A stretch of 51,670 bases of DNA from Macrostomum lignano (lineage: Eukaryota), in the NCBI GenBank assembly GCA_002269645.1, contig NIVC01001964.1:1-51670 (forward strand), written 5' to 3'. The notes beneath the pieces were generated by a model, which worked only from the letters and a program-made list of their open reading frames with translations, searched no databases and had not been told where the DNA came from. Position numbers and translations under genes: made by a program. Shown here piece after piece: positions 1 to 51,670 of the stretch (its first letter is position 1; each line of letters starts with the position of its first letter).

Positions 1-1513
1 GAGGAGGCGACAGCGGAGGTCACAGCCGCTGCATGCTTCGTAAAAGTGCAAAAATGGTCTATGTGCGTGCCCAGAAGATTAAATTAGCCCAATAAAAGAG
101 TTCTCTTGGCGTAGGAGGAGTTTAAATATATCGAAGACGGAGCAATCTGACTAAATGGGGTTTTACCATAGATAAACCAGCCAAACGAGTCTAGTAAAGA
201 ACATAGCATTTTGCAGCCTATGTATTCCCCGTTTGCGCCGCCAACGCAGTCTATGTCTTAAAGAACTTCATTAATTTTACCCGGGCAATAAATGATATAT
301 TTCCCGCTCGCCTGGGCGTATAAACGGCAATTTTACGATAGACACTTTTAACAGGCAAGTGAGGAATACGTACCATAACTCCCATTTCAGTCGGCTTCGC
401 CTCGGCCAATGGTACGCGCACGAGTGTCTATGGCCATTATTTCAGTCCTTACCTACTACGCAACGTCATTGTCTATAAGACACATTGAAGCCATTATTTC
501 AGCATAGCGTAGTCTGGCGGCCATTATCTAGAACTCAACTCAAGGACATTATCCAGAAGTGACGCTAGAACCACAGGATATATAGTGAAATCAAAATTGT
601 GATAGTTTTAACCGTAGATAAAATATTATCTAAAAGCACTGACTTCGGGGCACAGACCACCGAAGCAGGGACGTATCTTCCACACTATGGATCATTTCAA
701 ATGTACCGTTTGCCGGTACAAGAGGTACGTCGGCGTGCGTCCTGCTACCTGCACAAAGCCTAACCATTTTCTCAGCTGGTATCGCAACGAGGACGCCGTT
801 AAGAAAGGCAAGTGGTACCAGAATCACTGCCTTGGGCGATATACGGTCGATTCCGTCGTACGGTCTACCCAAGGCTGCTTCTCTGGCCGCTACACAAACC
901 AGACGATGCGGAAGACTTGCAGTCCTGCAAAGGCAAAACTGTCCATTGTCCCCCAAGACTGCTGGCGTTTAAGCAAGACTGCCAGGTGATGCGTTATACA
1001 AGTCTATCATTCAGAACGGAAGTGGAGTGAAAAGTGTGGAAGTGGAGAGTGGGAAGGTGACCATCATTTTAAGTAACACTGTATAGGACTGCGCAAAATG
1101 TGTGTGCGTATTGACTACTCGGCATATCTGCTCAATTGTTTGAACTATGTGATTGTCTGCTACATGCACTATTCCTTTTCACTGTAATCCCCCATTTGCT
1201 AAATCACCTGCTAACTGATGTTTGTTCTGAGAATATATTTAATGGTCCTCAAATCGAGGACAAATATACGTTTAATGGTCCTCGTTTTCAGGACCATTAA
1301 AAATATTTTAACCAATATTAACAGTATACCAAGTCACTTTTCCGCCCGTCGAACTACCAAGAGGGGAAAAACCCCCCCTTGACAATTTCTTTGCTGCGCC
1401 GGAACGGAGCAACGCAGGCACACGAAATTCAAGTACACGGGCTAACTTATTGTTGCGCACCTTCTCGAACAAGAATAAAGTCGCCAGCCCTCCAGACCGT
1501 CGAGATATTCAGC

Positions 1514-2391
1514 GATTCTGCTAGAAGGTCGGATTTTTCCCATAAGCGCTAGTGTAATCAGTACACCCCTGTGCGACAATCAGCACTTCGCCTCAGTGCA
1601 GCCTTGTCAAGTCTCCAAATTTCATCAGCACGTCGACCGCATGTGTCTGCATCAGCTCTGACTTCTTTGGTCACTGGCCTTCACCGAGACGGAGCTTCTA
1701 GACCTTCAACAGGTGGCACTAGGTGACTATGAACACCCTGATACGAATTTCTCGAGTTTCGCCGATCAAGCCTCGACAGTGGGCAAGCCTCAACTTCTGG
1801 ACAGCAGTTGAGGTTTGCCCATTATTGAAGCTTGATAAGAAAAACCTGATATAGTTGCAAAAAATGTCCATAGTCACCTGATGCCACCTGGTGATGGTCC
1901 CGACGGCGTCCGGGTGATGAATAAATGCTCGTGAGACTAGCTGAGGGTGTCCAGAAGTTGAGGCTTGCCCAATGTCAAGGCTTGATCGGCGAAACTCGAG
2001 AAATTCGCATCAGGGTGTTTATAGTCGCCTGGTGTCATCTGTTGAAGGTGCCGACGGCGTCCGGGTAAAGACTAAATGCTCGAGAGACCAGCTGAGGATA
2101 CCTAGCAGTTGAGGCTTGCCCACTGTCGAGGTTCGATCAGCGAAACTCGAGAAATTCGTATCAGGGTGTTCATAGTCACCTGGGGCCACCTGTTGAAGGT
2201 CTAGAAGCTCCGTCTCGGTGAAGGCCAGTGACCAACGAAGTCAGGGCTGATGCAGACACATGCGGTCGACGTGCTGATGAAATTTGGAGACTTGGCAAGG
2301 CTGCACTGAGGTGCAGTACTGATGCACAATGCACAGGGGTGTACTGAATACACTAGCGCTTATGGGAAAAATCCGACCTTCTAGCAGAATC
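1514..2391. repeat. Long inverted repeat (foldback/palindromic element) with ~290-bp arms and internal ~150-bp tandem subunits
   Basis: Left arm begins GATTCTGCTAGAAGGTCGGATTTTTCCCATAAGCGCTAGTGTA (1514). Right arm ends TACACTAGCGCTTATGGGAAAAATCCGACCTTCTAGCAGAATC (2391), its reverse complement. Direct subrepeats start at 1897 and 2048. No TSD found. Confidence 0.85.
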
Positions 2392-3931
2392 TGGCAGATC
2401 GTGGCTTATAACAGTGACTCATGCGAGTTATGTGATGCAATGCATGATCCCGACACGTGTGCATTGCCTAAGTGCTCAAAAAGGCTCCATTTCATGCATT
2501 TTGCTGGTGCTGCCAGCAGATGTAGATCGAGTTTTTGCTTTGATGTTTCCGACGGCGCTACTAGAATATACCTCGTAGAATGTAAGATGAAGCTGAGCAT
2601 CTTTCTTGGATGGAAACTGCAGAACTGAAGCGCTTGGCGGCATCCCGAGCCTCTAATAAACTGCATTCATACTTTTATTTCTTTGTCAATGAAGGCGGCT
2701 GGCAGATGCGTACGCAAGCGACTCGGCACAAGTTGAGTCGTTTGTTATTGATGAAGTAGATAGCAGGTAGTCAGCTGCTGAGGCGAGAAAGCTGGATAGG
2801 AATGCGTGAAAAATACTTGTAAAGAAGCAACAGTTTGATGGAGAGCTTGCGAGAGGCTGCATGCTGATGGAGAAGCGATATAGAAAAAAATGCGAGACGG
2901 AACGGGACGGAAGCGCAAGCAGGCGCGATGAATACAATAAATTCCGGCTCTCGTGTTTCTCGTTCTACAGAAAAGCTTCGTCGCTTAGTCTGTCTGGCTG
3001 TCTGTCTGCACAGCGTCTGTCAATGAGGCCAGGCTTGTTGCAAAAAATATTTCGCTACGAAGAAAAAGTGAGAGCTGCAGTAGAGAGAACAGTTTTATTC
3101 AACGGGGGGCACAGCAGTTTGAGGAATTATTGGGTCGTTGCTAGAAAAATGGAAGCGCTGCATGGCTCAGGAGGATGCTGAGAAGCCGCCCCCCATGGCG
3201 CCCCGCTGTCGGCGCAGCCCCCCTCCCCAGCGCCTCCGCTCTCGTGAGAGCTGAAAAAAAGAATTTTGGGAAGAGCCGGCAGAAGTGCGTGCTCTGGAGT
3301 GCTGCCTACCGCCGGCCCTGAATTATTCAGTCGGCTCGTTTAAAACAAAAAGTTTCCCGCCCGGATGCGTCCCGCCCAGCTCAGCATCCGGGCATCGCCA
3401 TCCACTCAACGCCAGGCTTAAGAGGCTGGGCGCGAAGGGAGCCCGGGGCTTTCCGGAGGGGGGGGGCAGACAAAAGCGGTGTCTAGAAAGCGCGCACTAC
3501 TCCCCCGTATAGGTTATGTGGAATGCGAGGCGGGCCTCTGCTACTGGAGGCTCCTGGCACCGAGCTGGGTGAACTTCGGGACAAAAGATCATATCGTTGA
3601 GGGACGGAGAGTGGGGGATCACGTCTGGGCTGTATTGTTCGAGCTATCAGATATTGCTTTTTTATGCTGGGCTGATTCAATTATAGCCTTGTTGTCCACT
3701 CGGGTGGCACTAGGAGTACATTTATTATTCTGCTACACAAGTTTAAGAATTGTTTCCATCGCAATCAATCGAAGCAATAAAGGACTAGAGTTAATATACC
3801 AACCGAAGACAACAGGCCATGTGATAACGTGAACATTGGTCTCATTTTCTTATGGCGGTGTGAACGAGCCTTTTTTGTGACTTACAATTCTTAGGTAGGG
3901 TCACACAGTCAAACTTATCGCCAATAAGTCA

Positions 3932-5529
3932 CACTCCTTCAGCAGAGAGTCACTAGTCGCTAGATGAGTAGCACTCCTTCAGCAGAGAGTCACTAGTCGC
4001 TAGATGAGTAGCACTCCTTCAGCAGAGAGTCACTAGTCGCTAGATGAGTAGCACTCCTTCAGCAGAGAGTCACTAGTCGCTAGATGAGTAGCACTCCTTC
4101 AGCAGACAGAGTCACTAGTCGCTAGATGAGTAGCACTCCTTCAGCAGACAGAGTCACTAGTCGCTAGATGAGTAGCACTCCTTCAGCAGACAGAGTCACT
4201 AGTCGCTAGATGAGTAGCACTCCTTCAGCAGAGAGTCACTAGTCGCTAGATGAGTAGCACTCCTTCAGCAGAGAGTCACTAGTCGCTAGATGAGTAGCAC
4301 TCCTTCAGCAGACAGAGTCACTAGTCGCTAGATGAGTAGCACTCCTTCAGCAGACAGAGTCACTAGTCGCTAGATGAGTAGCACTCCTTCAGCAGACAGT
4401 CACTAGTCGCTAGATGAGTAGCACTCCTTCAGCAGAGACAGTCACTAGTCGCTAGATGAGTAGCACTCCTTCAGCAGACAGAGTCACTAGTCGCTAGATG
4501 AGTAGCACTCCTTCAGCAGACAGAGTCACTAGTCGCTAGATGAGTAGCACTCCTTCAGCAGACAGAGTCACTAGTCGCTAGATGAGTAGCACTCCTTCAG
4601 CAGAGAGTCACTAGTCGCTAGATGAGTAGCACTCCTTCAGCAGACAGAGTCACTAGTCGCTAGATGAGTAGCACTCCTTCAGCAGAGAGTCACTAGTCGC
4701 TAGATGAGTAGCACTCCTTCAGCAGAGAGTCACTAGTCGCTAGATGAGTAGCACTCCTTCAGCAGAGAGTCACTAGTCGCTAGATGAGTAGCACTCCTTC
4801 AGCAGAGAGTCACTAGTCGCTAGATGAGTAGCACTCCTTCAGCAGACAGAGTCACTAGTCGCTAGATGAGTAGCACTCCTTCAGCAGACAGAGTCACTAG
4901 TCGCTAGATGAGTAGCACTCCTTCAGCAGACAGAGTCACTAGTCGCTAGATGAGTAGCACTCCTTCAGCAGAGAGTCACTAGTCGCTAGATGAGTAGCAC
5001 TCCTTCAGCAGACAGAGTCACTAGTCGCTAGATGAGTAGCACTCCTTCAGCAGACAGAGTCACTAGTCGCTAGATGAGTAGCACTCCTTCAGCAGACAGA
5101 GTCACTAGTCGCTAGATGAGTAGCACTCCTTCAGCAGACAGAGTCACTAGTCGCTAGATGAGTAGCACTCCTTCAGCAGACAGAGTCACTAGTCGCTAGA
5201 TGAGTAGCACTCCTTCAGCAGACAGAGTCACTAGTCGCTAGATGAGTAGCACTCCTTCAGCAGACAGAGTCACTAGTCGCTAGATGAGTAGCACTCCTTC
5301 AGCAGACAGAGTCACTAGTCGCTAGATGAGTAGCACTCCTTCAGCAGACAGAGTCACTAGTCGCTAGATGAGTAGCACTCCTTCAGCAGACAGAGTCACT
5401 AGTCGCTAGATGAGTAGCACTCCTTCAGCAGACAGAGTCACTAGTCGCTAGATGAGTAGCACTCCTTCAGCAGACAGAGTCACTAGTCGCTAGATGAGTA
5501 GCACTCCAGCAGACAGAGTCACTAGTCGC
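3932..5529. repeat. Minisatellite, 40/42-bp unit (CACTAGTCGCTAGATGAGTAGCACTCCTTCAGCAGA[CA]GAGT), ~39 copies
   Basis: Direct reading of near-perfect tandem copies with two length variants. Confidence 0.97.
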
Positions 5530-7070
5530 CAAATCAGTTGCACTACTAAACTAGAGTTATTACAACTTTAATAGTTCAAATCAAAAAAGGCCGAATTTTG
5601 TGAGATCACAGGGCTTGTACGTCAAATTTCTTTTCGCTTTTTTATTCTATCGTGTGAGTTGATGGCTCTTCCTTAGCAGGGTGAATCAGCCTTAACTCAA
5701 TCGTTAAACTCCAAAATACACAGGCATTACACTCGTGTTGCCTGTTCTGAGTATCTGCAATGTATTTGCTATTCTATCAACTCTAAAACTTGGTAAAAAC
5801 ATTTCTCCAGCTGTTAATGCTAGATCAGGCATTGAATTGAGATGGCGCCGCATTGTCCCGACAAATTCTCATTAGCGCAGCTTTGACGCCTAGCGAGATG
5901 GGTTTGGGGGGGGGGTAATCTATTGATCAAGGTTGTTGACGGGTTCCGCATGGAAAGCCTGTTGCCCAAGCCTAGTCATCCTTGGGATACAGGTAAGCGC
6001 GTCCGCGACCGATGTCAAGGCACAATGGACAGATTGATTGAAAGACTTGAGTAGAGTTTTGTGTAGCTGTAGGGGAGAGGGGGGACAGACAGACAATTTT
6101 GAGGAAATTCAGTCGGCCTGAACTGGCGTTTTGGGAAGGGGGGCAGAGTCGGCTTGAGTTTGGACGATCGGCGGAGTCCCTGAGCTGAGCCGGCCGACTA
6201 CTGGGATGGCTAGGATTTCTCGTCATTGTTTTCAACCCTACAGGACACGCCGCGTCCCAAATGCTGCGTGGGAGCCCCATCCCCCCTACTGTTCCGCGCT
6301 ATTGGGAGGCGAGTGGAAGCAGCAGAGGCATAGGCTGTAGCTGGGGTGACCAAGGGTAGCAGATGAATAAGCTCACGGAATTAAAAAATACGGCGGGCCT
6401 ACCATCAGCCAGTCTCGCTCTGCCCCTATTTACGGGGCGACTAAGCGAATAGAATAGACACAAGGGGGAGTGGGGAGAGAATCAAGCGACAGAGACAAAG
6501 TATATAGATAAGCAAATATCCCCCGGGTGGGTTCCAAGCAGGCACCGCTAAATTGCAGAAAGCTTTTCGGATTGGAAAGTTTTAAGCTCAATCAAATCAA
6601 GAACGCTGCTGCAGAGTGCGTTGGTAAGTCCCAGCTGTTTCCTTCTGAGACCGACTGTTGAACTCTGGTATTTTATGGGGTCGTCTGTGCTTTGGTGCTC
6701 TAGCTGAAAGGCACGTGGTATTTTCAATGAGGTCTCTACCAGAGTACCGGTGAAGTACGTCGCTTAGCAAAAATGGGATGGCAATTTTCGATCGTCGCCG
6801 CTTTCCTGTAGAGAATTGGCTCCTGGACCTGGGCGCAAATCGAAGTGCTTCACACTCTTGAACTCGCTAGGTGACCTTCAAGGGTATCGGAGCTTTAAAG
6901 CTGCATGAGCTGGCCCCAAGTATCGGGGATGAAAATACTAGTTGATTGAAAAGCATCTTCACATTCTTCTGAAACATAGTATAAGCATACGAGCTATATA
7001 AATGAGTAAATATGTCGTTTGTCTTGCAGCTATATGCTTATCAAAAGCCTACATAGCCTAGATATCACAT

Positions 7071-7366
7071 TAAGTCACACTCCTTCAGCAGAGAGTCATA
7101 CACTGTCACCAACAAGTAAAAATCCTTCAGGAGAGAGAGAGAGAGTCACACTTGTCGCCAACAAGTAGCACTCCTTTAGAAGAGAGAGTCACACACTGTC
7201 ACCAACAAGTAAAAATCCTTCAGGAGAGAGAGAGTCACACTTGTCGCCAACAAGTAGCACTCCTTTAGAAGAGAGAGTCACACTTGTCGCCAACAAGTAG
7301 CACTCCTTCAGAAGAGAGACACTTGTCGCCAGATCATTTGGACTGCTAAACCAGAGTTATTACAAC
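7071..7366. repeat. Diverged paralogue of the 3932-5529 minisatellite locus (~6 units plus shared flank)
   Basis: Same start TAAGTCACACTCCTTCAGCAGAGAGTCA, a homologous unit (CACTTGTCGCCAACAAGTAGCACTCCTT...), and a shared 3' flank ...TAAAC[T/C]AGAGTTATTACAAC. Confidence 0.8.
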
Positions 7367-7527
7367 ACTCTAATAGCTCGCTGACACCGCAATCAAATAA
7401 GACCAACATTCGTGTGCATTTACTCCTAAATTTGTAGAGAAGAAAAGCAATCAATAGAAACGAAACGGACTGTTAGTTGCTGAGCATCTGACTCTTAAGC
7501 TGTAATAAGCTCGGATTTGGTTGCAAA

Positions 7528-9135
7528 ATGAACGGCAAGACAGCGTCTGGAAGCGGCGCACTTGGCGGAGGCGCCGCCGGTTCAACTCATCATCCGCGAG
7601 TGCAGCCCAGCGTGGCAGCTTTCTACGACTGGTCGAGTAACATTAATGGCTGCGTGCAGGTGCGCCAGTACCACCAGCACCACGACCAGCAGCAGCTGTA
7701 CTATCAACAGGTTTGTTTTGAAAGAAATTCAAAGGAATCTCCGGTATGTTTTAATTACTCCTCTCGATTGGTAAGAGCAGAGCACTCTCCCGCACTCACT
7801 TGCTTCCAGGCTTATCAACGACAACAGAACGAATACCTGCAGCAGCAGCAAGAGGCGGCCTCGTCGGCGGGAGCGACGGCGACTGCGAATGGCGGCTCTG
7901 CCCAGGTTTTCCCGGTGCGCCGGCCGAGCAAGGCAACGCTGTCCAAGATGAGGCAGTACTACAACCCAGGCGTCCGACTGCTGCAGGCTGGCCGGCCGGC
8001 CGACCGGGCTTGGAAAGAGGCCGAACAGCTGACCAAAGGCGAACGGCACCTCGCGCTAGCGAGGGGCGCCGCGGCGGCTCGGGCTGGCGCTGTTGGAAGC
8101 GGCAGCGGCGGCGCCGGCTTGACATCGCAGGTGTTTTCCTGGGAAGAAGAGTCCGCGTCATCTGGTGATGCGCAATATCAACTCATGTCTGCCAGCTCTT
8201 TCAAGGTGAGTTAGTGCTCAAGAAAGCCCTAAAAAGTTTTCATCATCCTCAGTCTAAAGTTGATAGCCGAGCGTAACTTTAAATTTTGAGTCTTAAATCT
8301 TGCTTTTGTTAAATAAGGCATTACTTTGCCCTTTGTAACAGCTACAAGCATAAATGCTGGTTTAAGGAATTGCACCTATACGAGCTAGCAGCTACAATTG
8401 TATTATAAAATCACGGAAGAACTGCTGAAATGAATGACAAAATGCATGCTGCGGGAAGTTCCTTACTTGTAGACTAAAGCTTCTTTCACCCCGCCATCAA
8501 TTAAGCTATAGAATCACACCTCTGTTGTACTTCTGTGACGTAAACAAGTGAGCAAGCTGTGTGATCATGCAAAACTTGGCCTCACTTGATGGCTCTGTGA
8601 TGTCTTGCAATACAGAAACACCAAGGTCAAATCTTTTCAAAAAGCCTATTGACTATTGACAAGAATTCTACTCGTATTTACTGAAACTCGAAAATGGAAC
8701 TCAAGTCTTCAACCAAACTAACATCGTTACCAGACAATGCCTCAAACCATGACTCGACAGAACAGCGTCGGCGACTGCCAGTGCAGCTACGACCCGCGCC
8801 TCTACCCAGTGTACACATCCCGCAGCCAGGGCCCGATGTGCGTCGTCTGCAAGCGTCGTCGACGAATTCGTCAGCGCGATGAGTCGAACGGCGTGCGCAA
8901 TACCGTTGATGAGGAAGACGAGGGCGCGACGATGGCGCCGCCAAGCACGCCGAAGCCTGTTGAGGCGCGAGCAAAAGTGGCTGCTGTCTGGGATGGGGAT
9001 CGGCGAGCCACCACGTTGGACATCTTCCTGCCTAACGCAGAACGGGAGCCGGCTTCTCCCCTGCCGAGGCCGTCAACCGACTCAGCGCGGAGTCAGCGCA
9101 CGCTGAGCAGCCCGGAGCCTCCCTCTCTTTCATGA
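7528..9135 (+). CDS. Uncharacterised 3-exon protein (~326 aa), low-complexity Q/A/G/S-rich, with a CxC-x(19)-CxxC motif
   Basis: Exons 7528-7710, 7810-8205, 8734-9135. Introns are GT..AG and phase 0 (GTTTGT..TTCCAG; GTGAGT..CTAAC..ACCAG). Exons are GC-rich against AT-rich introns. No family recognised with confidence. Confidence 0.65.
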
Positions 9136-10412
9136 CGAGCAGTTGCTGCCCAGACGCGCCGATATCTAAGTGTCCCAATTAATATTCATACAGAAGTTTT
9201 TTGCGCGTAGCCTAATCTCTGAAGCCCGTGTGCCGTAGCTACGCTCGTATATATATTCGTATTCCTAATACTCGTTAAAACATTGTCTGGTGTCTTTCCT
9301 ATCACGGAGCCTCAATGTTCAATTTTTAATAAGCACGAGTTTGTTAGTGCTTTATCATTGATTCGAAAAGTGACACTTTCGACAAAAAATCCCAGAAATC
9401 ACATTATAAAATAATGGCAGACCCATCTGCGAATTTTCCTGCGATTTTGGACTTACAGTTGTGAGGCTATTTTTCGCGTGAGCATGCGGTTTGACGATCA
9501 TTCTTTGTCGTCTCTCAGTCGAGTATAGTATGAAAGACCTTTGTATCCATGAAGTTCCACTGCTGATGATTCCACTGCTGGTTATTTTCTACTGCTGATG
9601 ATAGACCAGCCTCGTAAAAAATTCCTAGTTTCCCGTCCCGGTGTTTGAGTAGTCCCTGTATGGCTATAAAATTGGCATGTACAAAAGCGATGACCACATT
9701 ACTTGCCTTTGATCTAAAAACTCCCCTATTTGCCGATTTAGAATTTTGAAGATAGAAACGATATTAGAAGGCTAATATTGTAAACTAATTTGATCGAATT
9801 ATAACTATAAAAGCAAATAAATTGTTCAAACTTGATTAAGCTATATATTGAATGTGTGTTCTTTGTTATTGCTTTACTTACGTGCGATATTATATCATGA
9901 TTTTAGATTTTGCTTGGCCATCAATTTTGTTTGACAGACATTCGCTGACAGACACTATATTGCTAGGTTAAAAAGAAAAACTCTAAAAGCAGGAGGTCTG
10001 AAAATGCATATGTTGAACAACTGTTTATTTTGAAAACAAATTAACAATTTATTCAAAGCATAACTAAAGCGAGAAAGCAATAAACAGAACAAAAACTTTT
10101 AAAACCAAACATGCATAAAGCACAATTGCGCTGCTTGGCTAAATCGATTCGGAAAATTACTAAGAGGTTGTTTATCGCATTATTATGTAGAAGAAAAAAA
10201 CATCATGTATACTAGAGGCGTTGGAACGTGGGGGACAGTGGGGCGTTGGAATGGGGGGCAGTATTGGTATCTGGCCCCTCCACATTTTAAATGTAAAATG
10301 TAGACTTTTTGCTTATTTTTGGTTTCTGCTGCTTTGCATGAATGCATTTTGCTGCAGGGCAACAAAACATAGCGCCTGCGGCACCAAAATGAGTGCCTGC
10401 GGCGCTTAAATG

Positions 10413-11739
10413 GGGATAGCGACGTTTGCCTGCGGGACGTTTGCCTGCGGAACGTTTGCCAGCTGACGTTTGCCTGCGGGACGTTTGCCAGCTGACGTTT
10501 GCCTGCGGGACGTTTGCCAGCTGACGTTTGCCTGCGGGACGTTTGCCAGCTGACGTTTGCCAGCTGACGTTTGCCTGCGGGACGTTTGCCAGCAGACGTT
10601 TGCCTGCGGGACGTTTGCCAGCTGACGTTTGCCAGCTGACGTTTGCCTGCGGGACGTTTGCCAGCTGACGTTTGCCTGCGGGACGTTTGCCTGCAGGACG
10701 TTTGCCAGCTGACGTTTGCCTGCAAGACTTTTGCCAGCCGACGTTTGCCAGCCGACGTTTGCCAGCCGACGTTTGCCAGCCGACGTTTGCCAGCCAACAT
10801 TAAGTCAGTGAGTAAAAAAATTGATACTGAAATATTCGCAGCTTAGCGGTTTGAAAGAACCCGGTTTTTTAGTTCAACTTTTTGACGGTTATTCGCATGT
10901 ATAGAAGTTCGAAAACAAAATCTTTACAAATTATGCAGTTCTTATCTAATATCTATAGTTTGACAACAATTTTTTGAATGTGAAAATATTATAAAGTTTA
11001 CTTCTGACAGTTTTGTATCGCTTTTCCCAGTTTGAGATGTTAGATTTTTGACTTGCGAATGAAGACACGCAAATTTAAACGGGAATCTCCAGCGAGACAA
11101 GTTCTAAGCAAATAAAAGAACTGCTGAACGATAATTCTGGCTTATATATTTCCCAGTTTATTGGGAGATCCAAAAGTATGCGAATTAATTCCAATGCAGC
11201 TTGTCAAGTGCACGCTGTCATGGCCGAGCTCCGTTAAGCAGAGTTACCATTACCATTTACCATTATGGATGTCTCAGTCTTTTCCCATTTAGCTTGTAAA
11301 CACTCAGCTTGTTTGGCCACTAAGATGGAAAGGGCCATTCCATGGCATACATGTACATAGACATCAACTGTGACGATGGAAACTCCTATTTTGTATTTTT
11401 ATCTTTCTATTTAGGCAGACAAGAGCAATAATAACTTCAATATGCCTGAACAGTAGTTTGTTAGTAACCTGCTGTATGTTTAAAAGCAGTAGTAGGGAGC
11501 CAGATGGAATCAGATTAGTGCTATGTCCACAGTTTTCAAATGCAAGTACATGTAGGCATAGAGAGGGCATACTTCTTTAACCAATTGCCACCTGCAAATG
11601 TCCGGCTGGCAAACGTCCCGCTGGCCAACGTCGGCTGGCAAAAGTCGCTGGCAAACGTCGGCTGGCAAACGTCGGCTGGCAAACGTCCCGCTGGCAAACG
11701 TCGGCTGGCAAACGTCCGGCAGACAAATGTCGTAGACCC
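10413..11739. mobile_element. Non-autonomous Foldback/MULE-like DNA element (1327 bp) with tandemly repeated subterminal inverted repeats
   Basis: Left end GGGATAGCGACGTTTGCCTGCGGGACGTTTGCC; reverse complement of right end GGGTCTACGACATTTGTCTGCCGGACGTTTGCC. GACGTTTGCC arrays at 10421-10797 and inverted at ~11595-11720. 9-bp TSD GCTTAAATG (10404-10412) / GCTAAAATG (11740-11748), 8/9 match. Confidence 0.75.
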
Positions 11740-11941
11740 GCTAAAATGAGTGCCTGCGGAGCTAAAATGAGTGCCTGCGGCGCAAATATGAGTGCCTGAG
11801 AGGCGCAAAAATGAGTGCCTGAGAGGCGCAAAAATGAGTGCCTGAGAGGCGCAAAAATGAGTGCCTGCGGCGCAAAAATGAGTGCCTGAGAGGCGCTAAA
11901 ATGAGTGCCTGAGAGGCGCTAAAATGAGTGCCTGCGGCGCT
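11740..11941. repeat. 20-21-bp minisatellite (AAAATGAGTGCCTG[CG/AGA]GGCGC); its left part is at 10372-10412, split off by the foldback insertion
   Basis: The same unit occurs on both sides of the 10413-11739 element. Confidence 0.85.
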
Positions 11942-12817
11942 TTATAAAACGAGTGCTGGCAAGACGGATTCTGACAATAATCGGTACATTATAATGTGCA
12001 TTTTCCATGTAAAAAAATCTAGCTCGACGGAGGCGTGCGCCCTGTGCGCCCCCCCTCCCTAAATCCGCCACTGAACCTGCCCCCCATTTTTTGAAATTTT
12101 CCTAAGCCTATGGAAAGAAATTATTAACAGATGTACGAAAATTCTGCTATTGAAATGGTAAAGTGACTAATTTAAGCCCTCGAAACTTTTGGCTCATTAG
12201 CTCATTCCGCTCACTCGCACAAAATGAATCTGTTACAGGAGCTAGACACGTTGACCAGGTATAAAATCGGTGAAATTATATAAATTAGATTATAGTATTT
12301 ACGCTTTCCGCTCCTGTAGCCTGGAAAAGTGTGGCTAAAGATGCAGGGAATTCATCTAATGGGAAACAGATTGCAGAATGGATGTTCGCAAAGCCGGCTC
12401 TGGTCATAGGTCAGCCGCCCGAGCCTTAGGAATATTTTAGGTAGCGTTCGAGCCTGAGGAAAAGGTTCTGTACGGACCCCTGCCCTTAATGAGCAGGCAC
12501 ACCGCATCATTCCCACGCTGCTTTAGCGGGTCCTGGTGATCAGGAATTGTTTGAGCTATCTGGTGTAGCCGGGAAGTCGAAAATGGGACTATGCAGCCAT
12601 GCAGAGGACTTTCCAGGCAGTGGATCTTCAGGCTGTGAATGAAGAAGATACGCCCGTACTAGCGCATTAGACTACAAAGATTGCTATGAGGGAACGTGAG
12701 CTCTATTGTTCCCAGATGATCAGTGCCAGTACAGGGATGCGACGCTCGTACAGCTTCGTCTGGTTGATTATCATGCAGCTAAGAATTGAAAAGCAACCTG
12801 CAATAGTGGCACAAGAT

Positions 12818-15463
12818 GAACACAGTTTGCAGGTGAATAACTCGTACAGGCCTTAAGCAAGACTGCTGATTTTTGACTTGCCAACGCATCTCGCGTGCGC
12901 GTCAAGAGAAAAAAGTTTCATAGCTCTGAGTTGAGTAGAAGTGTCTGTCAGCGAATGTCAAGCTGGACCCCCAAAATACACTACGGAGATAGGAACACAG
13001 TTTGCAGGTGAATAACTCGTACAGGTGATGGGTTCGGCCTTTTTAAGCCTGTAGCTTCGGGCCTCAGAACTCAGAAATGAATCACTTAGAACTCTGGCCT
13101 CTCACTCCTGTCAGATGGTTAGCCCCGTGGTAGCAAGATTGTGGGCGAGCAGCAAGGTCCTATAGCTAAGAGAAGACAGCAAGAGACAAGCAGGGAGAAT
13201 TTGAAAGGTAGAGATTAGCTAATCCACAGTTTAACTAACCCGCTGCCACCAGTCCGTGCGCCCCGGCTCACCAAACCGGAGCTATCGAAATTGGACTTCC
13301 GACTAGAGGGAGGGGCGCTGCACTTACCTGCCATCTAGTGTCTTTTAGCTGTCTATCTATCTCGAAGTCATAGCCGAATAGAAGGGACGCAGCTGGGACT
13401 AAGATCGCATTGGCCATGCAGGGACAGAGAGGACTTTTGCAGGGGGTTCTTGCGCTGGCGAGCCTTCATACACTACTAAATGTACTATTTCCTTACCAAA
13501 TTCCCAGAAATACATGTACAAGTACACGCAACTGCACGCTTTTGCACTAAATGTGTTAACGCGTCGACAGATAGCGATGATGTAGGTGTATTGCCGCCTT
13601 TGGAGATCTTTAGACTAACATTTAACTCGTTTTAGCCGCTTAGCTGCCTGAGACTGCGCGAAAGCACCAGTCTGGCACTTAGGTTGCATGCTTATCATTA
13701 TTGCTTAGATCTACTGATTGACTGGGAACTGTGCCGCTTCCGGTCCACCGTGACCCCTGCCTCTAGATTTTGTCACTCATCTCAGCCGGCATTGCGAAAA
13801 AGAAAGAAAACGCCAAGTCTTTAACTTCCAGATTTAACTTTCTCACTTGATCCGCAATCCTAAACACCTTAAATTGAGTCAGAGCGAATGCCTACTTTTA
13901 GTATTAACTGACACTTCTGCCTCGAATTTGACACACAAAAGCAAGTAAGCAAAAGTGCAAATCCTATCAGACTACCTAGGAAGGGGTCAGACAAAGGGCG
14001 CACCCAGTTAAGCAGGTCAAGAAAGCCTCTCACCCGACCAATCAGAGGACCTAACTGTCGGTAGCCAAGAGATCCGTAGAGACCGAAGCGCTCGGATGGG
14101 ATGCTGCTGCCGATCTTAACTGACGAGTGTCGCCGTTACTCTTCACTTGCCGGTTGCTGTCGAAGCTCTTTGTTCACGGCCGGGAGGTACCGGTGATGCC
14201 TCTCAAGGGGAACTTAGCTGTTGAAGCCGAAACTGCCGGGGGAAGAGGGACCGGAGGCCGAAGAGGCAGCAGAAGCCGAAGGGGATTAGATTGGTAGGAC
14301 CGGCCAAGGCCAAGGTCAGGGCGTGCCAGAAGGTAGGGGGATGACGGGAACCTCGAACCGGCCTTTCCGAGCGTGGGTCGAGTTGCCGCCTTTTATAACT
14401 TTCACGCGGCCGATTTGTTCTAACGATCGACGAATTTTTTGATTGGCTGATAGCTTTTGTTAAAATAGACGCCGAATTTTCTGATTGGTCGAGCCGGGGG
14501 CTGTCGGGTCGACTCTGATTGGCTGAGCTCGAGACCCCAAAACCCACCCCACCAGGTGGCCTTCGGACCCCAGGGAAGCTGACAGGTGCGGTCATAAATC
14601 ATGTGCAAAACATAATAAAAGTCACTTGTCTAGACATCCTGGCGCCAAAGTGACAGCAAAACGCCCATAAATCAAAGGAGAAAGTAACAGAGCGAGTGGG
14701 GAGAAAGCTGGAAAGGCCTCTTTGACCCAGACAGGCTGGAGCCAAAAGTGACAGCTAGACCGCCATAAGTCACTGGAAGCAGTGAAAAAGTCACAAATCT
14801 GGGGATCAGAATGGGGCTAAAAACATTCCTCCCAGACTTAGTGTCGCCTGTCAAGACTGTTAGAGGTCAATCCGCCTCAGACCCAGACAGTCTGACCTTC
14901 AAAGATGCGTAAACAATCCAAAATTAGAATCCTAAGAGAAGTACATATATTGAGTATCTATCATAGTAATGTCATAAGTTAATATAGAACTTAGTCTAGA
15001 CGAGAGAATGGAGAGACAATCCTAAGCTAGCCTACTGACAGTAGGGGAAAAGGCGCATCGAAGCAAAATGTGCGGTTTTAAGATTGATAAAAGGTGCGTC
15101 CTCATCACAGGCCTTAAGCAAGAGTGCTGATTTTTGACTTGCCAACGCATCTCGCGTGCGTCAAGAGAAAAAGTTTCATAGCTCTGCGTTGAGTAGAGCT
15201 CTATGACAGAGCTACCGTCTGTCAGCGAATGTCAAGCTGGACTCCTAAAATACACTACAGATATAGGAACACAGTTTGCAGGTGAATAACTCGTACAGGC
15301 CTTAAGCTAGAGTGCTGATTTTTTACTTGCCAACGCATCTCGCGTGCGTCAAGAGAAAGAAAGTTTCATATCTTTGCATGTATTTTAAGACGTTCTGCTG
15401 AGCTGCATAATAATACACTACGGAGATAGGAACATACTTTATATGTGAATTATTCGTACAGGC
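12818..15463. repeat. ~165-190-bp tandem repeat (~3 copies) interrupted by a 2.08-kb insertion
   Basis: GAACACAGTTTGCAGGTGAATAACTCGTACAGG at 12818, 12993 and 15267, degenerate at 15430. The unit resumes seamlessly at 15108 after the insertion. Confidence 0.85.
13026..15107 (-). mobile_element. Solo-LTR-like insertion (2082 bp)
   Basis: Termini TGATG...CATCA (TG..CA, short inverted repeat). 4-bp TSD CAGG at 13022-13025 and 15108-15111. Minus-strand TATAAAAGG at ~14388-14396 with three minus-strand CCAAT boxes at ~14440-14522. No internal direct repeat or gag/pol ORF. Confidence 0.75.
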
Positions 15464-15887
15464 TTTTTTAAATGCCGAGATATTTTACGTAGTTTTTTAT
15501 CTTGGTTGCGTCAAAGTTTTTGTAAATTTTTAAAGCGTTTCGTTTAATCATTTTTTTCTTCTCGATTTTTCGTTTCAACTTCATTTGTTCCTTATCTCGT
15601 AATCTCGTAATGAAAGCAATACCTCGTAATTCGTATTCATTTTTGTACTCATATTCATACTCATATTATAATTCCCTTTATTAAATACTTCAATTTGTCG
15701 CTTCGTTTTTAGTCGTCACTTTTCGTCCAAAAATACCGTAAAAAATTCTGTGCGCGCTTTCAAATACTTTATCTTTTACAATAACGTCGAATCTTTATAA
15801 ACTTCCATTTCGAAAATTTTTCGAAATACATTGCCCTATAATATATAATATATTAGCAAAACAGGCTAATTGCCTGAGCCAAATTCT

Positions 15888-15916
15888 TACTACTACTACT
15901 ACTACTACTACTACTA
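15888..15916. repeat. (TAC)n microsatellite, ~10 units
   Basis: Direct reading. Confidence 0.95.
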
Positions 15917-16778
15917 TACGTTACACTTCTCTGAAATTTTTAAAAGCAATACCGCGTCGTGCTGAGCAACTCCTTGTTGCTCACTCTTAGGCCTATAATA
16001 AATAATTAATCGTATTGGCATTTACAAGTTATGATTGGCGTATGCAGTATTATTAGAGAGTCAGCATCTGATTTTAAGAGAGTAGATGATGATAGAAGAA
16101 AGAAGAGAGATAAGAAAGCAGAGATAAAGGTGAAGAGATAAGAAGAGAGAGGAGAAAAAATAGGGAGCAATGGAGAGAAGAGATGTGATTTATTATATTA
16201 GACTAGGCCTATTATATTATGCAATATAATTTGGCACCCAAGATAATTGACATTGAAGTGTCTGGTACCAAAATCTCTAGCACTAAAATGTCTAGTATTC
16301 ATTCTAATTTATTTAGTACTAGGAGTTAGTAAACACAAAGTTTTAACAAAATAAAAATAAAATAAAAATAATTTTTTAATTTTTTTCAATTGCTTCTATA
16401 TAAATTTATAAAGCTTTTTGCTATATAGGCTCTTATATTTGCAGTCAAATCTCTTATTCTAATTTCTAAGCTTACCTTACCATTGCAATTAAAATTGTTA
16501 TACTTTTATAGCCTAGGCCTAGTATAGTAAAAATGGTCTAGGCCCTACTCTTTATCAAAGAAAATTTTGGTATAGGAGCCTATATACAGCCAGGGTCCCT
16601 AATGGCAATGCATTTGGTCTTTAATCATGGTATATACAATATATAAGTATTTGATGCATATAGTATACAATTTATTTTTAGTGACTTTCATGAATTATAA
16701 TATTTATTTGTTATAATATTTGCATTTTAAAATGTTTCACTTATAAATATGTTTTATACCATATTGCTAAACGTGATA

Positions 16779-18056
16779 TGAGGGTTGTCAAAAAAGTTCT
16801 GTATATATTGTAATAACTTGAGAATGATAAACAGTAGCCTATAGAAATATAAAAAATTACAAATGTCTTCCTTAATATTTATTCACTCAAAGTATGAGCC
16901 TTTAGCTTCAATGCACTTCTTCTAACGCTGCACTAGCCCATCAATGCCTGCAATCATGCCATTGTTTGTCATGGCAACAATGCCAGCCTTGTAGGCCCGA
17001 TTCACATCTTCTTTTGCACTGAAACGCTGGCCTCACATTGACTCCTTGATTTGAGGGAAAAGGAAAATGTTGCATAGACTTAAGTCCAGGGAATAAAATG
17101 GATGTGGAAGAATTTCCTATCCGTACAACTTGACCGTAGCTAGCACGCTTTGCTTTTGGTATAGGGCTGTGTTGTCATAAAGCAGAATCAGGCCAGCCAT
17201 GTGAAATGCAGGCCTTTGTCCCGAATGGCATGCCAAACTTTCACTAGAACTGACAGGTAGAAATCACCATTGACCATCTGCCTCACTGGCACAGGCTGAT
17301 CAAACAACAGACCCTCCTGGTCAAAGAAAGTCACGTGCATGACCTTAAATTGACCAATGCTCCAGATGGCCTTTGAGGTTGTGGAGAACCTGGCCTGCAC
17401 ACAGGAATGCCATGCCCTCCCACTGACACCGCTACAGGTTGGATGCGCACATGGCAACCTACTGAGCCTGCTGATTGTCAGTGAGCAGATGTGGCATCCA
17501 CTTGGCACAGACCTTGCCCATCCCAAGGTCCTTGGTCAGGATCTTGTGAACTAAGTTGTAGGACACCCCTATGGCATCAGCCAGCTGCCTAGTGGTCAGT
17601 CTCCAGTCCTGCAGCATGGCTGCCTCCACCTGACTTACCAGGCTGTCAGTCCAAGCACTTGTTGGTTGTCTACTGCGTGGCTTGTCATCAAGGTCTTCTT
17701 TGCCATTGCAAATAGCAATAGCCCAGTAGCAAATTGTCTCATAAGATGGGCAAAAGTCTCCTATGGTCTGCTATATTTCTTCAAAAATCTTGGTTGCTGA
17801 ATGCCCCTAAAAGACATGAAACTTGATGATCACTTGATTGTTGTGTTTAGAAAAACTCTCTTGCAGGACAGAATGCGCCATGGGTGTGGTTGAATAATTA
17901 CTGCTACACAGGCTAGAAATGATCTGGTGCTCTAAAACTGAAGCTAGCAACTCTTTATATATATATATATATATATCTATGGCTAAAACCCAACTCTTCA
18001 GCTATTCATAGAGTTGAGTTATTCTCTTATACACAGAACTTTTCTGACAACCCTTG
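16779..18056 (-). mobile_element. Decayed mariner (Tc1/mariner) DNA transposon, ~1.28 kb
   Basis: TIRs TA|TGAGGGTTGTCAAAAAAGTTCTG and CAGAACTTTTCTGACAACCCTTG|TA, with TA TSDs at 16777-16778 and 18057-18058. Internal transposase pseudogene. Confidence 0.95.
16883..17881 (-). pseudogene. Mariner transposase pseudogene
   Basis: Manual translation shows KVCAKWMPHLLT (WVPHEL motif), KVMHVTFFDQEG, LLYDNTA, HPFYSLDLSLCNIFLF (YSPDLAPSD motif) and R*KKCIEAKGSYFE*. Several in-frame stops; the TGDE(K/T)W first catalytic Asp segment is missing. Confidence 0.93.
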
Positions 18057-19508
18057 TATATGTACAATACACTAGAAATAATTTGGCTATCATCTAGTAA
18101 AGTATACGCTAATAAATTATACCAATTAGGTATTCTAATTAATTGTATGCCACTAAAAATTGCGTGATTACAAAACATAGAACCAATGACACAAGCAATA
18201 GATATGTGGCAAATAATTGCTACAAAAAAGCAAAACTATTAAAAAAAATTAGTAAAACAAAATAGTTATATATTACCTTTTGTTTTATATATACCTATTG
18301 TTTTAGGTATATTTTTAACTAGTAACTATAGAAACTAATTATATTATTAAAAAATATTTATTATCATAAATTTAAAATTACTTTTAGGCCTACTATAGCA
18401 AAGAATTGTTTAGCATAATTTATGAAATTATGACATATACTTTGATTCTTTTATATGCTGTGCTGCAAGCTTGAACATGTATAGTTAAAAATTATAAGCT
18501 AGTAATTATGCTAAAAAGTTGTATTTTCTCCTTGTACGCCATATATACACTAGCTAAAACATTTGTATACTAGATATATGCCAGCTAAAGCATTTGTATG
18601 CTGGAATTTTCCAGTGTATACTACACCTTCTGCAATATGGGTTTTATATAGTTTTGATAGGTTAATATATGCTATACAAATAATATAGAGATAATTTATG
18701 CTTTGCTAGGCCTATCTTTTTGACTAGGTGATATTAAGGTCATGATCTTTTGGTATATTACTAAATAATACTTAATCTACTTCTGATGTGTTATATATTT
18801 TGAGTAGTATTTAATGCTTAGTTCTTAGGCTGAGCCTTCTTATTGCACTGTATTAATCTTATTTGTTTTGTTTTCTGTACTTACCTTATTCTAATCTCTA
18901 TTTGCTTTTGTTGGTATTTTTTCTGTCTAGACATTATTGAGATTAGAGGGTCATAGTTTAATAGGCCTATTCTAAAACTATATATCTATATTCTATTTCT
19001 ATATTCAAAAATGACCAGCACTTGATTATTACTAATTCTAAGGTTACTAATTGAGTTTGCTTTGAATATTATAACTCAATGGAAATATATACAGTTTAAA
19101 CTAACAACTTAATGTTTTTCTCTTTCTATATATTTTCTCCTATTTCTAATAGGAAAATAATTTTTTTTATCATTTTAAAGGCAATGAAAAGGAAAATGAA
19201 ACTTCTTAGAAATAAGTCTTAGAAGCCTAGATAATTAAAAACATAAGCACTAAAGTACATCAGGATGTATTAAAAATATTGGTTTACTGGAAAATATATA
19301 TATACTTAACTTTTATATTGCCTTACATTTAATGTTAAATTAACATTTTTTATTTTTACTAACATTTATTGTTATTATTATACATTTCTGTAACTCTATT
19401 GTATACTATTATGTAAGTTCTACTTTTACTCCTTGTTGTATGCCATGTCATGCCATATCCATTGTCAAAAACTTCTATTGAAGCTATAATTTAAAAAAAA
19501 TCTTTTGC

Positions 19509-22500
19509 ATGCAAAACATGTATCTAGAAGTATTCAAAGAGCCAAGAGGAATGATGCGGCTTATTCAGCTGGTGAGTATTTATTTTGTTTTACTTGACAT
19601 TCACCTAAATTGGTCACTCGATGCTAGTGGTGAATGCACTCAGTTTATATATAATTTTGATTCTTAATGATTTATTTATTGTCAGAGTTTGACTACTGAT
19701 AAGTAGAAAGTATAGACTGTGGCGCGAAAAGCTTGCATTACAGGCAAAAAATGCCGCCATGCAAGAGTGGAAGAGTATAAGTACATTTGCATGTGTTCAG
19801 CGTAGCTTATGGGTGAAGTCTAGCATTGAGTCATCTGAAGAAGCCTACGAGTATAAGGGCAGAACCCTGTCCTGGCAGTATCACCCGAGTTCGGTTGCAC
19901 TATTTGTGTTTTTAGCTATTTGCAATCCTGGCATTTTCTACGACTGCCGGCTATAATTCAACAATGAAATTCGAGTACCGATGCAAGACGGGAAATGATA
20001 CTGGCAGTCGGCAGCTCACAGTTAGCTATCCATTCTATATGCCTGACTCGGCTGTTGAGTCGATAGTCTGTCCCAGCACTGGCGTCAGCACTGTTCAGCC
20101 TGGCCTCAACTATCCATTTGGTAGCTATATGTCCTCTGCTCAGTTCTACGTTTTTGTTGGCGTGATGGCCTTTCTCTACTGCATTGGCATCACTGTTCTG
20201 TATGTCGTCTTCGAGCAGGTCTACAATGACAATGACCTGGTGCCCCAGATTGTAAGCTCCTGCGGTTTGGTTGACTGTTGCTCTCCTGAGTCAGTTTGGT
20301 CAGATATAGCTCACTCCTGAGTCAGTGGTCAGATATAGCTCACTCCTGAGTCAGTGGTCAGATATAGCTCACTCCTGAGTCAGTTTGGTCAGATATAGCT
20401 CACTCCTGAGTCAGTTTGGTCAGATATAGCTCACTCCTGAGTCAGTTTGGTCAGATATAGCTCACTCCTGAGTCAGTTTGGTCAGATATAGCTCACTCCT
20501 GAGTCAGTTTGGTCAGATATAGCTCACTCCTGAGTCAGTTTGGTCAGATATAGCTCACTCCTGAGTCAGTTTGGTCAGATATAGCTCACTCCTGAGTCAG
20601 TTTGGTCAGATATAGCTCACTCCTGAGTCAGTTTGGTCAGATATAGCTCACTCCTGAGTCAGTTTGGTCAGATATAGCTCACTCCTGAGTCAGTTTGGTC
20701 AGATATAGCTCACTCCTTAGTCAGTTTAGTCAGATATATTGTAGCTCACTCCTGAGTCAGTTTGGTCAGATATAGCTCACTCCTTAGTCAGTTTAGTCAG
20801 ATATAGCTCACTCCTTAGTCAGTTTAGTCAGATATAGCTCACTCCTTAGTCAGTTTAGTCAGATATATTGTAGCTCACTCCTGAGTCAGTTTGGTCAGAT
20901 ATAGCTCACTCCTTAGTCAGTTTAGTCAGATATAGCTCACTCCTTAGTCAGTTTAGTCAGATATAGCTCACTCCTGAGTCAGTTTGGTCAGATATAGCTC
21001 ACTCCTTAGTCAGTTTAGTCAGATATATTGTAGCTCACTCCTGAGTCAGTTTGGTCAGATATAGCTCACTCCTTAGTCAGTTTAGTCAGATATAGCTCAC
21101 TCCTTAGTCAGTTTAGTCAGATATAGCTCACTCCTGAGTCAGTTTGGTCAGATATAGCTCACTCCTGAGTCAGTTTAGTCAGATATATTGTAGCTCACTC
21201 CTGAGTCAGTTTGGTCAGATATAGCTCACTCCTTAGTCAGTTTAGTCAGATATATTGTAGCTCACTCCTGAGTCAGTTTGGTCAGATATAGCTCACTCCT
21301 TAGTCAGTTTAGTCAGATATAGCTCACTCCTTAGTCAGTTTAGTCAGATATAGCTCACTCCTGAGTCAGTTTGGTCAGATATAGCTCACTCCTTAGTCAG
21401 TTTAGTCAGATATAGCTCACTCCTGGGTCAGTTTAGTCAGATATAGCTCACTCCTGGGTCAGTTTGGTCAGATATAGCTCACTCCTGAGTCAGTTTGGTC
21501 AGATATAGCTCACTCCTGAGTCAGTTTGGTCAGATATAGCTCACTCCTGAGTCAGTTTGGTCAGATATAGCTCACTCCTGAGTCAGTTTGGTCAGATATA
21601 GCTCACTCCTTAGTCAGTTTGGTCAGATATAGCTCACTCCTGAGTCAGTTTAGTCAGATATAGCTCACTCCTGAGTCAGTTTAGTCAGATATAGCTCACT
21701 CCTGAGTCAGTTTGGTCAGATATAGCTCACTCCTGAGTCAGTTTGGTCAGATATAGCTCACTCCTTAGTCAGTTTAGTCAGATATAGCTCACTCCTTAGT
21801 CAGTTTAGTCAGATATAGCTCACTCCTGAGTCAGTTTGGTCAGATATAGCTCACTCCTGAGTCAGTTTAAACACCATGAGCTGTGTGATCAGCTATTAAA
21901 AACTTTTAAGCTGATTAGCTACTGCACACAGTAGTCAGTAATGTGTATGCTGTTAGTAACCAATACATAGCGAAATCTGGCCCCGCAGGATTTCATAGTC
22001 ACCGCCGTTTGGACTCTGTTCTGGTTCATCGCCTCCGTGGCCTGGGCCGTCGGCGTCAGCTTTTTTAAGCTAGAGACCTACCCGGACAGGCTGTGGCACC
22101 AGATCACCGCTTGTCTGGGCTTGGCCGAATGCAAGACCAAGGAGTACTTTGGCTATGGTGGCTTGGATGTGTCGCTTGTAAGTTCGAGTAAAATAGCTTT
22201 CTTTTACAAATACATGGCTATTCTATTATGGGAGAGTTTTTTGATATTTTGTACTTTAGACTGTGCTTTTTCAGATTAGTATATCTTATTGTAGTGTGCT
22301 ATCTGACAGCCTGTAATGTTCTGCATAGTGCTGTAGTGTACTGTCTGAGCCTGTAATGTCCTGAATAGTGCTGTAATGTACTGTCTGACAGCCTGTATAC
22401 GAGAACTGTAATGTATCTAGATACTAGGTGACAGACTGCATAATGCTGTAATATACTGGGTGACAGACTGAATAATGCTGTAATGTACTGGGTGACAGAC

Positions 22501-22829
22501 TCCATAATGCTGTAATGTACTGGGTAACAGACTGCATAAGTGCTGCAGATTACCAGCTGCAGAATCGAATAGTACTGTAAACGTTGAACTTTCTGTCAAC
22601 CTGCAATGTCACTGGCACACTACAGATCTGCGGCTTTGCCAACGTGTTCCTATGGGGCGCCAGTCTGTGGTTTCTGTTCAAGGAGACAGTATGGTTCAAG
22701 CGCATGTACCCTGAGCAGGCCTACGGCGAGTCCGACTTTGCTGGCGGCGGGCCGGACCCGAGCGGCGGCAGCGGCGGCTACCAGCAGAAGGGCGGCGTGG
22801 AAACCGGAGCCGGTCTGCCACCTCAGTAG
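19509..22829 (+). CDS. SYP: Synaptophysin/synaptoporin-family MARVEL-domain vesicle membrane protein (~263 aa, 4 coding exons)
   Basis: Exons 19509-19571, 19916-20251, 21989-22177, 22626-22829, all phase 0 GT-AG. Motifs FKEPRGMMRLIQL-LFAILAFSTTAGY, SSAQFYVFVGVMAFLYC, DFIVTAVWTLFW, GFANVFLWGASLWFLFKET; Gly-rich tail. The exact paralogue and the start codon (an upstream exon is possible) are uncertain. Confidence 0.9.
20283..21868. repeat. Intronic minisatellite, 31-bp unit (GCTCACTCCTGAGTCAGTTTGGTCAGATATA), ~51 copies
   Basis: Fills almost all of synaptophysin intron 2; variants CTTAGTCAGTTTAG and a +5-bp form. Confidence 0.97.
22300..22545. repeat. Degenerate ~30-bp intronic minisatellite (ATAATGCTGTAATGTACTGGGTGACAGACT)
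   Basis: About 7 diverged copies in synaptophysin intron 3. Confidence 0.75.
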
Positions 22830-23193
22830 CTCTGCCTCCGAGTCTCTGTGGGTGGAGGTTAGCTTAGAAGAATACCTGCATTAGCAGCTAGTGTTGTCTT
22901 TTGAATAATCAAAGCACGTAGACAATTGATTTTGATAGACTTGAGCAGACTTGACTGAACAGACTTTGTTTTTTTATTTTACTGGAACGAACAAAACTTC
23001 TGTGTTTGTCGCCACTTTTGTAGCATTAGAACTGAAAAGTAACCAGTAATAATATCATAGAAATGCGACCAATCTTTTTTATATTGCCTTGCGTAACCAA
23101 TATTTACCAGGTGTTTATTGCGGTTTAGTACGCCATTAACGTGTGTAAATTCCCATTGGTGGATGCATAAGATTCCCACAATCAGCTGGGACT

Positions 23194-23820
23194 CCGCTAC
23201 CTTCTTCCAAGTAGCTTGGCAGGTCACCGCTACCCTCTCTGCAGTAGCTTGGCAGGTCACCGCTACCCTCTCTGCAGTAGCTTGGCAGGTCACCGCTACC
23301 CTCTCTGCAGTAGCTTGGCAGGTCACCGCTACCTTCTCTGCAGTAGCTTGGCAGGTCACCGCTACCCTCTCTGCAGTAGCTTGGCAGGTCACCGCTACCT
23401 TCTCCCAAGTAGCTTGGCAGGTCACCGCTACCTTCTCCCAAGTAGCTTGGCAGGTCACCGCTACCCTCTCTGCAGTAGCTTGGCAGGTCACCGCTACCCT
23501 CTCTGCAGTAGCTTGGCAGGTCACCGCTACCCTCTCTGCAGTAGCTTGGCAGGTCACCGCTACCCTCTCTGCAGTAGCTTGGCAGGTCACCGCTACCCTC
23601 TCTGCAGTAGCTTGGCAGGTCACCGCTACCCTCTCTGCAGTAGCTTGGCAGGTCACCGCTACCTTCTCTGCAGTAGCTTGGCAGGTCACCGCTACCCTCT
23701 CTGCAGTAGCTTGGCAGGTCACCGCTACCTTCTCCCAAGTAGCTTGGCAGGTCACCGCTACCCTCTCTGCAGTAGCTTGGCAGGTCACCGCTACCCTCTC
23801 TGCAGTAGCTTGGAAGGCCG
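23194..23820. repeat. Minisatellite, 33-bp unit (GCAGTAGCTTGGCAGGTCACCGCTACCCTCTCT), ~19 copies
   Basis: Direct reading; source of the spurious ORFs at 22979-24010. Confidence 0.97.
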
Positions 23821-24496
23821 TCACTGCACACCTCTGCAAAGTTCCATATCAAATGAAGGTTTAGAACAATTCTATTTACATGTATTGATATATGCCATTC
23901 ATAGATATTCCATTCACCCCCGACGGAGACTTTGTAATGCTAATTATTTATATTTATTCAAAAATTGGCTGTATGCCCTTTTGATTGTTTATTGCATACT
24001 CGGGTGCTAATTTTTATAGCGCATATTCGAAAGAGCCTGGTGCTCAATCTCATTCTTCGATCTATATACATATCGGTAGCTACAGGTGTCACAAAGTTGC
24101 GGCCAACTTTTGTGCTAATTAATCTGAACAGATCCTTATGTTTTATCAACCTATTTCTAACCCAATTGCTACTTAATAGAAAACCAATCACTAAATCTTA
24201 TTTATGGCCCATCATTTTTAATATTAAAAATCGCTGATTCCTAAGCTCATGACTGTTTGAATTGAATTGCGCTTCCATTATATTATGTAATTTATTTGTA
24301 CCGTTAAGCTTAAATACGAGCTAGTTTACTGTGTCTGCAAATTTTATAGTTCAATTTTAATTATACTATAAATAACTACTTAATCCCAGACCTAACTGAT
24401 CATTACTCCAACTGGTGATTCTTTACTGATTAATTTTTGCCTTTGTTCATTTTGTGTCTGCTTGCTTCTTCGCAATTGTCGGCTACTAATGGTAGC

Positions 24497-25300
24497 TTAT
24501 GAATCTTTTATAGATGCCATTTCTCCCCCAATCAATAAGATAACTGCCATTACTCCCTCAATCCATCAGATAACTGCCATTTCTCCCCCAATCTATCAGA
24601 TAACTGGTATTACTCCCTCAGTCAATCAGATAACTGCCATTGCTCTTCCAATCTATCAGATAACTGGCATTACTCCCCAGTCCATAAGATAACTGCCATT
24701 ACTCTTCCAATCTATCAGATAACTGGCATTACTCCCCCAATCTATCAGATAACTGGCATTACTCCCCCAATCTATCAGATAACCGGCATTACTCTTCCAA
24801 TCTATCAGATAACTGGCATTACTCCCCCAATCTATCAGATAACTGGCATTACTCTTCCAATCTATCAGATAACTGGTATTACTCCCCCAATCAATAAGAT
24901 AACTGCCATTACTCCCTCAATCCATCAGATAACTGCCATTGCTCTTCCAATCTATCAGATAACTGGCATTACTCCCCAGTCCATAAGATAACTGCCATTA
25001 CTCTTCCAATCTATCAGATAACTGGCATTACTCCCCCAATCTATCAGATAACTGGCATTACTCCCCCAATTTATCAGATAACCGGCATTACTCCCCCAAT
25101 CTATCAGATAACTGGCATTACTCCCCTGATCTATCAGATAACTGGCATTACTCCCCCAATCAATCAGATAACTGCCATTACTCCCTCAATCCATCCGATA
25201 ACTGCCATTGCTCTTCCAATTTATCAGATAACTGGTATTACTCCCCAGTCCATCAGATAACTGACATTTCTCCCCCAATCTATCAGATAACTGGCATTAA
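24497..25300. repeat. Minisatellite, 30-bp unit (ATCAGATAACTGGCATTACTCCCCCAATCT), ~27 copies
   Basis: Direct reading. Confidence 0.95.
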
Positions 25301-25452
25301 TCCTTAGATTTATTGACGGCCAGAATTGTTATTCAATAAGTTTTAGCTTATTGTCAATCAATGAAAATGAATACAGATTACACATAGCGGCTGTCCCGTT
25401 TGAACTGTGCTCATACCATAACTCTACTGAAATTGTCATTCCATGCTAAAAA

Positions 25453-27384
25453 ATGGCCGACAACAAGTCGGTAGCTCAGCGCAGCGTCTCTTCCGTGGAC
25501 GCCATCAAGAAGATGGAGAAGGAGCTGTACAGAGAGGCCCTGATGCGGGATTACGATTTGAAGCGCGGCTCGAAGTATCCGCCAATGTCTATTGAGCCGT
25601 TTCCCTACGAGCGGCAGCGGCTCTCGGGCAACTACACCGATGCGGACAGGGCCCTGCGCAAGCAGTGGCTGCAGGACCAGATCCTGACTGATCGGGAGCC
25701 GGTTAGTGCGATACAACTGACTGCTGTGTTTGCTAGCTGTGTTGTTGCTTTCATGGAATCAGGCTATTTATATTCGGAATCACTCTAGCGGGATTTAGTT
25801 ACTTCATGCAGATATAGTCACTTCATTAAAAAATAATTACTCCATTGAGTTTGAGAATCACTGCATTGAGTTTAAGAATGACTTCAACGAGTTTGAGAAT
25901 CAGGTTGCCACTCTTCTAGATGGGTTGCCACTCTTCTGGATGGGTTGCCACTCTTCTGGATGGGTTGCCACTCTTCTAGATGGGTTGCCACTCTTCTGGA
26001 TGGGTTGCCACTCTTCTGGATGGGTTGCCACTCTTCTGGATGGGTTGCCACTCTTCTAGATGGGTTGCCACTCTTCTGGATGGTTTGCCACTCTTCTGGA
26101 TGGGTTGCCACTCTTCTGGATGGGTTGCCACTCTTCTAGATGGGTTGCTACTCTTCTGGATGGGTTGCCACTCTTCTGGATGGGTTGCCACTCTTCTAGA
26201 TGGGTTGCTACTCTTCTGGATGGGTTGCCACTTCTGGATGGGTTGCCACTCTTCTGGATGGGTTGCCATTCTTCTGGATGGGTTGCCACTCTTCTGGATG
26301 GGTTGCCACTCTTCTGGATGGGTTGCCACTCTTCTAGATGGGTTGCTACTCTTCTGGATGGGTTGCCACTCTTCTGGATGGGTTGCCACTCTTCTAGATG
26401 GGTTGCCACTCTTCTGGATGGGTTGCCACTCTTCTGGATGGGTTGCCACTCTTCTGGATGGGTTGCCACTCTTCTAGATGGGTTGCCACTCTTCTGGATG
26501 GGTTGCCACTCTTCTGGATGGGTTGCCACTCTTTTACTCCGTTGATTTTAAGAATCACTGCTTTGAGTTTAAGAATGACTCCGTTAAGTTTGAGAATCAC
26601 TGCATTGAGGTTGAAAATCACTCCATTGAGTTTGAGAATCACTCCATCGAGTTTGAGAATCACTGCATTGAGATTGAGAATCACTGCATTGAGATTGAGA
26701 ATCACTCCATCGAGTTTGAGAATCACTGCGTTGAGATTGAGAATCACTCCATCGAGTTTGAGAATCACTCCATCGAGTTTGAGAATCACTGCATTGAGAT
26801 TGAGAATCACTCCATCATGCTTGAGAATCACTCCGTTCAGACTGACTGATTGCTAATCATTCCATTAGAGAATCATTACTAAATGTTAGTGCCCCAGGAT
26901 CTCTCTCCGACTCCATATTGACAATTAATTTACTAAGCATCACCCGCACTTACCTTGGCCATAGGTACACGTGGAGCGCTGGGTGCGCAGGAACATATTC
27001 AGACGAATCTGGAATGCGCCATTCGACGCTCTGGACCGCGCGCTGACCCGCACCGGCCTGCCGCTGTCAGCCACCTACGGCATCCGGTTCGCCCTGCCCA
27101 AGCTAGTAGCCGGCCTAGCCGCTATATACGCCCTCTGTCTGCACTTGAAGGTGGCACCGCGCACCTGGGAAACCGGCGTAGGCATGGTTGTTACCCAGGC
27201 TAACGCTGTCACTCGAATGAGCGTGCCAGGCACCGCGGAATGGGAACGATTTCAAAACGGCGAATTCTACCGCTCCAAAGAGTCGTTCGACGATCTGGGA
27301 TTCTCCAAGCGGTCGGCTATGCGCGATGAGACGCTGCTAACTAGCGCCGCGGGACCGCAGATAAATGGAACCGTTAATCAGTGA
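25453..27384 (+). CDS. NDUFB6: NADH:ubiquinone oxidoreductase subunit B6 (B17), ~222 aa, 2 exons
   Basis: Exons 25453-25701 and 26965-27384 (phase 0, GTTAGT..CCATAG). ERQRLSGNYTDADRALRKQWLQDQILTDREP matches the NDUFB6 'R..W..DQ.L...EP' signature. NIFRRIWNAPFDAL plus one TM segment match invertebrate B17. Confidence 0.88.
25840..26835. repeat. Nested intronic minisatellites: 20-bp unit (GGGTTGCCACTCTTCTGGAT, ~25902-26533) inside a 21-bp unit array (TTGAGAATCACTCCATCGAGT)
   Basis: 21-bp units lie on both sides (25840-25901 and 26534-26835) of the 20-bp array. Confidence 0.93.
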
Positions 27385-27540
27385 CTCACTACTGACTACT
27401 GACTCATTTTTGCGCTTATCTGAACTCCAACTGTTAGTTAGTTTGCCATCTTTTCAATACAACAAACTGGGTTATAACCCATTTAAACTTATATTTATAT
27501 TTAAACTTATCTTGCTTTGTTTAAATTCAAGCTGATTGAA

Positions 27541-29193
27541 CGGAGAGGCAGAGGATTTGAGAATGGAATCGAGAGGATTGAGGGAGGAGTGGAGAGGCAG
27601 ATTCAGGAATTGACGGAGGAGCGGAGAGGCAGATTCAGGGATTGAGGGAGGAGTGGAGAGGCAGATTCAGGGATTGAGGGAGGAGTGGAGAGGCAGATTC
27701 AGGGATTGAGGGAGGAGCGGAGAGGCAGATTCAGGAATTGACGGAGGAGCGGAGAGGCAGATTCAGGAATTGACGGAGGAGCGGAGAGGCAGATTCAGGA
27801 ATTGACGGAGGAGTGGAGAGGCAGATTCAGGGATTGAGGGAGGAGTGGAGAGGCAGATTCAGGGATTGAGGGAGGAGCGGAGAGGCAGATTCAGGGATTG
27901 AGGGAGGAGCGGAGAGGCAGATTCAGGGATTGAGGGAGGAGCGGAGAGGCAGATTCAGGGATTGAGGGAGAAGCGGAGAGGCAGATGGAGGAGTGGAGAG
28001 GCAGATAGAGGAGTGGAGAGGCAGATGGAGGAGTGGAGAGGCAGATTCAGGAATGGGTGGAGGAGTGGAGAGGCAGATTCAGGGATTGAGGGAGGAGCGG
28101 AGAGGCAGATTCAGGAATTGACGGAGGAGCGGAGAGGCAGATTCAGGGATTGAGGGAGGAGTGGAGAGGCAGATTCAGGGATTGAGGGAGGAGTGGAGAG
28201 GCAGATTCAGGGATTGAGGGAGGAGCGGAGAGGCAGATTCAGGAATTGACGGAGGAGCGGAGAGGCAGATTCAGGAATTGACGGAGGAGCGGAGAGGCAG
28301 ATTCAGGGATTGAGGGAGGAGTGGAGAGGCAGATTCAGGGATTGAGGGAGGAGTGGAGAGGCAGATTCAGGGATTGAGGGAGGAGCGGAGAGGCAGATTC
28401 AGGGATTGAGGGAGGAGTGGAGAGGCAGATTCAGGGATTGAGGGAGGAGCGGAGAGGCAGATTCAGGGATTGAGGGAGAAGCGGAGAGGCAGATGGAGGA
28501 GTGGAGAGGCAGATAGAGGAGTGGAGAGGCAGATGGAGGAGTGGAGAGGCAGATTCAGGAATGGGTGGAGGAGTGGAGAGGCAGATTCAGGGATTGAGGG
28601 AGGAGCGGAGAGGCAGATTCAGGGATTGAGGGAGGAGCGGAGAGGCAGATTCAGGGATTGACGGAGGAGCGGAGAGGCAGATTCAGGGATTGAGGGAGGA
28701 GCGGAGAGGCAGATTCAGGGATTGAGGGAGGAGTGGAGAGGCAGATTCAGGGATTGAGGGAGGAGTGGAGAGGCAGATTCAGGGATTGAGGGAGGAGCGG
28801 AGAGGCAGATTCAGGAATTGAGGGAGAAGCGGAGAGGCAGATGGAGGAGTGGAGAGGCAGATGGAGGAGTGGAGAGGCAGATTCAGGAATGGGTGGAGGA
28901 GTGGAGAGGCAGATTCAGGGATTGAGGGAGGAGTGGAGAGGCAGATTCAGGGATTGAGGGAGGAGTGGAGAGGCAGATTCAGGGATTGAGGGAGGAGCGG
29001 AGAGGCAGATTCAGGAATTGAGGGAGAAGCGGAGAGGCAGATGGAGGAGTGGAGAGGCAGATGGAGGAGTGGAGAGGCAGATTCAGGAATGGGTGGAGGA
29101 GTGGAGAGGCAGATTCAGGGATTGAGGGAGGAGCGGAGAGGCAGATTCAGGGATTGAGGGAGGAGTGGAGAGGCAGATTCAGGGATTGAGGGA
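27541..29193. repeat. Purine-rich minisatellite, 32-bp unit (GGAGAGGCAGATTCAGGGATTGAGGGAGGAG[T/C]) with higher-order blocks
   Basis: Direct reading; identical variant blocks recur 508 bp apart (27962 and 28470). Confidence 0.96.
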
Positions 29194-29871
29194 GTTCTCA
29201 AGAGAGAATCAAGATACAGTGTTGGGCGTTTATCCTGCTTATTTTTAACTCAAAGCCTCCAAAGTAGGTGTCAACAGAATCTTAGTCAAACAATTGAAAA
29301 GCAAAATATAGTCAGTCTTCTGTTGCTACTTACAAGTAGACGATTAGGGATATGCTAATATAATGGCTTCTTGAATTTAACTCTTAGATTTGTAAAATGA
29401 AAATTATTTATTTCAATCTTAGTAATACTATATATACTACTAACTAGCTGTTAAAATAAATAGCTTTTGTTCACTATTTGTACCCGTGTAGTACCGGTAG
29501 TTTTGCCAATAGTGGCACAGGCAGTTTTCCATCTTCTTTACAGAGTCTGGCGTTAGAAAGAAGTTTAATAAACGGGTATTCATTTTGTTAATAAACTACC
29601 CTTATTGTAATCAATAGTACATAATAAGCTACTATCAATTCGTCTATATGCCAGAGTCTAAACCCTTGCTTAGTAAACTGTGTGCCCAGTCGTAGCTTTA
29701 GTCCAATCCAAGTTTACTGTGCCGCAACAAGTAAATACCTGAGATTTTCGTGCACCTTTGATTAGCTTGCCTTTGTGTGTCCTGCTTTTTATTTCTTCTT
29801 TGATCATTAGGTACGGTTATTTACCACAATAATAAGTAGTCTTAAAGAAGTTTACACAGTGTATAACAATT

Positions 29872-31335
29872 TTACAGGTGACAGGTTGTAGCTGACAGGT
29901 TGTAGTGACATTGTAGCTGACAGGTTGTAGCTGACATGTAGCTGACAGGTTGTAGCTGACAGGTTGTAGCTGACATGTTGTAGCTGACAGGTTGTAGCTG
30001 ACAGGTTGTAGCTGACAGGTTGTAGCTGACATGTTGTAGCTGACAGGTTGTAGCTGACAGGTTGTAGCTGACAGGTTGTAGCTGACATGTTGTAGCTGAC
30101 AGGTTGTAGCTGACATGTAGCTGACAGGTTGTAGCTAACAGGTTGTAGCTGACATGTTGTAGCTGACATGTTGTAGCTGACAGGTTGTAGCTGACATGTA
30201 GCTGACAGGTTGTAGCTAACAGGTTGTAGCTGACATGTTGTAGCTGACATGTTGTAGCTGACATGTTGTAGCTGACAGGTTGTAGCTGACATGTAGCTGA
30301 CAGGTTGTAGCTAACAGGTTGTAGCTGACATGTTGTAGCTGACAGATTGTAGCTGACAGTTTGTAGCTGACAGTTTGTAGCTGACAGTTTGTAGCTGACA
30401 GGTTGTAGCTGACAGTTTGTAGCTGACATGTTGTAGCTGACATGTTGTAGCTGACATGTTGTAGCTGACAGTTTGTAGCTGACATGTTGTAGCTGACAGG
30501 TTGTAGCTGACTGGTTTTAACTGACAGGTTGTAGCTGACAGTTTGTAGCTGACATGTTGTAGCTGACATGTTGTAGCTGACATGTTGTAGCTGACAGTTT
30601 GTAGCTGACAGGTTGTAGCTGACAGGTTTTAACTGACAGTTTGTAGCTGACAGGTTGTAGCTGACAGGTTGTAGCTGACATGTTGTAGCTGACAGTTTGT
30701 AGCTGACATGTTGTAGCTGACAGTTTGTAGCTGACATGTTGTAGCTGACAGTTTGTAGCTGACAGGCTGTAGCTGACATGTTGTAGCTGACATGTTGTAG
30801 CTGACAGTTTGTAGCTGACATGTTGTAGCTGACAGGTTGTAGCTGACAGTTTGTAGCTGACATGTTGTAGCTGACAGTTTGTAGCTGACATGTTGTAGCT
30901 GACAGTTTGTAGCTGACAGGCTGTAGCTGACATGTTGTAGCTGACAGTTTGTAGCTGACAGGTTGTAGCTGACAGGTTTTAACTGACAGGTTGTAGCTGA
31001 CATGTTGTAGTTGACAGGTTGTAGCTGACAGGTTTTAGCTGACAGGTTTTAGCTGACAATTTGCAACTGACAGGTTGTAGCTGACAGGTAGTAGCTGGCA
31101 GGTTGTAGCTGACAGGTTTTAACTAACATGTTGTAGCTGACAGGTTTTAACTAACATGTTGTAGCTGACAGGTTTTAACTAACATGTTGTAGCTGACAGG
31201 TTTTAACTAACATGTTGTAGCTGACAGGTTTTAACTGACAGATTTTAGCTGAAGCTGACATGTTGTAGCTGACAGATTTAATGACAGGTTGTAGCTGACA
31301 AATTAACTGATGTCAGTTTTCAACTGACAGGTTGT
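29872..31335. repeat. Minisatellite, 14-bp unit (GTTGTAGCTGACAG and variants), ~100 copies
   Basis: Direct reading; ends ~115 bp upstream of the DPM1 ATG. Confidence 0.96.
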
Positions 31336-31416
31336 AAAGGTGAGCATCAGATGTGTTTGCTAGCACTGATCCCTAGCTTATGCCAGACAATTTTACACAG
31401 TACAGTATGCACATAA

Positions 31417-34483
<3,067 letters not shown>

Positions 34484-34549
34484 TAGGTCTGGAAGCTCTG
34501 AGCAGTAGGTACCTGGTGGCTTCCAATTCATCATCTTCAAAAGTACGCG

Positions 34550-34981
34550 TAGGGATCGCAAAACCTTGGATCCCGGGATCTGGCTAATATAACTACAAGC
34601 ATAACATTGCTGTCATTTTAAAGCGGCAGATTTCTTCTTTCTACGCTAGTAATAAATTATACATTTGGCAAGTATGCCAGCAGGGACAAAGTTCGGCGCA
34701 GTCTCTTTCATGGTCGATTGACAGGATGCTCAAGCGAAGGGAGAAGTGCATGGCTACAGGTAGAGACTGTTGAGAAAGCTGTCTGGAAGGCTGATGATGG
34801 CTCTATAAGAACAAACCATCTCTTTTTATCTACTTTATCGCTTTAAAATGACACCAAATAAGTTTGCAGCTGAGTTTCCATTTGGGTTTTCTAAAAATGT
34901 CCGAACTTTCCTAACACCCCCTCGTACGAGGTATATTGATATTGATTATTTTTTTCTGATCCCGGGATTTCGCGATCTCTA
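34550..34981. mobile_element. Probable degenerate MITE containing a mariner-type terminal fragment
   Basis: Ends TAGGGATCGC..ATCCCGGGAT and ATCCCGGGATTTCGCGATCTCTA are imperfect inverted repeats; no clear TSD. The internal GAACTTTCCTAACACCCCCTCG|TA (~34903-34926) resembles a mariner TIR. Confidence 0.45.
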
Positions 34982-35304
34982 CTTCAATTAAATAATTTAA
35001 GCCTGTGTTGTTCAACTTAAGTCATTCGTCCTCTTGACTAGATATTCTATGTAGTGGCTGTTGATCTGCTTTCTTTTTTAGATCTTAAACAAGCACTGGT
35101 TCTTTGTTACACTGTTCACTGCGTTCATTAACTGTATGTGTTTTGTTCATTATTTACTGTGGCTTTCTGGTACTCGCAAACAATTCATTACTTCTGGGTT
35201 TGTTGAGCTGTTAAATGATCAGAAGGTTTCGGTAATGAATGCCTAATTTTAATTTTATCCTGAAGATTTAGCCCTTTGAAAACTTTACCATGTTATTGCA
35301 AACA

Positions 35305-35725
35305 ACTCACCAGTGATTCTAGCGACTCTTGTAACTTTTCAACCACTCGAACGACTGCAATGCGACGGAGAGGCGACTCTTGAGTCACGAGCTCATCACG
35401 TGAATTGCAGAGTCGTGAAAAGAGTCGCGAAAAGTCGTTCAAGAGTCATTGTGCTAGCGCTTTAGTTGCAACTCGGTGATTCTACAGTGACTCTACGGCC
35501 CCAGAGTGACTTGCACTGCCCGAGAGTCGTTTCAGAGTCGCAGGCAATAAAACGCTCAAATTTGACTCTTAAGCGACTCTGACCACTTTTTTGGCGACTT
35601 TTAACGTGACATCTCGTTGCTTTAGAGTCGTTCGTCTAGAGTCACTTCTTTCATATTTCACCTTTATTACCTGTACCGACTCTAAAGCGACTTTGGGGCC
35701 ACCCAAGTTGACTCTATGACGCTTC
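35305..35725. repeat. GAGTC/GACTC-motif-rich block, probably an interspersed element
   Basis: About 15 GAGTC/GACTC pentamers in ~420 bp with no simple periodicity. Confidence 0.55.
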
Positions 35726-36094
35726 TTGGCCTTGGTACCGTTTTCAAGCGGCTAATATCCTTAAAAAAATATTCTTTCCATGCAACACTAAGCCGTTTAA
35801 TACCTTCTATCTCTGCTTGGATTGTTTTGCTATCAAGTCTTGTTTTTTTATCTACTATGCAATGCTATTGAGAGTATCGGTGTTTAGTCATATGACATCA
35901 AATACAATTATTTTTCTGTTAAATACTTATCACAACTAATGGCGATGGCATTAGGTATTAGGTACAGACATAAAGCTATTAAACTGTTAGTTTGTCTTAT
36001 TTTAAAAACTTTTTTGAAACCATCTACTAAGATGAACGAATTTACCAGAATGCAGTAAGTACAGTGCAGAACACTAGATATCTAGATATATGGA

Positions 36095-36350
36095 CTACTA
36101 ATCTGTCTCCTATACGGTACATATAAAAAACGAAAACTCTGTATGTGTGTATGTGTGTGTACTAAGCTTGTTACGGACTCTCAAACGGCTCTACCAAATG
36201 ACACCAAATTTTGCACTCACCATAAACTCACTACCGAGAATGAGAGAGGAGAGTGCAGAGACGAGACGAGAGAAAAAGAGAAGAAATAAGAGAGGAGAGA
36301 AGGCGAGATAATATATGAGCTAAGAAAAGAAGCGAGAGAGGAAAGAGAAT
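36095..36350 (+). mobile_element. Possible Helitron/DINE-1-like non-autonomous fragment
   Basis: CATATAAAAAACGAAAA followed by a (TG)-rich microsatellite, then AAACGGCT..ACCAAAT..CACCAAATTTT and a GA-rich tract; this layout resembles Helentron/HINE 5' ends. Recognised from pattern only. Confidence 0.4.
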
Positions 36351-36393
36351 TTTAAGGACCCAAGGCCCAAGGGACGTAGAGAGAACAGAGGCC

Positions 36394-37183
36394 GGAGTTT
36401 TCCCACGCATGCGTTAAGAGTTCAGATACCTGGTTGGTTACCATTTTTACCTCTATCCAACTATTGACAATTTTTTGTTAGAATTTGATTTCAGAATTAA
36501 GAATGTCAGGAAAAATAGTTCTGGGGATTGGAATTCCACGAGTTCAAAATCCGCGGTTTCAACAGCTTGTAGTAAGTACATAAACGTAACCTTATTGGCA
36601 TTTAGCTGCGAGTTCATGCTCTCTCCTATGGCCAAGCGCTCGTCCGGCTGAATTAACTGAATTTCCAAGAAAAAAACAGGTCCGAGAGACAAGAGGGAAT
36701 GTACATTGCAAACCAGCCCCCCACCCCCCGCGGAGTGAGGAGTGCTATGCTATCTACGAGCGTACTTTATTTTTCGTTCCCCCATCTCGCCGATTATTTC
36801 CTGGAAATTTCAACCAGTGAAGTGCGCTTAATGACGGATAGGGCTACGCTACATTCAAGCATAGAGAATGCAGCTCAGAGAGAAATAAAGATCACGTGAT
36901 TTCCATCAACCCAGGGCTTAACTTAGCGGCAACGCGATGCACTCGGTCAGTGGTTGGTCGGGGCCCGCTAGATTGTTAAAAATAAGCGGAGGGAGAGGTT
37001 AGCACAGCGGATACCGCTCGCCGCAACTAAATTTCCAAGAAATCTTAGGATTTTTTGGAAACCGAAAAAAATTACGGACAGTAGACCCTCGCACAGCGTA
37101 CTTGTTCATTATTGTGTGTTGCGGTGGCGCTTTCTTGGAAATTCCAAGCTCAACTTCCCACCGCCTGAAAGTGTATATATATA
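36394..37183 (+). promoter_or_regulatory. Putative immune-inducible viperin promoter (4 GAS, 1 IRF-E, kappaB-like sites, TATA)
   Basis: TTCNNNGAA at 36663, 36798, 37033 and 37132; GAAACCGAAA at 37058-37067; GGAAATTCC at 37137-37145, GGAATTCC at 36530-36537, GGAGTTTTCCC at 36394-36404; TATATATATA at 37174-37183. Confidence 0.6.
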
Positions 37184-37292
37184 CACAGAGGCTGGACGCG
37201 ACGGATGGTCACCACCATAGCAGCTTTCGTGTTTGTTGAAATCTCTGATGTAAATATCCATTGATCAGTTTGATAGAAAAAAATATCTAGAC

Positions 37293-39509
37293 ATGCCAAT
37301 AGTTTTGTTTAACAATATCGAGGGCAGCTTGCCATCGAGTTTGATTACGCTGGTTAAAATCGCTCTGACTCATCTGGGTCACCTGGGTCAGCTGGCTCTT
37401 GCCAATGTACGCGGATTTATATTCAGGCGTACATTGGACGCTGGCAGAGATACAAACGATGAAGCTGAGAAGCCACGAGCCGCCGGCGCCGCCCCGCCAG
37501 AGTCTGTGGTGCCGGTGAGCGTCAACTATCACTTCACCAGGCGTTGCAATTATAAGTGTGGCTTCTGCTTTCACACGGCAATTAGTTCGTTTGTACTGCC
37601 GCTGGAGGAAGCTAAGCGAGGCCTGCGGATGCTGCAGGAGGCTGGTAAGGCTGGTTCGATTGTTGGTCCATGGTATTTTACTTTACTTTGCACTTTGCAG
37701 ACGGTGAGCTCCATTTTAAGCACCGGGCTACGGGCGCCCATTGAAGCACCTGTAGGGCTGGGAGCAGCGCCGCCCATTGAAGCACCTGTGGGACTGGGAG
37801 CAGCGCCGCCCATTGAAGCACCTGTGGGACTGGGAGCAGCGGCGCCCATTAAACAGCCAAGGCGCCCGTGCGTAGACCAACGCTGTCAGTAGTATAGTGA
37901 AAGTATGAAACTCTGTAACCACCCGCAGGCATGCAAAAGGTGAACTTCTCAGGCGGCGAGCCGTTCCTCGAACAGCGGGGTCGCCTGCTTGGCGAGATGG
38001 TCCGCTTCTGCAAGGAGACTCTCGGCCTGCCAAGCGTCAGCATCGTCAGCAACGGCAGCCTCATCACCGAGGAATGGTTCCAGACCTATGGTGAGTGAGC
38101 TGCTCTGCCCCCGATGAAAACTGTGACAGACACTAAGACTTGCAGACAGACGCTAGGTCAGATACTGAGACAGACGCTAGGTCAGATACTGAGACAGACG
38201 CTAGGTCAGATACTGAGACAGACGCTAGGTCAGATACTGAGACAGACGCTAGGTCAGATACTGAGACAGACGCTAGGTCAGATACTGAGACAGACGCTAG
38301 GTCAGATACTGAGACAGACGCTAGGTCAGATACTGAGACAGACGCTAGGTCAGATACTGAGACAGACGCTAGGTCAGATACTGAGACAGACGCTAGGTCA
38401 GATACTGAGACAGACGCTAGGTCAGATACTGAGACAGACGATAAGACAGATACTGAGACAGACGATAAGACAGATACTGAGACAGACGCTGCTAAGACAG
38501 ATACTGAGACAGACGCTGCTAAGACAAATACTGAGACAGACGCTGCTAAGACAAATACTGAGACAGACGCTGCTAAGACAAATACTGAGACAGACGCTGC
38601 TAAGACAGATACTGAGACAGACGCTAAGACAGAGTTGCAACAATACCCAACCGTACCAAAACTCTCCAGGCGAGTGGCTGGACATCCTAGCCGTGTCCTG
38701 CGACAGCTTCGACGAGGCCACCAACCGGGCCATCGGACGCCACGCGCCCCGGAGCCACCACCTTGATAAGCTTTACCAGATCAGCGAATGGTGCGCTCGC
38801 TACCGGGTGGCCTTCAAAATCAACACCGTTGTCAACACGCACAACTGGCAGGAGGACATGGCTGATCAAATCCTGGATCTCAACCCGTGCCGCTGGAAAG
38901 TCTTCCAGTGCCTCCTAATCGGCGGCGAGAACTGCGGCGAGGACAGCCTGCGCCACGCCGAGACTTTTGTGGTCACCGATGAACAGTTTCGCAGCTTCCT
39001 TGACAGGCACAGCCGCGTGGAGTGCCTGGTGCCGGAGAGTAACGAGAAAATGCGCGACAGCTACCTCATACTGGATGAGCGGGTGCGCTACTGCTTCTAG
39101 AGGGGTCCTTGCAATGGGGTTTGCTAGCTGATGACGTCATTGACAATTTGGTGACGTCACCGGTGAAGACGTAATTTGTAATCAACAACGTCATTCGCTA
39201 TTTATTGCATCATATTATACTTCTTGATGACATAATCTTGGATTTATTACGTCATTTTCTATCATTAGATGATATTCAGAACCATATGTTGAAATCGTTG
39301 AATATCTCGACGATCTAGAACGGGTTAGTCAACCAACAATCCCACAGATGCGCTTCCTCGACTGCACCCGCGGCCGCAAGGAGCCCTCGCGCAGTATCCT
39401 GGATGTTGGGGTCGCCAACGCCATCTGTTCCAGCGGCTTCGACGAGGCGATGTTTCGCAGGCGAGGCGGAGTATACCAGTGGAGCAAGAACGACATCATG
39501 GAGTGGTAA
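37293..39509 (+). CDS. RSAD2: Viperin (radical SAM ddhNTP synthase), ~362 aa, 4 exons
   Basis: Exons 37293-37644, 37929-38090, 38670-39082, 39348-39509 total 1089 nt in a single frame. Motifs [20 protein letters not shown] (CxxxCxxC), [80 protein letters not shown]...EW*. Confidence 0.98.
37733..37850. repeat. 36-bp intronic repeat (~3 copies) in viperin intron 1
   Basis: GCGCCCATTGAAGCACCTGTGGGACTGGGAGCAGCG repeated. Confidence 0.9.
38130..38635. repeat. 24/27-bp intronic minisatellite (GAGACAGACGCTAGGTCAGATACT), ~20 copies, in viperin intron 2
   Basis: Direct reading; variants change progressively from 5' to 3'. Confidence 0.96.
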
Positions 39510-39992
39510 CGCCTGCCTAGCCAGTCAGCTGATGACTACTGACTACTGACGTCATCGAAATCTATGGGACCTCCTTTTTTAAATACTATTCAATCTGTTT
39601 CTATTTACACATTATTTAAGTAAATTTATAATTTTTATCTATGCTAATCTACCATACAAAAAATATATGCTATAATCATGGCAGCCCCCGCTTTGTTTAG
39701 AACTCCTTTTTTAATCTGTTTTGCAAATTTTCATGACATTTTTGAACTACGAGTTATGTAGCCAGTTTTGACCACATCTGTACATAAATTTCTCGTTTAG
39801 TTCCTCATACTTATGGAAACTGTGACTTATTGTATCCATCGTTTGTTATAGTTCCCAATTATATAATACAGTCAGTTTGCTTTTGTTTAAACATGCGTAT
39901 CCAGAAATTGCACCAATATATGGTGTACTATTTTGCACGTTATGTGACTTTTTATTGGACTGATTTTGACTCGACCTTTTCCCTTGTATATT

Positions 39993-40530
39993 CATCTTTC
40001 TCTTGTCTGTCTCCGTCTTTCTCTCGTCTGTCTCCGTCTTTCTCTGTCTGTCTCCGTCTTTCTCTTGCCTGTCTCCGTCTTTCTCTTGCCTGTCTCCGTC
40101 TTCTCTCGTCTGTCTCCGTCTTTCTCTCGTCTGTCTCCGTCTTTCTCTGTCTGTCTCCGTCTTTCTCTCGCCTGTCTCCGTCTTTCTCTCGTCTGTCTCC
40201 GTCTTTCCCTTGCCTGTCTCCGTCTTCTCTCGTCTGTCTCCGTCTTTCTCTTGCCTGTCTCCGTCTTTCTCTCGTCTGTCTCCGTCTTTCTCTTGCCTGT
40301 CTCCGTCTTTCTCTCGTCTGTCTCCGTCTTTCCCTTGCCTGTCTCCGTCTTTCTCTTGCCTGTCTCCGTCTTTCTCTTGCCTGTCTCCGTCTTCTCTCGT
40401 CTGTCTCCGTCTTTCTCTTGCCTGTCTCCGTCTTTCTCTTGCCTGTCTCCGTCTTTCTCTCGTCTGTCTCCGTCTTTCTCTCGTCTGTCTCCGTCTTTCC
40501 CTTGCCTGTCTCCGTCTTTCTCTTGTTCGT
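39993..40530. repeat. Pyrimidine-rich minisatellite, 20/21-bp unit (CTGTCTCCGTCTTTCTCTCGT), ~26 copies
   Basis: Direct reading. Confidence 0.96.
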
Positions 40531-41407
40531 CTTCACCCGTCCCGCTCCTATCCAGTTTTTTATTGACATCTACGTGTGCAGCATATACTACTAACTTCAG
40601 CTCAGCGCCGTAAAAAGATACAATGGCCCTCCACCAGCCAAATAGTTGAAAATAACTTTGCCAATTAAGCCAAATCATTGCTTGCAGTGCAGTCGGCATT
40701 GCCCATGCATGCATGTACTTTTAGTAATATAACAAGAGCCGCGCCAGTACAGCCTGAATCCCGCTAAAAGCAGTTTTCAATTATAGAAAAAAAGCACGCG
40801 CAAAATGTGCCGGCAGGCAATCCTCACAGCAAACTCGCTAGCAAATGACGTTTGCCGAATATCTCCCCGCATGTCTTGCTCGCTGACCGAAAGAGGCCAG
40901 GTTGCTGCGGTGAGAAAAACACTGTTTTCTTCTGTACTCAAAAAGGCATGCATTTTGTGTTCAGTCAACTTTGGCGCTAAAGCACTTCTTTTATCTTTCC
41001 TGCTTTCGACTCTGCTTTTTCTGTTTTTTGAGCCAGAGATTGCAGTTTATCCTGTCCAAAGTCTAAAGACATTCTGTTTCCTCTCTCCGCTCTCATCTCT
41101 GCTAGTGTTTTGCGCGAGTTTTACACAGCCATGAAACTTTTTTCTATTTGACTGAAAGCCCTTCTTATCAGGCTGGCTTGGCTTGTAAATTATGAAAACA
41201 ATTCTAAATGTGCGAGCGCGACTTTTGTGCTGAAAGGAGATCATGCAGACGGGTAGGTTGCATAAAAACGTACTTGGTGCACTTTTAACTAAGCTGGGCA
41301 GCATTATGCAGGGAGTGGTTTTCATTATGATAATGAGGTGTGGATATTTCGTTGTATATTTGGCAGCCTTGCAGCCAGAGACAGGGGCTCACTGGAAACT
41401 CATTTTT

Positions 41408-44300
41408 GTCACCCTGACACACTCGCTTTGGTGCACCCTGACACACTCGCTTTGGTGCACCCTGACACACTCGCTTTGGTGCACCCTGACACACTCGCTT
41501 TGGTGCACCCTGACACACTCGCTTTGGTGCACCCTGACACACTCGCTTTGGTGCACCCTGACTCACTCGCTTTGGTGCACCCTGACACACTCGCTTTCTC
41601 ACCCTGACACACTCGCTTTCTCACCCTGACACACTCGCTTTGCCACCCTGACACACTCGCTTTCTCACCCTGACACACTCGCTTTGCCACCCTGACACAC
41701 TCGCTTTGCCACCCTGACACACTCGCTTTCTCACCCTGACTCACTCGCTTTCTCACCCAGACTCACTCGCTTTGCCACCCTGACACACTCGCTTTCTCAC
41801 CCTGACTCACTCGCTTTGCCACCCTGACACACTCGCTTTGGTGCACCCTGACACACTCGCTTTGGTGCACCCTGACACACTCGCTTTGGTGCACCCTGAC
41901 ACACTCGCTTTGGTGCACCCTGACACACTCGCTTTGGTGCACCCTGACACACTCGTTTTGGTACACCCTGACACACTCGCTTTGCTGCACCCTGACACAC
42001 TCGCTTTGCCACCCTGACACACTCGCTTTGGTGCACCCTGACACACTCGCTTTGGTGCACCCTGACACACTCGCTTTGGTGCACCCTGACACACTCGCTT
42101 TCTCACCCTGACTCACTCGCTTTCTCACCCTGACTCACTCGCTTTCTCACCCTGACTCACTCGCTTTCTCACCCTGACTCACTCGCTTTCTCACCCTGAC
42201 ACACTCGCTTTCTCACCCTGACACACTCGCTTTGCCACCCTGACACACTCGCTTTGGTGCACCCTGACACACTCGCTTTGGTGCACCCTGACACACTCGC
42301 TTTGGTGCACCCTGACACACTCGCTTTGGTGCACCCTGACACACTCGTTTTGGTACACCCTGACACACTCGCTTTGGTGCACCCTGACACACTCGCTTTG
42401 CCACCCTGACACACTCGCTTTGGTGCACCCTGACACACTCGCTTTGGTACACCCTGACACACTCGCTTTGGTGCACCCTGACACACTCGCTTTCTCACCC
42501 TGACTCACTCGCTTTCTCACCCTGACTCACTCGCTTTCTCACCCTGACACACTCGCTTTCTCACCCTGACTCACTCGCTTTGCCACCCTGACACACTCGC
42601 TTTGGTGCACCCTGACTCACTCGCTTTGCCACCCTGACACACTCGCTTTGGTGCACCCTGACACACTCGCTTTGGTGCACCCTGACACACTCGTTTTGGT
42701 ACACCCTGACACACTCGCTTTGCTGCACCCTGACACACTCGCTTTGCCACCCTGACACACTCGCTTTGGTGCACCCTGACACACTCGCTTTGGTGCACCC
42801 TGACACACTCGCTTTGGTGCACCCTGACACACTCGCTTTCTCACCCTGACTCACTCGCTTTCTCACCCTGACTCACTCGCTTTCTCACCCTGACACACTC
42901 GCTTTCTCACCCTGACTCACTCGCTTTCTCACCCTGACTCACTCGCTTTCTCACCCTGACACACTCGCTTTCTCACCCTGACTCACTCGCTTTGCCACCC
43001 TGACACACTCGCTTTGGTGCACCCTGACACACTCGCTTTAGTGCACCCTGACACACTCGCTTTGCCACCCTGACACACTCGCTTTGGTGCACCCTGACAC
43101 ACTCGCTTTCTCACCCTGACACACTCGCTTTGCCACCCTGACACACTCGCTTTCTCACCCTGACACACTCGCTTTCTCACCCAGACTCACTCGCTTTGCC
43201 ACCCTGACACACTCGCTTTCTCACCCTGACACACTCGCTTTGCCACCCTGACACACTCGCTTTGGTGCACCCTGACACACTCGCTTTGGTGCACCCTGAC
43301 ACACTCGCTTTGGTGCACCCTGACACACTCGCTTTGGTGCACCCTGACACACTCGCTTTCTCACCCTGACTCACTCGCTTTCTCACCCTGACTCACTCGC
43401 TTTGCCACCCTGACACACTCGCTTTCTCACCCTGACACACTCGCTTTCTCACCCAGACTCACTCGCTTTGCCACCCTGACACACTCGCTTTCTCACCCTG
43501 ACACACTCGCTTTGCCACCCTGACACACTCGCTTTGGTGCACCCTGACACACTCGCTTTGGTGCACCCTGACACACTCGCTTTGGTGCACCCTGACACAC
43601 TCGCTTTGGTGCACCCTGACACACTCGCTTTCTCACCCTGACTCACTCGCTTTCTCACCCTGACTCACTCGCTTTGCCACCCTGACACACTCGCTTTGGT
43701 GCACCCTGACTCACTCGCTTTGCCACCCTGACACACTCGCTTTGGTGCACCCTGACACACTCGCTTTGGTGCACCCTGACACACTCGCTTTGCCACCCTG
43801 ACACACTCGCTTTGGTGCACCCTGACACACTCGCTTTGGTGCACCCTGACACACTCGCTTTGGTGCACCCTGACACACTCGCTTTGCCACCCTGACACAC
43901 TCGCTTTGGTGCACCCTGACACACTCGCTTTCTCACCCTGACTCACTCGCTTTCTCACCCTGACTCACTCGCTTTCTCACCCTGACACACTCGCTTTCTC
44001 ACCCTGACTCACTCGCTTTGCCACCCTGACACACTCGCTTTGGTGCACCCTGACACACTCGCTTTCTCACCCTGACACACTCGCTTTGGTGCACCCTGAC
44101 ACACTCGCTTTGGTGCACCCTGACACACTCGCTTTCTAACCCTGACTCACTCGTTTTCTCACCCTGACACACTCGCTTTGCCACCCTGACTCACTCGCTT
44201 TGCCACCCTGACACACTCGCTTTCTCACCCTAACACGCTCGCTTTCTCAGCCTGACACACTTGCTTTGGTACACCCTGACACATATTTACGTAACCCTGA
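41408..44300. repeat. Large minisatellite, 22/24-bp variant units (ACCCTGACACACTCGCTTT + GGTGC/GCC/CTC), ~125 copies
   Basis: Direct reading; higher-order block duplication (43177 vs 43449, 272 bp apart). Confidence 0.97.
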
Positions 44301-44728
44301 CACAGATCAAATTAACCTTGACGCAGGTTTAGGCAACTCCGACAGATTTAGGCAACTCTGACACAGATTTAGGCAACGCCGACTCTCCCATTGTATTGAA
44401 CCCATTTGGTAAGCTATGGCTCTCGCAGGATGAAGTACTTGCCGCAAATTACCCTCTCAATACCTAAGTTAACTGGTCAGTTTTTCATTAGAAAAAATCG
44501 CCACACGCGCGCGACTTTCAGCGCTGGCACAGAATTGAATTGGAAAATGCGAGCTGTGAACAGGCACCAGCCAATGAGGGCCCGAGAAGCAGAAAAACCC
44601 AGGCCCGTGCGCCACACAATAATTAGGTCTGCATGTGGTCATGAATCGAGCGAGTCGGTGACAAGATGCCGCTCCGACTGCGCCTCCGGCGTTCCGTTTC
44701 GTCAGACCGCGGCCTCGTCGGCTGCTCC

Positions 44729-47700
44729 ATGACAGCGTCGGCTTCTTCAACGACGACGGTTTCGTCAGCTACGGCGACAGTTGATCAGCCTGCGACGGGA
44801 CTTCGTCGAGGCATCTCGCTGTCCGGCATCAGCCGCATGCTGTCCTCGTCGGCGTCAAATTCTTCTCTGTCGGCGACGTCGAAGACGGCCTCTAATACGA
44901 TGACGCTGGAGGATTGCTTCTCTGCTGCAGTCAGGCAGAACGATACGAGCGCCGTGCTGAGTCTGCTCTGCAGGCAGACGCAGAAGCGTGAGTTGCCTCC
45001 CATGCTACAATGTCTATAGGTTTGTGGGTCTGCCCCCGCTCTCTTTACAATGTCTATAGGTTTGTGGGTCTGCCCCCGCTCTCTTTACAATGTCTATAGG
45101 TTTGTGGGTCTGCCCCCGCTCTCTTTACAATGTCTATAGGTTTGTGAGTCTGCCCCCGCTCTCTTTACAATGTCTATAGGTTTGAGAGTCTGCCCCCGCT
45201 CTCTTTACAATGTCTATAGGTTTGTGGGTCTGCCCCCGCTCTCTTTACAATGTCTATAGGTTTGTGAGTCTGCCCCCGCTCTCTTTACAATGTCTATAGG
45301 TTTGTGAGTCTGCCCCCGCTCTCTTTACAATGTCTATAGGTTTGAGAGTCTGCCCCCGCTCTCTTTACAATGTCTATAGGTTTGTGAGTCTGCCCCCGCT
45401 CTCTTTACAATGTCTATAGGTTTGTGGGTCTGCCCCGCTCTCTTTACAATGTCTATAGGTTTGTGGGTCTATAGGTTTATGCCCCCGCTCTCTTTACAAT
45501 GTCTGTGGGTCTGCCGTTCCATTTCGTCAAGTTCGATATACTCGTATAATACAGCTCTCCTGTCGAAATGCATTGAAGCCGGGATTAATAAGCCTCGTGT
45601 CAGTTGTCAATAAAGTATTTGACAAGCTAAACCAACCAGATAAACAGACAGTTCCAAGTCACTGCGCTTATCAGCGTGCTCCGTAGTTACTCTGAAAGCT
45701 GGCTCCGCCAATGCAGCGCTTGTATTTTTCATCGAAGTAGCAGCAGCAACTGGCGAGTGTCTCACGAATATTTTCTCCCCCCCCCCTCTCTCGTCCTGCA
45801 CAAGCCATAGCAACTCTCCGCTGAACTACTTTGCACTTGTCACACGAGGCGACAAAGGCGCCTTCTTGCACCTTCTCTTCTTCTCACTCCGTTTCACCTC
45901 CTGCGTGTGTTTGGATGGCTTGCTTTCAGTCTGGCAGACAGGAGAAAAGATCGAAGAAATGGCGCGTTTAGATTGGGTCGGTCAGGAACTCTTTACCTGA
46001 AAGGTGGTCTTGTTTGCTAACTTTCTCTCTCTCCTGCTGAATCATTCATGCCCTCGTTCTCCTTGCACTTCCAAAATAGGACTTCTACAAAAGCACTTCT
46101 ACACTTCTACAGAAATCTGAATATATCAATAACTCAATCCCCTTTCGGTAATTACATAACTCTGTATCTGCTTGGGAGAACCTTCATGCGGCTACATCGT
46201 GACTTGTGGAGCGAATTGGACTTAATTTGCGCATATACTCTTTTGCATGGCAACTCAAAATTTGTATTGAGGCTTTAGAAATGTAATTTATGCTCATAGA
46301 ATGCCACCTTTAGAAACAGCTAGGCACTCAGCAGCTTCAGAACTGTCACATCCATCAGCTTCAGAACTGTCACCATCAGCTTCAGAACTGTCACACCCAT
46401 CAGATTCAGAACTGTCACATCCATCAGCTTCAAAACTGTCACACCCATCAGCTTCAGAACTGTCACACCCATCAGCTTCAGAACTGTCACACCCATCAGC
46501 TTCAGAACTGTCACATCCATCAGATTCAGAACTGTCACACCCATCAGCTTCAGAACTGTCACATCCATCAGCTTCAGAACTGTCACATCCATCAGATTCA
46601 GAACTGTCACATCCATCAGCTTCAGAACTGTCACACCCACCAGCTTCAGAACTGTCACACCTATCAGCTTCAGAACTGTCACACCCATCAGATTCAGAAC
46701 TGTCACATCCATCAGCTTCAGAACTGTCACACCCATCAGCTTCAGAACTGTCACACCCATCAGCTTCAGAACTTTCATAAATCATAGATTAAAAACCACA
46801 TATTTAAAAAGGAATGCAAGAGTGCATTTGTATGCTAAACACCTCCCATGCCTTGACTGCTTCAAAGCTGGACACAAAATCTGGAGCAAATTAATACCGG
46901 GTGAACTAAAACTTCCAATCTCTTCAAGTTGTGGCTCCCAAGTCTCGCCTCAGCCGACTGCTGCTCTGATTGATCGCTCGCCAAAAAAAATGAACCGCCG
47001 CTCCCCCCCCCCACCCAAAAAATCCATTGGATGATCCAGCCAGTAAAACACCAGCCAGCCCTGCATACTCTTGGCTGCTCACGGGCACAAGAGTCCTTGA
47101 TCTAGCAGCCGGTGCCTGAGCCTCCCCCCCCGGAATATTAGCAGTTCATTGTTTACATCAGAGAGAAGGGGAGAGAGGTTTCCAGAAACTTGGAAGCCTA
47201 TGGTCCCCAACTAACTAAAGCACTTGGGATGGGGGATTGGTGTTTGTAACCAGTGCTAATGCACTGCTAACGGCGAGAGGCTGGGTTAATAATAGGAATA
47301 AATCAGCGAGATGGAAGCCCACTAACTGACAAGTCCCTCCCTATGCATCCATAATGGTCTGTAATCGCTTTCAGTGCACTTTTGATTCGTTGCGGAAAAT
47401 TAGTCTGCATGATGAAGCATGCCAATCGGTAGATAAGTTCCCATGTCTTTTTCGTGTCACGTAAAGTGGTCAGCTAGATAGTGTCAGACCTGGATGTTGA
47501 AGTGTCAGCTAGATAGTGTCAGACCTGAATGTTGAAGTGTCAGCTAGATAGTGTCAGTCCTGGATGTTGAAGTGTCAGCTAGATAGTGTCAGACCTGGAT
47601 GTTGAAGTGTCAGCTAGATAGTGTCAGACCTGGATGTTGAAGTGTCAGCTAGATAGTGTCAGACCTGGATATTGAAGTGTCAGCTAGATAGTGTCAGACC

Positions 47701-48725
47701 TGTATGTTGAAGTGTCAGCTAGATAATGTTAGCACCTCGATTATCAAGGACCAGCAAGTGTGTCAGACCTAGATGTTAAAGTGTCAGCTAGATAGTGTCA
47801 GTCCTGGATGTTGAAGTGTCAGCTAGATAGTGTCAGACCTGGATGTTGAAGTGTCAGCTAGATAGTGTCAGACCTGGATGTTGAAGTGTCAGCTAGATAG
47901 TGTCAGACCTGGATATTGAAGTGTCAGCTAGATAGTGTCAGACCTGTATGTTGAAGTGTCAGCTAGATAATGTTAGCACCTCGATTATCAAGGACCAGCA
48001 AGTGTGTCAGACCTAGATGTTAAAGTGTCAGCGCGAGTGTCAGACTAGGATAAAAGTGTCAGCAAGAATGTCAGCAAGAGTGTCAGATAGCAGAAGCGCC
48101 GCCCGAATAGCCATCGGCATTGACATTGAGGGAAGCAGGCGGTTTTCAGCTGTCGCCCATTCCAACTGCCTGCATGCATGCTAGCCTTCCCTGCAATCAA
48201 AGGGGGGCAAAAGACACAGGCCATCAGGGACAAAAAGGTTTGAACCGCAACAAGGCCAGGATTATGCAATCAAAGGTCATGCGACCTCGGATCTGTTTTT
48301 TGCCATTCCGACAGACATCTCAGTGGGAAGGAGTGTACTGCACCCTCTCTATCTTTCTCTCTCTCTCTTTCTCTGCCTGTCTTTTCGTGACTGGCATGCC
48401 TTAGTAACTCGCTTTTGTCCTCTCTAATGAGCGCGAGAGAACCGACTTCGAGCTGCCTTCCTAGTGGCTGCATGGGATGACGTAATCAACAATCGGAGGG
48501 ACGGGTCGTATGCTCAGCAGCCGTCATCGATCTTAATCCTTTAAGTCCTCCGGGTTAATCCTGGTTGATATTAATGTTTATGAGCAACATGCTTACTCAC
48601 TCGTGAGCAAGCCAGATCAATACCTGATTGCAACTCAGGCCTCCTCTGTGCTCATCACCCACAGGCTCCCTGCTGGGCTCGTCTAGGCACAGGAAGATTA
48701 ACGTGAACTGCCAGCTGGGCTACGG
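44729..48725 (+). CDS. 5' part of a probable ankyrin-repeat protein (possibly TRP-channel-like); no further exon identified, may continue beyond the window
   Basis: Exon 1 is 44729-44987 (donor GTGAGT, phase 1) and candidate exon 2 is 48665-48725 (CCCACAG|..|GTGAGC). The splice gives LEDCFSAAVRQNDTSAVLSLLCRQTQK-RSLLGSSRHRKINVNCQLGYG, an ankyrin-like helix-helix plus 'INVNC' linker. CCAAT box at 44571. Confidence 0.55.
45005..45510. repeat. Intronic minisatellite, 40-bp unit (TTTACAATGTCTATAGGTTTGTGGGTCTGCCCCCGCTCTC), ~12 copies
   Basis: Begins ~17 bp after the exon 1 donor. Confidence 0.96.
46325..46775. repeat. Minisatellite, 24-bp unit (CATCAGCTTCAGAACTGTCACACC), ~19 copies
   Basis: Direct reading. 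Confidence 0.96.
47468..48032. repeat. Minisatellite, 35-bp unit (GTGTCAGCTAGATAGTGTCAGACCTGGATGTTGAA), with a ~240-bp higher-order duplication
   Basis: The interrupting sequence ...TAATGTTAGCACCTCGATTATCAAGGACCAGCAAG occurs twice, 240 bp apart. Confidence 0.95.
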
Positions 48726-49022
48726 GTGAGCGAATTTACCTGGCAAAATGTGCTCAGATAACTGTTCAAGCAGTCTACTTTACTATGATGATTTTTACTA
48801 TTATATGAACATGCATGAGTACATCGCGACAATATTGGTTTTGTTTTAATCTACTGTAAATGCCAGATTAAACTGCCTTTACAGTAACTAACTAAAAATC
48901 CTGAGATTCAGATTCAGAGACTACTAAAAGTAGACGGAATAATCGAAGAAAGTTTTTGTTTGTAGAAAATTTTTAATAGAATTTCAATAATAGTTTCTGC
49001 TATAGCCATCAAAAATTCTATG

Positions 49023-49262
49023 TAGGGGTGTTCGGGTTTCCATTTTGTTCGAAGCTCTAACCCGAACCCCGAACCAGGGGTTCGGGGTAAGGTAGCATAC
49101 TAGAATGATATTTATAACGATTAAAAAATTAAATATACGCGAAAAAAACCTGGAAATACTCGGTTTACGCTTAATTTCGTTTCAACTCGTAAAAATATTA
49201 AAAACCCGAAAACCCCGAATCCGACCCGAAACCCGACCCGACCCCGAACCCGAACACCCCTA
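49023..49262. mobile_element. hAT-like MITE (240 bp)
   Basis: TIRs TAGGGGTGTTCGGG / CCCGAACACCCCTA; 8-bp TSD ATTCTATG / ATTCTAAG (7/8 match); internal CCCGA subterminal repeats. Confidence 0.85.
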
Positions 49263-49689
49263 ATTCTAAGACATAAAGGACAAGTCAGTTATAAATAATT
49301 ATCGAATTTTAATCTATTAGTCAAAAGCTCTATTGCCTACTATCAAGAGTAGAGTAGTTAGCAACAGTGAAGTATAAAAGTTTTGCCGAGTTAATCAAAC
49401 ATCAGGATGCCGCATCAACCCTTGGATGGCCAAAATTTATGACCACCTCCGTGCTCTTTCGCTCTCCCTCTCCATCTCTCGAGCATATTGGCAAAGAAGT
49501 CAAACTGCAATATTTATCGATAGCACCCATGTGAGCAGAGCAGCAGAGCACTCATTCTCTGCGATGTGAACTGCAATAGTTGTCTGGGAAAAGTTGACTT
49601 CATTCAGTAAGTAGTAAATAGAACTAAGAACTAAGGTCGGCTGAAAATACCCTTGATGCAGCTTAGCGAGTCCGGTCGGATTTTAGGGA

Positions 49690-50672
49690 ATAATAAGAGA
49701 GGGGAGGTTGAGTGAGATGAGAGAGGGAGAGAGAGGAGTGAGATGAGAGACAGGGAATTAAGAGAGAAAACTGACATGAGAGAGAGGGAATTGAGAGAGG
49801 AAACTGACATGAGAGGGAGAGGAGTGAGATGAGAGGGGACTGAGATGAGGGAGAGGGGAGTGAGATGAGAGGGAGGACTGAGATGTGAGATGAGGGGGAC
49901 TGAGATGAGAGGGGGCTGAGATGAGAGAGGGACTGAGATGAGAGAGAGGGGAGTGAGATGAGAGGGGGGCTGAGATGCGGGAGAGGGGAATGAGATGAGA
50001 GAGAGGGAGTGAGATGAGAGAGAGGGAGTGAGATGAGAGAGAGGTGAGTGAGATGAGAGAGAGGGGAGTGAGATGAGAGAGAGGTGAGTGAGATGAGAGG
50101 GAGGACTGAGATGTGAGAGAGGGGACTGAGATGAGAGGGGGGCTGAGATGAGAGAGGGACTGAGATGAGAGAGAGGGGAGTGAGATGAGAGAGAAGGGAC
50201 TGAGATGAGAGAGAGGGGACTGAGATGAGAGGGGGGCTGAGATGAGAGAGAGGAAACTGAGATGAGAGAGAGGGGGGACTGAGATGAGAGGGGGCTGAGA
50301 TGCGGGAGAGGGGACTGAGATGAGAGAGAAGGGACTGAGATGAGAGAGAGGGGGACTGAGATGAGAGGGGGGCTGAGATGCGGGAGAGGGGAATGAGATA
50401 AGAGAGAGGAAACTGAGATGAGAGAGAGGGGACTGAGATGAGAGGGGGGCTGAGATGAGAGGGGGCTGAGATGAGAGGGGGACTGAGATGAGGGAGAGGG
50501 GAATGAGATGAGAGAGAGGAAACTGAGATGAGAGAGAGGGGGGACTGAGATGAGAGGGAGGCTGAGATGCGGGAGAGTGGAGTGAGATGAGAGAGAGAGG
50601 AAACTGAGATGAGAGAGAGGGGGACTGAGATGAGAGAGAGGGGGACTGAGATGAGAGAGATGGGACTGAGAT
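49690..50672. repeat. Degenerate GA-rich repeat (core GAGATGAGAG[A/G]nGGGACT)
   Basis: Strongly purine-skewed; TGAGATG recurs every ~16-24 bp. Confidence 0.93.
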
Positions 50673-51361
50673 TATATTAGGTTAGTGAGGTTGCAGAGTG
50701 GTGATAAAAGGCATAAAGTACATGTGAAGCCATGAGTAGCCAGCTAGTGAGAAAACTGCGATACAAACAGTGAGAGAGAGAGAACGGTGAAAGTGATCCA
50801 TGATGGTGCACACGCTGCAGTGCACGAGTGACTTCAGAAGGCAGTCTCGCTCCCTCCTCCCTGTCTGCAGCCCAGACGATTCAAAAAATTTGCATGCCAG
50901 GCTATCGCGGCAAAGTACGTTATAGTAAAGCAGAAACACGAGCATGTACGCCAGTGTTTGCTCTAGCAGTCTTCACCCCGTCATATTGCCCAGCTCCCAG
51001 TCTCGCCATCGCTAGCCTTCAATTACGCGCGGCTAATCCTTCTGAATCTTATCCTTTGGCGTTAGGCTGGCAGCGCTTAAGCTTATTTCTCATTCTCGTC
51101 TCTGCGCGCGGTGTCCTCTGTTGACTCTGGGCGCACACAGGGAGGAGAATTGAGGCCCGGATCAATTGGCATTGGTTTCTGAGGCTGTCTTAGCTTCATC
51201 TGTAATGCATCATCCATCTAGTCAGTCAATGCTACTTCCTTCTGGTGATAAAGCTCATTTCTAGAATCATTAACTATTAGAAGATGCAACTCAATTGAAG
51301 TTTGAAGGGGAGAAAGAGGGGAAGAGAGAAAGTCAAGGGTATGCAACGCAGTGTGAGATCC

Positions 51362-51670
51362 CATGGTTATCCCATAGTTATTCCATAGTTATTCCATAGT
51401 TATCCCCATAGTGATCCCCATAGTTATCCATAGTTATCCGATAGTTATTCCATAGCTATTCCACAGTCAATTCCATAATTATCCCATAGTTGTCCCATAG
51501 TTATCCCATGTTATCCCATAATTATCCATAGTCATTCCATTCTTATCCCATAGTTTCCCCATATTTATCCCTATAGTTATCCCATAATTATCCCCATTAG
51601 TTCTCCCTTAGTTCTCCCATAGTTATTCCATAATTATCCCATAGTTATTCTCATAGTTATGCCCATAGTT
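51362..51670. repeat. 10/11-bp repeat (TTATCCCATAG), runs off the window end
   Basis: Direct reading. Confidence 0.92.

Follow-up and report, generated by a model that had tools for sequence, protein, structure and literature searches.

Few antiviral effectors are common to bacteria and humans; viperin is among them, and, to our knowledge, the way in which it is switched on in animals outside the vertebrates has barely been mapped. The locus analysed here, from the flatworm Macrostomum lignano, raises the question of what controls such a gene in an invertebrate. The window is the entire contig NIVC01001964.1 (51,670 nt), and a sequence-only reading of it had placed a fourfold 13-bp STAT/GAS motif, accompanied by IRF and kappaB-like sites, upstream of a viperin gene.

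The viperin gene and the sites before it

The gene downstream of the sites is a genuine invertebrate viperin/RSAD2, as the earlier reading had held. It occupies 37293-39509 on the forward strand in four exons (37293-37644, 37929-38090, 38670-39082 and 39348-39509) with GT-AG introns, and its 362-aa product is 100% identical to BOX15_Mlig028573g1. The assignment is supported by a score of 544.5 bits on the curated model TIGR04278 (cutoff 450), by the radical-SAM motif CNYKCGFC (CxxxCxxC) encoded in exon 1 and by the C-terminus ...DIMEW with its terminal Trp. Identity to vertebrate RSAD2 amounts to 62-71% at the protein level. Upstream, a GT2/DPM1-like gene is arranged in tandem with viperin on the same strand; it ends at 34483 with its own stop, followed by AATAAA at 34651, and its 3' end is located more than 2 kb before the site cluster. 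NDUFB6 lies farther upstream still. The automated gene model P0242 splices DPM1 to viperin across the region, whereas the evidence-based annotation separates both genes.

All four copies of the 13-mer sit at the positions originally reported for them, as confirmed by a sequence check of the window. Sites 1 (36660-36672, forward strand; core TTCCAAGAA), 3 (37030-37042, forward strand) and 4 (37131-37143, reverse strand) are exact copies of AATTTCCAAGAAA, with their centres at -627, -257 and -156 bp from the viperin ATG, respectively. Site 2 (AATTTCCAGGAAA; 36797-36809, reverse strand; centre at -490 bp) is a one-mismatch copy, the core of which (TTCCTGGAA) lies within the palindrome ATTTCCTGGAAAT at 36796-36808. 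This palindrome is perfect over 13 bp and contains the optimal STAT core TTCCNGGAA, which occurs nowhere else in the 51.7-kb window. From centre to centre the four promoter sites are spaced 137, 233 and 101 bp apart, and the cluster spans 484 bp. A fifth, distal copy that had escaped the first reading, TATTTCCAAGAAAT, is found on the forward strand at 33043-33055, in an intron of the DPM1-like gene and at a distance of 4.2 kb upstream from the viperin ATG. Two minisatellites flank this copy, but it is itself in unique DNA, and it could be either a distal site or a stray one. Alignment of the copies shows that the invariant core is a 12-mer, ATTTCCARGAAA, rather than the 13-mer, as they share ATTTCCA[A/G]GAAA alone and their flanks are unrelated. 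Within the window, TTTCNNNGAAA is confined to these five copies.

The TATA-like run previously noted near 37174 was recovered as TGTATATATATACACA at 37172-37187 on the forward strand, 106-121 bp before the ATG and 37 bp downstream of the centre of site 4, and is the predicted core promoter. Placed from this run, the transcription start site (TSS) would be near 37205 and the sites at approximately -540 to -70 relative to it; the position of the TSS is not certain, because in M. lignano trans-splicing affects 38.8% of genes, and polycistronic transcripts make up about 7% of the total (PMC5730564).

Several accessory elements accompany the array. An ISRE/IRF-E-like core, GAAACCGAAA, lies between sites 3 and 4 at 37058-37067, and the slightly longer GGAAACCGAAAAA (37057-37069) fits the core of the full ISRE GGAAANNGAAACT but without the 3' CT. 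The ISRE core GAAANNGAAA has six matches in the window, so that one would fall within the 484-bp cluster by chance with a probability of about 5-10%. Overlapping GAAACCGAAA, a degenerate half-copy of the motif in reverse complement, GTTTCCAAAAAA (37051-37062), forms together with site 3 the imperfect palindrome TTTCCAAGAAATC-TTAG-GATTTTTTGGAAA. The kappaB-like 9-mer GGAAATTCC at 37137-37145 overlaps site 4 and consists of the motif's own AATTTCC with GG in front, a GG that is missing from the other copies; it is probably incidental. Neither kappaB decamer (GGGRNNYYCC or GGRRNNYYCC) is present in the cluster, and the upstream kilobase holds a single GGRRNNYYCC, at -899 from the ATG. Hence, the IRF and kappaB-like sites of the earlier reading are both at the positions given for them, but the former occurs at near-chance frequency and the latter does not fit the kappaB consensus, and the two contribute little to the reading proposed here. 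A palindromic E-box, ATCACGTGAT, at 36891-36900 abuts an ATTTCC half-site, is the same in three homeologous copies of the locus, and is a possible co-factor site.

Origin of the motif copies

Chance is excluded as the source of the main motif. With up to one mismatch allowed, the 13-mer has five matches in the window, where 0.11 would be expected, and a count of five was reached in none of 100 shuffles of the window; for the 12-mer ATTTCCARGAAA, five occurrences in 51.7 kb stand against 0.02 expected, and it is found zero times in about 190 kb of DNA covering eight other animals. When the 893-bp promoter was simulated 3000 times with a Markov-1 model, just five simulations gave any 11-mer three times or more. 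Outside minisatellites, the window contains eight TTCYNRGAA sites, half of which (4/8) fall inside the 484 bp, and none is located within 1 kb upstream of NDUFB6 or of the DPM1-like gene. The claim of four sites is accordingly borne out: they are clustered, strongly non-random and at promoter distance from viperin, 156-627 bp before its ATG. A second motif, the 9-mer AGCGTACTT at 36759 and 37097, was considered and rejected, since its frequency does not exceed chance in a region of 900 bp.

Repetitive DNA was evaluated as a separate source, as minisatellites are abundant in this contig and 121 of 170 sliding windows hold some 11-mer at least three times. One of them, a 39-bp minisatellite of 23.6 units at 31934-32854, even carries the STAT5-type core TTCTAAGAA in each unit, a documented STAT5 ChIP site (PMC3907443); its link to the promoter array is probably coincidental. 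The statement that the copies lie in otherwise unique sequence holds, since TRF detects no tandem array between 34070 and 37734, which leaves the promoter copies as individual sites scattered through unique DNA. Combined with the unrelated flanks, this rules out tandem, MITE-like and dispersed repeats.

That the copies are non-functional relics is, in our assessment, improbable. They could in principle represent the ends, as terminal inverted repeats, of two small MITE-like elements inserted at 36660-36809 and 37030-37143, old micro-duplications or a genome-wide repeated word, as the genome is repeat-rich, the fifth copy is intronic and 4 kb distant, and the promoter copies make up two inverted pairs, with plus and minus copies 137 bp and 101 bp apart. 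However, copy orientation means little for a site that is quasi-palindromic, and the two putative elements have unrelated interiors (z = -0.09 in direct orientation and a weak 2.9 in reverse complement), no target-site duplications are present, and there is no tandem structure. Moreover, the similarity halts exactly at the 12-mer in 5/5 copies, and old duplications in which similarity ends there would themselves imply selection on the motif. A structured or non-coding RNA was also rejected as an explanation: no match to Rfam was obtained, the fold z-score is -2.4, copies 3 and 4 are unpaired in the predicted structure, and the segment in question sits upstream of the TATA run. In our assessment, the four-site array is likely a functional site cluster.

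Comparison within the species adds little to this assessment. M. lignano has three homeologous NDUFB6-DPM1-viperin blocks (the window and two further loci, L002 and L012), and the five copies, the ISRE-like core, the E-box and the TATA run are kept in 3/3, in promoters that are 98.5-99.5% identical. Between the window and L002, identity reaches 99.5-100% over the region from about 36360 to 39950, including the introns, as compared to about 95% for the upstream intergenic DNA; as the near-identical block also covers the introns, it indicates gene conversion or recent duplication rather than constraint. The L012 viperin protein is 98% identical to that of the window, and the 933-bp promoter shows about 13 differences, which predicts about 0.7 changes within the 52 bp of sites; zero are seen, an outcome with a probability near 0.5. 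Across the homeologs, the changes expected within the sites are about 0.3-0.7, and this divergence is too low for the retention of the sites to be informative on conservation. In the nearest other species, an 87%-identical protein (P0002/P0243) is represented by transcripts of about 1.2 kb only, in which both the N-terminus and the 5'UTR are unrelated. When the exon-1 peptide was used as query, no further genomic DNA of Macrostomum was found among the matches listed, and the high-coverage fragments that were inspected carry vertebrate-type N-termini.

The factor that may read the sites

The GAS assignment made at the outset is upheld: the four promoter copies, and the distal fifth, fit both TTCN3GAA and the STAT5-type consensus TTCYNRGAA. 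The fixed 3-bp spacing, the conservation of both halves and the everted symmetry TTCC-N-GGAA fit a STAT dimer and are opposite to the kappaB arrangement (GGAA...TTCC). Classic STAT5 tetramer targets carry tandem pairs at close spacing, and the flatworm spacings of 137, 233 and 101 bp make cooperative tetramer binding unlikely. In other respects, the array resembles known STAT5 targets with multiple GAS sites, namely those of the mammalian CISH/SOCS and beta-casein type, Drosophila Socs36E/10xSTAT92E and shrimp crustin, in which TTCYNRGAA sites likewise form homotypic clusters near the TSS; these differ in that the product there is a feedback inhibitor, in contrast to the antiviral enzyme of the flatworm. 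The individual cores have precedents as well, since TTCCAAGAA, TTCCAGGAA, TTCCTGGAA and TTCTTGGAA appear among human STAT5A/B ChIP-seq sites (PMC3907443) and a shrimp STAT EMSA probe includes ATTCCAAGAAAA (PMC5645147).

Whether flatworms possess a STAT is disputed in the literature. A 2026 survey lists STAT as 'not detected in Platyhelminthes' (PMC13203501), whereas a planarian stat5 homolog is described whose expression rises alongside that of mx1 and RIG-I-like receptors during the response to dsRNA (PMC8797187); the planarian stat5 sequence given in the supplement of the latter study, the one flatworm STAT sequence found here, is a truncated one of about 115 non-conserved residues. In the supplements of two M. 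lignano resource papers, no STAT, IRF or RSAD2 symbols were found. At least six Mx genes are present in M. lignano (PMC11789081).

STAT sites that overlap those of BCL6/Ken end in GAAA, and BCL6/Ken-like repressors, for which the Ken consensus is GNGAAAK, compete at GAS-like sites. It is possible, if rather unlikely, that the array is a functional cis-regulatory module read by a factor other than STAT, such as a Rel/NFAT-type protein recognising the GGAAAT half-site, a BCL6/Ken-like BTB zinc-finger repressor or a lineage-specific factor. The disputed STAT repertoire of flatworms (PMC13203501) speaks for this, as do the GAAA at the end of every copy and the reverse strand TGGAAATT, which resembles NFAT/Rel half-sites and in site 4 gives rise to the kappaB-like 9-mer. 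However, a Rel dimer needs a 5' GG, which is not conserved among the copies, the GGGRNNYYCC decamer is missing from the cluster as described above, and copies with AAGAAA fail the Ken consensus, while the two conserved halves at fixed distance in everted symmetry are the arrangement of a STAT site.

Genuine STAT-type sites could also serve another purpose, i.e. tissue-specific or developmental expression in gut or gland, growth or hormone-like STAT5 signalling, or the control of a neighbouring gene, and to this we assign a small probability. Mammalian TTCYNRGAA sites do mostly drive growth-factor and hormone targets (PMC3907443), but viperin has proved to be an induced antiviral effector in each case tested, namely in oyster (PMC8218723), Nematostella (PMC8476169) and amphioxus (10.64898/2026.08.17.745176). 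As for a neighbouring gene, the sites are within a few hundred base pairs of the viperin ATG but more than 2 kb beyond the 3' end of DPM1.

Comparison with other animals and the proposed switch

Vertebrate viperin is driven through ISREs by ISGF3, IRF1 and IRF3, with STAT entering as a component of ISGF3. The analogy to an IRF/STAT-driven vertebrate gene that had been drawn for this locus is consequently imprecise, as vertebrates use the ISRE and not GAS. We compared the 1 kb before the viperin ATG in C. virginica, Pinctada, Pecten, Asterias, Acanthaster and Branchiostoma, with fox and catfish as controls. In these scans, which were anchored on the ATG whatever the positions of TSSs and 5'UTR introns in the compared invertebrates, the six invertebrate promoters hold 0-1 plain GAS each, in line with the background rate, and the extended GAS occurs in none of them; a pair of ISRE cores is found in Pinctada alone. 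The same ISRE scan that was applied to the flatworm recovers the ISREs of the controls, at -147 in fox and at -85 in catfish, and detects no GAS within 1 kb in either. An ancestral GAS array across phyla was thus rejected, the array being missing from 8/8 other animal viperin promoters scanned, which indicates that the flatworm arrangement is lineage-specific and not ancestral. Furthermore, the controls, with ISRE and without GAS, show that the flatworm promoter is built differently and is no conserved copy of the vertebrate one.

What the flatworm gene shares with vertebrate RSAD2 is the effector itself and a compact proximal promoter, which is inducible in vertebrates and predicted to be so in the flatworm; what sets it apart are its four GAS sites and single ISRE-like core, the latter at chance frequency. 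The head-to-head CMPK2-RSAD2 arrangement of catfish and amphioxus is also missing, with DPM1 located upstream in tandem instead, and unlike the flatworm promoter the two oyster-group loci that were scanned are without a GAS array.

The closest parallel is found in amphioxus. In Branchiostoma japonicum, BjSTATa/b activate the viperin promoter through the STAT sites BS2/BS3, as demonstrated by mutagenesis in reporter assays (bioRxiv 10.64898/2026.08.17.745176), and in the 22-kb Branchiostoma locus examined here 4/5 GAS matches fall within 3 kb of upstream sequence, including TTCCAAGAAAT at -758. Both animals thus have an invertebrate viperin with STAT-type sites upstream, those of amphioxus proven to be needed and those of the flatworm predicted from sequence. 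The layouts differ, the amphioxus sites being spread over 1.8 kb as compared to four near-identical 12-mers within 484 bp beside a TATA box. Amphioxus is moreover a chordate with described IFN-like ligands and receptors, whereas we know of no interferon-like cytokine in flatworms. The idea of a link from STAT to viperin is hence already known in kind; the flatworm case and its clean four-site architecture are new.

Elsewhere, viperin of Nematostella is induced by poly(I:C), and the promoters of the induced genes are enriched for STAT, IRF and NF-kB motifs (PMC8476169). In oyster, the IFN-like protein CgIFNLP is required for expression of CgViperin, CgMx and CgIFNIP-44 (interferon-induced protein 44) (PMC8218723). 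The oyster IFN-like system and the planarian dsRNA response, with prlr1/3, stat5 and mx1, both represent induced antiviral programmes of spiralians that include viperin or Mx and in which STAT is involved or co-induced. Neither study maps cis-elements (PMC8218723, PMC8797187), and viperin was not found among the planarian dsRNA-response genes in the text and supplements of PMC8797187.

Based on these comparisons and the architecture of the array, we propose that the four candidate STAT-type sites and the TATA box form an inducible, STAT-driven viperin promoter, which is the best available reading and one that we hold with evenly balanced confidence. The segment of about 490 bp would constitute the inducible proximal promoter of M. 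lignano viperin. Upon an upstream signal, for example nucleic-acid sensing or a cytokine-like factor, a tyrosine-phosphorylated dimer of an invertebrate STAT5/6-like STAT would occupy each ATTTCCARGAAA site, and the presence of several near-identical sites by the TATA box would keep basal transcription of viperin low and allow a steep, high-amplitude induction. The lone ISRE-like element between sites 3 and 4 might supply IRF input, yet it is dispensable for the model. The 'interferon-like circuit' placed behind viperin by the sequence-only reading is an extrapolation, while its suggestion that the 13-mer be used to find the rest of the regulon is plausible.

In a wider sense, flatworms may run a STAT-centred inducible antiviral programme, in which ATTTCCARGAAA would be the cis-code marking a regulon that comprises viperin, stat itself, RIG-I-like receptors and the Mx genes, of which there are at least six; taken with the amphioxus result, direct STAT control of viperin would be ancestral to Bilateria, with the vertebrate ISRE/ISGF3 mode as a later replacement; we put this forward tentatively, as a doubtful proposition. 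The array nevertheless represents a concrete and falsifiable cis-regulatory prediction in an animal for which stable transgenesis with promoter fragments of 1-2.5 kb, RNAi, RAMPAGE and single-nucleus ATAC are available (PMC5730564, PMC11398382). Should the STAT reading prove false, a striking lineage-specific motif cluster would still call for another factor. If it is true, M. lignano would have an infection-reporter promoter ready for use, and the 12-mer could serve as a probe for further genes of the response, for example Mx (PMC11789081). The link from STAT to viperin would then reach from chordates to Spiralia, and would help to decide whether flatworm STAT signalling works in immunity.

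Homeologous viperin blocks and a fused gene model

The NDUFB6-DPM1-viperin block is present in three homeologous copies in M. lignano, namely in the window and at two further loci (L002 and L012). Between window positions 36360-39950 and L002 positions 9066-12635, promoter, exons, introns and 3' flank are 99.5-100% identical, and a length difference of 24 bp in viperin intron 2 corresponds to one unit of the 24-bp minisatellite found there (38144-38633, 19.8 units). Directly upstream of this block the identity drops to ~95%, with numerous indels, a pattern pointing to gene conversion or to duplication in the very recent past. In the third homeolog, L012, the protein is 98% identical.

An automated gene model of 431 aa (P0242, UniRef A0A1I8IYZ1), spanning approximately 34000-37330, continues from the last exon of the DPM1-like gene (...KLGGSEI) into viperin exon 1, which it enters at an internal acceptor (GSLPSS...), thereby treating the entire viperin promoter as an intron. 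The DPM1-viperin fusion is probably a prediction artefact. Polycistronic, trans-spliced transcripts occur in M. lignano, an observation that bears on such a model.

E-box and repeat arrays around viperin

Approximately 400 bp before the viperin ATG, the promoter contains a perfect palindromic E-box, ATCACGTGAT (36891-36900), identical in all three homeologs and immediately abutted by an ATTTCC half-site (CACGTGATTTCCATC). Further upstream, ~4.4-5.4 kb from viperin, an intron of the DPM1-like gene harbors a minisatellite of 23.6 units of 39 bp (31934-32854), adjoining the fifth copy of the GAS motif. Every unit includes the STAT5-type core TTCTAAGAA, a STAT5 ChIP site on record (PMC3907443), and the array supplies 24 of the 32 matches to the STAT5-type consensus TTCYNRGAA in the window. 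The core may be there by coincidence, or the repeat may bear an array of sites.

Viperin intron 1 also holds a minisatellite (36-bp unit, 3.2 copies, 37735-37850), and more arrays flank the gene at 39995-40526 and in the 41-44 kb region, the latter strongly strand-skewed. Elsewhere, a weak mariner-type transposase remnant lies on the reverse strand at 17188-17526 (Pfam Transposase_1, E = 3.5e-4, under the family threshold) within a stretch of low GC (0.29-0.38, 16000-20000), and a weak MARVEL-domain ORF occupies 19964-20320.

Viperin loci in other animals

In amphioxus (Branchiostoma, L007 1-4196) and catfish (Ictalurus, L011 1-3829), a thymidylate-kinase (CMPK2-like) gene is located head-to-head upstream of viperin, as is the case for the mammalian CMPK2-viperin pair. 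M. lignano lacks this pairing, and the DPM1-like gene instead precedes viperin in tandem.

Within the 22-kb amphioxus locus, four of the five TTCNNNGAA matches fall within 3 kb upstream of viperin (ATG-relative positions -2887, -2804, -2113 and -758), one of them being TTCCAAGAAAT, close to the flatworm motif. A preprint (bioRxiv 10.64898/2026.08.17.745176) reports that the viperin promoter of amphioxus contains STAT sites that are functional, and this upstream concentration of predicted sites is consistent with it.
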